Of a DNA stretch of 64,000 bases, positions 1 to 64,000 are shown piece after piece. The first letter of the stretch is position 1; each line of letters begins with the position of its first letter. The notes beneath the pieces are model-generated. The model had not been told where the DNA came from, made no database searches, and saw only the letters and a list, made by a program, of their open reading frames with translations. The translations under genes were made by a program, and so were the position numbers. Origin of the DNA: Myxococcales bacterium (lineage in GTDB: Bacteria; Myxococcota_A; Polyangia; Polyangiales; DASUME01); contig JASGJH010000001.1 of NCBI GenBank assembly GCA_047601445.1, positions 8,544,001 through 8,608,000 on the forward strand. Reading direction: 5' to 3'.

Positions 1-471
1 GTCCGCAAGAGTCGCCTGGCTGGGCGTCCTGGCCTCGAGGTGGTGGCGCAGTTCGAGACGATCATCCCGGATACCAGCGCCGAGATGACGTGGGCGCCCA
101 CCGGGCGGCTCTTCGAGATGTACCTTGCCCGCACAGTGCCACTGCGTATCAAGCAGCACATCCGTCCTTTCGTGGCGGAGCTCTGCCGACGTGCGGGACT
201 GGAGCTCGAGCGCGACAAGGAAGACTTGGTGTTCGCCATCCATCCGGGAGGTCCCAAGATCCTCGATCACATCAAGCAAGAGCTGGGCATCACCGAGCAG
301 CAGATGCACTGGAGTCGCGAGGTGCTCAACGAGCTCGGGAATATGTCGTCCTCCACGATTCCTCACATTTGGAGTCGCATGCTGGAGAGCACGGAGGTGG
401 GAACACACGTAGTCAGCATGGCGTTTGGCCCGGGTCTCACGGCCACCGGTCTCGTGCTGAGAAGGGTCTAG
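1..471 (+). CDS. Type III polyketide synthase (chalcone/stilbene synthase family), C-terminal part, truncated by window edge
   Basis: FAIHPGGPKIL (catalytic His), GNMSSSTI (catalytic Asn), AFGPGLT; frame is open back to base 1. Confidence 0.9.
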   Translation, partial: VRKSRLAGRPGLEVVAQFETIIPDTSAEMTWAPTGRLFEMYLARTVPLRIKQHIRPFVAELCRRAGLELERDKEDLVFAIHPGGPKILDHIKQELGITEQQMHWSREVLNELGNMSSSTIPHIWSRMLESTEVGTHVVSMAFGPGLTATGLVLRRV

Positions 472-473
472 TC

Positions 474-1442
474 ATGGCGCAAAACGTCGCACATTTCGAA
501 TACAACGGAAAACTCGGTTGGGGCTTGGTCTCGGAGGAATTCATCCAGCCCTTTCCCGAATCGTGGGGCTCCACCACGGCCGAAATCATCGCCCACAAGG
601 CTGAAATCCGTGCGCTCGCTGCGTCGCCCGGGAAGGCGTGGGGCGAAAGCATCGCGCTCGAGAGCGTGAACCTACTAAGCCCGATCACGACGCCCTGCCG
701 CATCTACTGCCAGGGCATGAACTACCGATCGCACCTCGAGAGCGCAAACGTCTCGACCAAGGACCGCGGATTCAACACGTTCTTCACCAAGTCCTCGGCA
801 TCCGTCACGGGGCCACGCGGGTCCATCGTGCGCCCGGCGCACGTCCAGCTACTCGACTACGAGCTCGAGCTCGGCCTCGTCATCGGTCGGGAAGTTCGCT
901 CCGAGCAGACGGTCTCGGAGCAAGGGTTGAGTGACGTCGTCGCTGGGTTGGTCATCGGCAACGATGTGTCGGCTCGCTGTGTTCAGCTCACGCAGGTGCA
1001 GTTCTTCAAGGGTAAGAGCTATCGCTCGTTCTGCCCGCTCGGCCCGTATCTCTGCCTGCTCGATGCGGACGAGTATCACTACATCGACAAGCTCGATCTG
1101 CATCTGCGGGTCAACGGCGCGACGCGTCAGAGTGACACGACCGCCAACATGATCTTCAAGCCCGCCGAGACGCTCACCGAGCTGACTCAGTTCGCCGATC
1201 TGCACGTCGGCGACGTGGTGCTCACGGGGACGCCAGGCGGTTGCGCGGTGAAGGCGCCGACCAACAAGGCGCTTCTGTTGGCGGCGAAGCTCATGCCGGA
1301 GGCCATGAAGTGGCGCGTCTTCGTGAAGAAGCAGCTCGCCATTGAAGAGTACTTGCGCCATGGGGACGTCGTGCGCGCGAGCATCGTGAGCAAGGACCGC
1401 CGCATCGACCTCGGCGAGCAGATTCATCAGGTGATGGCCTGA
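474..1442 (+). CDS. Fumarylacetoacetate hydrolase (FAH) family protein
   Basis: ATG 2 nt after PKS stop; CQGMNY, FFTK, DYELEL, NDVSAR, KGKS, TGTPGG motifs. Confidence 0.92.
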   Translation: MAQNVAHFEYNGKLGWGLVSEEFIQPFPESWGSTTAEIIAHKAEIRALAASPGKAWGESIALESVNLLSPITTPCRIYCQGMNYRSHLESANVSTKDRGFNTFFTKSSASVTGPRGSIVRPAHVQLLDYELELGLVIGREVRSEQTVSEQGLSDVVAGLVIGNDVSARCVQLTQVQFFKGKSYRSFCPLGPYLCLLDADEYHYIDKLDLHLRVNGATRQSDTTANMIFKPAETLTELTQFADLHVGDVVLTGTPGGCAVKAPTNKALLLAAKLMPEAMKWRVFVKKQLAIEEYLRHGDVVRASIVSKDRRIDLGEQIHQVMA

Positions 1443-1459
1443 TCCGGGAAGGAGATCGC

Positions 1460-2533
1460 ATGCTGCAGAAAGTCATCCCGTTGAGCGAGCCCAAAGAGGC
1501 AGCGCTCGCGCACGCCACGCGCCTGGTCTACCTGGTGTTCGAGCGTCGAAACCTCGGAGCGCAACAGACCTTCATGGAGGAGTTTGGACTCACGACCCTG
1601 TCGCAGCAGGGACGTACCCTCTACATGGGAGCCCAAGCCGAGTCGTTCTACTGCTACCGCTGTGAGGAGGGGGCGCGGGATGGCTTGCTCGGCTTCGGCC
1701 TCGCCGTCTCGGAGCGCGCCGAGCTCGAGCGTCTCGCGCAGCGCTTCGGGGTTGCGAGCGAGTTCCATGCATGGCCACTTCCGCATGAGAAGATCGTGCT
1801 ACGCGACCCCAACGGGTTGGCCATCGAGGTGCTTTGGATGGCGGGTGACGTTGACCCCAGTCGGGACGCCCGCCCAGCCGCGAGTCCGCGCGGCCGTGGT
1901 GAGGAGATTCGCTTGGTGTCGCGCCCGGCACGGATCCACAAGCTAGGTCACTTGGTGCTCGACGTCTTCCGGTTTCAGGAATCCGTGGCCTGGTATCGGG
2001 AGCTGTTCGGGATGTTGCCGACCGATGTGTTGTGCCTGGACAGCGGCGAGCCAGTCGTGGCGTTCATGCGCTTCGACCGCGGCAGCGCCCTCACCGAGCA
2101 TCACAGCCTGGTCATCAGCTCGAACATTCAGGTCGGCTGCAACCACAGCGCCTACGAGGTTTCCAGCCTGGACGACATGGCGATGGGCCAGCAGGTTCTG
2201 CAGGCGCGTCGTCGTCGGCATGTCTGGGGCATTGGTCGCCACTTGCTCGGCAGTCAGCTCTTCGACTATTGGCGTGATCCGGCGGGTGAAGTCGTCGAGC
2301 ACTACTTCGATAGCGACCGCTACGACGCATCGCGACCCGTCGAGTATCACCGCTTGTCGAGCAGTGGACTCTACCAATGGGGGCCGAACGTGCCGGCCGG
2401 ATTCGGTCTGCCCAAGCTCGACGCCCAGAAGCTGCAGCACCTGTTCAAAGCCGCTTTCGCAGGCGACCTGAAGCTCGGGCGCGTGCTGCGCATGAAGAAG
2501 CAAATGTCCGAACCCGCCAAGGCTTGGCTCTAG
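1460..2533 (+). CDS. Two-domain VOC family protein, extradiol ring-cleavage dioxygenase-like
   Basis: AAGGAG RBS; candidate metal ligands KLGHLVL (H), NHSAYEV (H), VEHYFD (E); WGIGRH and FDYWRDP motifs. Confidence 0.85.
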   Translation: MLQKVIPLSEPKEAALAHATRLVYLVFERRNLGAQQTFMEEFGLTTLSQQGRTLYMGAQAESFYCYRCEEGARDGLLGFGLAVSERAELERLAQRFGVASEFHAWPLPHEKIVLRDPNGLAIEVLWMAGDVDPSRDARPAASPRGRGEEIRLVSRPARIHKLGHLVLDVFRFQESVAWYRELFGMLPTDVLCLDSGEPVVAFMRFDRGSALTEHHSLVISSNIQVGCNHSAYEVSSLDDMAMGQQVLQARRRRHVWGIGRHLLGSQLFDYWRDPAGEVVEHYFDSDRYDASRPVEYHRLSSSGLYQWGPNVPAGFGLPKLDAQKLQHLFKAAFAGDLKLGRVLRMKKQMSEPAKAWL

Positions 2534-2543
2534 GAGCTTCCGT

Positions 2544-4241
2544 ATGAGGTCTCAGGAGACGATCGACGTAGCGATTGTTGGCGCGGGGCCCGTGGGCCTC
2601 ACGCTGTCGGCCAAGCTCGCTCAAATGGGCCTCAAGGTCGTGTGTTACGAGGAGAATCAGGCGCTCTACGCCTTCCCGAGAGCAGTCGGCCTCGACGACG
2701 AGTCACTGCGCGCCTTTCATGGACTGGGCATCGGCGAGCGGGAGCTCGACCCGTGCCTGATGAATTGTGCGGGCATCAAGTACTATGGCGAACATGGGCA
2801 GTTCCTGACCATGATCCACCCCAAGGAGCGGCCCTACGGGCACTTCAAGGGCGCGAGCTTCTACCAGCCATTTCTCGAGAATTTGCTGCTCCAGCGAGCG
2901 TGCGCGCTGGGGGCCAAGGTGCAGTTCGGAGCGCGCGTAGTCGGGCTCGAGCTCAACGGCGACCATGCGCTGCTGATGCTGCAAGGCGAGACGGGAGTTC
3001 GTCACCAAGTTGCGAGCTATGTCGTGGGTTGCGATGGATCTCGAAGCTTCGTTCGCAAAAATCTGCGGATCGGCTTCAAGGGGACGACTTTCGAGCAGCG
3101 TTGGTTGGTGGTGGACACGGCCAACGACGTGTGGCCGGAGCGCTACGCCGAGGTCTGGTGCTCGAGCGCGCGGCCGACCGTGACCATCCCGCGCCGGCAA
3201 GGCTTTCGGCGTTGGGAGTTCATGCTGAAGCCGGGCGAGGATGCTGCGGACTTCGACACGCTGGACAAGATTCGACCGCTCCTCGAACAGCGCGTGCCTG
3301 TCGATCGCATCGAGATTGAGCGCTTCAACGTCTACACGTTTCACTCGCGCGTGGCGGACAGCTATCGTCGCGGACGCGTGTTCTTGGCAGGCGATGCTGC
3401 CCACGTCATTCCGCCCTTCATGGCGCAGGGCATGGCCGCGGGCGTGCGCGATGCGGAGAACCTGGCTTGGAAGCTCGCCGGTGTGATCAAGGGCAGGCTG
3501 CGTGAGCAGGTGCTGGATTCTTACGAGACTGAGCGGCGACCTCACTTGTTGGCGATGGGCAAGCTGTCCGAGCGCGCGGGCGCCTTCATGATGCCGCAGA
3601 GCCGCTTGCGCTCATTGACCAAGGATTTCGTCGTGCGCGCCCTGCATCGTATCCCGGGAGTAGCGAGCGCCGTCGAGGAAGCGCGCATGCGGCCCGACCC
3701 AATTTACCGGGCGGGGCTGTTCTCACGCCAGCCGAGCGACACGTTCGCTGGAAGCATGTTCCCGCAACCGCTGGTGCGCGATACGGCCGGCGTCGACGGT
3801 CTGCTAGACCTCCACCTCGGCGCTGGCTTCTCATTGGTCTGCTATGGCGCCGCCGAACGCCCGCTCCTTGCAGCACTCCAGGAACGGCTCACTAGGCTTG
3901 GTTGTCGTGCGCTACAGATTGCGCCGCAGGGGTTGCACGTGGATCAGCGATTCAAGCGCTTGCCCGATGCGACGCTCGTTGAGGATCGTCATAACGCCAT
4001 CGGTGCGTGGCTGCGGGACCGCGAGGCGTCATGCTTCTTGCTGCGGCCCGATCGCTACGTCATCGCCAGCTTCTCGCTGTATGCGCAAAGCGAGCTCGTG
4101 GCGTGGTTAGATGGAGAGCTGTTGAATCCAGGGCGCGCCGAGCTTTCGCCGCCGCTCGAGCGCGCCGTGCGTGCGGGAAAGTCCCAACCCACAAGCCCCG
4201 GTAACGGCGCCGCGGGTGTGCGCCACACGGCTTCCGTCTGA
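2544..4241 (+). CDS. FAD-dependent aromatic monooxygenase, MhpA / 3-(3-hydroxyphenyl)propionate hydroxylase family
   Basis: GAGPVG, GCDGSRS, GDAAH..P...QG, RDAENLAWKL, C-terminal LRPDRY. Confidence 0.9.
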   Translation: MRSQETIDVAIVGAGPVGLTLSAKLAQMGLKVVCYEENQALYAFPRAVGLDDESLRAFHGLGIGERELDPCLMNCAGIKYYGEHGQFLTMIHPKERPYGHFKGASFYQPFLENLLLQRACALGAKVQFGARVVGLELNGDHALLMLQGETGVRHQVASYVVGCDGSRSFVRKNLRIGFKGTTFEQRWLVVDTANDVWPERYAEVWCSSARPTVTIPRRQGFRRWEFMLKPGEDAADFDTLDKIRPLLEQRVPVDRIEIERFNVYTFHSRVADSYRRGRVFLAGDAAHVIPPFMAQGMAAGVRDAENLAWKLAGVIKGRLREQVLDSYETERRPHLLAMGKLSERAGAFMMPQSRLRSLTKDFVVRALHRIPGVASAVEEARMRPDPIYRAGLFSRQPSDTFAGSMFPQPLVRDTAGVDGLLDLHLGAGFSLVCYGAAERPLLAALQERLTRLGCRALQIAPQGLHVDQRFKRLPDATLVEDRHNAIGAWLRDREASCFLLRPDRYVIASFSLYAQSELVAWLDGELLNPGRAELSPPLERAVRAGKSQPTSPGNGAAGVRHTASV

Positions 4242-4244
4242 CTG

Positions 4245-4420
4245 AGGAAAGGATCTGCGCGCCCGCATGCAACCGGGCCAGAGCGCGGGCTCCGAACACC
4301 TCTTCGGCGAAGAGCAGCCCGGCGGTGCCCTGCTGCTCGGCTCGCGTGCAGAGCGTGTCGACGTCGCGGCAGCCCTCGGCGTCGAGACTTGCCTTGCGGC
4401 CCGCAATCAGCAGTCCTACA
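4245..4420 (-). pseudogene. Possible remnant of the N-terminal domain of a sensor kinase
   Basis: Minus-strand reading VGLLIAGRKASLDAEGCRDVDTLCTRAEQQGTAGLLFAEEVFGARALARL resembles the 'G.GALLIAEEAL' N-termini of some hybrid kinases; no convincing start or downstream domains. Confidence 0.25.
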
Positions 4421-4476
4421 GATTGCGGCTTTGCAGATGGCGGCTCTGAGGGTGGCCGCTCGCGACTCGCTCCGCC

Positions 4477-4971
4477 TCACTTCCCCTTCGTCAGCTGCGC
4501 ATCAAAGATCGTCTGATTATCCGACAGCTGACAATCCCCCGCGCCGCCTCCCGTCATCCCCGAAACCGGATCACGCAGCGAGAACTTACACCGCATGCGC
4601 GTCCCACTCGCCGCCGTCAGATGCGCGAGCACCTGCCCCGAGTACTCCGTCACGAATCCATCCGCGGGCCCCGAGTACCAAGGATTGCCCCACGCCGGAT
4701 CGCCCCAGGCGTTGTAGTAGGGCCCGTACGCGTCCGCGTTCACGGTGGCCGTGGCTTGCAGGAACGTCCCGTTGAACTCGGTGCCATTCGGCAACGTGGC
4801 TTCGATGTTGCCCTGGGTCGGATCCACGCCGCTGTGCCAGAGGAAGGTCACGGGCCCTTCGGCCTTGGTTCCATCTGCCGTCGCGGCCGATTCGAGCGTG
4901 CCCTGGCCGCCGCCGCCGTGCTGACAAGCGCCTAACGCCACGAGCGAGAGAGTGATGCAGGTACGACGCAT
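4477..4971 (-). CDS. Hypothetical lipoprotein
   Basis: AAGGAG RBS; MRRTCITLSLVALGAC lipobox; Y/W/G-rich middle; CxF...G.G.C C-terminal motif. Confidence 0.8.
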   Translation of the reverse strand: MRRTCITLSLVALGACQHGGGGQGTLESAATADGTKAEGPVTFLWHSGVDPTQGNIEATLPNGTEFNGTFLQATATVNADAYGPYYNAWGDPAWGNPWYSGPADGFVTEYSGQVLAHLTAASGTRMRCKFSLRDPVSGMTGGGAGDCQLSDNQTIFDAQLTKGK

Positions 4972-5047
4972 GTGCGGTGCTCCTTTGCGCCTCAAGTGGG
5001 CGCACCTTGTTCGAGCGAACCGAGGTTTCGTTCGATGCGCCAAGAGC

Positions 5048-5063
5048 AGCAAGAACGATGCCC
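5048..5063 (-). promoter_or_regulatory. Putative sigma54 (-24/-12) promoter for the 4477-4971 lipoprotein
   Basis: Minus strand GGGCATCGTTCTTGCT matches TGGCACGNNNNTTGCW with correct GG-N10-GC spacing. Confidence 0.55.
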
Positions 5064-5250
5064 GCACGTGGGCGCACGCTTGCAGCCGCATGCAGCAACG
5101 ATTGCACTTGCTCGTCGAGCTCAACGCAGCCCGCGCTTGATTTCTCTCTGAGCTCAAGCTGCGTGCACGTCAATCCAGTCATAGACCGCAGTCCCACTCG
5201 ATATCTAGTGTCGCACCCGCTTGGCCGCGGCTTATGCGTGGAGGTGCCCG

Positions 5251-6453
5251 ATGTCCTGCGTGGTTTCTCGCGACTCTTCAGCTGACTATCTTGAGCGCTC
5301 ACGCGTCGCACGCTCGCGCTTCGCCTTGGCAGGCTGCTTCGCACTGCTCTTGAGCGCCTGCGCAGCGGAGCCTCCGGCGACTCACAGCACGGGCAACATC
5401 ACCGGTGAAGGCGATGGCGACGGGTCTGGCGAGGGCGATGGCGACGGCGATGGATCCGGTGAAGGCGACGGCGACGGCACTGGCGGTGACGGTGACACGG
5501 GTGACGGCGACGGCCCCGGTGTTCCACTCGATCCTGGCGAGTGCGCGGCCATCCGCAAAGAAGCCCCAGGCAAGGGCGGCGTGGACGTGATCATGTTGCT
5601 CGATACCTCGGGCAGCATGCTGCACGCGACCACGCAGGTGGTGCAGAACCTGAGCAAGTTCATCCAGGACTTCGAGGGCAGCAAGGCCGACCTGCACGTG
5701 GTGATGATCACGGGCTCCGACCCCGCCAACGGCACGCCCGTAGCAGGCGACAAGAGCCGCTATCGCTTCCTCAAGTCCACCGTGGACAGCAAGCAGCTCT
5801 TCACCGTCGCGCTCAACCAGTTCCCGAACTACAAGGACTTCATGCGTCCCAACGCGGCCACGCAATTCGTGATGATCACGGACGACGAGGACGCGATCGA
5901 CCCGGCCATGTTCCGCTCGCAGATGGAGAAGCTGCTGGGACACAAGTTCACCCAGCACGCCATCGCTTCCGAGGACTTCATGGGCACGGCTTGCTACAGC
6001 GAGGCCATCGGCTGCCCGGTGATCCCCGGCGTGCCGCCCATCCCGGCGGTGTGCGGCGCCGCGGCGATCGGCAAGCGCTACTACTCGCTGGCCATGATGA
6101 CTGGCGGCAAGACCATGTCCATCTGCAAGGCAGACTGGCAGCCGGTGTTCGCTGACCTCAAGAACGCTGTGATCGACGCGGTGCCCTTGCCCTGCGACTA
6201 CCCGCTCGCCGACGCCAAGGGCGACGATCCCATCGACCCGCAGAAGGTGCAGATCGTCTACTCCAACAACGGCAAGGACAGCGAGTTCCCGCGCGCCAAG
6301 ACCCGCGACGCCTGCGCCGACAAAGAAGGCTGGTACTACGACAACCCCGATGCACCGGCGGTGATCAGCCTGTGTCCTTCGGCTTGCGCGGCCGTGCAGG
6401 CGGGCGGCTCCATTGATTTAGGCTTTGGGTGCGAACCGCTGATGATCTTCTGA
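5251..6453 (+). CDS. vWA-domain lipoprotein with GD-rich linker and Cys-rich C-terminus
   Basis: GGAGGT RBS; LLLSAC lipobox; MIDAS motif DTSGSM and ITDD; GWYYD...LCP.AC tail. Confidence 0.85.
   Translation: MSCVVSRDSSADYLERSRVARSRFALAGCFALLLSACAAEPPATHSTGNITGEGDGDGSGEGDGDGDGSGEGDGDGTGGDGDTGDGDGPGVPLDPGECAAIRKEAPGKGGVDVIMLLDTSGSMLHATTQVVQNLSKFIQDFEGSKADLHVVMITGSDPANGTPVAGDKSRYRFLKSTVDSKQLFTVALNQFPNYKDFMRPNAATQFVMITDDEDAIDPAMFRSQMEKLLGHKFTQHAIASEDFMGTACYSEAIGCPVIPGVPPIPAVCGAAAIGKRYYSLAMMTGGKTMSICKADWQPVFADLKNAVIDAVPLPCDYPLADAKGDDPIDPQKVQIVYSNNGKDSEFPRAKTRDACADKEGWYYDNPDAPAVISLCPSACAAVQAGGSIDLGFGCEPLMIF
5404..5515 (+). repeat. Coding low-complexity (GEGDGDGS)n / GD repeats
   Basis: Repeated GGCGAC/GGCGAT/GGTGAC codon pairs. 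Confidence 0.8.
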
Positions 6454-6454
6454 G

Positions 6455-6634
6455 CTATTTGCCGAGCGCCTCGCGGGTTGGGATCACCTTGCCATCGCGC
6501 AGGAACTGCACTTCGTCGGCCATGATCATGCGCACGCGCTCGCGCAGGCCGATCGCTTCGAATGCGCTGCGCGAGATGAGGTTGTAGCCGCCGCCGGCGC
6601 GCTTGAGGCCCACTTGGTCGTAGCGCCCAGTCAC
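6455..6634 (-). CDS. Small 59-aa hypothetical protein translationally coupled to amt
   Basis: GTG start overlaps the amt TGA (GTGA) with GAGGGG upstream; VTGRYDQVGLKRAGGGYNLISRSAFEAIGLRERVRMIMADEVQFLRDGKVIPTREALGK; GC3-rich codons. Confidence 0.7.
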   Translation of the reverse strand: MTGRYDQVGLKRAGGGYNLISRSAFEAIGLRERVRMIMADEVQFLRDGKVIPTREALGK

Positions 6635-8052
6635 GTATCGCCCCTCAGGAGCTGCAGCAGCTCGCCTTCGCTGAGGTCCGCGTCGCTCGGCTTGCTGATG
6701 ACTCCGCTGAGGTCGAAGCCCTCGGTCTCTTCGAGCGGTGAGACCCGCAGGCCCACGTAGTGGCGAATCAGGATGAAGAGCGGGATGGAGGTGCCGAGCA
6801 CCCAAATCGCGCACACGGTTAGACCCAGGGCCTGGGCGCCGATCTGATGCAGGCGATCGGTGTGCATCTCCGCGAGCGACTTGCTGCTCGCGAACAGGCC
6901 CGTGGCCAGCGTGCCCCAGAGGCCGCCCCCGAGGTGGACGGGAATGGCTCCCGCTGGGTCATCCAGACGAAAGCGCAGGAGGAGCTCTGCAACCAAGTTG
7001 GCGACGATGCCTGCGACGAAGCCGATCACCATCGCCGATGCGGGCGAGATGATCGAGCAACTCGCGGTCACGCTCACCAGGCCCGCCAGGATGCCATTCA
7101 GGAACTTCACGCTCAGCGCCCGTCGCTGTTGCCAAACCACGCAGTGCACGATGGCCCCTGCGGCGCCGAACGCACCGCCCAGGTTGGTGGTGATGATGAT
7201 CGGGCCTACCTTGTCGTTGACCGCCAGGGTGGAGCCTCCATTGAAGCCCCACCAACACAGCCAAAGCAGCAAGGTGGCGAAAGCGTTCCAGTGCAAGCCC
7301 ATGTTCGGTAGCTCGCGCGCGGTGCCGTCGGGCTTGAAGCGTCCGAGGCGAGGGCCCACCATGATCACGCCCACCAGCGAGACCCAGCCACCCACGGAGT
7401 GCACGACGGTGGAGCCAGCAAAGTCGTAGAATCCACGATCCGCGAGCAGCGCGGCGTTGTCATGGAAGAAGCTCTTGCCCCAAACCCAGTGACCGAGCAC
7501 CGGGTAGATCAGGATGGTGACCGCTGCGGACACCACGGCGTAGGCAGCGAACGAGGTGCGCTCGGCGAGGGCGCCCGACACGATGGTCGCCGCGGTCCCG
7601 GCGAATGCGAGCTGAAAGAGGAAGTGCACGTGCAGATCGAGGCCGCCGTAGTCTCGCGGCAGGGTGCCCTCCAGCATCGCGAAGTCCGTGCCGAATAGGC
7701 CGAGGTAGGAGTGGCCGAACATCACCCCCCAGCCGAGCAGGAAGAAGGCGCCTACCGAGATCACCCAGTCGACCACGTTCTTGAGCGCTGTGATGGTGGC
7801 GGCGCGCGGTTGCACCGAACCCACTTCCAGGCACAGGAAGCCGCACTGCATGAAGAACACCAGGCCCGCTGCGCACAACACCCACACCGAGTCCGCGGCG
7901 CTGCGAGAGGCGAGTTCCTCGGCGTAGCCTTGACTGGGCACGAGTAAGGTGAGGCTACCTACGAGCAGACTGCGCGCCAGGGCGACTCGCCCAGAACACT
8001 CAGGTTGTGAAAAGCCCTTCAAAATGCCGGGCGTCGGCGCGTGACAGACCAT
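6631..8052 (-). CDS. amtB: Ammonium transporter (Amt family); start uncertain
   Basis: FFMQCGF, FQLAFA, HWVWG, DFAGSTVVH, WGFNGGS, DDPAGAIPVH (twin His), LRVS..EE.EGFD tail. Confidence 0.95.
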   Translation of the reverse strand: MVCHAPTPGILKGFSQPECSGRVALARSLLVGSLTLLVPSQGYAEELASRSAADSVWVLCAAGLVFFMQCGFLCLEVGSVQPRAATITALKNVVDWVISVGAFFLLGWGVMFGHSYLGLFGTDFAMLEGTLPRDYGGLDLHVHFLFQLAFAGTAATIVSGALAERTSFAAYAVVSAAVTILIYPVLGHWVWGKSFFHDNAALLADRGFYDFAGSTVVHSVGGWVSLVGVIMVGPRLGRFKPDGTARELPNMGLHWNAFATLLLWLCWWGFNGGSTLAVNDKVGPIIITTNLGGAFGAAGAIVHCVVWQQRRALSVKFLNGILAGLVSVTASCSIISPASAMVIGFVAGIVANLVAELLLRFRLDDPAGAIPVHLGGGLWGTLATGLFASSKSLAEMHTDRLHQIGAQALGLTVCAIWVLGTSIPLFILIRHYVGLRVSPLEETEGFDLSGVISKPSDADLSEGELLQLLRGDT

Positions 8053-8251
8053 CACCGATGATCGAACGGTATCCGATCCGGGGCAGTCAAGAGTGAGTCA
8101 GGTCAGCCCATGCGAAGTAACCTTGGAAGCATGCCGGAAGCCTGAGTTTCAGGGAGTCTTTCAGTGATCTCAGGAGAGGAGACGTGTGCGCGGTGCGCGC
8201 CTCGACGCCGTTGCTCCCACCCCTGAAAGGAGGCCGCGTGTGCTGCCCGGT

Positions 8252-9010
8252 TCAGCGTCCCACGAGTCGATCGAGATCGACCTGCGCCGCCTCGAGCGCC
8301 TTTTGCTGCAGCCGCGTCAGCTCGCGGATGCCCTCGAGGCCGAGGTCCACCAGCGCGTCGAGCTCCGCGCGGCGCATGGGCGCGCCCTCGGCCGTGCCTT
8401 GCACTTCGATGAGCTCGCCTTCGGCGTTGCCCACCACGTTCAGGTCCACCTGCGCTCGACTGTCTTCCACGTAAGGCAAGTCGAGCACGGCGCGTCCATC
8501 GATGAGCCCCACGCTCACGGCCGCCACCGGTGAGCGCAGCACGCCGGGCTTGATCAGGCCCTTTACCAGCAGCTTGTCGAGCGCGATGGCCACCGCCACC
8601 GTGCCGCCCGTGATGCTCGCAGTGCGTGTTCCGCCGTCAGCGTCGAGCACGTCGCAGTCGAGGGTGAGCGTGCGCTCGCCGAGCTTGTCCATGTGCACCG
8701 AGGCACGCAGGGAGCGCCCGATCAAGCGCTGAATCTCCTGGCTGCGTCCGTCGATCTTGTCGCCTCCGGTGCGCTTCTGGCGACGGTCCGGGTTGGCGCG
8801 CGGGTGCATGGCGTACTCCGCGGTGACCCAACCCGTGCCCTTGCCCTCCAGAAACGGCGGCACCTTCTCTTCCAGCGAACAGGCGATGAGCACGCTGGTA
8901 TTGCCGCTGCGATAGAGCAGGGAACCTTCGGGGTTCCGCTGGGCTCCGAGCTCGAAAGACGTGGGGCGCAGGGCGTGGTCGGGACGGCCGTCAGGTCGCT
9001 TCGGTGGCAT
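8252..9010 (-). CDS. rph: Ribonuclease PH
   Basis: [51 protein letters not shown]. Confidence 0.97.
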
Positions 9011-10547
9011 GGAGTATCGATGTAGTTCCCTCGCGCGTGGCGGGCAACCAAATCTCGAAGCGTGTGCCGCCACCTTCTGCACTGGTGCAACGGATACGTC
9101 CGCCATGGGCGGTGACGATTTGCTGACACAGAGGCAAGCCGATGCCCGTGCCATGCTGCTTGGTGGTGTAGAAGAGCTCGAAGATCTTTTCGCGCTCGCT
9201 CTCTGGGATGCCGCTACCGGTGTCGCTCACGGAGAGCTCCACACCGTCGTCCTTGTTCCGCAGGTGCAGCTCGATTTTGCCGCCGTCGGGCATCGCCTCC
9301 CGTGCGTTGCGGCACAGGTTGAGTAGGGCCTGGCGCAGCTGGCCCCGGTCTACCGAGGCGTGGGCGAGGCCGGGCTCGAGCGCGAGCGCGAGCTGCACCT
9401 GGGCTTGGACCATCTCGGGCTTGAGGAAGGTGGCGAGGTCCTGGGTGAACTCGCCGAGGTCGGTGCTCTCGGGCTTGGGCTCGGGCAGGCGCACGAGGCG
9501 CAGGTATTGTTCGGTGATGTCGGTGAGGCGGTCGACCTCACGCTTGACGGAGGTGAGCATCGGCAGCGACTCGGGCGCCGCTTGACCCACGTCCTCCTCG
9601 AGCATCTCGACGTTGAGCCGGATGCTGTTGAGCGGGTTTCGCACCTCGTGTGTCACGTGCGCGGCCAGGCGTCCCACGGCGGCCAGGCGCTCGGTGCGGC
9701 GCAGCTGGGCATCGCGCTGCGAGAGGGCGTCCACCATGCGCTCGAACTCGCTGGCCACGTGACCGATCTCGTCGTTGGCGTGGGGCTCGACGCGCGTGGC
9801 GAGGTCACCGCGTGCCACGGCGCCCACGCGTTCGGTGAGCTTGGTGAGCGGGCGCAGCATTTGTTGTGACCAAAAGCTGATGGCGAGTCCCAACGCCAAG
9901 GCCACCAGTCCGAGTCCCACCAGGAGGCCGAGCGCGCGGCCCTCGTCGTCGCGGGCCTTGCGGCTGGTGGATGCGATGCGCTCGTTGATCAACTGCCAGG
10001 CTGTGGAGAGGTGGCTCTGACCCTGGCGCTCGCGCACGCGCACGCTGGCCAGTGCGGCTGCGGCGGCGCTGCGATCACGGTTGGCGAGGGCGGAAGAGAG
10101 CGCGTCGAAGTCGTCTTCGGAGAGCTCGTACTCGAACAACACCGCTTCGAGTTCGGCGTGCAGCGTGTTGAGGGTGGCGCGATCGCGCTCGTCGTGGACC
10201 AGGCGCTGGGCCTGATTGGCGGCGTCGAGGGCGCGACGTAGGGGGAAGGGGCGTACGCGGCGCGCGATCTCGAGCCAGCCCTCGGTGGCCGAGGTGTCGC
10301 CGCCTTCCAGGGTGCGCTCGACCATGGTGGCGAAGGCGCCCTGGGTGGCGCGGGCTTCGCTGATGGAGAGCGAGAGCGGCAGGTAACCCTCGTGGAGCAA
10401 ACGCAGGGTGGCGGCGGTGCGCTGGTGCTGCCACAGGCTGATGCCCGACACGACCGCGAACAGCAGCAGCACCACGGCGAAGCCAGCGAAGATGCGCGCC
10501 GGAATACTGCGGGTGGGCTGGACGGCCCCGGCTGTGCGTTCACCCAT
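8991..10547 (-). CDS. Membrane sensor histidine kinase (HAMP-HisKA-HATPase)
   Basis: Two TM segments, HAMP, H-box HEVRNPL, N/G1/F/G2 boxes (NAREA, DTGSG, FYTTK, GTGIGL). Confidence 0.93.
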
Positions 10548-10561
10548 GTGCGGAGGCAACG

Positions 10562-13156
10562 CTACCGCGAAACGGGGGATTTTGCCTGAGACTTGAGCGG
10601 GGGCGCCTCGGCGGCCTGGCTTTGGGCCCGGTTTTTGACCTGCGCGAGCGTGGTCCGGGCGCGCTTTTGGTCCTCGGGTGAACGTGCGAGTTCGAGCGCG
10701 AGCTCGGCCTCTTCGATGGCGGCTTTGGGGGAATTCAGGGCGGAGAGCGCCTCCGCGCGCAGGCGGTGCAGGTCCGGGTTGGCCGGGTCGAGGTAGAGGC
10801 CGGCCTCGGAGCGCTCGAGCAGCAGGGCGTACTCGCGGTTCTCCGCCAACAACGTGAGCAGCTTGAGCAGGGGGGCGCGGGCGTGCTGGTCGAGGAAGGA
10901 GACCTTGAGTAGGGCGGCCTGGAGGCGTGCGCGGTCATTGAGCTTGGTCGAGAGCTCGGCGTCGAGTTCGTAGGCCTCCGTGCGATCGGGGTCGAGCGCC
11001 TCGGCGCGACTCAAGTGTACGAGGGCGCGTACGTCGTCATTGAGCTTGTGCTCGGTGCGCGCCAGCAGCATGCGGATCTGGTAGCCGTCGAGGCCCTCGG
11101 CGAGCATGGCGTCGAGCGCGCGCTTGGAGGTCTGGAGGTCGCCGTGCTTGAGCGCGAGGTGGGCGCGCGTGAAGAGGGCCAGCGGTTGTTTGGGATCGCT
11201 GGCGAGCACCGCCGTGGCCAGTGCCTGAGCCTGCGCGTCCTGATTGGCGAGCGCGAGGGCCATGGCGTGGGCGGCGCGCTGCTCGGGGCTGGCTTCAGGA
11301 CCTTCGGCGGCTTTGCTGATGGCGGACAGATCCCGGTATTGCAGCGCGTCCACGCGCAGGTCGCTCGCGTAGCGCTTGCCGAGCTGTGCGCGCAGTGCGG
11401 CCGAGAAATCACGGTCGAGGTCCGTGAGGCTGATGCCGAGGGCCTCCGGACATGCCTGCTCGAGGCTCTTGCCCTGGCCGAACATGCGCAAGAGCTGGGG
11501 GATCTTCTCGAAGCCGAAGCGCGTGACGATGTACTCCATGGCCACCGAGCTCGCGTAGTAGGCCACCATCAAGTCCTGGGGATTGCGCGCGTGCGTGAAG
11601 GCGTGATTCATCTGGACGAGTGAGGGCAGCCGATTGGCGATCAGGGCGTCGTAGAGTGGTCGGTCGTCTTCGCGCTTCCACTCCGGTCGGGCACGCTTGG
11701 TCTCGTACTCCGCCAGGCCCTCGGTGAACCAGCGCGGCACGCGGCTCTTCGAGAGCTGCACGTGGAACACGTGGGACAGCTCGTGCCACAGGATTTGGCC
11801 CCAGTTGAACTCTCCGCCGGCGGGCGAGAGGGCGGTCAGCACGCGACCGAAGCACACCCCCTGCAGTCCGAGGCGCGGTAGGCCCGACGTGCGCACCGAG
11901 AAGTGCTCCGGGCTGGCGTACAGCTCGATGAAGGTGGGCGCGAGCGGCGAAAACCCGTAGCGGGCCTGCATGTCTGCGTAGGCCTTCTTGAGCAGAGGCA
12001 CGGCGTAGCGGCTCAAGAGCCCGCGCTCGTCCTTGTGCATGCGCAGCTGGAAGGGGGCGGCCTCGAAGTTCACGTACTGCTTGTTGATGATGTCGTCGTA
12101 GAGATTGAGCGTGTTGTAGACGAGGACGTTGTAGTGATCCCTGGCCCAGGCACGGTGCAGGGCGTCGAGGCCCTCCGTCTCACGCCCCACCCGCAGCAGG
12201 TTCATGCCGCGCGTGGCGTGGGCGTAGGCGTCTTCGGGGTCGAGCTTGAGCGCTTCGTCGGAGAGCCGCACCAGGTCCTCGTAGCGGTGCTCCCACTCGG
12301 CGTAGGTGGCGATGATGGAGTACATGCGCGAGAAGCGTGGGTGCTCGCTGAGCACCTGCTTCACGGCCCGCTCGAAGCCCGGCCCGTCCTCGGCCAAGAA
12401 GCGCACGGCGGCGCGCACGCTGAGCGCCTCGAGGTCGCGCGGGTTGATCTTGAGGGCGGCGTCGAGCTCGCTGTCGGCGAGCGGCAGATCCTCGTCGCGC
12501 AGGGCGATGGCGGCGCGCGTGACGTGCACCGCGGACAGGTTGGGATCGCTGGCCTGGGCCTGATCGAGCAAGGCCTCCACCTCGGGCACGGGGGCGTTCT
12601 GCTCGATGCGCAGGCGCGCCATGCGCTCGAGGGCGCGCGGCTGCTTGGGGTCCAGGGCGAGCACCTTGGCCACGCCAGTCTGAGCGTTGGCGAAGTCGTT
12701 CTTCTCCAGGAAGAGCTCGACCCATGCGAGCTCGATGCCGACGTTCTGGGGAGCGGCATGCACGGCGCTGGCAAAGGCCTGGTTGGCGTCGCGGTAGGAG
12801 CCAAGGCCATGGGCTGCCTCGGCCACCGCCCACATGCCCTCGGCGTCGTCGTCCTGGATGTTGCCGGCGTTGTAGAGGTCGATGATGCGGTGGAAGCGGG
12901 CGGCGGCCTGTTCGCGCTCTCCGCGCAGCGCGAGCATCTGCCCATCCAGCGCGAGCGCGCGCGGGAGCTTGCTCTGGAGCAGGGGCTCGAGCGTCTTCTG
13001 GGCCTTGTCGTACTCGCCGCGCGCGACGGCGTTTTCGGCGATGGCGAGCCGTTGGGCCGGGCTCTGGGTGGCCTTCTTGGGGGCGTCCGCGCGCGCTCCG
13101 AGACAGAGGAGGAGACACAGGGACGTCGAGCTCAACAAGGCCCGCATATTCCCCAT
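10562..13156 (-). CDS. Secreted TPR-repeat protein with a central gluzincin (peptidase MA-like) domain
   Basis: Signal peptide; many TPR helices; HELSH...WFTEGLAEY zinc motif. Confidence 0.82.
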   Translation of the reverse strand: MGNMRALLSSTSLCLLLCLGARADAPKKATQSPAQRLAIAENAVARGEYDKAQKTLEPLLQSKLPRALALDGQMLALRGEREQAAARFHRIIDLYNAGNIQDDDAEGMWAVAEAAHGLGSYRDANQAFASAVHAAPQNVGIELAWVELFLEKNDFANAQTGVAKVLALDPKQPRALERMARLRIEQNAPVPEVEALLDQAQASDPNLSAVHVTRAAIALRDEDLPLADSELDAALKINPRDLEALSVRAAVRFLAEDGPGFERAVKQVLSEHPRFSRMYSIIATYAEWEHRYEDLVRLSDEALKLDPEDAYAHATRGMNLLRVGRETEGLDALHRAWARDHYNVLVYNTLNLYDDIINKQYVNFEAAPFQLRMHKDERGLLSRYAVPLLKKAYADMQARYGFSPLAPTFIELYASPEHFSVRTSGLPRLGLQGVCFGRVLTALSPAGGEFNWGQILWHELSHVFHVQLSKSRVPRWFTEGLAEYETKRARPEWKREDDRPLYDALIANRLPSLVQMNHAFTHARNPQDLMVAYYASSVAMEYIVTRFGFEKIPQLLRMFGQGKSLEQACPEALGISLTDLDRDFSAALRAQLGKRYASDLRVDALQYRDLSAISKAAEGPEASPEQRAAHAMALALANQDAQAQALATAVLASDPKQPLALFTRAHLALKHGDLQTSKRALDAMLAEGLDGYQIRMLLARTEHKLNDDVRALVHLSRAEALDPDRTEAYELDAELSTKLNDRARLQAALLKVSFLDQHARAPLLKLLTLLAENREYALLLERSEAGLYLDPANPDLHRLRAEALSALNSPKAAIEEAELALELARSPEDQKRARTTLAQVKNRAQSQAAEAPPLKSQAKSPVSR

Positions 13157-13173
13157 GGTAGGCCCTAAAGAGC

Positions 13174-14555
13174 TCACAAGCGAGCCGTAAGCTTGACCTT
13201 GAGGTAGTGGTCGAGCAGCTTGGGCGCGAGCCCGCGCACGTCGGCCTCGAGCACGCTCACGCCGCGTTTTTCGAGGCTTCTTTCCAGGCGCTCGCGCTCG
13301 CTCAGGAGGTCGATGGCGGCGGCCTTGTGGAACACCTCGGCGGTGGTGCTCGGGAGCACATTGGCGCGCTTTTGGACGTGCATGTCCTGCAAGCTGACGC
13401 ACACCGCGAGGTGGCGTCGGGTGAGCATGGGGGCGTGCTCGCACACGGCGCTGCCGTGGGTCTCGTTCTCGAGGTCGGTGAATAGCGTGATGAGCGAGCG
13501 CTTGCGTGCGTGGCGCTCCAGGTCGGTCAACAAGCTCCGCACGGCGAAGTGCACGGGCCGAGCCTGCGCCTCGCTCAGGGCGTCCACCAGGCGCATCAAG
13601 TGACGACGCCCGTGCGCGGGCGGCACCAGGCTCAGGCAGCTATCGGCGTACACCATCAGGCCCACCTGGTCACCGGCGTGAAGCGCGGCGTCGGCCAACG
13701 CCAGGGCCGCCTCCACGGCCACGTCGAAGCGCGACTTGAGTACCTTGAGCGTGCTGTCCGTCGCCGGCCCCGCGCGGTGCGATGAGGAGAGCACGGGCTT
13801 CTCGCCCACGGGTTGGCCCATCGTGCGGCTCGCGTCGAGCACCAACCACAGCGTCTGGCTGCGCTCGGGCTGATACAGGCGCGTGACCGGACGATGCCGG
13901 CGCGCGGTGGCTTTCCAGTCGATGGAGCGCAGTGGATCCTGGCTCACGTACTCGCGCAGGGATTCGAGCTCGCTGCCCTGGGTGGCGCGTCGCAGCTTCT
14001 GGGCCATGCCGCCGAGCTCTTCGCGGCGCGCGCGCTGTGCTTCTTCGTCGAGGGGCAGGGCGGGTAGGGCGCGCACCTCCTGAGCGTCGCCTGCCATGAG
14101 GTGCACGGCCGCGAGCCCGAGACGTGTCTCCAGGCGCAGCGCAACCCGCCCCAGACTCAAGCTGCCGCGCGCGGTGGGCGTGAGCTCGGCGTTGAGCTCC
14201 CTACGTTTGCCCGGAGGCAGCGCGGCCTGGTGGATCTCGCAGCTCGTATGCAAGGTCTCCGGCAGTTGATCGCGCACGCTGGCGCGCAAGAAGATCCCGC
14301 TGCGGTTCTGCACGTGCAGGCGTACCTGGGCCGGCGCTCCCACGCGCAAGCGAGAGGCGAGCTCGCGCTCCACGCTCAGCTGAGCCGCACGCAGCCGCAG
14401 GGCGTCGTACAAGAACAGGCTCAAGAGCAAGAGGTCGACCGCCAGGGTGCCGAGTGCAGCGTCCTGGGGCGCGGCGAACACGGCAGGCAACAGGCCCGCG
14501 GCCAGCCAGGCGAAGGCGCGCTTTCCCACACGGATCTGGCGGACCTCGCTGCTCA

Positions 14556-14556
<1 letters not shown>
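13174..14556 (-). CDS. DUF58 family (MoxR-associated, vWA-like) protein
   Basis: ESLREY...D.LR.IDWKATAR, LDASRTM, LFTDL; directly follows moxR. Confidence 0.9.
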
Positions 14557-15514
<958 letters not shown>

Positions 15515-15518
<4 letters not shown>

Positions 15519-16768
15519 GCCGCATCTCCATGTTGTCCGCCCGGCGCGTTGCCCGCCTCGGCCAGCGCAATCGCAAACGTGAGGTCCTGTTCTATCTTGC
15601 GGGCCCGCCCGAGCAGCGATTCTCCCCGCTGCAGAGGATCGGTCGCGTGAGCTTCGATCTTTCGCGCGCAGGTGGCCACGGCGTGGAAGCCCGAGCTCTC
15701 GAGCCATGCCGCGATGCGCTCCGGCTCCACCCCGACTGCGCGGTAGCGTCGGCCCAGGCGTGCGAGTGCGCTGCGTGAGAGCACCTGCAAGGCACCGGCC
15801 TCGTCGGCGCATTGCTCGTACATGCGCGAGAGCGCGCCCAGGTAGCTCTGACGCTGGCGAGGCAGCGTCGTCGGAGCTGGGCGCGCTCGCCCCAGGCGCG
15901 CACTGTGGGCCGCCAACAACGCCAGACCCACGAGCAGCACTTGCAGCGCGATCACGCCGTAGCCGCGCTCGCGCAGGTAGCCGATCAAGGAGCGACGCTC
16001 GCCCATGCCCAGGTGGTACTCGTCGAACCAGACGGGCCCTGCCGGTGCGAACGCGGAGAGCAGGCGCGACACGATGACGCCGCCGCCCTGGGCCAGCCCG
16101 CGGTTGGTGAGCGCCTCCGGCACCCCCAGCAGCACCACTCGGCCCCGTCCAAAGGGAGCGGTGAGCCCGAGGGGCCCGTACTCGCTCTCGAGCAGCACCG
16201 TGGCTTCGCTGTCCATGGCCACGCGCAGGTTGCGAGCACTCACCGCGTCGAAGGGCAGCATGTGGGCGAGTGGCGCGCCGGAGGGGACGGCCTCGAGATG
16301 CTTGGGCAACGTCGCTGCCTTGGATCCATGTTCGTTGATGAGCTCCTCGAGCCAGCTCTGCTTGGCGGGGTCGCTGCAGTCCGCGGGCTGATCGAATGAC
16401 AGGCCGCTGCGCTCGGGCAGGTAGCCTTCCACGCCGGCCACGATCAGGAGCCCGCCTGCTTCGACGAAGCGCGTCACCTCCTCGCGTTCCGGTCGCAACA
16501 GCGGTCGCACTTGCTCGCCCTCGCAGCCTGCGATGGCGAACAACGTGCCGGCGTCGAGGTGACTGATCTCGTGGCTGAGGCGCGCCGGTTTTAGCCCCAA
16601 TTCCTCCACCAAGCGGTACAGCGCGCGCGTACCCTCGGCTCCCGCGCCGTAGGTGGAGTAGGGCGCCGAGAAGCGGCCCCGGTTTCCCACGCGCGCAGCG
16701 AACACGCCGAGGCTCGCCAGCGCGACGATGCAGAGCACGGCGAGCGCGAACTTGCCGGGCCGCATCAA
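15515..16768 (-). CDS. DUF4350-like membrane-anchored protein
   Basis: STY...GTRALY, V..GG.L, G.GRVV, WFDEYH motifs; position upstream of moxR. Confidence 0.78.
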
Positions 16769-18459
16769 CCGGCCCCCATTTCGCCGCCCGGCGGCTCGAA
16801 TGCCACCAACGCGTTTGCCAGGCTCAGGCAGCGCTCGAACGCTGCCCGATCGAGCGACAGGTCGCCGTAGCGAACGGCGTCGAAGGTGCGGGTCAACTCG
16901 GCGAAGGGTGCACGCTGATCGCGTCCTGCGAGTTGCCGCAGGTAGTGACCGTTGGTGCGCTCAGGCGCGAGCTGGAGCAGGTCTTTGCGCGCGAGCCCGA
17001 CCAGCGCCCCGAGGTACAGCGCGCGCAGGGCTTCGCGTGGATCGCGGGCGAACAACCGCGCCGCGTCGGCGAAGTGATCCTCCGAGGACCGCGCGAACGG
17101 ATCGGGTTCGGGCTGGGCGGCGCTGCGTGATGCGCGCGTGGTGCGACGCGGGCCGCCGCTGAAGGCGAGCTTGGCGAGCGCGAGCATCAGCAGCACCACG
17201 GCCAGCGTGAGGAAGAGCTTGCTGCCCGGAAGATTGCCCCAGGACCAGCCGGGTGGGAGCCGCTCCGGCTTCACCTCCGAAGCTTCCTTGAACCAATCGT
17301 CGAACAAGCGCTCGAGCCAGCGCCGCAGCGCGCCCTTGCCGTCGATCCTCCAGCTCTCGTCGGGAAACTCCGCGAACGCAGGCTCCGCCAGGATGGCGAG
17401 CACGCGCGCCTCGAGGGCGGCGTCGCGCTCCTGGGCGCGCAGACACGACTCGTCGCAGGCGTCCTCGGGTGCGGGTTCCTCCAGTGCCACCTCATCGACG
17501 CCTGGCGACGTGGGCTCCTGAGCCAGGGCCGGTGCGGCGGAGCCAGCAAGCGAACAGCACAACAGCACCCCGAGACCCGCGCGTAGCTTCGTCTCTTCCT
17601 TCAGCGCCGCGCGTCCCTGCTTATCGGCCGAGCGCAGCGCTCGCGCCACCAGGGTCCGCACCCCGGCGCCCTCACGCACGAGCTCCGCGTCCACGTAGAA
17701 CACGGAGGAGAGCGCGGCGCGCACCGGATCCAGCAGCGAAAGCGCGAAGGCCGTTACGCACAGGAGCACGAAGTGATTCTGAGGTGACACGAAGGCCCGC
17801 ACGGACGCGAGGTCGAGCCCGAGCGAGGTTTGCCCCAGCGTGACCAGCAGCACGAGACCCGCGCCGACGTTGATCATCAAGGCGAGTCCACCCAGCAGCA
17901 AAAGTAGCTCGCACGCGAGGGCCTGGCCCCGCTGTCCTTCACAGTGCACCAGCGCGGCCCGCATGGCCCGAAAGCCTGTGCGCTCGCCGCTCACGTTCAC
18001 CACCGCGAGCCAACTCGGTGCGATGGACCCGCGCAGGCACCAGAGCGGCAGCAAGAGCGGCAAAAGCCAGGGATCTACATGCAGCACGATCACCACGGGC
18101 CACAGCCAGAGCCAGAGCTCGACGCCCACCCAAAGGCTGGCGCGTACCACGAGCGACGCGGGAGCCAACACAGGACGCACGCCGCTCTGATCGAGCTCGT
18201 GTTGGGCCCGGCGGCCGGCCCAGCGCCCGAGCACCAGGGCGCGCAGCGCGAACGTGGCCACCAGCAGCAGTGCGAACAGGGGCCTCAGCGAGCGCACGCC
18301 CTCCACCCGCTCGAGGTAGTAAAGAGACACCGACAGCCAGGCCAGGAGCGCGCCGGGGAGCCAAGCCAGACCCAACTCCGAGAGCGGCTGGGTGCGCGCG
18401 ATCTCCAGGGCGCGGTCGAGCGTCTCCAGGGCACCCCGTGGCTTGGTCGGGCTGCTCAC
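16765..18459 (-). CDS. Multi-TM membrane protein with C-terminal DUF4129-like domain
   Basis: GTG overlaps the upstream stop; several TM helices; EALRALY...TNGHY...FDAVRYG. Confidence 0.75.
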
Positions 18460-18740
18460 AGCGAACCCGCCCCCGGCAGCATGACTTCCAACATGGTCCA
18501 GGCGAGTAAGGCCAGCGTCAAAAAGCCCAAGCTCAACGCCAGGCTCGGGGGCAGCCCGCGACGCGTCGTGGTGGGTTCGTTGGCCAGCTGGCGACTCAGA
18601 TTCGTCAGGCAGGTCTGGCAGTGGTTGATGCCGTCGAGCTTGGTCAGGCAATCGCTGCAGAAGGCGTTCGAGCAGCGTACACAGACTCCCACCGCGTCAC
18701 GCTGGGGGTGTCGGCTGCAGATGGCTGAGGGCCCGACCAT
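18456..18740 (-). CDS. Small B-box-type zinc-finger membrane protein
   Basis: CSRHP...CVRC...CSDC...HCQTC followed by one TM helix. Confidence 0.8.
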   Translation of the reverse strand: MVGPSAICSRHPQRDAVGVCVRCSNAFCSDCLTKLDGINHCQTCLTNLSRQLANEPTTTRRGLPPSLALSLGFLTLALLAWTMLEVMLPGAGSL

Positions 18741-18803
18741 AGGCCGGCAGATCCTACCACCTGGATGCGGCGGCGCGGACGGCTAAGCTTGTCCTTCGTA
18801 CCC

Positions 18804-19514
18804 ATGAAGCCGCTCCTCCTCCTCAAGGTCGGTCGCACGTTCGAGACGATCGCCGCCCAACGTGGTGACTACGACGTCTGGTTTCGCGACCGCCTGGGGA
18901 TGAGCAACAGCGAGCTCCAGGTGGTGCATGTCGACCGCGGCGAGGCCCTGCCCGAGGCCTTCGACTACGCGGGCATCGTGGTCACGGGGAGTTTCGCCAT
19001 GGTGACCGATCGCGAGGCCTGGAGCGTGGCGACCGCAGCCTACCTGCGCGAGGCCGTGCAGCGGGCCGTGCCCACCCTGGGGGTGTGCTACGGACACCAG
19101 CTCTTGGCCGACGCGTTCGGCGGGCAGGTGGCCGACAACCCGCGCGGACGTCAGGCGGGCACCATCACGGTCGATCTCGAGCCAGCCGCCGCGCTCGATC
19201 CGCTGTTCGCCGGGATGCCCGAGCACATGCGGGTCCAGGTGAGCCACAAGCAGAGCGTGATCGAGCTGCCGCCCACGGCCACCTTGCTGGCGTCCTGCGC
19301 AGGCGACCCGCACCACGCCTATCGCATCGGCGAGTTTGCCTGGGGCGTGCAGTTTCACCCCGAGTTCGATGGCTGGACGGCTCGCGCCTACATCGAAGCG
19401 CGCCGCGAGATCTTCCTGAACGAGGGGCGCGATCCCGACGCGTTGATCGCCGCCGTCGAAGACAGCGACCACGGCGGGCGCATCCTGACTCGCTTCGCGC
19501 GCCTGGTGAGCTAG
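18804..19514 (+). CDS. Class I glutamine amidotransferase (GMP-synthase-like GATase)
   Basis: VVTGS, GVCYGHQLL nucleophile elbow, QFHPE. Confidence 0.92.
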   Translation: MKPLLLLKVGRTFETIAAQRGDYDVWFRDRLGMSNSELQVVHVDRGEALPEAFDYAGIVVTGSFAMVTDREAWSVATAAYLREAVQRAVPTLGVCYGHQLLADAFGGQVADNPRGRQAGTITVDLEPAAALDPLFAGMPEHMRVQVSHKQSVIELPPTATLLASCAGDPHHAYRIGEFAWGVQFHPEFDGWTARAYIEARREIFLNEGRDPDALIAAVEDSDHGGRILTRFARLVS

Positions 19515-19555
19515 GGGTCAGGGGCCTAGGTTCCGCGGACTTGCGTTTGCTGGGT

Positions 19556-19719
19556 CGCTCACGCACGCCGTTGCCGTTCAGGTCAAAGCCCGCGTCGCCG
19601 ACCATGTCGAGGTCAACGGCCAAAGTCTTTCTCCGCCGGATCGCCGACCAACCCTGGGCGATCGCGGTCGCAGTGGTGGACATAGACGACGACTTTGACG
19701 GCGACGGTGTGCGTGAGCG
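19556..19719 (+). repeat. Long imperfect inverted repeat between convergent genes
   Basis: 19556-19577 pairs with 19698-19719 (22 bp, 2 G.U); inner GATCGCC/GGCGATC stem. Confidence 0.7.
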
Positions 19720-19758
19720 CCTCCGCATTGACGATCAGCACATCTTCGTTTCACAAAC

Positions 19759-21345
19759 CTAGCGTCGGATCTCCGCAGGACCGAGGATGGGCCCCACGCG
19801 CTGCGCCAGCGCGCTCATGCTGAAGGGCTTCTGAAGGAAGCTCTTGGCGCCGCGGTCGATCAACGCTTGGGCCTGGCCGTCGATGCTGTAGCCGGAGGCC
19901 ACCACCACCTGCACTTCGGAATCGATCTCGGTGAGCCGCTCGAAGGTCTCAGCGCCCGACAGTCCCGGCATGATCAAGTCCAGGAGCACCAGGTCGACTT
20001 GGTAGGGGTGGGTTCGGAAATAGGCGATCGCGCTTTCGCCATCGGCGAATGTGGTGACGTGACAGCCGAGCGCCTCGAGCATGCCGCGCGCCACCTCGCG
20101 CACGCTCTCTTCGTCGTCCACCACCATCACGCGGCCCCGTAGGCGCAAGCTCTGGGGCTCGTTGTTCTCGGGGAAGAAGGAGACCCTGCGATTCGACACG
20201 GGTAAGTAGATCGTGAAGATGCTGCCCTTGCCGACATAGCTCTCCACGCCGACGGCCCCGTGGTGGTTCTTGAGCGTGCCGTACACGGCGGCCAGGCCCA
20301 GGCCAGTGCCGGCGCCGATTTCCTTGGTGGTGAAGAATGGCTCGAAGATGCGCGCGCAGACCTCGGGCTCCATGCCCACGCCCGTGTCGCGCACTTGTAG
20401 ACACACGTAGTCGCCGGGCTCGAGTCCGTACGGGGGCGGCACTTCGTTGGACGGCAGAAAGTTCCTGTTGAAGGTGTGCAGGCTGATCGTTCCGCCTTCG
20501 GGCATGGCGTCGCGCGCGTTCAGCAACAGATTCAACACCGCGCTCTGCAGCTGCGACGGGTCGCCCACGGTGCGTGGCTGCGCGGCCCCGAGCTCGGTCT
20601 CCACCTGGATGTTCTTGGCAAAGCTGCGCGTCGCCAGCGAGACCACCTCACGGACCAGTCGGTGCAGATCCACCGGCTCGGAGAGGAACTTGCCGCGCCG
20701 CGAGAAGGCGAGCAGTTGCGCCGTGAGGTCGGACGCGACCTTCACCACGCTGGTGAGCTGTTCGAGCTTGCCGAGCACAGCGGGGTTCTCGGCGGCCGCC
20801 AGCTGTGCGAGCTCGGCGTAGCCCAGGATGCCTGCGAGCTGGTTGTTGAAGTCGTGGGCCACGCCGCCCGCCAGGCGACCGATGGCCTCGAGCTTCTCCG
20901 CCTGGGCCAGACGTCCTTCCAGGTTCTTGCGCTCGCGGATGTCCCGGATGAACGCGCAGCTGTACTGGGCCCCGCTCAGCATCAGCAGGGTCGCGCTCAC
21001 CTCCACGGGCACGACGCTGCCGTCCTTGCGGCGATGGCGCGCCTCGAACGTGCGCCGTCCTGCGGTGCGCAAGAGCGTCCAGATCGCCGCCCAGTTTCCG
21101 AGGTCCAGGTCCACGTTCAGATCGAACATGCGCAGCGAGCACAGCTCTTCGACGCTGTAGCCGAGCATTCGGCTGGCTGCCGGGTTGGCGAATACGATGT
21201 GCCCGCTCTCCGCCACCAAGTACGTGGCGTCGGCAATGCATTCGAGGGCGAAGTGCGCGAAGCGATCGAAGTCGGCCGCGTCGACGCGTGGCCCACATGG
21301 GCCTTTGATTGGCTCGTCTTCGTCGCGTAAGCGCGCTCGGTCCAC
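19759..21345 (-). CDS. Cytoplasmic PAS hybrid histidine kinase / response regulator
   Basis: PAS (ANPAA..MLGYS), HDFNNQL, NARDAM, FTTK.IG.GTGLGL, receiver VVDDE...LLDLIMP...KPF; start approximate. Confidence 0.93.
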   Translation of the reverse strand: MDRARLRDEDEPIKGPCGPRVDAADFDRFAHFALECIADATYLVAESGHIVFANPAASRMLGYSVEELCSLRMFDLNVDLDLGNWAAIWTLLRTAGRRTFEARHRRKDGSVVPVEVSATLLMLSGAQYSCAFIRDIRERKNLEGRLAQAEKLEAIGRLAGGVAHDFNNQLAGILGYAELAQLAAAENPAVLGKLEQLTSVVKVASDLTAQLLAFSRRGKFLSEPVDLHRLVREVVSLATRSFAKNIQVETELGAAQPRTVGDPSQLQSAVLNLLLNARDAMPEGGTISLHTFNRNFLPSNEVPPPYGLEPGDYVCLQVRDTGVGMEPEVCARIFEPFFTTKEIGAGTGLGLAAVYGTLKNHHGAVGVESYVGKGSIFTIYLPVSNRRVSFFPENNEPQSLRLRGRVMVVDDEESVREVARGMLEALGCHVTTFADGESAIAYFRTHPYQVDLVLLDLIMPGLSGAETFERLTEIDSEVQVVVASGYSIDGQAQALIDRGAKSFLQKPFSMSALAQRVGPILGPAEIRR

Positions 21346-21475
21346 GGGTTTCCCCCTAACCACAGAACAAAGTATCACCTAGCGCGCCGAATGCAGGGGG
21401 CGAGAGCGCGCGTTGCGCGTTCCCGTGCGCTCTTGCGGGCGGTCCGTGACGGCCCGGGCGGGCGCGCAAATCTCC

Positions 21476-21491
21476 TGGCACTCGGGTTGCT
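21476..21491 (+). promoter_or_regulatory. Sigma54 (-24/-12) promoter
   Basis: TGGCACTCGGGTTGCT, near-consensus with exact spacing, 35 nt before ATG 21527. Confidence 0.7.
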
Positions 21492-21526
21492 GAGAGGCGC
21501 CGCAGTTCTCTTAGCTCGAGGTTTTC

Positions 21527-23078
21527 ATGCGGACAGGCAACAAGCGCAGATTCGTTAACGCAGTGCTACAGGCGGCTTCGTGCGTGGCCCTCGGCTCGGC
21601 CGCTGGAGCGCGTGCCGACGCCATCACGGACTGGAACGAAAATGCCGTCAGAGCAAGCAAGGGCTTCGATGGCAGCGCCGGAACGGGGGTGGCGCTCGAC
21701 TCCAACTTCGGCGCTCGCGTGGACGCCATCGTGGCGCGCGCCGCCTTCGACGCCGTGAACTCCATCGATCACTTCTTGCCCGAGGGCTACTACTATTCCG
21801 CGCAAAATACGGGATTCTGCGAGCGCCGCCGCTGCCCAAGCTGCCCACGACGTGCTGCTCGGTCAGTTGCCCGATCCGAGCGTCGACGCCAGCGCGGACG
21901 CGCGCTGGGCGCCCGTGCGGAAGTGGCTCGATGTCGCCCTGAGTGACTATCTCGCGGCCTTGAACGTGGCACCCGACGACGGCGGCGTCGCGGCCGGCAA
22001 GGCGGCGGCCCTGGCGGCCAACGGCGCGCGCAAGTTCGACAACGCGGCGCCCGTGACCAGCTATGGGGCGAACCTCACGCCCGTGTCCAATCCAGGCATT
22101 GGCGTCTGGCGTCAGAGCAATGCCGCTGCGGTGTTCGTCGATCCCGCCACCGGAGCGCCCACGGGCTTCGACGCGGCCGGCGTCATCCAGGGCCGCGCTG
22201 GCGTCGATTTGAACTTCCGCGACGTGCTGCCGTTCAGCTTGAGCGTCCGTGAGCGAGCGTCCCTCGTCTCGCGCGTGCCGCTCTCGCCCGAGGTTGGCAG
22301 CGCCGAGTACGAGCGTGAGCTGGCCTTCGTGAAGTCGGTAGGGCGTGACTCCTCCAGCGTGCGCAGCGCCGATCAGACCGCGCAGGCGCTCTACTACAAG
22401 CAGGACGCCGAGATCTTCGTGTTCGAAGCAGCCCGCGTGGCGGCCCTCGCGCGCGGCCTCACGCTGGATGAGAACGCCGCCCTGTTCGCCGTGTTGGCCA
22501 GCGCCGTGGCCGACGCGCGCATCGCGGCCTTCGCTTCCAAGTACGAGCAGCGCTTCTGGCGCCCCATCACCGCGCTCAACGCCGACGCCGATGGCGCCGT
22601 ACGCAACGGCTACCAGGCCTGGCACCCGCTGGCCGCGACTCCCTCCCATCCCTCCAACACGGCCGGTCACAGCGCCACGGGAGCCGCGGGAGCGGAGATC
22701 CTGCGTGCCTACTTCGGCGACAAGATCCTGCCTTCGGGACGCGCCGTGACCTTGGGCACACTGCCCTGGCTCAGCGGTGGCAACAGCGGGACGGGCAAGG
22801 TCACCACGCGCCAGGTCTCTTCCTTCAGCCAGCTCCAGCTCGAGAACGGCGCGAGCCGCCTGTACCTCGGCGTGCACCACGGCTTCGACAACTACCAGGG
22901 CCAGCTGCTGGGGCTCGCCGTGGCTGACACGGTATTGCTGGGCGACCTGGCGGCGGTGGGCGTGCGCATCCCCGAGTCACCGGCCTCGTTCCTGCGCCTC
23001 GGCGTCACGCTGCTGCTCAAGCCCGAGACCTATGGGTTCTTCGGTCGGAGCACCGAGGCGCCCAAGTCCTGGCGCTGA
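21527..23078 (+). pseudogene. Secreted vanadium-dependent haloperoxidase / PAP2-superfamily protein with a +1 frameshift near 21813 (pseudogene or sequencing error)
   Basis: Signal peptide and ITDWN..A in frame 21527; continues in the next frame as SASAAAAQAAHDVL; KY...FWRP, HPSNTAGHS, SRLYLGVH. Confidence 0.8.
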
Positions 23079-23159
23079 GAAAGGCCCGCGATCAGCGCGG
23101 GGCTGCCCGCAACCTCGGCCAAACACCGCAGTTGACCGGCCTTCCTTGTCGTAATACAC

Positions 23160-24542
23160 ATGATGACAATGAAGCGCCTCCGAGGTCTCCACGCGTTGCT
23201 CCACGACGGCGTCGAAGCGATCGTCGACCTCGTGCAGGAAACCCACGAATCGGTTGCGAAAAAGCCCGAGCGGCTGCTCGGTGATGTGCCCGGTCTGGGC
23301 GAGGGCGCTGCGGTGGTCGGTGCGCTGCACGGCGGGATCGCGAGCCTGGTCTACGACAGCATTCGGCTGGTCAATCGCGGCGTGGAGGCGGTGGGAGGCC
23401 TCGCCGTGGACGCGGCCGATCGCAGCGGCGTGGGGCAACTGGTGGCGGAGCAGGCCTCTTTCGCGCTCGATCCGCAGGTGGCCCGCGAGCTCACCTGGTG
23501 GAGCGACACGGCGCAGAGCGCCCTCAACGCGTGGGCGGGAGATTTCCTGGCGCGCCGTGAAAACGCGCTCTCGATCCCGCTCGAGTTCTTCGTGGCGGGC
23601 AAGTCCGTGGCCTGCACACCCGAGGCACTGCGCGCGGCGCTCCCCAACGCCACGGGCAAGCTGTGCATCTTCGTGCACGGCCTCGGCTGCACCGACGCCA
23701 CCTGGAGCTTCCGCGCGCGCGAGCAATACGGTGATCCCGACGCCAACTACGGCAGCTTCTTGGGGTCGGAGCTCGGCTACAGCGCGATCTACGTCCGCTA
23801 CAACACGGGCCTGCACATCTCGCAGAACGCGCGCGCGTTGGCGGGCGCTATCGATGCGCTGCTCGCGGCGTACCCGCTGCCCGTGGAAGAACTCGCAATC
23901 GTGGGCCACTCCATGGGTGGCTTGGTGGCACGCGGGGCTGCTCACTACGCGCAGCTCGAACAGCGGCCCTGGGTTCAGCGACTGCGCCACCTCTTGTGCA
24001 TCGGTTCGCCGCACGTCGGGGCGTCGCTCGAGCGCGCCACCAACGTGTTTACCCATGTGTTGATGCGCTTCGACACGCCCGGCACCCAGGTCCCCGCCAA
24101 GCTGCTCAACACGCGCAGCGCCGGCATCAAGGATCTGCGCTTCGGCTACGTGCTGGATGAGGACTGGACCGATCGGGATCCCGACGCCTTGCTGCGCGAC
24201 GAGCGCAACGACGTGCCGTTGGTGTCGGGGGTGACCTATGGCTTCATCGCGGCCACCTTCACGCGCGATCCGGAGCATCCCCTGGGACGCTTGCTCGGCG
24301 ACATGTTGGTGAGCGTGCCGAGTGCGCTCGGTCACTGCCCCGAGGGACGCCACGTGCGCTTCGACCTCGGGGAGGTGGTGTTCGGCGTGCATCACATCGC
24401 GATGCTCAACCATCCCGAAATCTACCAGCTCGTGCGGCGCTTCTTGTCGAGTCAGATTCTCGACGTCGCTTGCGAAGAGGTGTCCGAGACGGGCCCACTG
24501 CTGTTGCCCGCCGAGACGCCTGCAGAGACTCGAGAGAGCTGA
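23160..24542 (+). CDS. Alpha/beta hydrolase (PGAP1-like lipase)
   Basis: FVHGL, YNTGLHIS.N, GHSMGG, GSPH.GA.LE, GD.LV. Confidence 0.88.
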   Translation: MMTMKRLRGLHALLHDGVEAIVDLVQETHESVAKKPERLLGDVPGLGEGAAVVGALHGGIASLVYDSIRLVNRGVEAVGGLAVDAADRSGVGQLVAEQASFALDPQVARELTWWSDTAQSALNAWAGDFLARRENALSIPLEFFVAGKSVACTPEALRAALPNATGKLCIFVHGLGCTDATWSFRAREQYGDPDANYGSFLGSELGYSAIYVRYNTGLHISQNARALAGAIDALLAAYPLPVEELAIVGHSMGGLVARGAAHYAQLEQRPWVQRLRHLLCIGSPHVGASLERATNVFTHVLMRFDTPGTQVPAKLLNTRSAGIKDLRFGYVLDEDWTDRDPDALLRDERNDVPLVSGVTYGFIAATFTRDPEHPLGRLLGDMLVSVPSALGHCPEGRHVRFDLGEVVFGVHHIAMLNHPEIYQLVRRFLSSQILDVACEEVSETGPLLLPAETPAETRES

Positions 24543-24548
24543 ACGCGC

Positions 24549-25877
24549 TCAGACCAGGGACACGCGGCCCGGATCGAGTGTGGGGCGCGAGGCCCGTGAG
24601 TGAGCCTGTTTGAGCTGGTTCTCGATGATGGTCACGGAGCGACTCAGCGCATCGTAGAGCTTGTACTCATCCGCCAGTGCGCGCGCCTGCGTGCGATAGC
24701 GCGGGTCGTCCAGCACCTGCATGACCGCCTTGCGCACCGCCTCGGGAGTCGGCTTGCCGGTCTTGAGGTTGATGCCCACGCCCGACCAGGCCACGCGTGC
24801 CGCGACCTCGGGCTTGTCCTCCGAAGCACCGGCGACCACCAGCGGCACGCCGTAGGAGAGCGCCATCTGCACGCCGCCGTAGCCGCCGTTGGTGAGCATC
24901 ACGGAGGTCTTGGGTAGGAGCTCGGGGTAGGAGATGAAGGGAGCCACGCGCGCGTTCTTGGGCAGCGTTCCGAGCTTGAGGCTCTCCAGCGGGCGATTGC
25001 CGGTGGAGATCACCACGAGCACGTTCTGGTCTGCGAGTCCTGCGAGGGCCGGTGCGAACAGGTCGGGGTTGGTGTTCGCCACCGTGCCTTGCGTGATGTG
25101 GACCACGGGGCGGGTTCCATCGAGCTCGGACCAGAACGAAGGCTGCGGCACGTCTTGCGGCCGCTCGGCCGGCATCATGCCCACGAAGTGCACGTGACTC
25201 GGCAGGTTGCTGCGTGGGTACTCGAAGCTCGGCACCGTCGGCTGCAGGTAGAAGGAAGCGCGCGTGCCCATGTCGAGCCACCAGCCCGTCGGAGCCAGAC
25301 CCACGCCTGCACGCGTGCGGTTCCAGTGTGTTTGAGTATCGCGCAGAGCGACGTTCTGCACGAACGCGTGCAGCATCTTGTTGCGCTGGCGGCCGAGGAA
25401 CGAGGCGCTCGGTTGGATGCCGAAGCCGAACGGTGCGACTTCGTCTGCGCTGAGGCCGAGCGGCATCACGCCGAAGGTGCCGATGGGGGGACCGCCACGC
25501 TCGAACAGGAAGAGCCCGCCAATCATCCCGGGATTGCCCAGCACGAGGTCCGCCGGGAACTCCTCGATCACAGCTGTGAGATCCGCTAGCTGGTCCGGGG
25601 CCGCGTCGATGAAGACGTGCTTCATGTCGAACTTGAGCTGGTTGATGCCGCTCAACTTGGAGCGCTCTGGAAACGCCGCATCCAGCTCCGACTCGTCGAT
25701 GTCACGGGCGCGCGTGTAGCCGAAGAAACGAGCGCCCGTGCGCTCCACGCGAGCGCGATGCTTCTCACCCGTGTACCAGGCGACCTGATGGCCGCGTGCG
25801 ACGAGCGCGCGCGCCAGGGGCAGCATGGGCGCGATGTGACCGATGATGGGGACCGTTGCGATGAGGATGCGAGCCAT
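24549..25877 (-). CDS. Family 1 (MGT/UGT-like) glycosyltransferase
   Basis: IIGHIAPML, TQGT, TNGGYGG, EDKPEVAARVAWSGVG. Confidence 0.92.
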   Translation of the reverse strand: MARILIATVPIIGHIAPMLPLARALVARGHQVAWYTGEKHRARVERTGARFFGYTRARDIDESELDAAFPERSKLSGINQLKFDMKHVFIDAAPDQLADLTAVIEEFPADLVLGNPGMIGGLFLFERGGPPIGTFGVMPLGLSADEVAPFGFGIQPSASFLGRQRNKMLHAFVQNVALRDTQTHWNRTRAGVGLAPTGWWLDMGTRASFYLQPTVPSFEYPRSNLPSHVHFVGMMPAERPQDVPQPSFWSELDGTRPVVHITQGTVANTNPDLFAPALAGLADQNVLVVISTGNRPLESLKLGTLPKNARVAPFISYPELLPKTSVMLTNGGYGGVQMALSYGVPLVVAGASEDKPEVAARVAWSGVGINLKTGKPTPEAVRKAVMQVLDDPRYRTQARALADEYKLYDALSRSVTIIENQLKQAHSRASRPTLDPGRVSLV

Positions 25878-25956
25878 GGGGTCTTCCGTAGGGGTGCCCG
25901 ATCCTACGGAGTCTGAACCAGGCAATCGCCGCGGCCCCGGGGGCTTTAGGAACTTT

Positions 25957-27690
25957 TTAGGGCTCGGGCGCGACCGTGGTGTCCCCGGCGGGTGCTTGCT
26001 GCGGTGCTTGGAGGCCGGGGGAAGTCGGGGCAGGTGCGATTGGTGCGGACGCGGGGTGCCGAGCAGGAGCAGGCACAGGAGCAGTCTTGGGAGCGACTGC
26101 GTCGGGCGGGTTGTTGGCGGGCATACGTCCAGGTGCCGGCGCGGCGGGGCGCGGCAAGGGCAAACTCGGCGCGGGCGCAACCTTGGCGGGCGCTGCAGGA
26201 GGCGTGGGCGCGGGCGTGCTGCCAGGCCGGCGGAAGCGCTCGAGGGCAATGGCCAGGGCCGCCTCGGCTTCGTTGCCGACCGTATATTCGGTGGGCCAGC
26301 CCTCTCCCGTGACCGGAATCAAGTCGCCCAGGTGCTGCCGAATCCGCCAGGCATCCTCGGCCGTGCCACGCGCGGCGAAGTAGCGCAGCGCGATGACCCG
26401 GTTCCACCAGAACACCGAGTGCACCTTCTCGCCCAACAGGAGCAGCAGCGAGAGATCCGAGGGGTAGCGGTTCACGCGCTCGCTATAGGCGTCGATCTCC
26501 GACTTGGCGAAGTTCATGTTCCACTGCCGTGGCAGCGCTCGAAAGAAGGCCTGCAGCGACTGTGGGCCGCCGATCTCGAGCAACAACTCGGCCGCCTTCT
26601 GTCGCAGCCCAGCGTGCAAATGGTCGCTGGTGAGGATCAGCAACGACGGCAACAGGTCGCGCGAACGGCTCTCGCCCGCGCGCGCGATGGCGAGCTCGCG
26701 CACGCTCACCGGGGTCTTGTCGTCGAGGGCGAGCTTGAGCAGGGCCGGGATCTGCCGCTCGTCCACGTGTCCTTCGAGCAACGCGAACGCCAATGTGCGC
26801 TCTTCCAGGTCGTAACTGGGCTGCTCCGCGATGGCCAGCAGGCGCGCGCTGGCGGCGGGCTGGTCGGCAAAGCGTCCCAGGGCCGGCAAGAGGCGCTTCT
26901 GCAGGGCGTCCTTGCGGCGGGCATCGATCTGCGCCTCCACCAGTGTGGACTCCGTGTTGGACGCGAAGGCGCCCTCGCGCCGCAGCTGCTCCTCGATCAC
27001 TCGGCGCTGGCGTAGGCTGCGGTAGTCGCCTTCCACTTGCACCAGGCGCACGGCCGCGGCCGCTCGCGTGGGCCCGTCGGCGCGCGCATCGATGATCTGT
27101 ACGAGCCGCTCGAGATTGCGTGGCGTCTGCTCGGCGCTCAGCGCCTTCACCAGCACGGGCGCCGCGTGGAGCCCCATCCGTGCCGCCACGGCCTCGAGCG
27201 AGTACACGCCGCGGTCTGCGCGGGCGTCGAGGTCCTCGACCATCCAACCCAGCAGCTCGGCCCCGAGTTGATTGCGCTCGCTCTCGCCGAGCAGCGGCAA
27301 GAGCTCCACGCCGGCGTCCTTGGCGCGCAGCGCTCGGTCCGAGGGCTCGCGATAGCGGCTGGTCAGCATGCGTGTCGCGAGGCCGGCCTGGAAGGTCGGC
27401 ACGATCTGGTTGCGGGCGTGGGACGACAGGCGCTTGAGGTCGTCGAACAGGACTTCACGTCCGTTGAGGTCGGGCCGCTCGAGGTCGAGCAGATTCAGCG
27501 CAGCGTCCGCGCGCAATCGAGCCGGCCGCGTGCCGTCGAGCAAGATCGCGCGCAGCTTCTCTGGACCCGTGGCCGTGGTTTGAAACGCCTGCAGATCGCG
27601 CTCATCGAGGCTGCAGCCAGATACCGAGCCGAAGCACACCGCCGTCGCAACCAGGACGCCTAGCGTCCGTGCATGCGTTCCCTTCCTCAC
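25957..27690 (-). CDS. HEAT-repeat-like lipoprotein with Pro/Ala-rich tail
   Basis: SVSGC lipobox; all-helical repeats (VRELAIARAGE, RQKAAELL). Confidence 0.7.
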   Translation of the reverse strand: MRKGTHARTLGVLVATAVCFGSVSGCSLDERDLQAFQTTATGPEKLRAILLDGTRPARLRADAALNLLDLERPDLNGREVLFDDLKRLSSHARNQIVPTFQAGLATRMLTSRYREPSDRALRAKDAGVELLPLLGESERNQLGAELLGWMVEDLDARADRGVYSLEAVAARMGLHAAPVLVKALSAEQTPRNLERLVQIIDARADGPTRAAAAVRLVQVEGDYRSLRQRRVIEEQLRREGAFASNTESTLVEAQIDARRKDALQKRLLPALGRFADQPAASARLLAIAEQPSYDLEERTLAFALLEGHVDERQIPALLKLALDDKTPVSVRELAIARAGESRSRDLLPSLLILTSDHLHAGLRQKAAELLLEIGGPQSLQAFFRALPRQWNMNFAKSEIDAYSERVNRYPSDLSLLLLLGEKVHSVFWWNRVIALRYFAARGTAEDAWRIRQHLGDLIPVTGEGWPTEYTVGNEAEAALAIALERFRRPGSTPAPTPPAAPAKVAPAPSLPLPRPAAPAPGRMPANNPPDAVAPKTAPVPAPARHPASAPIAPAPTSPGLQAPQQAPAGDTTVAPEP

Positions 27691-27793
27691 GAATGCGCTC
27701 TTATCCCGAGTCGCACCAAAATGAAAGCCGGGCCGGGGCCCACCCCACCGCGAGGTTCGCTGCGCTCTCGTGGTGCTGCGAACTCATGCCTCG

Positions 27794-29002
27794 TCACGCC
27801 GGGTCGGCTCCGGTGAGTAGCTGGCTCAGGTAGGGAGCCAGCTGGGGCCACTCGTAGACGGCCGCGGTTTCGCGCGCCTCGCGGCTCATCCGGGCGCGTA
27901 GCTGGGCATCGCCCTGCAGGGTCCCGAGCACGCGCGCGAGCTCCGCGCTCTGGCCCGGTGGGACCAAAAAGCCGTTGATCCCCGGCTCGATCAGATCGGG
28001 CGTGCCGCCGCTCTTGCTGGCGATCACGGGCAGCCCCGCCTGCATGGCCTCGAGCAGGCTCGTGGGCATCCCCTCGGTGCGCCCGCTCGCGAGCTCGATG
28101 GAGGGGAGCACGAAGGCGTCCGCGGCCGCGAGCCAGACCTCTTTCTGGGGCCCGAGCACGTGCCCCACGAAGCGCACCGGGGCCGACAGGGCGCGTGCCT
28201 TGCGCTCGAGGGCTGCACGCTCGGGGCCGTCCCCGGCGATCACGAGCTCCGCTCCGGGCAGGGCGCGCACGGCTTCGATGGCGTGCTCGAGCCCCTTGAT
28301 GGGCACCAGACGGCTCAGGCTCAGGACCGTGAAGCGCTGGAGGCCGAGCGCGCGACGCAGCTCCTGGCGCGCGGCCGTGCTCGGGGGCTCCGCGGCGGGT
28401 TCGATGCCCATGGCGCAGACGTGCATGCGCCCGGAGTGTTCGCTGCGCTCCACCGGCTCGAGCAGCGCGCCGAAACGAGAGCGCAGGTTGCGCGAGCTGA
28501 ACAACAGCGCGCTGGCGCCTCGCGCGATGCGGCGGGCGAGCTCTCGACGCAGCGGAAGGCGTTCCAGAAGCGCCACGTCCGCCGAGTGCAACACGGCCAG
28601 GTGCGGGCGCCCTCCGCGCAGCGCTCCTGCGACCAGTGCGCACGGCAAGGCCCAGTGGCTCACCAGCGCGTCCCAGCCGTGTACTTCGCGCGCGGCCGCC
28701 ACGCCGAGTCCGAGCGTGAAGGGGCCGAGTCCCAGGAAGGCTCGCGGATCGCGCCGCAGGTTGTCGAGCACGCCCGCGCCGTAGAAGGTGCGCTCCAGGG
28801 AACGCGGCCTCAAGTACGGCACCCAGCGCAGCGTGACGGGCGAGAAGTCGGGGCGTCCCGCGTCGACCCGCGCTGGCTCGGGCGCGAGCACACGAACCTG
28901 GTGTCCCTGCTCGCTCAGCGCACGCGCGAAGCCGAGCACGAAGTTTCCCGCGATGTCACCCTCGAAGCGGGGAAAGCTCGTGGTCAGGAGCCCGACGCGC
29001 AC
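27794..29002 (-). CDS. Family 4 glycosyltransferase
   Basis: LTTSFPR, RLVPIKG, EGMPTSLLEAM. Confidence 0.92.
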   Translation of the reverse strand: MRVGLLTTSFPRFEGDIAGNFVLGFARALSEQGHQVRVLAPEPARVDAGRPDFSPVTLRWVPYLRPRSLERTFYGAGVLDNLRRDPRAFLGLGPFTLGLGVAAAREVHGWDALVSHWALPCALVAGALRGGRPHLAVLHSADVALLERLPLRRELARRIARGASALLFSSRNLRSRFGALLEPVERSEHSGRMHVCAMGIEPAAEPPSTAARQELRRALGLQRFTVLSLSRLVPIKGLEHAIEAVRALPGAELVIAGDGPERAALERKARALSAPVRFVGHVLGPQKEVWLAAADAFVLPSIELASGRTEGMPTSLLEAMQAGLPVIASKSGGTPDLIEPGINGFLVPPGQSAELARVLGTLQGDAQLRARMSREARETAAVYEWPQLAPYLSQLLTGADPA

Positions 29003-29008
29003 GGCACG

Positions 29009-29787
29009 TCACTCGCGCTCGGCCGCCGAGAAGCGCGGCCACATCGCAGCCCGCAGCGCCCGCCGCAGCAGCACGCGCGCCAGCACGAAGGGCACCACAC
29101 CGAGCGCATGGCGGAGGCCCACGCCGCTGATCTCGTCCGCGTACACCGGTCGCACCACCACCTCGTGCACCCTGAGGCCTCGCTCGGCGAGCATCCCGAG
29201 CAGGTCGTTGGGATACCCGTAGCGTGGCCACAAGCTGTCGAGCGGAAGCGCCGATGCGGCCTTCTGCGAGATGGCCGTGTAGCCGCACTGCGAGTCGCGC
29301 ACGTCGATGCCGGTGACCAGACGCGTCAGCCAGCTCAGGGCCTGATTGCCGAGCCAGCGCGTCCACGGCATGTGCCTGCGCACCTCGGGGAACGAAAGGC
29401 GATCCCCCTTCACGTAATCCGCCTCCCCACGCAGCACGGGCTCGAGCACACGTGGCAAGTCCGAGGGATCCATCTGCGCGTCCCCGGCCATCACCGCGCA
29501 CACCTGGGCGCCGCGCGCGAAGGCCAGCTCGTAGCCAGCGACGATGGCGGCACCCACGCCGCGGTTCTCGGGCAGCCGCACGATCTCTACTCGTGCGTCA
29601 CCCGCCGCCAGAGCGGCCTCGTGCGTGCCGTCGACGCTGCCGTCGTCGACCACCACGATGTGACGCACGAAGGCCGGCACGCGCGCGAGCGTGCGTCCGA
29701 TCAAGCGGGCTTCGTTGTAGGCAGGGACGACCACGGCGATCGCGGCCTCCGCGGCCTGATCGGAGCGCTCGGAGACGACCAGCTGAT

Positions 29788-29791
<4 letters not shown>
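29009..29791 (-). CDS. Family 2 glycosyltransferase (polyprenol-phosphate glycosyltransferase-like)
   Basis: VVPAYNE, VVDDGS.D, DAQ, DSQCGY. Confidence 0.92.
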
Positions 29792-31623
<1,832 letters not shown>

Positions 31624-31731
31624 AATGCCTCCGAGGGGACCGCGACTATAGCCCAGGTCCTCGGCGCAGTCGTCGAACCGACACGCGCCCGGCACGCGGC
31701 CAACACGGGCCGCGCGCTCGGTGTTTCGTGC

Positions 31732-33453
31732 TTACGGCTTGGCGGGTGTGGACGCGGCCGGAGCGGGCGCGACCTGGGCCGGCGCGGCCGGAGCTGGCGC
31801 GGCGGGTGCAGCCGGTGTCGGCGCGGCGGTCGGAGCAGGCGCGAGGGCCGGCGGCGTCGCTGGCGGGGAGGGCGGAGCGGGCGCCACGGCCGGACCCGGT
31901 GCGGGAGGCGCGGGTGGTGCGGCAGGGGCGACCGCAGGGGCGGCCACGGCCGCGGGCGAGCGCAGCGGGTTGCCGTTCACGTCGACCACCGAGACAGGTC
32001 CGAACTTCTCCAGGGCCGGGACCACGTCCGCTGCCTTGCCGACCACCACCACCAGGTCTTGGCTCGGATGGATGTAGGCCTGGGCGGCGGCCAGGGTGGC
32101 ACGGGAGTCGACCTTGCGGATGTTCGAGCGGAAGCTGTCCCAGTAGCCATCGGGCAAGCCGTACACGCGCAGGTCCGACACCAGCTCGGCGATGCGATCG
32201 GCGGTCTCGATCTGCAGCGGGAACGAGTCGGCCAAGAAGCGATGGGCGTCCTCGAGTTCGGCCTGGGGCGGCGCCTCGCGTGTAATGCGATTGAGGTGCT
32301 CGTAGAAGCCGTCCATGGCATCGCCCGTGACCTGGGTGCGCACCGCGGCGGAGGCACGGATGGAGCCGACGTCCACGGTCTCGTCCAGACGCGAGTAGGC
32401 GCCATAGGTGAGGCTGCGCTTCTCGCGCAGGTCCATGAACAGGCGCGAGGCCGCCGAGCCGCCGAGCACCTGGTTGGCCACCATCAAGGGGATGAAGTTC
32501 GGATCGTTGCGCTTGAGCGCCAGGTTGGCGATCACGATCTGCGACTGCACCGACGCGGGCCTGTCCACCACGATGATCTCGCGGCTCGTGCGTGAGGGCG
32601 GCGCGGCGTACACCGGCTCCACGACGGTCTTCTTGGCCCACTTTCCGAACAGCTTCTCCGCCGAGGCCTTGACCTGCTCCGGCGTCACGTCGCCCACCAC
32701 TACCAGGAACGCGTTGTTGGGCGCGAAGTGCGCGCCGTGGAACGCCACGAGGTCGGTGCGCTTGAGCTTCTTCACCGCCTTTTCGTTGGTGTCGATTCGC
32801 GAGTAGGGGTGCTGTCCGTAGAGCGCCTTGCTGAGCTCACGACGGGCCAGCCACACCGGCTTGTCCATCTTCAGCGTGAGGTCATCGAGCGTGCGCTTCT
32901 TGAGCTTGTCGAGCTCCTTCTGATCCAGCAGGGGCGTCAGCGCTGCCTCGGCCACCAGGGCGAGCGCGGCGTCGAAGTGCTCGCTCATGGAGTTCATGCT
33001 GATGCGCAGGGTCTCCTGGCCCGCGCCCGTGTTGAGGTGTGCGCCCAGGAACTCTACGGCCTCGGCGAACTGCGCCGAGCTCTTCTTCTTGGTGCCTTCC
33101 TTGAGCATGTCTGCGAGCAAGCTGGCCGTGCCCGGAAGCTCGGCGGGATCGCTCGCGCTGCCGCTCTGAATCACCAGCTCCATGCTCACGATGGGCAGCT
33201 GCGTCTGCCGCACCACCTCGAGCGTGAGGCCGTTCTCGAGCGCGACGTGGTGCACCTCGGGGAACGAGATGTCGCGCGCCACGGCCGACTTGGGCGGCGG
33301 CTGCCGTGCGGGCATGGCCGGTTCGACCGCAGCGGTGGCGTCGGGGGCAGGCGCGCTGGGCGTCGCCGGGGCGGGCTTGGGAGCGCTCGCACAGCTCGCG
33401 ACGAACAACAGGGCGCCGAGGCTCAAGCTGCCTTGGATCATGGGGGCTTTCAC
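31732..33453 (-). CDS. M16 peptidase family lipoprotein, non-catalytic subunit
   Basis: VASC lipobox; LENGL, SRLFMDLREKRSLTYG; no HXXEH. Confidence 0.88.
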   Translation of the reverse strand: MKAPMIQGSLSLGALLFVASCASAPKPAPATPSAPAPDATAAVEPAMPARQPPPKSAVARDISFPEVHHVALENGLTLEVVRQTQLPIVSMELVIQSGSASDPAELPGTASLLADMLKEGTKKKSSAQFAEAVEFLGAHLNTGAGQETLRISMNSMSEHFDAALALVAEAALTPLLDQKELDKLKKRTLDDLTLKMDKPVWLARRELSKALYGQHPYSRIDTNEKAVKKLKRTDLVAFHGAHFAPNNAFLVVVGDVTPEQVKASAEKLFGKWAKKTVVEPVYAAPPSRTSREIIVVDRPASVQSQIVIANLALKRNDPNFIPLMVANQVLGGSAASRLFMDLREKRSLTYGAYSRLDETVDVGSIRASAAVRTQVTGDAMDGFYEHLNRITREAPPQAELEDAHRFLADSFPLQIETADRIAELVSDLRVYGLPDGYWDSFRSNIRKVDSRATLAAAQAYIHPSQDLVVVVGKAADVVPALEKFGPVSVVDVNGNPLRSPAAVAAPAVAPAAPPAPPAPGPAVAPAPPSPPATPPALAPAPTAAPTPAAPAAPAPAAPAQVAPAPAASTPAKP

Positions 33454-35006
33454 TTGGCGGCTCCTTGCGTCTTCTCGGGCTGGTTCGTGACCACGTCGAG
33501 TACGGTGCGGCTCTGCGGGGCGAAGTAGCGGCTGGCGACGCGCTTGATGTCTTCATTGGTGACCGCCAGGTAGCGGTCGAGCTCGGTGCGCAGGATCTCC
33601 GCGTTGCCGAAGTAGAGCTCGTACTGTCCGAGCACCAGGGCGCGCTCGAGCGAGGACGCCAGGCCGAACACGAACATGCTGCGCATGCGGTTCTTGGCCT
33701 TCTCGAGCTCGCGCGGGCTGAGGCCGCTCTTGGCGACCTTCTCGAACTCGCTGAAGATGACCTGACGGGCAAGCTTGGGGTCTTTACCCTCGGCCACCAC
33801 TGCCCAGAACGAGAACAGGTCGGGACCGCGGCGCGAGTCCGTGCCCACATTCAAGCTCGAGAGCAGCTCACGCCGCTTGATCAGCTCCTGATACAGGCGC
33901 GAGGACTCGCCATCGCCGAGCGCCATCGCCAGGATGTCGAGGGCGTAGTGGTCGGGATCGCGCGCAGGCGGGATGTGGTAAGCGATGTGGAAGCCCGGCA
34001 GCTGCGCCAGATCATCGACCATGGCCTCGCTGCGCTCCTCGGTCTGCGGATTGAGCGGACCGGGCTCGTAGGCCGGGCGCCCGCGAGCCGGGATGTTGCC
34101 GAAGTGCTTCTTCACCAGTGCGAGCGCCTCGTCGGGATCGAAGTCGCCCACCAGGGTCAACACCGCGTTGTTGGGCGCGTAGTATGCGTTGAAGAACTCC
34201 TGCACGGCCGACAGCGGCGCGTTCTCCAGGTCCTTCATGTCTCCAATGGTGGAGTGCGCATACGGCCAGTAGTCCTGGTACGCGAGCTCGTTGATGCGCA
34301 GCCAGCTCTTGGCGTAGGGCTGGTTGTCGTAGCTCTGCCGGCGCTCCTCCATCACGGTCTGCCGCTGGTTTTCGAAGTTGTCCTGGGTGATGGCCAGGGA
34401 CTTCATGCGGTCGGCCTCGAGCCAGAGCCCGAGCTCGAGCTCGTTGGAGGGCAACGTCTCGTAATAGTTCGTGCGGTCTTCGCTGGTGGTGCCGTTCATC
34501 TCGCCACCGCGGTTGAGGATGAGCTGGAAGTGCTCTCCCTTGCCCACGTTGGCCGAGCCCTGGAACATCATGTGCTCGAACAAGTGCGCGAAGCCGGAGC
34601 GTCCGCGGACCTCGTTGCGCGAGCCCACGTCGTAGTAGACCGCGATGCCGACCGTGGGGATGGTGCGGTCCGGGCTCAACACCACGCGGAGCCCATTTTC
34701 CAGCGTGTGCCGGATGATCGGCAGCGAGGCCAGGGTGCTGGGTGGCACGGTCGGCGCGGCTGGTGCCGCAGCAACCGTCGCGGGTTGGGCTGCAGGCGGC
34801 GCTGCAGGGGCCGCCGGTTGCGCGACGGGCGGCTCGGGGGCCTTGGGCGTCGCTGGCGCGGTGCGAGGTTGGGGCGGAGGTACGGCGGGTTGAACGGGCT
34901 TCGGCTCTTCAGCCTGGGCTTGCGAAACACTGCCTGAAGCCGCGGGCTGCGCGGCGCAGAGCGAAAGCGTGACGCCAAGCGTGGTGAAGAAGCGTTTGTT
35001 CATCAT
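33450..35006 (-). CDS. M16 zinc peptidase, catalytic subunit
   Basis: GFAHLFEHMMF (HXXEH), NGTT..DRTNY, EERR. Confidence 0.92.
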   Translation of the reverse strand: MMNKRFFTTLGVTLSLCAAQPAASGSVSQAQAEEPKPVQPAVPPPQPRTAPATPKAPEPPVAQPAAPAAPPAAQPATVAAAPAAPTVPPSTLASLPIIRHTLENGLRVVLSPDRTIPTVGIAVYYDVGSRNEVRGRSGFAHLFEHMMFQGSANVGKGEHFQLILNRGGEMNGTTSEDRTNYYETLPSNELELGLWLEADRMKSLAITQDNFENQRQTVMEERRQSYDNQPYAKSWLRINELAYQDYWPYAHSTIGDMKDLENAPLSAVQEFFNAYYAPNNAVLTLVGDFDPDEALALVKKHFGNIPARGRPAYEPGPLNPQTEERSEAMVDDLAQLPGFHIAYHIPPARDPDHYALDILAMALGDGESSRLYQELIKRRELLSSLNVGTDSRRGPDLFSFWAVVAEGKDPKLARQVIFSEFEKVAKSGLSPRELEKAKNRMRSMFVFGLASSLERALVLGQYELYFGNAEILRTELDRYLAVTNEDIKRVASRYFAPQSRTVLDVVTNQPEKTQGAAK

Positions 35007-35162
35007 GCATTGACCTCAGAACGTTGTGAGAGAGGCCGAGCGCGAATACCATGCTCTTCCGGCTCGGGCACCAAAACGCATCGAACTGGTGGGTGATTCC
35101 GCCTCCGCGGCGTCTCGCAGCGCAATCTTCGCGCACTGAACAGATGACCATAGGTAGCTCAG

Positions 35163-36407
35163 ATGACTGCGGCAGTCCTTTCGATCGGCACCGAGCTCAC
35201 GCGCGGCGAACTCGTCAACAGCAACGCGGCGTGGCTCGCTGAGCAGCTTACCGGGCTCGGCTTCGAGGTTCGCGATCATCTCACCGTCGACGACGACATC
35301 GACCGCATCGTCGAAGCACTCGCGCGTTTGAGCCGAGAGCACAGTGTGATCGTCTCCACCGGGGGACTGGGACCCACCACGGACGACCTCACCACGGAAG
35401 CCGTGGCCAAGGCGCTCGGCGTGCAGCTCGTGCGCGACAATGCCTCCTTCGAACGCATCGCGAAATTCTTCGCTTCGGTTGGTCGCACCATGGCCGCGAG
35501 CAACGCGAAGCAAGCGGACTTCCCCGAGGGCGCCAGCGTGCTGCTCAACGACCAGGGCACCGCACCGGGGTTTTCGATCGCCATCGGCAAGGCTCAGTTG
35601 TTCGTGATGCCCGGCGTGCCGCGCGAGATGAAGCACATCTTCCTCGAGCGCATCGTGCCGCGCATCGCCGGACTCGCGGAGCGCCGCAGCCACCAGATTC
35701 ATCTGAGGACCTTCGGCTTGCCCGAGTCGCAGCTCGGCGACGCGCTCACAGGCGTGGAATCCCAGTTCCCGGGACTCACCATCGGCTACCGAGCGGGCTT
35801 TCCGGAGATCGAGATCAAGCTACTCACGCGTGCCGAGAGTGCCCACGCTGCGGAAGCGTTGGCGGAGCGCGCGCGCGAGGAGGTCATGCGACGGGTCGGC
35901 GAGGTGGTGTTCGGCGATCGCGAGGACACCTTCGCCGGCGCAGTGGGAAGGACGCTGCGTGATCGCGGCCTCACGCTCGGCGTGGCCGAGTCGTGCACCG
36001 GCGGCATGGTGGGCTCCATGCTCACGAGCGTGCCCGGTTCGAGCGACTACTTGTTGCTCGACGCAGTGACGTATTCGAACGCGGCCAAAAGCAGTGTGCT
36101 CGGCGTGAGCGAGGAGATCTTGCGTGCGTACGGCGCGGTGAGCGAGGAGTGCGCCACGGCCATGGCGCGCGGCGTACTGCGCGTGTCGGGCGCCGATCTC
36201 GCCGTCGCGGTGACGGGCATCGCAGGGCCCGGTGGTGGCACCGACGAGAAGCCGGTGGGTACCGTCTGGATCGCCGCCGCCGGGAAGGGCGGCGCAGTGT
36301 TCGCGCGGCATTTCCGCATGTGGGGCGATCGCGAGCGTATCCGAACCTTGAGCGCGTACACCGCGTTGAAGATGGTGCAGCGACTGGCGGTGGGTCGCGA
36401 GCCCTAG
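35163..36407 (+). CDS. cinA: Competence/damage-inducible protein CinA (MocF + PncC domains)
   Basis: IGTEL..G...NSN, GGLGPT.DD.T, PGVPREM, AESCTGG, TGIAGPGG. Confidence 0.95.
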   Translation: MTAAVLSIGTELTRGELVNSNAAWLAEQLTGLGFEVRDHLTVDDDIDRIVEALARLSREHSVIVSTGGLGPTTDDLTTEAVAKALGVQLVRDNASFERIAKFFASVGRTMAASNAKQADFPEGASVLLNDQGTAPGFSIAIGKAQLFVMPGVPREMKHIFLERIVPRIAGLAERRSHQIHLRTFGLPESQLGDALTGVESQFPGLTIGYRAGFPEIEIKLLTRAESAHAAEALAERAREEVMRRVGEVVFGDREDTFAGAVGRTLRDRGLTLGVAESCTGGMVGSMLTSVPGSSDYLLLDAVTYSNAAKSSVLGVSEEILRAYGAVSEECATAMARGVLRVSGADLAVAVTGIAGPGGGTDEKPVGTVWIAAAGKGGAVFARHFRMWGDRERIRTLSAYTALKMVQRLAVGREP

Positions 36408-36710
36408 CAGGCAGCTGACCCAGTCAGCGGCCTGCTCCCGTGCCAGCCTCGCGCAGCGAGGCGAGCCCGTGCCCATGCCCGCGCCCGAACAGCCTCGGCG
36501 ATCGCTCGCAGCACGTTTGACCGATTTGAGCCGAAGCAACGCTCTGCGTCGGGGTGAGGAAGTATCGAAGCGGTCTCCGCGTAGTTGGGTCTGCGATGTG
36601 CAGCCGTTCGGGAACGCGACCTCGAGGGTGCGTCCAACTGCCATCGGCGACCTGATCCCCAAGTAGCGCGAACCCCCCCGCGCTTCGACAGACATAGCGG
36701 AGTAACGAAC

Positions 36711-37916
36711 GTGACGAATCGACATGGCGTTGTCGTCGGCGCACTCTTGTCCCTCGCGCTCGCCGGCTGCAGCGGCAGCGATACGGACGAGCTCGAATCC
36801 GAGCTAACCGGCCCGCGTGACGTCGACGCTGCCGTCGACGGTGGCAGCGCCGACGCCTCGCACAACGACGACGCAGCAGCCGACGCACGCCCACCCGAGC
36901 TATCCGCCGTCACCAGGCTGTCCAACGTGGATCCCGCTCAGGTCCCGCCGCCGCCCGCCTTCGATCTGCGCATCTCCCAGCAATGCAGCTTCGACAGCGA
37001 AGGCGGCCGCTTCGACTGTCCAGGCATCGACGATCACGACGGCGAGTTCGCGTTCTCCGTGGTGGAGCCGGGCGATGGCTCGCGCTACGGCGTGATCAGC
37101 GTGCGCTCCTTCCAGATCGAGATGGAAGGCGTGGTCTCGGTGCGCGGCGATCTTCCGCTGGTCATCGTCGCGCAGGACACCCTCAAGGTGTTTGGACGCA
37201 TCTCGGTGGCCTCCGACGGCAGCACCGCCTACGCGGGTGGTTTCGCGCCCAATGCCACAGGCGACCTAGGCAACGGACCCGGCGCAGGACAGCGCGGTTT
37301 GGTCGGGCAGTTCCGCCCCTCGAGCGGCGGCAGCTCTTGCGGCAGCGGAGGACGCGGCGCCACGCCGGACAACAGCCCCGGCATCGCCAGCGGCGCGGCC
37401 TACGGAAGTCCAGCACTCTCGCCCCTCGTGGGCGGGTCCAGCGGCGGTGGACCGAACGGTGGCGCGGGCGGCGGTGCCCTTCAGCTGGTGGCCGGCAATG
37501 AGCTTCGAGTCGGCCCCTTCGGTGTCGTGGATGCCGGCGGCGGCGGAGGCGGCAATACCTCCTCGGGTGCCGGCGCGGGCGGGGCGATCCTGCTCGAGGC
37601 GAAGGGCGTGATCGTCGACGGTATCCTGGCGGCCAACGGCGGAGGTGGCGGTGCGGCGCAAGGAGGCAGCGGTGGACAGGACGGCCGACCAGACGCCGTG
37701 GCGGCGGCGGGCGAGATCGCTTCCCTGGGCGGTCAGGGCAGTGCGGCCCAGCAAGCCAACGGCGGCGACGGCATGTTCATGACGCAAAATCAGGCGCTTG
37801 GCGGCGGTGGAGGGGCAGGTCGCATCCGTATCAATACGGCCGATGGCAATGCTCAGATCAGTGGAACGCTCTCGCCTGCACAGGTGACCGGATGCGCCAC
37901 CGTAGGGATCCTCTGA
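36711..37916 (+). CDS. Glycine-rich exported lipoprotein
   Basis: GGAG RBS, GTG start, LALAGC lipobox; repeated GGGGG-x-(I/L) motifs. Confidence 0.78.
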   Translation: MTNRHGVVVGALLSLALAGCSGSDTDELESELTGPRDVDAAVDGGSADASHNDDAAADARPPELSAVTRLSNVDPAQVPPPPAFDLRISQQCSFDSEGGRFDCPGIDDHDGEFAFSVVEPGDGSRYGVISVRSFQIEMEGVVSVRGDLPLVIVAQDTLKVFGRISVASDGSTAYAGGFAPNATGDLGNGPGAGQRGLVGQFRPSSGGSSCGSGGRGATPDNSPGIASGAAYGSPALSPLVGGSSGGGPNGGAGGGALQLVAGNELRVGPFGVVDAGGGGGGNTSSGAGAGGAILLEAKGVIVDGILAANGGGGGAAQGGSGGQDGRPDAVAAAGEIASLGGQGSAAQQANGGDGMFMTQNQALGGGGGAGRIRINTADGNAQISGTLSPAQVTGCATVGIL

Positions 37917-38060
37917 ATCGAAGCTCACCAAAGTGCGTCGCGCGTATGATTCAACCCAGGAGCGTCACCCTTGACGCAGTTGGTTCCCGGGTCGAACATC
38001 ACCCCTAATTCGCGCGCACCCGAGTGCGTGCCGAGCAGGCGGCCAGGAGGCACGCGATTC

Positions 38061-39089
38061 ATGCAACCAACCAGTCATCCGGATCAGCCAGTCAGGCATA
38101 GCTACCCACTCGCAGTATCCGATGCAGGCTTCAGCTCCTCGCTGAGCCTCTTACTCTCCACGCTGCCTTACGCGCTGGTGCGCTTCGGCATTCTGTTCGG
38201 TGTCAGCGTAGCCACCTTGATTTGGTATGGCGTGACCTTCGGCGGCGGCGCGTTCATCGGACAGCGCGTGCCGCTGCTCGGTTACGCCTGGATCTTCGGC
38301 GGCCTCGGCGTCTGGGGTTACCTGTACTGGTTCATCGTTCGCTACTTCCTCTATCTGCTCAAGGCCGGACACATCGCCGTGCTCACCGAGTTGATGACCC
38401 ACGGTCGCGTCAACAACGGTCAGGAGGGCATGTTTCAGTACGGCACCCGCGTGGTGAAGGAACGCTTCGGCGAGGTGAACGCGATGTTCGCCCTCGACGC
38501 TTTGGTTGCCGGCGTGGTGGGCGCCTTCAACCGCACCCTCAACTGGATCTCCAACCTGCTGCCGATCCCCGGCTTGAGCAGCCTCACGAACTTGGTCACG
38601 GCGGTCGTGCGAGCCGCCACCACGTATATCGACGAGACATTGTTCTCCTACAGCCTCGCCCGCGGCGACGAGAACAAGTGGCGCAGCGCGAAGGACGGAC
38701 TCATCTACTACGCGCAGAACAGCCAGGAGATCCTCAAGACCGGCGTCTGGATCGTGGTGCTCGACTGGGCTCTCACCTTCGTGGCCTGGGCGGTGTGTTT
38801 GGTGCCCGCAGGCGTGCTCGCTTGGCTCCTGCCGCCCGGCGGATTCGGCCAGTTCGGCGTGCTGCTGCTGGCTGCGCTGGCCGCCGCCAACCTGCGTTCG
38901 GCGTTCCTCAAGCCGCTCTTCCTGATCATGGTGATGGTCAAGTTCCACGTCTCCGTGCGCAACCAGCCGATCAACCTCGAGTGGGATCAAAAGCTCAGCA
39001 GCATCAGCGACAAGTTCGTCGAGCTAAAGTCGAAGATCTTTGAGGCTCCTACGGCGCCCAATCTGCCTGCTGTCTCTCCCTCTCCCTGA
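38061..39089 (+). CDS. Hypothetical integral membrane protein
   Basis: AGGAGG RBS; several TM helices; strong GC3 bias. Confidence 0.8.
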   Translation: MQPTSHPDQPVRHSYPLAVSDAGFSSSLSLLLSTLPYALVRFGILFGVSVATLIWYGVTFGGGAFIGQRVPLLGYAWIFGGLGVWGYLYWFIVRYFLYLLKAGHIAVLTELMTHGRVNNGQEGMFQYGTRVVKERFGEVNAMFALDALVAGVVGAFNRTLNWISNLLPIPGLSSLTNLVTAVVRAATTYIDETLFSYSLARGDENKWRSAKDGLIYYAQNSQEILKTGVWIVVLDWALTFVAWAVCLVPAGVLAWLLPPGGFGQFGVLLLAALAAANLRSAFLKPLFLIMVMVKFHVSVRNQPINLEWDQKLSSISDKFVELKSKIFEAPTAPNLPAVSPSP

Positions 39090-39130
39090 ATCCTCCTACT
39101 CCACTTTCCCGACGTTCTCTTGAGAGAGAG

Positions 39131-39676
39131 CTAGTGGGAGAACTCAGAGAGATGGATGACGTACCAGCGGTCGTCCCACGTGATCAGCACCCGGACCTCG
39201 AGTTTGCGCTTCTGCTTGCCCACTCGGTAGTGCAGCCATGCGTGACGGGCCGCCCAGTAGGGAAGGTGATTGCCTTCTTCACCCGGCTTGACCCAACCGC
39301 CGCGCCGCGTGAGCTCGAGGCGCTCGAATTCGGCCTTGTCGAGGTCTGGCGTGTTGTGGTGTAGCGCGTGGATATCTTGGTCGAAGCGCGCGCGTAGTTT
39401 GTCCCAGTAGCGTTCGGGCTTCTGCATGGCTTTCACGAGCAGGAAGGCGTCGCGCGGGAAGAAGAACTCGGCGGCGCGTGCGGGCTCGTCGTGGACGATG
39501 GCGTCGAACAAGAGCTTGGCGTGGGCCTGGGCGGACTCTACCGGCGGGCGCGGCGGAACCTGCGCGAGGTCGGCGCGATTGCTGGCCGGTACGCCATCGT
39601 TGGCGGGCACTGCTTGCGCATGGACTTTGGTCAGGCCGAGCGAGAGGAGGAGGGCGATGAGCAGGGGCAATCCCAT
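39131..39676 (-). CDS. Hypothetical exported protein
   Basis: Signal peptide ending VHA; FFPRDAF, EEGN.LPYW, WYV.HL. Confidence 0.72.
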   Translation of the reverse strand: MGLPLLIALLLSLGLTKVHAQAVPANDGVPASNRADLAQVPPRPPVESAQAHAKLLFDAIVHDEPARAAEFFFPRDAFLLVKAMQKPERYWDKLRARFDQDIHALHHNTPDLDKAEFERLELTRRGGWVKPGEEGNHLPYWAARHAWLHYRVGKQKRKLEVRVLITWDDRWYVIHLSEFSH

Positions 39677-39695
39677 GAGTGCCAAGCTTTACCGA

Positions 39696-40802
39696 TCACC
39701 AGCCGAGTTGCAGTCGAATGTGTGTCGCGAGCTCGCGTCCCATGCGCGCGTGGGTCTTCTTGTTGGGGTGGTAATCGCAGCCGAGTCCTTCGTTCGGGTC
39801 GCTCCAAAACTCGATGGAACTCACGTGCGTGACACCGCTCTCGCGCGCGCCAGCGAGCACCTTGGCGATCCAGTTGCGGGCCAGGGTGCGCGCCATCGGC
39901 TGTGGATGGTCGTCGGCTAGCATCGGGCCTAGCGCCAACACGAGCGCTGCGTGGGCGTAGCGCGCGTGCAGCGCGGCGAGCAGCGAACGATAGGTCGAGA
40001 CGAACTCCCTCTCCTCAGGCAAGCCTTGGATGAAGTCGTTGGTGCCGAGGTTCACGACCACCACGTCTGCCTTGCCATCGTCCACATGGGAGGCTCCTCC
40101 TTCGGTGGGGATCGCGCGCGTCCAGAGCTTGGGCAGAGTAAGCGCCTCTCGTGTGTCGTAGTTGCGGGTCAGGCCCTTTCCGCTCCAGGCCGCCGCCAAG
40201 TAGTCGGCCAACAGTTCGCGGGCGGCGTGCGCGCCGTAGCTCTCGTAGTTGTTCTCCGTGCCAGCACTCCAGTGGCAGCTCTCGCTCTCGCCTTCGTTGC
40301 CGTAGCCCGCCGTGATGGAGTCGCCGAGGAAGACCAGGCGTCGCGTGCGCGCGACGGGCGGTCGCGTGGATGCCTCCGGAGCGCCTTCGACCACGAACGC
40401 GTGTAGCGTCACGACGCCCACCTCGGCCTCACTGCGTTTCCACAGGAGCGCGCGGTGCGGTCCCGGCGGGAGTCCTTTGGCGAGTTCGTAAACGCGCCTC
40501 CCCTCCGAGAGGGCCAACGTCCGAGGAGGACCGCCGTCGACGATCAGCGTCAACCAGTCGGTCTCGCGGGTCTCGTCTTCGATGGGGGTGTCCGTGAGCT
40601 GCACGCGCAGCCCGCTGCCCACGAAGGCGAGCTCCACCTGCGTGCCGGGCCAGGCGAAGCGAACGGCCTTGGGATCGCGGTGATCGAACCAACCCGTGTA
40701 GCGCAGGCTGGGATCGTCGGCGCTGACCGTGAGTTCCCTGGGGCCCCGCCGACACGCGAAGCAGAGGCAGCACATGGCGATCAGCAACATCCGCCCAAAC
40801 AC
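39696..40802 (-). CDS. SGNH/GDSL esterase, CE2-like (N-terminal beta domain), probable lipoprotein
   Basis: GDSITAGYG, AWSG.G, NLGTND, DYHP. Confidence 0.85.
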   Translation of the reverse strand: MFGRMLLIAMCCLCFACRRGPRELTVSADDPSLRYTGWFDHRDPKAVRFAWPGTQVELAFVGSGLRVQLTDTPIEDETRETDWLTLIVDGGPPRTLALSEGRRVYELAKGLPPGPHRALLWKRSEAEVGVVTLHAFVVEGAPEASTRPPVARTRRLVFLGDSITAGYGNEGESESCHWSAGTENNYESYGAHAARELLADYLAAAWSGKGLTRNYDTREALTLPKLWTRAIPTEGGASHVDDGKADVVVVNLGTNDFIQGLPEEREFVSTYRSLLAALHARYAHAALVLALGPMLADDHPQPMARTLARNWIAKVLAGARESGVTHVSSIEFWSDPNEGLGCDYHPNKKTHARMGRELATHIRLQLGW

Positions 40803-41040
40803 CGGGCCAGCATATCAACTGCCCGGGCCTGGCACCCTTGCACCATCCCCGTCGGGGGACGCCGAGCGCCTCGCGAGCCCCTCGAGATCGCTATCCACAG
40901 CGCGTTCAGATCGCAGCGATCGTTTTGTTCAGGTGTCGCGAGGGACGCAGATAGCTCCGCAGGTCGTCTTTGTATGTTTCCGAAATTACTTGGTTAGTTT
41001 TGAGTGCTCCCGACCGGATCGAGGGGGCTCGCTGCCAAAA

Positions 41041-41057
41041 TGTGAACGCAAGTACTG
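41041..41057 (+). promoter_or_regulatory. Putative LexA (SOS) box upstream of recA
   Basis: TGTGAACGCAAGTACTG; GAAC-N4-GTAC core; 13/17 match to the reverse complement of the M. xanthus consensus CTRHAMRYBYGTTCAGS as recalled. Confidence 0.4.
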
Positions 41058-41146
41058 TACAAACGAGCACGTGTCTTCCACACTCTGTCCTCACCACGAC
41101 GTCCGGCGCGCGGTAGAGCGCGTGAGCACAACACGAGGAACTGGGG

Positions 41147-42229
41147 ATGCAAAAAGACGCGAATCGCGAGAAGGCGCTCGAGCTCGCGCTCGGCACGATC
41201 GAGAAGCAGTACGGCAAGGGTGCCATCATGCGACTCGGCACCAGCGATCAAAAGGCCGACGTACCCGTGATTTCCACGGGCTCCACGTCCCTCGACATCT
41301 GCTTGGGCGTCGGCGGCTATCCCCGTGGCCGCATCATCGAGATCTTCGGTCCCGAGTCGAGCGGTAAGACGACCCTCACGCTGCACGCCATCGCCGAGTG
41401 TCAGCGTGCCGGCGGCATCGCGGCATTCATCGACGCAGAGCACGCGCTCGACATCAGCTACGCCAAGAAGCTCGGCGTGAACGCCGAGGAGCTCCTGGTT
41501 TCGCAGCCCGATCACGGTGAGCAGGCCCTCGAGATCGCCGACATGTTGGTGCGTTCGGGAGCCGTGGACCTGGTGATCGTGGACTCGGTGGCCGCCCTGG
41601 TGCCCAAGGCCGAAATCGAAGGCGAGATGGGCGACAGCCACGTGGGCCTGCAGGCGCGCTTGATGAGCCAGGCCCTGCGCAAGCTCACCGCCACGGTGCA
41701 CAAGTCCAACACCACGCTGGTCTTCATCAACCAGATCCGCATGAAGATCGGCGTGATGTTCGGCTCTCCCGAGACCACCACCGGTGGTAACGCGCTCAAG
41801 TTCTACTCCTCCATCCGCCTCGATATCCGCCGCGTGGGCTCCATCAAGGTGGGCGAAGACGTGATCGGCAACCGCACGCGCGTGAAGGTCGTGAAGAACA
41901 AGATGGCGCCGCCCTTCATGGCCTGCGAGTTCGACATCATGTTCGGCAAGGGCATCAGTCGTTCCGGCGACGTGATCGACCTCGCCACCGAACTCAAGCT
42001 CATCGACAAGTCGGGCGCTTGGTACAGCTACTCGGGCGAGCGCATCGGCCAGGGTCGCGACAACGCCAAGGTCTATCTCGAGGAGCATCCGCAGATGCTG
42101 GACGAGATCGAGCGCAAGGTGTTCGAGGCCAAGGGACTCACGCACGGTAAGCCCGCGCCCGCCCCTACACCCACTGAGGAGAAGCCCAACGGCGCTTCCA
42201 AGAAGGAAAAGCCGCGTCCGCAGGCGTGA
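41147..42229 (+). CDS. recA: Recombinase A
   Basis: [42 protein letters not shown]. Confidence 0.99.
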
Positions 42230-42366
42230 CCGCCCCTTCGAGGCGCCGCCAAGACGGCAGCGCCGAGTCCCGCCGCCAAGGCGGCTAGAAGGAGCCCGAG
42301 CCAGGCGCGAGATCATTCCGGCTAGGCTGCTCGCGCGGGCTCGGCTCGCGTGCTTGGTTTGAGGGA

Positions 42367-43317
42367 ATGATTCGGATTCTCTGGTTCTTGCCCCTACTGC
42401 TGTCGCTGGCCTGCGGCTCCAAGGCGCCGCCCGCGCCGGTGGTCGGCCGGGCGGAGCGCCACGTGGGGCCGCTCCACCACTTGGTGGTCCCGGGGGTTCC
42501 CACCATGCTGGTGGCTCAGCCCAAGGTGCTGCTCGAGTCCCCCTCCGTGCGCTCGCTCTGGCGTGCCATGGTGGCCGAGGACCATGAGCGTGCCTTCGCG
42601 CAGCGCACCGGGGTCGATCCTTTGCAGGTCTCCGAGTTCGTGGCGCTCGAGGTGCCGCCCCACGGCTACATCGTGATGGCGCGTGGTCCGTTCGATGCCG
42701 ACGACGTGGTGAAGCGGGCCGGGCAGCGCATCGCCGTCCTCGACGTCACCAGCGACGAACCCATGGTGCGCCGCGAGGGGTTGCGTGGGGACGGCCGCTA
42801 CGCCTATGCGAGCCTGGATTCCCACGCCATCCTGGCCGCCAAAGACGCGCCCCCGGACCTGGTCGGCGCCATGTTGCGCCGCACCCAGGACGCCAAGACG
42901 CCCAGCGCGTTCGATGCGCCGGACGCCGAGTCCCTCGAGGCGGCCCACGTGAGCGCGCCGCTGGTGGTATTCCATCTGGCTCCCATCGGCTTTCAGCCAG
43001 GCACGCCCATCGCGCTGCTTTTCTCGCGCCAGCGCTCCCTGGCGTTGGCGGTGAGGCCTGCGGGAACCATGCTCGCCGTGGCAGTCGACCTGCGGGGCGA
43101 GTTCCCACCGGGCGCCGAGCACAACTTTCGTACGCTGGTCCACAGCATGGGGCGAGAGCCGTTCGGTGCCTCGCTCGGCCTCACACAGGTGGCCGAGGGC
43201 ATGGGCGTGCGCTCCGACGAGCAGGGAGTGCTGCTTACGGCGAACCTGGAGAGCACCGCCATCGAGAGCACACTCAAGCTGATGTTTGCCCAGGAAATGC
43301 GCGAGTTGTTCGACTAG
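42367..43317 (+). CDS. Hypothetical lipoprotein
   Basis: LLSLAC lipobox; GC3-biased ORF. Confidence 0.75.
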   Translation: MIRILWFLPLLLSLACGSKAPPAPVVGRAERHVGPLHHLVVPGVPTMLVAQPKVLLESPSVRSLWRAMVAEDHERAFAQRTGVDPLQVSEFVALEVPPHGYIVMARGPFDADDVVKRAGQRIAVLDVTSDEPMVRREGLRGDGRYAYASLDSHAILAAKDAPPDLVGAMLRRTQDAKTPSAFDAPDAESLEAAHVSAPLVVFHLAPIGFQPGTPIALLFSRQRSLALAVRPAGTMLAVAVDLRGEFPPGAEHNFRTLVHSMGREPFGASLGLTQVAEGMGVRSDEQGVLLTANLESTAIESTLKLMFAQEMRELFD

Positions 43318-43386
43318 GGGATGCCCTACAAAGTGTCCCCACAATCGGTCGCGTGGCCGGGAGTCCTCTGCTACACCCTGGCGGCC

Positions 43387-43893
43387 ATGTCGAAGCGGAA
43401 CGGCAGCCTCTTCCAAGTCGGCGACCGCGCGGTGTACCCCGCCCATGGAGTCGCGGAAGTCGTCGCCATCGAAAGTCGGGATCTGTCCGGTGCCCAGAAG
43501 GACTTTTACGTCCTCAAGGTTTTGCACTCCGAGATGAAGCTCATGGTCCCCGTCGACGGCGCCGACCGCGCAGGTCTGCGTCGCATCGTGACGGCCGAGA
43601 CTGCCGAGCAGGTCTTCGACGTGCTGAGGTCGACCGAGGTCGCGGTCAAGCCCGGGCCCTGGAACCGCCGTTTTCGCGAGTACACCGAGCTGGTCAACAG
43701 CGGCAGCCTGATGGAAGTGGCCAAGGTCTTCCGCGACCTCTGGCGCATCCGCCCCGATCGCGAGCTCTCGTATGGCGAGCGCCGGTTGCTCGAGCAGAGC
43801 AAGACGCTGCTGGTGGCCGAATTGGCGTTGGCCCAGAGCCTCGAGCAGACGGCTGTGGAAAGCGCCCTCGAGGGCGCCGTTGCAAAGGCCTGA
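43387..43893 (+). CDS. cdnL: CarD/CdnL family RNA polymerase-binding transcription factor
   Basis: FQVGDRAVYPAHGV, conserved Trp in WNRRFREY; no HMGA AT-hook tail. Confidence 0.9.
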   Translation: MSKRNGSLFQVGDRAVYPAHGVAEVVAIESRDLSGAQKDFYVLKVLHSEMKLMVPVDGADRAGLRRIVTAETAEQVFDVLRSTEVAVKPGPWNRRFREYTELVNSGSLMEVAKVFRDLWRIRPDRELSYGERRLLEQSKTLLVAELALAQSLEQTAVESALEGAVAKA

Positions 43894-43939
43894 GGCGCAA
43901 GGCGCGAGGCGCGCCAAGGCGTGAGGCGAGAGTGATTTC

Positions 43940-44608
43940 ATGGATTTGAGCTGGCTCAAGCGCGACGAACACGGACTCGTGACCGTGGTGGTTCAGGACC
44001 GCATGAGCGGCCTGGTCCGCATGGTGGCGCACGCGAACGAAGAGGCGGTGGCGGCCACTTTGAGCACGCGCCTGGGACACTTCTACAGCCGTTCGCGCAA
44101 GCGACTCTGGAAGAAGGGCGAAGAGAGCGGCCACGTGCTGCACGTGCACGAGATCTGGGCCGACTGCGACGCGGACTGCCTGGTGTACCTGGTCGACCCG
44201 GAAGGCCCGAGCTGCCACACCGGCAGAGAGACTTGCTTCTACTCACGGGTAGCGAGCGACGGTACGTTGCAGCCCGATACGGGCGATCTGGCCGCACCCG
44301 TCTTTCCGCGGTTGTGGCGCGAGCTCGAGGCGCGCCGCGATGCGCCGGCGGAGCGCAGCTACACGCGCTCCCTGCTCGACAAAGGCGCCTCCAAAATTGC
44401 AGCCAAGCTGCGCGAGGAAGGCGACGAACTCGCCCGCGCGGTGGAGTCCGAGAGCGACGAGCGCGTGGTCAGCGAGAGTGGCGACGTGATCTACCATCTG
44501 CTGGTCGGGCTCTTGTTGCGTCAACGCAGCCTTCGGGACGTCCAGGCGGAGCTGGCCAAGCGCTTTGGTGTGAGCGGCCACGACGAAAAGGCCTCTCGTT
44601 CGAAGTGA
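43940..44608 (+). CDS. hisIE: Bifunctional phosphoribosyl-AMP cyclohydrolase / phosphoribosyl-ATP pyrophosphatase
   Basis: YSRSR..LW.KGE.SG, DCDAD, CHTG..TCF, SYT..LL, K..EE..E. Confidence 0.96.
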   Translation: MDLSWLKRDEHGLVTVVVQDRMSGLVRMVAHANEEAVAATLSTRLGHFYSRSRKRLWKKGEESGHVLHVHEIWADCDADCLVYLVDPEGPSCHTGRETCFYSRVASDGTLQPDTGDLAAPVFPRLWRELEARRDAPAERSYTRSLLDKGASKIAAKLREEGDELARAVESESDERVVSESGDVIYHLLVGLLLRQRSLRDVQAELAKRFGVSGHDEKASRSK

Positions 44609-44729
44609 GCGTCGGATGGAGGCCGAGTTACCTCGGTGTCCCGACGCCAGCATCTCCAGCCGTGGGCTGTCCTACCAATCGGGCCTGTCGATTGGACTGA
44701 GCGCGCCAGCTCCGGCAGTATCGAGCTCG

Positions 44730-45455
44730 ATGAAAGCTTTCCCGAAGCTCCTCGTGGCGATGTCAGCTCTCCTGGCCGCCTGCAGCGGCAGCGGTGTCGA
44801 TGGTGCCCCTCCCGGCGAGGAGGCTCCACTCACCGGCTGCGAGTGCGGGCTCGACTGGCAGATCGACAACCTCGCCGTGTGCGTGGTTCGGCAGACCGGG
44901 TTCACGCAGGCATCCGTCTACTCGTCGCACCTGGACACGAACGGCATCCAGCACTGCGATCCGGCTCGCACCGCACCTCAGCCGGTGCCCGCCGACGCCT
45001 GGAGCGCCAACCGCGTCAAGTCGGCCTGCGCAGGCACCGGCACGCTGTGCATCGCGCTCAAGCAGGGGATGATGGATGCGGACGGCGGCGTCAGCTCCTC
45101 GTGCACGCTCCTCGAGCACTGCTCCGAGATCGACTACACAACGCCCAACGAACCGCTCGAGCTCCCGCCCCTCGCGGCCTGGTCGGTGGCCGACGCCAAC
45201 TGCGCGAACAGCTACGATCAGGGCGCTGGCTTCTACGAGTTCAACCTGACTAGCGACGCGTTCAGCTGCGGCGCAAAGAACCCAACGCTGATCAATCGCC
45301 GGCCGGCCTGTCCGCCGGGCTGTGATCTCGAGCCGGCTGGCACTCCGCGTTGCGCGGTGTGTGACCTGTGTCCGGCGGACTGCGCCGAGGGCTCCACCGA
45401 AGAGCGCTGCATCAACTGCGGCGGCACGGGCAGCGGCGCGGTGGCCTCCTTCTAA
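44730..45455 (+). CDS. Cysteine-rich lipoprotein
   Basis: LLAAC lipobox; many Cys, clustered at the C-terminus. Confidence 0.78.
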   Translation: MKAFPKLLVAMSALLAACSGSGVDGAPPGEEAPLTGCECGLDWQIDNLAVCVVRQTGFTQASVYSSHLDTNGIQHCDPARTAPQPVPADAWSANRVKSACAGTGTLCIALKQGMMDADGGVSSSCTLLEHCSEIDYTTPNEPLELPPLAAWSVADANCANSYDQGAGFYEFNLTSDAFSCGAKNPTLINRRPACPPGCDLEPAGTPRCAVCDLCPADCAEGSTEERCINCGGTGSGAVASF

Positions 45456-45460
45456 AAAGG

Positions 45461-45693
45461 TCCCCTTTTCTCGTGTTGTCTCCGGTCTTGGCCGGCGCTT
45501 CGTAGGCGCGGGCGTTGGAGCGGCGAGAGCGCGCGCCTTGTCGAACCAGCGTCCTCACAGGTGCGCCGGCCGCTCAACCGCAACCGACTCCCATCGAAGC
45601 ATCCGCACCGAGCGACAAGGGGCCCTCTCGTCGTTCCAGCGGCCCCGCGCCTACGAAGCGCCGGCCACAACCGAGCGCCACAGGAAGGAAGGA
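45461..45693 (+). repeat. Long inverted repeat / rod-like hairpin (MITE-like element or structured RNA)
   Basis: Perfect 24-bp IR at 45489-45512 / 45644-45667, extending imperfectly to arms of about 60 bp. Confidence 0.85.
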
Positions 45694-45822
45694 CGGAGGA
45701 GGAGAGGAGGGGTGGCGTTTTGCGAGAAAGCATGGATGCTAACGTGTGCCGACCGTGGGCCCGATCGGGGCACATCCTCGGCTCAAGAGTGACTCACTCT
45801 GTTGCAACTGCGTGGAGAATCC

Positions 45823-47322
45823 GTGACAAAGCAAGCTCTGCCGGGCCCCGTCGCCGCCGTCGACCTCGGCTCCAACAGCTTTCACATGGTCATCGCGCGT
45901 GTGGTGGACGGCCATTTGCACGTCGTCGATCGCATGCGTGAGCGTGTCCAACTTGCTTCGGGTCTCGGCGACGATGGCAACGTGTCTCCCGAAGCGGAGA
46001 CGCGCGCCTTGGCGTGTTTGGAGCGCTTTGGTCAGCGCTTGGCTGGCATGCCGGCCGACCGCGTGAGCGCCGTGGGGACCAACACCTTTCGTCAGGCCAA
46101 GAACCGGCGCACGTTCCTGCGCAAGTGCGAGGCGATGCTCGGACACGAAATCGACGTGTTACCCGGGCGCGAAGAGGCCCGCATCTTGTTTCGCGGCGTC
46201 GCGCACGACCTGCCCGCGATGGAGGGGCGTCGCCTGGTGGTCGATATCGGCGGCGGCAGCACCGAGTGCATCCTCGGTGTGGGCGAGGAAGCCCAGCGCA
46301 TGGATAGCCTGCAGATGGGTTGCGTGTCCTACTCCGAGCGCTTCTTTCCTGACGGCAAGATCACCCGCGAGCGCTTCAAGCGCGCGAGCATGACGGCGCG
46401 CCTGGAGCTGGAGCCCATCGAACGGCTCTATCGTCGCGTGGGCTTCGAGGAGGCCGTGGGTTCTTCGGGCACGGTCACCGCTATCGAGGGCCTCTTGCGC
46501 GCCATCCCGGCCATGCAGAGCGTGTCGGGCATCACCATGACCGGCATCAAGCTGCTGCGCGACTCGATGATCGAGAAGGGGCACTTCGACAAGCTGGACT
46601 TGCCGGGGCTCTCGCCCGATCGCCGCAACGTGATCGCGGGCGGCGTGGCCATCTTGCACGCGGTGTTCAAGAGCTTCGGCATCGAGCGCGGGATGCGCGT
46701 GTCGAAGTCGGCCCTGCGCGAGGGGCTGCTGCTCGAGCTGGTGGGCGGTCTCGGGGACGAAGACGTGCGTGAGCGCACCGTCACGCGCCTGCGCGATCGC
46801 TACGCCGTGGACATCGAGCAAGCGCGGCGCGTGGAGGAGACGGCGCAGGCGCTCGCGCGGCAGCTCGAGATCCAGTGGCAGCTCACGGGTCGCGAGCTGC
46901 GCATGCTCAACTGGGCTTCGCGCCTCCACGAGATCGGTCAAGCGCTGAGCTTTGCGGGCTATCACCGCCACGGTGCGTACATCATCGCCAACTCGGACAT
47001 GCCCGGATTCAGCGAGCAGGGCCAGGCCTATCTCTCGGCGCTGGTCGGGGGCCACCGTCGCGCCTTCGACCCAGACAAGCTGCAGGCCCTGCGCCTCGTC
47101 GATGGCGAGCGCGCCGTGCGCGTGGCGTCCATTCTGCGCATCGCCGTGCGCATCAACCGCGGACGCGAGACCGTGCCTACGCCGCTGGTGCGCGCCACCG
47201 ATCAGCGGCTCGAACTCGACTTCCCCGCGGGCTTCCTCGACACCAGCCCGATGACCCGCGGTGATCTGGAAGAAGAGCAGGTGCTCATGAAAGCGGCGGG
47301 CACCGAGCTCATCTTCCGCTGA
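45823..47322 (+). CDS. ppx: Exopolyphosphatase (Ppx/GppA family)
   Basis: DLGSNSFH, G.EEAR, DIGGGSTE, LREG, LHEIG, HRHGAY. Confidence 0.95.
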   Translation: MTKQALPGPVAAVDLGSNSFHMVIARVVDGHLHVVDRMRERVQLASGLGDDGNVSPEAETRALACLERFGQRLAGMPADRVSAVGTNTFRQAKNRRTFLRKCEAMLGHEIDVLPGREEARILFRGVAHDLPAMEGRRLVVDIGGGSTECILGVGEEAQRMDSLQMGCVSYSERFFPDGKITRERFKRASMTARLELEPIERLYRRVGFEEAVGSSGTVTAIEGLLRAIPAMQSVSGITMTGIKLLRDSMIEKGHFDKLDLPGLSPDRRNVIAGGVAILHAVFKSFGIERGMRVSKSALREGLLLELVGGLGDEDVRERTVTRLRDRYAVDIEQARRVEETAQALARQLEIQWQLTGRELRMLNWASRLHEIGQALSFAGYHRHGAYIIANSDMPGFSEQGQAYLSALVGGHRRAFDPDKLQALRLVDGERAVRVASILRIAVRINRGRETVPTPLVRATDQRLELDFPAGFLDTSPMTRGDLEEEQVLMKAAGTELIFR

Positions 47323-48252
47323 TCAGCCGGGCGGCATCAGCACGCCGTCGATCACGTGGATCACGCCGTTGCTGGTGACGATGTCGGGCAGCACGACCTT
47401 GGCGTCGTTGACCTTCACGCCGTTGCTGAGGTCGACGGTCACGTCGGCGCCGTTGAGCGTCTTCACAGCGCCGGCTTTCAGCTGAGTCGAGAGCACTTCG
47501 CCGTTCACGACGTGGTACGTGAGGATCGAGGTCAGCTGGTCTTTGCTCAGTGAGTCGAGCGTCCCCGCGGGCAGTTTGGCGAACGCGGCATCGGTGGGCG
47601 CGAACACGGTAAGCTTGGCCTCCGGGTTGCTCAGAGCGTCGGCGAGTCCGGCCTTGGTGGCCGCACTCAGGAGCGTGCCGAAATCTCCGGCGTAGCTGGC
47701 GGCCTGCACCAGGTTGGGCGGCAGCAGCACCTTGTCGATCACGTGGATCACGCCGTTCGATGCCTGGACGTCCGCGCTCGTGACCTTCGCGTCGTTGATC
47801 GTCACGTCGCTGCCGAGCTTGACGAAGGCGCTCAGGCCTCCGAGCGTCTTCACAGGGCCTGCCTTCAGATCGCTGGACTCCACCTCGCCCGCGACCACGT
47901 GGTACTTGAGGATTGCCGCGAGCTCGTCGTTGCCTAGCGAAGACAGGGTGCTCTCACCCAACGCATCGAACGCCGCGTCGGTCGGTGCGAACACCGTGAA
48001 GGGACCTGGGCCGGCCAGGGCTTGGTCGAGGCCCGTCGTGGTCAGGGCCTGAGCGAGCGTCTTGAACGTTCCCGCCGCGGCCGCGGTCTCCACGATGTTC
48101 TTGTCGCCCGCGGGATTTCCGGCGTCGCCATCACCGTCGCCGCCCGCGTCCGCCTGCGCTTGGCCGCCGTCATTGTCGTCGCCACAAGCCGCGGATCCGG
48201 CCAGCGCTCCCAGGGTCAGCAGCAGGCGAAAGCTCCATCGCGTCGTCTTCAT
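47323..48252 (-). CDS. Lipoprotein with two fasciclin (FAS1) domains
   Basis: GAGGAGG RBS; SAAC lipobox; two TVFAPTDAAF...YHVV...NGVIHVID units. Confidence 0.93.
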   Translation of the reverse strand: MKTTRWSFRLLLTLGALAGSAACGDDNDGGQAQADAGGDGDGDAGNPAGDKNIVETAAAAGTFKTLAQALTTTGLDQALAGPGPFTVFAPTDAAFDALGESTLSSLGNDELAAILKYHVVAGEVESSDLKAGPVKTLGGLSAFVKLGSDVTINDAKVTSADVQASNGVIHVIDKVLLPPNLVQAASYAGDFGTLLSAATKAGLADALSNPEAKLTVFAPTDAAFAKLPAGTLDSLSKDQLTSILTYHVVNGEVLSTQLKAGAVKTLNGADVTVDLSNGVKVNDAKVVLPDIVTSNGVIHVIDGVLMPPG

Positions 48253-48300
48253 CGGGTCCTCCTCGAGCCGGGCCGCGCTGTGCGGAACCGGTCGAGGCAA

Positions 48301-48364
48301 TAGGTAGTAGTTCGTTCAATGTTTGTCCAATGTTAAAGGCGCGAGTTTGTCTAAGCTTTGTTTG
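48301..48364 (-). promoter_or_regulatory. Putative CarH operator and promoter of the fasciclin gene
   Basis: Minus-strand 11-bp-spaced pairs CAAACA/TAGACA and TGGACA/TGAACG; TGGACA-17nt-TACCTA as -35/-10. Confidence 0.6.
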
Positions 48365-48455
48365 AGCGCGTGGAGGCGCATCAAAGCCCAGTGATTCTCA
48401 TGACTTGACCTAGTGAGTCGCCGGGTTTGCGGGGATGTCGAGCGCTTCGACGTGC

Positions 48456-49364
48456 TCAGTTCGTGGGCACGTCGAGCAGCAGGCCAATCTGCTGGCGGCT
48501 GGCCTCGCGGTCCGCCGAGGCCACCACCGCGCCCGCGCCCTCGAGCTCCTTACGCAGCAGTTGCGCCGCGCTGCCGCCCACGATCCAGGGCACGCCGGCC
48601 ACGGCCGCTGCGTAGTCGTGGATCAACTCCGTGGCGCGTTCGGTATCGGGCAACATCGTGCTGGAAAGACCCACCAAGCTCGGTTGCAGTCGGTGGATCG
48701 CCGTGGCGATCGCTTCGGGCGGTGTGCGCGCGCCGAGGATATGCGGACGATAGCGCCACTCCACGAAGCGAAAGGCGGCCATGTACAGCGGCAGCACGTG
48801 CTCCTCGTCGGCAAAGCATGCCAACACCACTTCGCCGACGGGCCGCGAAGGGCCTGCGAGTCGCACCAGCTGTCGCATCGACGTGAAGATGACCTCGGAG
48901 GCCAAGTGCTCCTGGGCGACGCCGATCAGTCCATTTTCCCAGTCGTTGCCGATCTGCACGAGCGCCGTGGAGAACACCTGCTCCACGACACTCGAGGCAT
49001 CGCCGAGCATGAGCGAGCGCTGCACTTCGTGCTCCAGCTGCTCAGGGCGCATGCGGCGCGCTGCGTCGATCAGGCGCGCCGTGGCGGCTTCGAACGGGCT
49101 CTCGTGCGCGGGTTCTTCCACGCTCGGCGAAGCGTACGGCTCGCGCACCATCTTGGAGGCGTCCACCGGAGCGATGCCCTTGGCGCAGAGGTCGCGCATG
49201 CGCCGCACGCATTCCACGTCGTCCATGCTGTAGAGCCGATAGCCCGACGCCGTGCGTACGGGGGTGGGGACCGAGTAACGGCGCTCCCAGGCGCGCAGCG
49301 TGGCCTCGGGAACTCCCGTCAGCTCTGCGACCGCATGGATCCGATAGCGCCCCTGGCTCTTCAA
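48456..49364 (-). CDS. carH: MerR-family, cobalamin-binding photoreceptor/repressor (CarH/CarA/LitR type)
   Basis: MerR HTH (TLRAWERRY, RTASGYRLYS); W-x9-EH (WENGLIGVAQEH); ExH (EEH); Rossmann VGLS and VGG; TTG start with GGAG RBS (alternative start 49409). Confidence 0.88.
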   Translation of the reverse strand: MKSQGRYRIHAVAELTGVPEATLRAWERRYSVPTPVRTASGYRLYSMDDVECVRRMRDLCAKGIAPVDASKMVREPYASPSVEEPAHESPFEAATARLIDAARRMRPEQLEHEVQRSLMLGDASSVVEQVFSTALVQIGNDWENGLIGVAQEHLASEVIFTSMRQLVRLAGPSRPVGEVVLACFADEEHVLPLYMAAFRFVEWRYRPHILGARTPPEAIATAIHRLQPSLVGLSSTMLPDTERATELIHDYAAAVAGVPWIVGGSAAQLLRKELEGAGAVVASADREASRQQIGLLLDVPTN

Positions 49365-49402
49365 GGCTTCTCCCCGCCCCGTGGCCCCACGACGAACCAG
49401 CT

Positions 49403-49430
49403 CAGGCAAACTCTAGCCAAACATTGTACA
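49403..49430. promoter_or_regulatory. Putative CarH operator (autoregulation)
   Basis: Three 11-bp-periodic hexamers CAGGCA/TAGCCA/TGTACA overlapping a minus-strand TACAAT -10 element. Confidence 0.6.
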
Positions 49431-49498
49431 CGTTGACCCCGTGGTCGAGCGACCTTCCTTGTGGCAGACCTGGGGCCCTGCCAGAGGAGCCCCAAGAA

Positions 49499-49828
49499 AT
49501 GCAGCAGAAAGCACCGGAAACCTTCGCGGACGTGGAGGTCGTGACCAAGGCCAACGTGTACTTCGATGGAAAAGTGGTCAGTCACACCGTCCGGTTCAAA
49601 GACGGCTCCAAGAAGACGCTCGGCTTGATCTACCAGGGTACCTACCATTTCGGGACCGATGCCCCGGAGGTGATGCAGATCGTGGCCGGCAGCTGTCGCG
49701 CCAAGCTCGACGGTGAAGCGGAGTTCCGGAGTTATCCCGCAGGGACGGCCTTCAAGGTGCCCGGCAAGTCTGGCTTCGACATCGCAGTGGACGCGGGGAT
49801 CGCCGAGTACGTCTGCTCGTTCGAGTAG
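49499..49828 (+). CDS. ppnP: Pyrimidine/purine nucleoside phosphorylase (DUF1255 cupin)
   Basis: KANVYFDGKV.S, KTLG, Y.F.T..PE.M, Y.CSF. Confidence 0.9.
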   Translation: MQQKAPETFADVEVVTKANVYFDGKVVSHTVRFKDGSKKTLGLIYQGTYHFGTDAPEVMQIVAGSCRAKLDGEAEFRSYPAGTAFKVPGKSGFDIAVDAGIAEYVCSFE

Positions 49829-49909
49829 CCAGAGGTGGGGCAAGCTCCCCCGAGAAGCGCGTGACTTTTGCGGGCGCTTTTTGACCGCGTTTCGCGCTAA
49901 GACCCTGCC

Positions 49910-51589
49910 ATGGGCGACGTCGTCGAAGCCCGCGATTCCGCGGACGCTCAGCGCCACAGTCGCGCCGGACCGGTAAAGGCCTGGATCGAACCGGACCGCT
50001 GGGCCTTCGTGCGGGCTTTTCCGCTGCAGGCGGCGTCCACGGGGGCAGCGCTCCTGCTCTCGTTCGCGCTCGCGGTGGGGCTGCATCCCATCTTTTGGTC
50101 GCTCGCGGTGTTTGCCTGGTTCCGCCACGCCGCGGCCGAGGCGAGCCTGCGGGAGCTCTGGCGTGAGGGCATGTTGCATCCCGCGCGCGTGCTCAGTGGG
50201 GCAGCGTCCGGGCTGATCGCCACGTTGGTCCGACTCGAAGGGGAGCGCGGTGTTCAGGACGCGGTGGTGATCAGCCGCATCCCACGGCGTTGGGGCAAGC
50301 TGTCGCCACCATGGGGCGGGGAGCGCGCCGCCGTCGTAATCGCGGGGCAGCCGCCGCGCCTCAAGCCGCTGAGCGCAGACTTCGCGGTCGGGGACCTCGA
50401 GCGCGCGCGGCGCGCCACCGAGCGCATCCCCGAGCCGCAGTGGGAGGCGCTCAGCCGAGCGCTGGGTCAGCTGCCCGAGGTCAGCGAGGGAGTGCACCCG
50501 GTGCAGCTGGGGGAAGAGCCCTGGTACGGGAGCTTGCGCGAGGTAGAGGCCGAGGGGTCCCTGCCCGTGGTTCCCGATTCGGCGCAGAGCCACGTGTGGT
50601 GCGCTGGCTTGCCGTGCATCGAGGAGCCCGAGATGGTCGTCGCGGAGCGCACGCGTGTGCAGGGCTTCCGGCGGCGGGCCTGGCTGCGCGTGCTGTCGTA
50701 CGCGGCTTGCACCGCGCTGTTGCCGGCGGGCTTCGTGGTGCTGGTGGCGTATCAAGAGCTCGCCCGTGACCGCGCGCTCTCGTTCGTGGTGCTGGCGGGG
50801 CTCTTCGCGTTCGTGCTGACGCCGTTCGCGTTGCTGGCGATGCTGTCGTGGTTCTCACGCGTGCGGGCCTATGGACGCGACCTGCGTCAGGGGCGCGTGA
50901 TGCGCTTCGCGGGCATGCTTTCGAGCTTCGATAGCCTCGGCCTCGACCCCGATCTCGCGCATCTCACGCGGCGCGGTCTGATGGTGGCCGAGCCGGGCGT
51001 GGAGCAGGAGCTGGTGGTGCTCCCCGAGTCGCGCGAGCTGCTGTACGCCAACGGCAAGTGGGCCCCGCTCGGGCTGGTGTTGAGCGCGGAGCGGGTGGCC
51101 ATGCCGCCGGAGAGTCCATTGCGTGTGGCGTTGCCCGAGGACGTCGAGGCGCAAGCGGCGGAGGCCCTGGCCGTCGCGCGGCGACGCCTCACGGCTGCGG
51201 AGATCGAGGAGCTCGGCCGCCACGTTCAGGCACTGCGCGTGCCGGGACGGGTCTTCTGGGTGCTGCTGGGGTTCGCCTGTTTGGCTGGCTACTCGTGGCG
51301 CTTGCAGGACTTTGCGCTGCCGCCGCGCCCCTTGACGATCCCGTTCATGTTGCTGGCTTTCATGTTTGCCGCTCTGTTGCTCTGGCGCCGCGTGCGACTC
51401 TCGAATCGGCTCCAGCGCGACGCCGAACTCGGTTGGGTGCTCACGGTGGATCACGCGCCGACTGCGCCCGAGGGTGACACCGATCTGCCCGCCCAGGGGG
51501 TGGAGACGCTGCTGCACGGGCAGCTCGACTGGACCGTCAATCGGAGACCCGCCGCCTGGCGTCGCTTCGGGGTGCGGCGCCGCGCGTGA
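49910..51589 (+). CDS. Hypothetical membrane protein with repeated 2-TM + soluble modules
   Basis: Three pairs of hydrophobic helices, each followed by a soluble segment. Confidence 0.65.
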   Translation: MGDVVEARDSADAQRHSRAGPVKAWIEPDRWAFVRAFPLQAASTGAALLLSFALAVGLHPIFWSLAVFAWFRHAAAEASLRELWREGMLHPARVLSGAASGLIATLVRLEGERGVQDAVVISRIPRRWGKLSPPWGGERAAVVIAGQPPRLKPLSADFAVGDLERARRATERIPEPQWEALSRALGQLPEVSEGVHPVQLGEEPWYGSLREVEAEGSLPVVPDSAQSHVWCAGLPCIEEPEMVVAERTRVQGFRRRAWLRVLSYAACTALLPAGFVVLVAYQELARDRALSFVVLAGLFAFVLTPFALLAMLSWFSRVRAYGRDLRQGRVMRFAGMLSSFDSLGLDPDLAHLTRRGLMVAEPGVEQELVVLPESRELLYANGKWAPLGLVLSAERVAMPPESPLRVALPEDVEAQAAEALAVARRRLTAAEIEELGRHVQALRVPGRVFWVLLGFACLAGYSWRLQDFALPPRPLTIPFMLLAFMFAALLLWRRVRLSNRLQRDAELGWVLTVDHAPTAPEGDTDLPAQGVETLLHGQLDWTVNRRPAAWRRFGVRRRA

Positions 51590-51596
51590 GCGTTTT

Positions 51597-52631
51597 CTAG
51601 CGCCGGATCAAGCGCTCCACGGGCAGCAGCTGAGCCGACGTGGGCGGCGATTCGGGCTGCACGGTCACGTGGGTGATGCCGAAGCGATCCTTGATGCGCT
51701 GGACGACCGCCTGCGCCACATCGGTGCCATGCGCGGCCCCATCGAGCACCACGTGCACGGTGACCGCCGCGAAGCCGTCCGAGATGCCCCAGGCGTGCAG
51801 GTCGTGCAGATCGGCCACGCCGGGGGTCTCGCGGATCACGCGCTCGAGCTCACCGAGGTCGACGCCCAGGGGCACGCTCTCCATCAGGACGTTCGCGGTG
51901 GAGCGCACCAGGCGCAGCGCACCGAAGCCGATCAACAGCGAGATGAACAACGAAGCCAGGGGATCGGCCAACGGTTGGTCGAAGTAGAGCACGCTCAGCG
52001 CGGCGCCGATGGACGCGACCGAACCCAGCGCGTCGGACAGCACGTGGGCGAGGGCGGCGCGTAGGTTGGCATTGCCGTGTTCGTGGTTCAGGCCCAGCAC
52101 CAGCGCCGCGCACAGGTTCACCAGGAGGCCGGCGCAAGCCACCCACAGCATGGTGCCCGCCTGCACCTGGGGCGGATCCTTCAAGCGTTCGATGGCCTCG
52201 ACCACGATCAGCAGCGCCGTCACCACCAGCACCACGCCATTGATCAACGCCGCCAGGATCTCCGCGCGCCGAAAGCCGAAGGTGTAGAGCCGCGTGCGTG
52301 GCTTCATCGCGATGCGCTGCGCGAACAGCGCCAACAAGAGCGCCCCGCTATCGGTGAGCATGTGGCCCGCGTCCGAGAGCAGCGCGAGGCTGTGGGTCAT
52401 CAGGCCCGACACCACCTCCACCACCATGAAGCCCGCCGTGAGCACGAGGGCCCAGGCGAGGCGGCGTGAGGCCGAGCGGGTCACTCCGTGCGGGTCGTGG
52501 GCGTCGGGCTGGCCGTGCCCGTGGGCGTCTCCCGAGGCCGCTCTGGGGCCGCCATGCCCATGGCCGTGCCCATGTCCATGCCCATGGCCGTGCCCATGTC
52601 CATGCCCATGAGAGCCGTGTCCGTGACCCAT
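51597..52631 (-). CDS. Cation diffusion facilitator (Zn/Co/Cd, CzcD/ZitB-like) with His-rich N-terminus
   Basis: SLALLSDAGHMLTD, N.RAA..HVLSD, DLHAW, HVTVQPE. Confidence 0.95.
   Translation of the reverse strand: MGHGHGSHGHGHGHGHGHGHGHGHGHGGPRAASGDAHGHGQPDAHDPHGVTRSASRRLAWALVLTAGFMVVEVVSGLMTHSLALLSDAGHMLTDSGALLLALFAQRIAMKPRTRLYTFGFRRAEILAALINGVVLVVTALLIVVEAIERLKDPPQVQAGTMLWVACAGLLVNLCAALVLGLNHEHGNANLRAALAHVLSDALGSVASIGAALSVLYFDQPLADPLASLFISLLIGFGALRLVRSTANVLMESVPLGVDLGELERVIRETPGVADLHDLHAWGISDGFAAVTVHVVLDGAAHGTDVAQAVVQRIKDRFGITHVTVQPESPPTSAQLLPVERLIRR
52552..52610 (-). repeat. 24-bp tandem repeat (about 2.5 copies) encoding (HG)n
   Basis: CCATGCCCATGGCCGTGCCCATGT x2 plus partial copy on the + strand. 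Confidence 0.9.
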
Positions 52632-52764
52632 CGCGCAAGTCTAGCCCAGCGCGGCTCACTGCGGGTCCGCGCGCTCACTTGGCCTGGGCGGGCTAGCTCG
52701 CTCGCGGCCGACGTGGGCCACCGGGGTAGGGCCGGGTGCTCCGCCGCCTGCTAGGTTGAGGAGC

Positions 52765-53172
52765 ATGAGTGCCCAGCTGATTCACGCTTACTTCGACGCC
52801 TTCAACGGCCGCAACGAGGGCGCGCTCCTCGACATGCTGAGCGACGAGATCATCCACGACATCAACCAGGGGGCGCGCGAGGTGGGGCGCGATCGCTTCC
52901 AGGATTTCCTGGGTCACATGAACGAGTGCTACCAGGAACAGATCGTGGACCTGGTGGTGATGAGCGACGTGACCGGACTGCGTTTTGCCGCGGAGTACAC
53001 GGTGATCGGGACGTACCTCAAGACCGATGCCGGTTTTCCCGAAGCGAGCGGACAGACGTACCGCTTGCCGGCCGGGTCGTTTTTCGAGGTCGAGCTGGGC
53101 AAGATCATGCGCGTATCCACCTACTACAACGTGCGTGAGTGGTTGTTGCAGATTGGTTCGACCGCGACGTGA
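52765..53172 (+). CDS. SnoaL/NTF2-like (ketosteroid isomerase-related) protein
   Basis: YF.AFN, HDINQG..E.G, Y.LPAG.FF, TYYN..W. Confidence 0.85.
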   Translation: MSAQLIHAYFDAFNGRNEGALLDMLSDEIIHDINQGAREVGRDRFQDFLGHMNECYQEQIVDLVVMSDVTGLRFAAEYTVIGTYLKTDAGFPEASGQTYRLPAGSFFEVELGKIMRVSTYYNVREWLLQIGSTAT

Positions 53173-53765
53173 GCGAGCTGTGCATAGAGCGAGTGCGAGG
53201 AGACGCGCTGGTCGGCCACCTGCGTGAGCTGGCGGTCTTGCGCATCGCGGTATTTCGGGAGTATCCGTATCTCTACGAGGGCAGCCTCGACTACGAGATG
53301 CGCTATTTGGCGCGCTATGCCGAGACCACCGGGAGTCACCTGGTGATTGCCCGCGATGCCGAACGTGTGGTGGGGGCCTCGACCTGCACACCGCTCGTCG
53401 GCCAGAGCGCCGACGTACTGCAGCCGTTCCGCCAGGCTGGCTACGACCTTTCGACCGTCTGCTACTTCGGAGAGTCGGTGTTGCTCCCGGAGTATCGCGG
53501 TCGCGGGCTCGGGCACGCCTTCTTCAACCAGCGTGAGGAGGCTGCGCGCGAGGCGGGCTTTCGCTGGGCGACGTTCTGCGCGGTAGTGCGTGGCCACGAC
53601 CATCCGCGGAAGCCCAAGGGCTACGTGCCGCACGATGCGTTCTGGGGGAAGCGGGGGTTCGTGCGGCGCCCCGAGCTGAGCGCCCGCTTCAGTTGGCGCG
53701 ATCTCGGTGAGAACGAGGAGAGCGCCAAAGACATGGTGTTCTGGACGCGCGAGCTCGCCACGTGA
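53169..53765 (+). CDS. GNAT family N-acetyltransferase
   Basis: GTGA overlap; LRI.VFREYPYLY.G, ESVLLPEYRGRGLG. Confidence 0.88.
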   Translation: MSELCIERVRGDALVGHLRELAVLRIAVFREYPYLYEGSLDYEMRYLARYAETTGSHLVIARDAERVVGASTCTPLVGQSADVLQPFRQAGYDLSTVCYFGESVLLPEYRGRGLGHAFFNQREEAAREAGFRWATFCAVVRGHDHPRKPKGYVPHDAFWGKRGFVRRPELSARFSWRDLGENEESAKDMVFWTRELAT

Positions 53766-54676
53766 CGGTGCGCGTCGCGACCCTCGCGTATCCCATCGAG
53801 GCCCATGCGAGCTTCGAAGCGTTCCAGAAGAAGCAGGAGCGTTTGGTCAGCGAGGCGTGCGCTCGAGGGGCCCAGCTCTTGGTGTTCCCCGAGTACGCCA
53901 GCATGGAGCTCGGCTCTCTGCGAGGCGGCACGGCCTCTTCGGCCGGCCCGCGCGCGTTGGCCGGGGAGCTGGAGGATATGCAGGGCTGGCTGGAGGCCTA
54001 TCGCGAAACCTACCGCTCGCTGGCCGAGCGCTTCGGGGTCGTGATCAGCGCGCCGAGCTTTCCCGAGCGGGTCGACGAGGGCCGCGCGAACAGCTTTCGA
54101 AACCGGGTTCGCGTGTTCGGACCGAGCGGGGTCGAGGGGCTCAGCGAAAAAGTCATGATGACGCGCTTCGAGAACGAGCACTGGGGCATCCAGGCAGGCT
54201 CGCAGCAGACGGTGTTCGAGAATGCCTGGGGCTGGCTCGGACTGAGCGTGTGTTACGACAGCGAGTTCCCTTTGCTGGTGCGGCGCCAGGTGGAGGCTGG
54301 GGCCCGCGTGATGCTGGTGCCTAGCTGCACGGACACCTTGGCTGGCTATCACCGGGTTCAGATCTCGTGTCGGGCGCGCGCGCTGGAGAACCAGTGCTTC
54401 GTGGTGCAGTCCGTCACGGTGGGCAGCGCGCCTTGGTCCGTGGCGATCGACGAGAACACGGGCGCTGCGGGCGTGTTCGGTCCGGTGGACCGGGGATTTC
54501 CGAGCGACGGCGTGCTGGCGCTGGGGGCGATCGGCGAGCCTGGCTGGGTGTTCGCCGATCTCGACCTGGAGCGCTTGAACGAGGTCCGACGGGACGGACA
54601 GGTGCGTAACCACCAGGACTGGCAGCTAGCAGGTCACCTGGTCGGTGAGGTGGAGCGCGTTTCGCTGCTGCGCTGA
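53762..54676 (+). CDS. Carbon-nitrogen hydrolase (nitrilase superfamily)
   Basis: Glu-Lys-Cys triad: FPEY, EKVMMT, VCYDSEFP; RARALENQ. Confidence 0.9.
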   Translation: MTVRVATLAYPIEAHASFEAFQKKQERLVSEACARGAQLLVFPEYASMELGSLRGGTASSAGPRALAGELEDMQGWLEAYRETYRSLAERFGVVISAPSFPERVDEGRANSFRNRVRVFGPSGVEGLSEKVMMTRFENEHWGIQAGSQQTVFENAWGWLGLSVCYDSEFPLLVRRQVEAGARVMLVPSCTDTLAGYHRVQISCRARALENQCFVVQSVTVGSAPWSVAIDENTGAAGVFGPVDRGFPSDGVLALGAIGEPGWVFADLDLERLNEVRRDGQVRNHQDWQLAGHLVGEVERVSLLR

Positions 54677-54706
54677 GCGCGCGCACCGAAGCGACGGCTC
54701 AAACGC

Positions 54707-54732
54707 AAAAAGGCGCGTCGTCAGACGCGCCT
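54707..54732 (-). terminator. Intrinsic terminator downstream of rpsN
   Basis: AGGCGCGTC-4nt-GACGCGCCT stem followed by a short U run on the minus strand. Confidence 0.65.
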
Positions 54733-54764
54733 CCAGAACACGAGCGGTCAGCCGCTCGCTCAGC

Positions 54765-55070
54765 TCACCAGCTGGACTTGGTGAGGCCGGGGATCTCGCC
54801 CGCCAGGCCCTTCTCACGAATCGCGATACGCGACAGGCCGAACTTGCGGTACACGGCGCGGGGGCGACCGGTGAGTGCGCAGCGGTTGCGGACGCGGCCA
54901 CGGCTGGAGTTGCGCGGGAGCGCGTTCAGCTGGGCGACGGCGAGCACCTTCTCGGCCTCGGGGGCCTTGGGATTGGAGATTACGGCCTTGAGGGCCGCAC
55001 GCTTTGCTGCGTGCTTAGCCACGAGCTTCCGCTTCTTCTCGTTGGTCGCAATCTTCGCCTTCGTAGCCAT
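54765..55070 (-). CDS. rpsN: 30S ribosomal protein S14, 101-aa zinc-independent (C-) form
   Basis: [36 protein letters not shown]....GEIPG..KSSW; single Cys. Confidence 0.95.
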
Positions 55071-55247
55071 AACTCTCCTATTAGGGGCGCGAACCTTAAT
55101 GCGGCCCCCCCCACCGCGCAACTCAATCGGTGGTTTTTCGCTTGGCGGGGCCTGCTTTCCAGCCAGGACAGGTGTACTCTCCTGCCCCGTAGGCGTCGAC
55201 GTGTCCCGGTTGGGGGGCGAGTCCTCGGGAGCGACTGAAGGATACCC

Positions 55248-55547
55248 ATGAGCGAAGTGACCCAGAAGCTGCAGCGCATGTTGGCCCAAGCACAAGGTTT
55301 TTCCCGGGATGCGCCGCTCGAGGCGGTGGCCCGTGCCCAGCTCGCGGTGCGGGAGGCGGAGCAGGCCCTGGCCAGCGCTCACGGCTCGGAACGTGAGCAG
55401 CTCATCGCGCTGAAGGCCATCGCCGAGTCCCGTGTGGAGCGCTACGGCCAGGAGCTGTCGGGCTGGACCAAGGGTGTGGAAGAGCGCGCCAATCTGTTCG
55501 AGACCCACGAGCAGCAGCGCATCGAGCAACCCATTCCTTCCAAGTGA
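55248..55547 (+). CDS. Hypothetical helical protein
   Basis: AAGGA RBS; 99 aa; stop overlaps the next start. Confidence 0.65.
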
Positions 55548-56050
55548 GGCACGCGGTGGCGAAGGCGGACTCGAAGGCGCTGACCAAGGTCGAAGCGCGC
55601 GGGCCCGCGCGCGAGTCCGCGAAAGGCACGCGCGAGCCCATGAAAGCTGCGCAGCCAGCGAAAGACACGCGCGAGGCCGCGAAAGAAGCGCCGACCGCCG
55701 AGTCCGCGGCAGCCGACGACTGTCATCACGAGCACCACGCGAGACGCGTGCCTCCGCTGGTCACCTCCACGCTCGTCATCGAGCGTGCCGCCGCGCTCTT
55801 CCGGGCCCTCGGCGACAGCGCCCGCTTGTCGCTGCTCGAGCGCTTGGCCACCGGGGAGTACTGCGTGACCGAGCTCGCCGAGGCCACGGGGGAAGGTCTG
55901 AGCACCATCTCGCAGCGCCTGAGAACCTTGCGCAGCGAGCGCTTGCTGCGGCGGCGTCGGGTCGGCAAGCACGTGTACTACTCGCTGGCCGATGCCCACG
56001 TGGCAGCGCTGATCCACAGCGCGGTCGCCCACGCCAGCGAGCAGCACTAG
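55544..56050 (+). CDS. ArsR/SmtB metalloregulatory repressor
   Basis: [29 protein letters not shown]; start uncertain. Confidence 0.9.
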
Positions 56051-56078
56051 TAGCTGACGCCCTAGTGGGTGGTGTTCT

Positions 56079-56984
56079 CTAGAGCAACACGATGAGGCTG
56101 CCCACGCAGGCGAGGAGCAGCGCCAGCGCGAGACGCCAAGTCATGGGTTCGCCGAGCACGAAGACGGCCAGCAGCACCGTGAACACCGAGCTCGTCTGGT
56201 TCAGCAAGGCCGCGTTGCCCGCGGGCGCGAACTTGAATGCTCCGACCCACATCACGAACGACAGATAGCCCCCACAAATCGCGGCAGGAATCGTGAGCTT
56301 GTGGCTTGGTTGAGGGCGAAATACGGCTGCCACGCGCGCACGTGCAGACGGCTGTGCCAGGGCTCGTCCTCCCATCGCCACCAGACCTCCAGCGATGCGC
56401 ACGGCGGTGCACCAGAGGAGGCCGTAGCGCTCGATCATCGGTTTGACGAGGATGATGGCCACCGCCATCAAGACCACGGCGCTCGCGCTCAACAACGTGC
56501 CGCGCACGAGGCGCGCGCGCTCGATGGGCAGATCCGCACCCGGGAACACGCTGGCCAGGCCCACGGCGCCCAGGATCAGCGTCCCTCCGAGCAAGCTGCG
56601 CCCGGACAGGCGCTCGTCCAGCAGCCACCACGAGAAGAGCACCACGCTCGGGCTGTAGAGCGCGTCCACGATCGCCTGACGCGAGGCTCCAATCTGCGCC
56701 AGCCCCTTGAACATCAAGGTGTCGGCGAGGCCGATGCCCAGGGCTCCGCTCGCCGCCAGGGCGAGCCACACGCGAGGATCGCGGGCGACGTCGGTGAAGC
56801 CGAAGCAGGCGCCCGTGAGGAGCAGGAGACCGAAGCCGAGGCTGGTCTTGAGTACGTTCAGCGAGAGGGCGTCGATGCGCTCGCTGCTGCGCTTGAAGAG
56901 CACGACCGAGATCGCCCAGAACAGCGCGGCGCCCACGGCCAACCCGTAGCCAATGAGTCGCGTCTCCTCGCCCGGGCCAGCCAT
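56079..56984 (-). CDS. DMT/EamA family transporter
   Basis: About 10 TM helices in two EamA halves; L.ERL and LGE motifs. Confidence 0.88.
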   Translation of the reverse strand: MAGPGEETRLIGYGLAVGAALFWAISVVLFKRSSERIDALSLNVLKTSLGFGLLLLTGACFGFTDVARDPRVWLALAASGALGIGLADTLMFKGLAQIGASRQAIVDALYSPSVVLFSWWLLDERLSGRSLLGGTLILGAVGLASVFPGADLPIERARLVRGTLLSASAVVLMAVAIILVKPMIERYGLLWCTAVRIAGGLVAMGGRALAQPSARARVAAVFRPQPSHKLTIPAAICGGYLSFVMWVGAFKFAPAGNAALLNQTSSVFTVLLAVFVLGEPMTWRLALALLLACVGSLIVLL

Positions 56985-57017
56985 GCGCGCGCAACGGTAG
57001 CAGGCGGAACCGCGTCG

Positions 57018-58664
57018 TCAGAGCGGGATGCGCAGCTTGCTCGGCGTGGGCGTGAACTCCACCGTGCGCTCGAAGCTTCGAGACGGATCGCGCACGGGCA
57101 CGAAGCGCAACAGGTACGAGCCGACGGGCATGTAGAAGCGGCCGGGGGTGACACCCAGCTCGGTGTCGCCGTAGAACACGGTGGCCGAGCCGCCAGGCGT
57201 GGCGATGGATACTGCCCCCTCGGCTGGGGAGGCAGTGGCAGCCTCGGGAGCGGAGGCGGAAGCAACCGGCGTGAGCTGCGCGGGCGCGACGTCTTTGGCG
57301 GCCGCGCGGGGCGTCTCTTGCACGCTAGTCGGCTTCGAAGGAGCGGCCTGGGAGGGCGAGTTCGAGCTCGGCCGCAGCGCCAGATAGGTGCCCAAGGTCA
57401 GCGCCGCGAAGACCGCCAGGGACAGCATGGGGGAGCCTGTGGCCGCCGTCGTGGGCGGTACGTCGGTGGCTTCGCTGGCTGCGCCGCGGGAGAAGGACTC
57501 GTCGTCTTCGTCGTGCGCGACTTCGCGCACCGTGCTGAACGACGGATCCTCCTGATGGTTCGCCACGTGGGCCACCGTGGCGAACACCTGGAGCTCGCTT
57601 TCGGAGGGCGGCGGGTAGGAGGAGCTCATGGGCAGCTCGGCCTCGGAGTCGCGCGCGGCGTCGCGCAGGATCTCGCGCTTGATCGCGATGCGCTCGCCGA
57701 ATGCGCGCTGCATCCGGGCCGACATGTCTGCCATCGTCGCGGCCGGCAACACGCTGCCGTTGAGGCGCGAGAGCTCCACGCCGAGCTCCCGTGCAGTCGC
57801 GTAGCGCGCGTCGCGATCACGCTCGAGGGCACAGCGCACCACACGCATCAGGTCGTCGGGCACCACGCAGCTGGGGTTCTCGACGCTGGGCAAGGCATCG
57901 TGAGTGACCGCCAGCACGGTCTCGGCCTCCGTGTCGCGCTTGAACAAGCGACGTTGCGCCAGCGCCTCCCAAAGCACCACGCCGAGGGACCACACGTCGG
58001 CGCGACGGTCGACACCCACGCCGCGCATCTGCTCGGGCGCCATGTATGCGAAGCGTCCCTTGATGGTGCCGTTGCGCGTGGTGTGAAGGCGCTCGGCGGC
58101 GCTCGCGATGCCGAAGTCGAGCACGCGGACGCTGCCGTCGTAGCCCACCATGAGGTTCTGCGGCGAGACGTCGCGATGCACGATGGCGAGGGGCCTGTCG
58201 TCGGGGTCGCGCGCCTCGTGGGCGGCGTGCATCCCCTCGCAGGCCTGGGTCAGGACGTAGGTGGCGAGAGCCGGGATCATCGCCTTGGTCTCGGGCGTCT
58301 GTTTGAGGGAGTTGAGTACCTCGCTCCAGGTCTCGCCCATCACGTATTCCATGGCGAGGTAGTAGGTGCCCTCGGCCTTGCCGAAGTCGAGCACGCGGCA
58401 GACGTTGGGATGGTTGATGCACGAGACGATGCGCGCCTCGTCCAGGAACATGTCGACGAAGTCCCGGTCCTTGGCCAGGTGCGGGTGGATGACCTTCACG
58501 GCGGCGGCTTGCCCAAAGCCCGAGAAGCCCACGCGACGCGCCAGGTAGATGGTGGCCATGCCACCGCAGGCGATTTCTCGCAGCATGCGAAAATTGCCCA
58601 GGCAACGACCTTCGAAGCCGCGCAGGATGCTGCGTTCTCGGTTGCTTGCTTGGGCCTTCGCCAT
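57018..58664 (-). CDS. Membrane Ser/Thr (Hanks) protein kinase with C-terminal PEGA-like domain
   Basis: GGMA, AVK, HRDVSPQN, DFGIA, YMAPEQ, TM helix, LGVTP. Confidence 0.93.
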   Translation of the reverse strand: MAKAQASNRERSILRGFEGRCLGNFRMLREIACGGMATIYLARRVGFSGFGQAAAVKVIHPHLAKDRDFVDMFLDEARIVSCINHPNVCRVLDFGKAEGTYYLAMEYVMGETWSEVLNSLKQTPETKAMIPALATYVLTQACEGMHAAHEARDPDDRPLAIVHRDVSPQNLMVGYDGSVRVLDFGIASAAERLHTTRNGTIKGRFAYMAPEQMRGVGVDRRADVWSLGVVLWEALAQRRLFKRDTEAETVLAVTHDALPSVENPSCVVPDDLMRVVRCALERDRDARYATARELGVELSRLNGSVLPAATMADMSARMQRAFGERIAIKREILRDAARDSEAELPMSSSYPPPSESELQVFATVAHVANHQEDPSFSTVREVAHDEDDESFSRGAASEATDVPPTTAATGSPMLSLAVFAALTLGTYLALRPSSNSPSQAAPSKPTSVQETPRAAAKDVAPAQLTPVASASAPEAATASPAEGAVSIATPGGSATVFYGDTELGVTPGRFYMPVGSYLLRFVPVRDPSRSFERTVEFTPTPSKLRIPL

Positions 58665-58804
58665 GACGCTCGAACCCACGATCCTACGTGCCGCCGCGCG
58701 CGCGAATCAATCGGCTTGGCCGTGGCTGCGTCGGCTTTGCAAGGCGCGGTGAGCAAGGGCGGGTCTTGTGGGCGTTTCGTGCGTGTCTCGCTAGACTGCG
58801 GCCC

Positions 58805-59218
58805 ATGCAAGCGAAGACCCATCTGGCCCTGAATCCGCGGCTGTGCGGCAGCCCGCGAGAACTCGCCAAGGACCGCGCCGTGCTGGAGCTCACCACCCGC
58901 CCGGAGATGGCGGCCGATAGCCAGGGGTTGGTGCACGGCGGATTCGTGTTCGGCTTGGCGGACGCCGCGGCGATGTTGGCGATCAACGAGCCGAACGTCG
59001 TGCTGGGCAGCGCAGAGACACGCTTTCTCGCGCCCGTGGTGTTGGGGGAAACGTTGCTTGCTACCGCGACGGTGACGATGGTCGAAGGCAAAAAGCATTT
59101 CGTGGAGGTGGACGTGACCCGGGAACGCAGTGGCGCCGTACCAGACCAGGTGCTCAAGGGCACCTTCGTGTGTTTCGTGCCGGCCCAGCACGTGCTGGCG
59201 CAGCGAGGCCAGCCATGA
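58805..59218 (+). CDS. PaaI-type hotdog thioesterase
   Basis: GLVHGGF...LAD, FLAPV. Confidence 0.88.
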
Positions 59219-60951
59219 ATGGTGGAGATCGCATCGCAGAGGTCCTAGAACGCCAGGGTGTGCAGAGCCTGTTCACGCTGTGTGGCGGGCACATCTCTCC
59301 CATTCTCGTGAGTGCCAAGCGGCGTGGCATCCGCGTCGTGGATGTGCGCGACGAGAAGAATGCGGTGTTCGCCGCCGACGCCACGGCGAGGCTCACGGGC
59401 ATTCCCGGGGTGGCCGCGGTCACCGCGGGTCCTGGAGTCACCAACACGATCACGGCCATCAAGAATGCACAGCTGGCTCAGAGTCCGCTCATCCTGCTCG
59501 GCGGTGCCACGGCCACGGTGCTGCGCAATCGCGGCGCCCTTCAGGACATCGATCAGCTCTCGCTGTTCCGGCCGCACGTGAAATGGGCGGTCTCCATTAC
59601 GCGTCTCAAAGACGTGGTTCCCACGCTCGAGAAGGCCTTCAAGGTCGCGCTGGACGGCATCCCCGGCCCGGTGTTCGTGGAAGTGCCGGTGGATCTGCTC
59701 TACGCCGAGCCCACGGTGCGCGAGTTTTATGGCGCCAAGTCCGCTGGTGACATCAAGGGCGTCACCGACATGGCGCTCCAGGCCTACCTGCGGGTGCATT
59801 TGGCGCGCGTGTTCGCGGGTGCCTCGCACTACACCGTTTCGGATCGCCTCGAAGCTTCGGTACCGACGCCCAAGTCTGCCGACGTGAGCAAGGCCCTGGA
59901 GTTGCTCGCCAACGCCAAGCGTCCGGTGTTCTTGCTGGGCTCTCAGGTCATGCTGCGTGCCGATCAGGTCGCGCGCACCGTGCGCAGCGTGGAGCGCCTG
60001 GGCGTGCCGGTCTACCTGTCCGGCATGGCGCGGGGGTTACTCGGCAAACGACACCCGCTCTGGTTCCGTCACAACCGCGGCGAAGCACTGAAGACGGCGG
60101 ACCTGGTGGTGCTCCTGGGGGTGCCCTGTGATTTTCGGTTGAACTACGGCCGGCACATCGGAGGGCGCGCCAAGCTCGTCGCGGTGAACCTGGACGGTAG
60201 TGAGGTGCGCAAGAATCGCTGGCCCACGCTCGGTGTGACGGGCGATCCCGCGAGCTTTCTGTGGGCCATGGCCGACGCGCAGGCACAGCCCACGGAGGGC
60301 CGCTTCGCCGCGCAGTGCAAGGAGCTGCGCATGCGGGACGACGCGCGCGAAGCCAAGATTCGCGACGACGCGGCTGCACCCAGCGAGCTGATCAACCCTG
60401 TGTTCGCTTGCCGCGCCATCGAAGAAGCGCTCGACGAGGACAGCGTCATCGTCGCGGACGGCGGGGACTTCGTGGCCACGGCCTCGTACATCACGGCGCC
60501 GCGCTCACCGCTGTCGTGGCTCGACCCGGGCGTCTTTGGCACCCTCGGCGTGGGGGCCGGCTTCGCGCTCGGCGCCAAGTTGGCGCGTCCTTCGAGCGAG
60601 GTGTGGATCGTCTACGGGGACGGCTCGGCGGCCTACACGCTGATGGAGTTCGACACCTTCGCGCGCCATGGCATCCCGGTGATCGCGGTCGTGGGTAACG
60701 ACGCGGGCTGGACGCAGATCGCGCGCGACCAGGTGACGCTCCTGGGCGACGACGTAGGGACCACCCTGGCGCGCACGGACTATCACAAGGTGGCCGAGGG
60801 CTTCGGGGGCAAGGGCTTCGTCGTGAAGGCGCCCGGCGAGCTCGCCGACGTACTGCGCGCGGCCAAGGCGGAGGCCAGGGCGGGGCACCCGGTGCTCGTG
60901 AACCTGCACCTCGGCAAGAGCGAGTTCCGCAAGGGCTCGATCTCGATGTGA
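59215..60951 (+). CDS. ThDP-dependent enzyme, ILVBL/2-hydroxyacyl-CoA lyase-like
   Basis: [34 protein letters not shown]...GND, C-terminal FRKGSISM. Confidence 0.88.
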
Positions 60952-61361
60952 TCGAGGAGGCCCTCCGACATCTGTGGGAGGACCATGCGGACCTCCTCGC
61001 GTGGTTCTCGTTGCTGTCGCTGCTGATGCTGGTGGGCTCCGTATTGCTGGTGCCCTGGTTGGTTTTGCGGGCTCCCCACGACGTGTTCGTGAGGGACGCG
61101 CCCAACGATGGGATGGGCTCCGTTCCGGGCTTTCTGTTGTGGGTCTTGCGCAATACCCTGGGCGTGATCTTGCTGTTGGCGGGCATCCTCATGCTCGTGT
61201 TGCCTGGCCAGGGCCTGCTCACCATGGTGGCCGCCCTGTGCCTGCTCGACATCCCCCGCAAGCGTCAGCTGTTGCGTGGCATCGTGGTCCGTCCGCACAT
61301 TTGGAAGGCACTGGGCTGGATTCGAAGCCGGGCCGGTAAGCCGCCGTTCGACTCGCCCTGA
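60948..61361 (+). CDS. PGPGW-family membrane protein
   Basis: G.LMLVLPGQGLLT; GTGA overlap. Confidence 0.78.
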   Translation: MIEEALRHLWEDHADLLAWFSLLSLLMLVGSVLLVPWLVLRAPHDVFVRDAPNDGMGSVPGFLLWVLRNTLGVILLLAGILMLVLPGQGLLTMVAALCLLDIPRKRQLLRGIVVRPHIWKALGWIRSRAGKPPFDSP

Positions 61362-61430
61362 GCACCCTGCGAGCGTTTGCATTCACGCGTGAAATGGGGT
61401 TGGCTTGCGCTTACCAACGAGGGGACCAGC

Positions 61431-61967
61431 ATGGCACGTCGCGTACGAACTCTGATCATGGTTGGCTTGTGCAGCGCACTCGGGGCCTGCAGCACCGAGC
61501 CTACGCAGTCCAGCAAGCCCGCTGCACCGAGCGTGGAGCACACGGACCACGCCGCGACCGCAGCGCCTGGCGCGGCCGCACTCAAGCCGGTGAGCGCGCC
61601 CGCGGGGGCCAAGGTGGTCTGCCTGGCACCCGAGGATGGCGCCACGGTGACGGGACCGCTCGTGGACGGCAAGGTCGTGGTGCACGTCAAGATGGGTACC
61701 GAGGGCATCGAAGTGAAGCCCGCCGGCGAACAGATCGACGGCACGGGACACCACCACATCGTGGTCGATGGCGCGGGGATTCCCGTCGGTGACGCGGTGC
61801 CCAAGGACGAGACGCATTTGCACTTTGGCAAGGGGCAGACCGAAGCCGACGTGCCGCTCACGCCGGGGCCGCACACGCTGACGCTGCAGTTCGCCGACGG
61901 AGCGCACCTTTCGTACGGGCCGCAGCTCGCGAACACGATCAAGTTCACCGTGGCGGCGGCGCCCTGA
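61431..61967 (+). CDS. DUF4399 lipoprotein
   Basis: LGAC lipobox; TGHHHI.VD, HFGKGQTE, L.PG.HTLTLQFADG.H. Confidence 0.85.
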   Translation: MARRVRTLIMVGLCSALGACSTEPTQSSKPAAPSVEHTDHAATAAPGAAALKPVSAPAGAKVVCLAPEDGATVTGPLVDGKVVVHVKMGTEGIEVKPAGEQIDGTGHHHIVVDGAGIPVGDAVPKDETHLHFGKGQTEADVPLTPGPHTLTLQFADGAHLSYGPQLANTIKFTVAAAP

Positions 61968-62063
61968 GTCGGCGCGCCTCGGGTCACGACGGGCGGTGGG
62001 AAGGCGCGGGCACGGGCGCGCCTTGCTGGGGCAAGGCTGGCACGGGGTAGAGCGCTGACTTGG

Positions 62064-64000
62064 TCAGCGCTCTGCCAGGGCCAAGGCATGCCAAATCAAC
62101 TCCGGCTCGGTCCCCGTTAGCACTTCGCGCAGGACGATGCCGAGCATGGTGTCGCAGCGATGATCCAACAGACTCGTGGCGCTGCAGTCGAGGATGCGCG
62201 CCTCGACGCTGCTGTGGGAGAGTGCGCCGAAGCCGTGAGCCTCGTCGAGTGGCGTGAGGCCGCTGCGATGGCCTCGAATCAATGTGATGGGTGCCCCGCA
62301 CGGACGCGCACGATGGCGCAGCAGGGCGTTCCATTGAGGCGCGCTCAGGCTTTGATAGCAAGCCGGCACGGCCGGCAGGTCGGCCGGGTCTTCGAGCGCC
62401 GGTGGTCCGTCTGGGACGCGGCGGAGGAGTTGCTGCAGGCTGCGCGCCCAGAGCAGCTTGCGGTTCTCCGCCTGGTGGGGGAGGAGCCGGGAGTAGCCGA
62501 GCATGGCCCTGCGAACGTTGGGAGCCAACGCCCTCAGGTACGCGAGCGAAGGGGCATAATGTGCGCCGGGCGCCAGGCTCTGGATCGCGATGACCCGGCT
62601 TACCTCGACGCCCTCGGACTCGAGCTGTACGGCCATCTCCTGCGCCACGTTGCCGCCGAGTCCCACGCCCAGCAGGCACAAGGTCTTCGGCAGGGCCTGA
62701 CGACGCATGGCGGCCACGTGGCGCGCCGCGAGCTCTTCGAGCTCCAGGTACACGTCTTCGTCACAGGTGACGGCGAGCGAGGCGATGCTCAAGCCGTCCA
62801 CGAGCGGGCGGTACCAGGCGAGGGCGCGCTCGGTGCCGCAGCCGTCCGGGTGCACGCAGAAGAGCTGCGGACTTTGCCCGTTGTCCGCCAGCGGCACGAG
62901 ATAGGACGCGCGGGGATCGCGACGTGGGATCTCGCTGGCGCGCACGAGGAGGCTCAACTCGAGCGGAGTCGGTGCCTCGAACAGCGTGGCGAGCGGCAAG
63001 CGCTTGTTCGTTTGTACCAACATCTTCTCGAACAGCCGCACGGCCAAGATCGAATGGCCACCCAGGTCGAAAAAGCTGTCGGTCAGTCCCACCGGCGCGC
63101 GGCCGAGGAACTCCTCGAAAAGGCGGCAAATCATGGTCTCGAGCTCGTCGCGCGGGGGCTCGTAGTTGCGCGCAGCCTCGTCTCCGAAGCTCGGCGGCAG
63201 CAGGGCCTTGCGGTCGAGCTTGCCGTTGCGCGTCAGCGGCAACGCGGGCAGCTCGACGAAGGCGCTCGGGATCATGTAGTCGGGGAGCTGCGTCTTGAGC
63301 GCGGCCTGCAGCTCTTGCACCACGAGGTTTTTCGCGTGCTGCTTGACCACGTAGGCCACCAGACGCACGTCGTGGGGCGCGATCTCGCAGGGCTTCACCG
63401 CACATGCTTCGATGCCAGGCAGGCGCAGCAATTGATTCTCGATCTCCACCTAGCTCCACGCGATGGCCGCGGAGCTTGACCTGCTCGTCGAGGCGTCCCA
63501 AGAACTCGATCTCACCGTCCGGGCGAAAGCGCGCGGCGTCGCCCGTGCGGTACATGCGCCCGCGGACCTCCACCAGCGAGGTGCGCCCGTCTCGGCGCGC
63601 GTAGGATACCGAGAACGGATCGGAGACGAAGCGCTCGGCGCTCAGATCGGGGCGCCTGTGGTAGCCACGCGCGACGCCTGCGCCTCCGATATAGAGCTCG
63701 CCCGCGACGCCAGGGGGCACCGGGATGCCGCCCTCGTCCAGCACGTAGATCGAGGTGTTGTCGATAGCGCGCCCCAGGACCACGCTGGTGGCGTCAGGCA
63801 GCACACGCGCGCAGGCGCTCCAAATGGTGGTCTCGGTGGGGCCGTACAGGTTGAACAAGCCGCCGCCCGCGCGAGCCGCGAGTGCGCGCGCCATCTCCAG
63901 CGGCAGCGCCTCGCCGCCGCACAGGAGCTTGAGGTTCTCCAGGCGCGGCAGACCCACCTCGAGCAGCATGCGATAAGTGGATGGCGTGGCCTGCAGACAG
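62064..64000 (-). CDS. NRPS terminal module (A-PCP-TE-like), truncated by window edge, with a +1 frameshift near 63447
   Basis: GGEAL, NLYGPTETT, GELYIGG.GVARGY, YRTGD, QVKLRGHRVELG|EIE, NGKLDR, PCP FFDLGGHS, TE-like fold. Confidence 0.9.

Follow-up and report, generated by a model that had tools for sequence, protein, structure and literature searches.

A type III polyketide synthase (PKS) predicted to make a 5-alkylresorcinol is encoded directly ahead of genes for a FAH-superfamily enzyme (FAH), a VOC dioxygenase (VOC) and an MhpA-like FAD monooxygenase (FMO), and this linkage is rare but probably not a one-off. We tentatively favor the reading that a single pathway makes an aromatic ring, hydroxylates it and then opens it, a proposal that the sequence evidence places somewhat below an even chance. 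The window, as used here, is the whole stretch of 64,000 nucleotides that was analyzed. A build-then-open route had already been proposed from the window alone, and it gains from the predicted PKS specificity, the fit of the expected substrate and the linkage found elsewhere. The gene anatomy, the enzyme families, the active-site residues and the restricted co-occurrence are observations; every reaction we infer.

Extent and setting of the gene cluster

The PKS, FAH, VOC and FMO genes all lie on the + strand, separated by 2 nt (PKS-FAH), 17 nt (FAH-VOC) and 10 nt (VOC-FMO), and the open reading frame coordinates agree with the original prediction in this regard. The surrounding genome sequence (L001, which is G000:C1:8529001-8549000; window position equals L001 position minus 15,000) contains the complete PKS gene, which starts 717 bases 5' of the window. 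The unit also reaches beyond the window to FAAL-ACP and Rieske oxygenase genes that were invisible to the original prediction. The order is Rieske oxygenase, FAAL-ACP, PKS, FAH, VOC, FMO, with six + strand genes in 8.4 kb:

1..471, + strand: type III PKS, 3' part (Chal_sti_synt_C, ArsB/ArsC family)
474..1442, + strand: FAH-superfamily enzyme, 322 aa (FAA_hydrolase)
1460..2533, + strand: VOC dioxygenase, 357 aa, two-domain, type I extradiol-type (Glyoxalase, NCBIfam extradiol models)
2544..4241, + strand: MhpA-like class A FAD monooxygenase (FMO), 565 aa (FAD_binding_3/MhpA-like)
-716..471 (L001:14284-15471), + strand: whole type III PKS gene, 395 aa, from the surrounding genome sequence
L001:12126 to about 14229, + strand, outside the window: FAAL-ACP, 5' of the PKS
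L001:10888-12075, + strand, outside the window: VanA/KshA-type Rieske oxygenase, 5' of the FAAL-ACP
L001:5466-10677, same strand: dienelactone-hydrolase, RND adaptor and RND permease genes, possibly associated

From the gene spacing, we infer that PKS, FAH, VOC and FMO are co-transcribed. A terminator between PKS and FAH would have spoken against the original prediction, and a consensus scan found no terminator-like site on the + strand from the Rieske gene to the end of the FMO gene. The same scan returned 0 promoter-like sites anywhere and thus says little about promoters. The Rieske oxygenase has intact motifs, and no reductase gene for it was found. As assembled, the ACP is frameshifted just 3' of its serine motif, and three frameshifts fall within about 15-19 kb at this locus, more than expected from a background rate of 3-5 per 188 orthologues. 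At L003, which carries a related PKS, the FAAL, ACP and PKS are fused in a single open reading frame.

Ordinary trios of FMO, VOC and FAH have a TetR gene within 5 kb at 21 of 23 loci, whereas the same queries found none within 5 kb here; a distinct TetR gene, itself frameshifted, is located about 12 kb 5' of the VOC gene. The cluster adjoins a tRNA-Pro gene and a low-GC island, and it was not found in any of nine congeners. Comparison with the congeners did not reveal an empty insertion site, as one of their contigs stops at the border and another is rearranged. A role in phage defense was rejected because the five cluster proteins scanned gave no meaningful PADLOC match.

Active sites and predicted chemistry

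The PKS belongs to the same subfamily as Azotobacter ArsB and ArsC (PDB 3VS8 and 3VS9; E 1e-95), and its model superposes at a TM of 0.94 with 42% identity. Its triad, C173-H320-N353, is invariant in all 129 aligned rows. W270 occupies the switch position of ArsB W281 and ArsC G284, a site at which 3VS8 and 3VS9 carry different residues, and the PKS shares its Trp with ArsB. Across the 129 rows this position is W in 72, L in 54 and G in 3, the last being Azotobacter second copies only; the ArsB-type Trp is present in the query and in all seven close homologues among those displayed. In ArsB and ArsC, which have been studied by mutagenesis, the Trp at this site selects alkylresorcinol over pyrone (PMC6274091). 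For these reasons the PKS is predicted to form a 5-alkylresorcinol. The original prediction had allowed both pyrones and resorcinols; the Trp favors the resorcinol, and a pyrone was rejected as the likely product. The same paper describes an acyl-ACP starter logic like that expected here (PMC6274091), but ars-type operons take their starter from an ArsA-like type I FAS/PKS. Such a gene is absent 5' of this PKS, where a FAAL-ACP is found instead (compare L022 and L234).

The VOC retains its iron ligands (H164, H229 and E280) and second-shell residues (H215, H261 and Y270), and all six match the corresponding residues of BphC 1HAN and do not vary across 53 aligned rows. It scores weakly in Pfam Glyoxalase, matches NCBIfam extradiol dioxygenase models at E 7e-13, and falls below the curated equivalog cut-offs for BphC, HpaD, XylE and HsaC (best 48.6 bits versus 366). 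The FMO has the GD motif, is 35% identical to E. coli MhpA and passes the PRK06183.1-3 subfamily model (405.5 versus a cut-off of 390), with no NCBIfam equivalog cut-off reached. MhpA-family enzymes normally act on small acids.

In the FAH, the metal-site residues E130, E132, D164 and K181 are present. The active site nevertheless shows two departures, and the lid reads H87-L-E-S, not H-x-x-E. All 22 comparators have H-x-x-E/D, with E at the lid position in 20 and D in 2, and the altered lid is known from one sequence only. The lid dyad has a described role in FAH-superfamily hydrolases (PMC8398924, PMC7115867), and E89 might substitute for the lid Glu. Because the canonical His-x-x-Glu spacing is missing, assignment of this protein as a hydrolase, and with it the end point of the pathway, is less certain. 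Thus, of the hydrolysis step originally predicted, the family and metal ligands stand, but the altered dyad makes the reaction itself appear less secure than first stated.

Under the coupled pathway, the FAAL-ACP, whose family is established, would load a fatty acid onto its own ACP. The ArsB-type PKS would add three malonyl units and close a 5-alkylresorcinol, as W270 and the ArsB/ArsC mutagenesis suggest. The FMO, to judge from MhpA regiochemistry, would hydroxylate the ring position flanked by the side chain and a hydroxyl group to give a 2,3,5-trihydroxy-alkylbenzene. By comparison with HcdB and the Mhq pathway, the VOC iron enzyme would then cleave this ring beside the chain to yield an alkyl 2,4,6-trioxo acid. 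Finishing of the product by the FAH-family enzyme is the least certain step, and might involve decarboxylation, isomerization or a renewed ring closure that yields a 6-alkyl-4-pyrone or 4-pyridone-2-carboxylate; alternatively, pyruvate and a 3-oxo acid would be released. The Rieske enzyme probably oxidizes the chain or the ring, and the adjoining RND pump may export the product.

The Mhq, dnt and orcinol lower pathways all open a trihydroxytoluene ring, which resembles the step predicted here, but they are catabolic, act on small substrates and are distant in sequence. The YI23 locus has mhqA, a VOC and an FAH that are 28%, 31% and 37% identical to the present FMO, VOC and FAH. According to PMC8571283, THT is converted to 2,4,6-trioxoheptanoate. 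Similarly, the hcdABC operon of Pseudomonas mandelii 7HK4 combines a FAD monooxygenase, a type I extradiol dioxygenase and a FAH-family enzyme, and it opens a 2,3,5-trihydroxyphenyl-alkyl ring such as is expected here, a likeness in enzyme type and reaction (PMC6222606). The HcdB product has been trapped with ammonium as a pyridone carboxylate. It differs in being purely catabolic for a plant coumarin product, in using ipso-hydroxylation with a chain shift and in having no PKS (PMC6222606). By analogy, these characterized trios support the pathway, since they open the exact ring expected after the FMO step (PMC6222606; PMC8571283). The catabolic likeness noted originally therefore holds for the hcd/Mhq-type combination of FMO, VOC and FAH, and for the monooxygenase of E. 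coli mhp (MhpA, 35%), which is the only mhp enzyme alike. Because VOC and FAH gave no BLAST match to E. coli MhpB, MhpC or MhpD, the mhp trio was rejected as a comparator in favor of hcd, Mhq and dnt.

Linkage of the PKS with the trio in other genomes

The nearest PKS, VOC and FMO homologues (57-70% identity) appear to occur together on three other contigs of 64,681, 11,427 and 11,211 bp, representing about two lineages, where co-location is read from identical contig size and concerns PKS, VOC and FMO only. Identical sizes coincide in the background in 1 of 13,340 pairs. The original prediction would have been undermined had such genes never been linked to a PKS elsewhere, and these three contigs suggest otherwise. 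Pairwise identities co-vary across the three proteins. The linked VOCs (57-59% identity) form their own clade with support of 1.0, and in a quick FMO tree the linked FMOs group with P0258 with support of 100. In the PKS tree, the PKS-linked group taken by itself is weakly supported, at 0.33. Among the six sequences of the two closest PKS clusters, three match VOC and FMO contig sizes and the other three (3,409, 3,991 and 17,361 bp) match none; nor was a matching contig found for the PKS relatives at 56-62% identity (P0124-P0127 and P0246) or for FMO P0258.

FAH, VOC and FMO homologues were found at 0 of 80 more distant GTDB PKS loci, and a PKS at 0 of 23 ordinary trio loci. Within 400 other genomes of the order, VOC is present in 30, PKS in 36 and both in only one (2.7 expected), where they occupy different contigs. 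In the phylum sample, FMO at E<=1e-70 was detected in 7 of 400 other genomes, none above 39% identity. The VOC was found in 0 of 5 genomes, of unstated completeness, behind FAAL/ACP-linked or related PKS loci. Contig sizes of Rieske homologues match 0 of the 3 linked contigs, which is uninformative because that sequence set was clustered at 50%. A metagenome scan with the VOC gave one weak match of 23 residues, and a viral scan with the PKS alignment gave no match. Long stems in the trees were rejected as a sign of new function because stems of comparable length occur in other trio clades.

Competing explanations and significance

Coupling is favored by the 2-nt PKS-FAH gap, the lack of a + strand terminator-like site and the substrate fit with characterized trios, as well as by the contig matches, co-varying identities, private VOC and FMO clades, missing TetR and unusual FAH lid. 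Counted against it are the 80 PKS loci without the trio, the three unmatched close PKSs, the weak support for the PKS group, the ACP frameshift, the MhpA-family preference for small acids and the restriction of the lid change to one sequence. A somewhat unlikely alternative is that the true product is the alkylresorcinol itself, or a hydroxylated or quinone derivative of it, and that the trio provides built-in turnover or self-protection. Degradation would yield pyruvate together with either a 3-oxo acid or a simple fatty acid, which could be loaded again by the FAAL-ACP, much as in the fungal caffeic acid cycle, where the FAH-family enzyme CPH recycles caffeylpyruvate (PMC6294908). The substrate fit and linkage are the same as for the coupled pathway, the FAH metal ligands are intact, and the phl (DAPG) cluster pairs the type III PKS PhlD with PhlG, an enzyme that degrades the cluster's own product (PMC8003664). 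However, PhlG takes off an acetyl group without opening the ring, and it is controlled separately by the repressor PhlH (PMC8003664), whereas the trio here follows the PKS after 2 nt and no TetR gene was found within 5 kb, so the product would be destroyed while being made; the altered spacing of the FAH hydrolase dyad also tells against this scheme. It is unlikely that two unrelated modules were co-inherited in an island, namely an alkylresorcinol lipid cassette and, following it, an ordinary trio that breaks down some external phenolic (orcinol-, hydroxycoumarin- or methylhydroquinone-like). Such an origin would suit the trio's commonness without a PKS, the scarcity of joint occurrence in the order, the adjoining tRNA-Pro and low-GC island and the cluster's absence from the nine congeners, but the linkage has apparently outlasted a divergence of 30-43% at the amino-acid level, with identity patterns that agree between the enzymes, and the tight spacing, missing TetR and private clades also speak against it.

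Flavin hydroxylases are known partners of type III PKSs in srs-type clusters. Tailoring could end at the hydroxylated ring, with PKS and FMO (together with the Rieske enzyme) making an alkyl-hydroxyquinol or quinone lipid and VOC and FAH as minor or decaying passengers. The two FAH departures and the excess of frameshifts would agree with this, and alkylquinones are mentioned in PMC12766979; nevertheless, the intact VOC residues and the preservation of the VOC on the linked contigs make it quite improbable. The fungal luciferin cycle employs a PKS of a different class, forms a pyrone product and uses a luciferase instead of an iron extradiol enzyme. Its sequence of building, hydroxylation, oxygenation and FAH-family recycling (PMC6294908) lends the original luciferin parallel a loose analogy in enzyme order only (adenylation, carrier and condensing enzyme, flavin hydroxylase, oxygenase, FAH). 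A light-emitting cycle is scarcely credible: the oxygenase is an iron extradiol-type VOC, all cluster genes belong to other families, the PKS is of the resorcinol and not the pyrone type, a saturated alkyl product offers no obvious emitter, and no Luz-type luciferase was found among the cluster oxygenases (VOC and Rieske enzyme). Nothing supports luminescence.

Returning to the coupled pathway, the catabolic trio may have been captured as a tailoring arm of an alkylresorcinol synthase, or may form a closed acyl-recycling loop in which the FAAL-ACP reloads an acid released by FAH, a conjecture that we hold no less tentatively than the pathway itself. Each enzyme family is well known, and the combination of a PKS with a ring-cleavage trio did not turn up in search listings from an open-licence literature library. 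If the coupling is real, catabolic ring cleavage has been recruited into type III polyketide biosynthesis, and new chemistry would be expected from a cluster that genome-mining tools would file as plain alkylresorcinol. A tailoring arm would define an undescribed class with alkyl trioxo-acid or pyrone- or pyridone-carboxylate products, and the cluster would supply candidate enzymes for opening long-chain alkylresorcinols.

Gene order and genomic setting

The genes considered here, with the upstream genes given in order, are as follows.

Upstream of the window, + strand: dienelactone-hydrolase gene
Upstream of the window, + strand: RND adaptor and permease genes, followed by a 210-nt gap
Upstream of the window, + strand: Rieske oxygenase gene
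Upstream of the window, + strand: FAAL-ACP gene, followed by the start of the PKS gene
1-471, + strand: 3' part of the type III PKS gene
474-1442, + strand: FAH-family enzyme gene
1460-2533, + strand: VOC dioxygenase gene
2544-4241, + strand: FAD monooxygenase (FMO) gene

The four open reading frames from PKS to FMO were reconfirmed to lie on one strand with gaps of 2, 17 and 10 nt, and the family assignments made in the original prediction are upheld. Between the Rieske and FMO genes the scan detected no terminator-like site on the + strand; as it returned no promoter-like sites anywhere, an internal promoter may be present. These four frames are open and full length. As assembled, the ACP frame shifts just past the serine motif, and two neighboring genes, for TetR and GajA, are likewise split. 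Comparison with a congener yields 3 to 5 frame junctions in 188 orthologues; at that rate the probability of a single junction within the 8.35-kb cluster is 0.11-0.18, but three in the wider stretch would be unlikely (0.002-0.006). Local assembly error and real decay are both possible sources.

The host contig is a single sequence of 9.5 Mb with 66% GC. With 63.7% GC, at the 5th percentile for this genome, the cluster adjoins tRNA-Pro and a low-GC island. Among nine congeners searched (72-99% complete), the VOC was found in 0/9 and an ArsB-like PKS was not found, the best match being 34%. The PKS-trio cluster looks acquired.

Several other features were recorded nearby, with positions in L001, a 20-kb stretch overlapping the window start (window position equals L001 position minus 15,000). 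A Gabija-like pair, frameshift-split GajA plus GajB (L001:42-3842, upstream of the window), lies beside tRNA-Pro(TGG) (~L001:4118-4192), on the border of a ~30-kb low-GC island. The frameshifted TetR-like gene (L001:4851-5410) precedes the dienelactone hydrolase and RND genes, and the genome contains a paralogue of the RND pair at another locus (60%/38%). Directly 3' of the RND stop codon, a 21-nt unit containing a hairpin occurs twice in tandem (L001:10679-10720); no further copy exists in the genome at ≤2 mismatches. The Rieske oxygenase falls in a private family of very few members (P0263-P0266, 44-55% identity) that stands sharply apart from all other Rieske proteins. An ammonium transporter gene (window 6631-8055, - strand) is missing from an otherwise collinear stretch of congener G005. 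Ammonia chemically turns ring-cleavage products of the kind expected from the trio into pyridones (PMC6222606); a tie to the transporter would be conjectural.

The predicted enzymes

The PKS is best matched by Azotobacter ArsC (E 1e-95; TM 0.94 for the predicted model) and has a Cys-His-Asn triad; its best match among GTDB relatives is located in a Polyangiaceae record. Its Trp270 occupies the position distinguishing wild-type ArsC (3VS8) from its mutant (3VS9). Resorcinol synthesis was lost in ArsB W281G and gained in ArsC G284W, as described in PMC6274091, and three Azotobacter-group loci carry Trp in the first PKS copy and Gly in the second. Thus, 5-alkylresorcinol is the best prediction for the product. 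The adenylation enzyme upstream matches FAAL models and structures. PMC6274091 also describes acyl-ACP as accepted by both ArsB and ArsC, with acyl-CoA also usable by ArsB-type enzymes. A pairing of FAAL-ACP with the PKS is supported by a fusion in a beta-proteobacterial MAG from GTDB, in which a single ORF of 1,081 aa (L003:7931-11176), neighboring an IS66 transposase, combines FAAL, ACP and an ArsB-type type III PKS.

All six residues that serve in catalysis in extradiol dioxygenases of the BphC type are conserved in the VOC. The original comparison with the mhp pathway holds for the FMO, which exceeds the MhpA-like subfamily cut-off (35% identity to E. coli MhpA), but not for the VOC and FAH, which have no match to E. 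coli MhpB, MhpC or MhpD. After its GD motif the FMO reads M-A-Q-G, as do 5/5 relatives examined (P0255-P0260); comparator-locus FMOs matching the pattern read x-G-Q-G or G-L-G. Metal ligands are present in the FAH, but the lid sequence is H-L-E-S (comparators, H-x-x-E in 20/22 and H-x-x-D in 2/22), and Cys replaces the Asp of the S-A-R-D motif, found in 21/22 comparators. Since the His-Glu dyad is described as the activator of water in acylpyruvate hydrolysis (PMC8398924, PMC7115867), simple hydrolysis is less certain than originally assumed.

Linkage of the PKS and the trio

The linkage is not conserved in general. Among the best 80 of 283 GTDB PKS relatives (40-48% identity; flanks up to 10 kb, often shorter), FAH, VOC or FMO lay near the PKS in none and FAAL in two. 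Of 400 further genomes from the order, 30 have the VOC and 36 the PKS (one of the 36 being the unpublished G396, which enters no other result), and the two occur together in one, on separate contigs. Ordinary VOC loci were sampled from 20 of 36 VOC matches, picked among the 24 strongest and some on short contigs, plus three plasmid loci; of these 23, 22 have FAH, 19 have FMO and none has a PKS alongside. A TetR lies within 5 kb in 21/23, and no comparable TetR lies within 5 kb of the trio studied. The TetR-associated trio (L155-L177) recurs in the order and is also carried by proteobacterial plasmids; in some cases an acyl-CoA synthetase accompanies it.

Among the closest homologues, VOC identity is 57-59% in three clusters and drops to 42% in the next best; the closest PKS clusters are at 67-70% and the closest FMOs at 65-68%. 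Contigs of identical size carry PKS, VOC and FMO homologues in three sets: 64,681 (P0122, P0004, P0255), 11,427 (P0245, P0002, P0257) and 11,211 (P0123, P0003, P0260). Co-location is deduced here from contig size, not gene order, and the sets represent about two other lineages; among the remaining top matches, sizes were equal in 1/13,340 VOC-PKS pairs. PKS/VOC/FMO identities co-vary: this genome compared with the three sets gives about 67/58/64, the long contig compared with the short pair about 76/67/68, and the short contigs compared with each other 93/85/87. The linked VOCs form one clade (support 1.0), as do the linked FMOs plus P0258 (support 100, quick tree), and the PKS tree has the same branching order with weak support (0.33). 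Contigs lacking partners (PKS 3/6, VOC 1/4, FMO 2/5) possibly reflect fragmentation, and the next PKS tier (56-62% identity) has no contig match with VOC or FMO. Equal contig sizes in three sets speak against the notion that such trios are never linked to a PKS elsewhere; the 80 and 23 other loci show no such linkage. Overall, the linkage is rare and apparently conserved.

A proposed route and its alternatives

The true functional analogues are the hcd, Mhq and dnt trios rather than mhp. Like the system here, hcdABC combines a flavin hydroxylase with a type I extradiol dioxygenase and an enzyme of the FAH family, which open 3-(2,3,5-trihydroxyphenyl)propionate (PMC6222606). The Mhq route converts trihydroxytoluene to 2,4,6-trioxoheptanoate (PMC8571283), and the dnt route yields pyruvate (PMC10602510). 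The YI23 mhqA locus holds relatives of the trio proteins at 28%, 31% and 37% identity. The system resembles ArsB followed by hcd/Mhq chemistry; the ars operon, the mhp pathway and the luciferin system were each considered, and none equals this cluster. A 5-alkylresorcinol hydroxylated beside its side chain in the MhpA manner would become a 2,3,5-trihydroxy-alkylbenzene, exactly the ring type opened by hcd/Mhq-like trios, so family chemistry suggests that the PKS product may fit such ring opening.

The trio probably works on the PKS product. A biosynthetic route that builds a ring and then opens it is favored because the operon is tight and lacks a separate repressor, the FAH is altered and an efflux pump adjoins, although even this reading is tentative and falls somewhat short of an even chance. 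Built-in turnover or recycling of the PKS product, a minor though credible possibility, has precedents in PhlG and CPH (PMC8003664 and PMC6294908). Independent catabolism merely riding on the same island is a little more doubtful still, and tailoring that ends at a hydroxyquinol or quinone appears quite improbable. Luminescence is very hard to credit.

Each component of the build-then-open route belongs to a known family. No description of an ArsB-type synthase together with a ring-cleavage trio of the hcd/Mhq kind turned up in the open-licence literature searched, nor in the portion covered of a myxobacterial cluster survey (PMC12766979). An ArsB-type synthase joined to such a trio represents a rare variant, and the mechanism proposed for it is directly testable.
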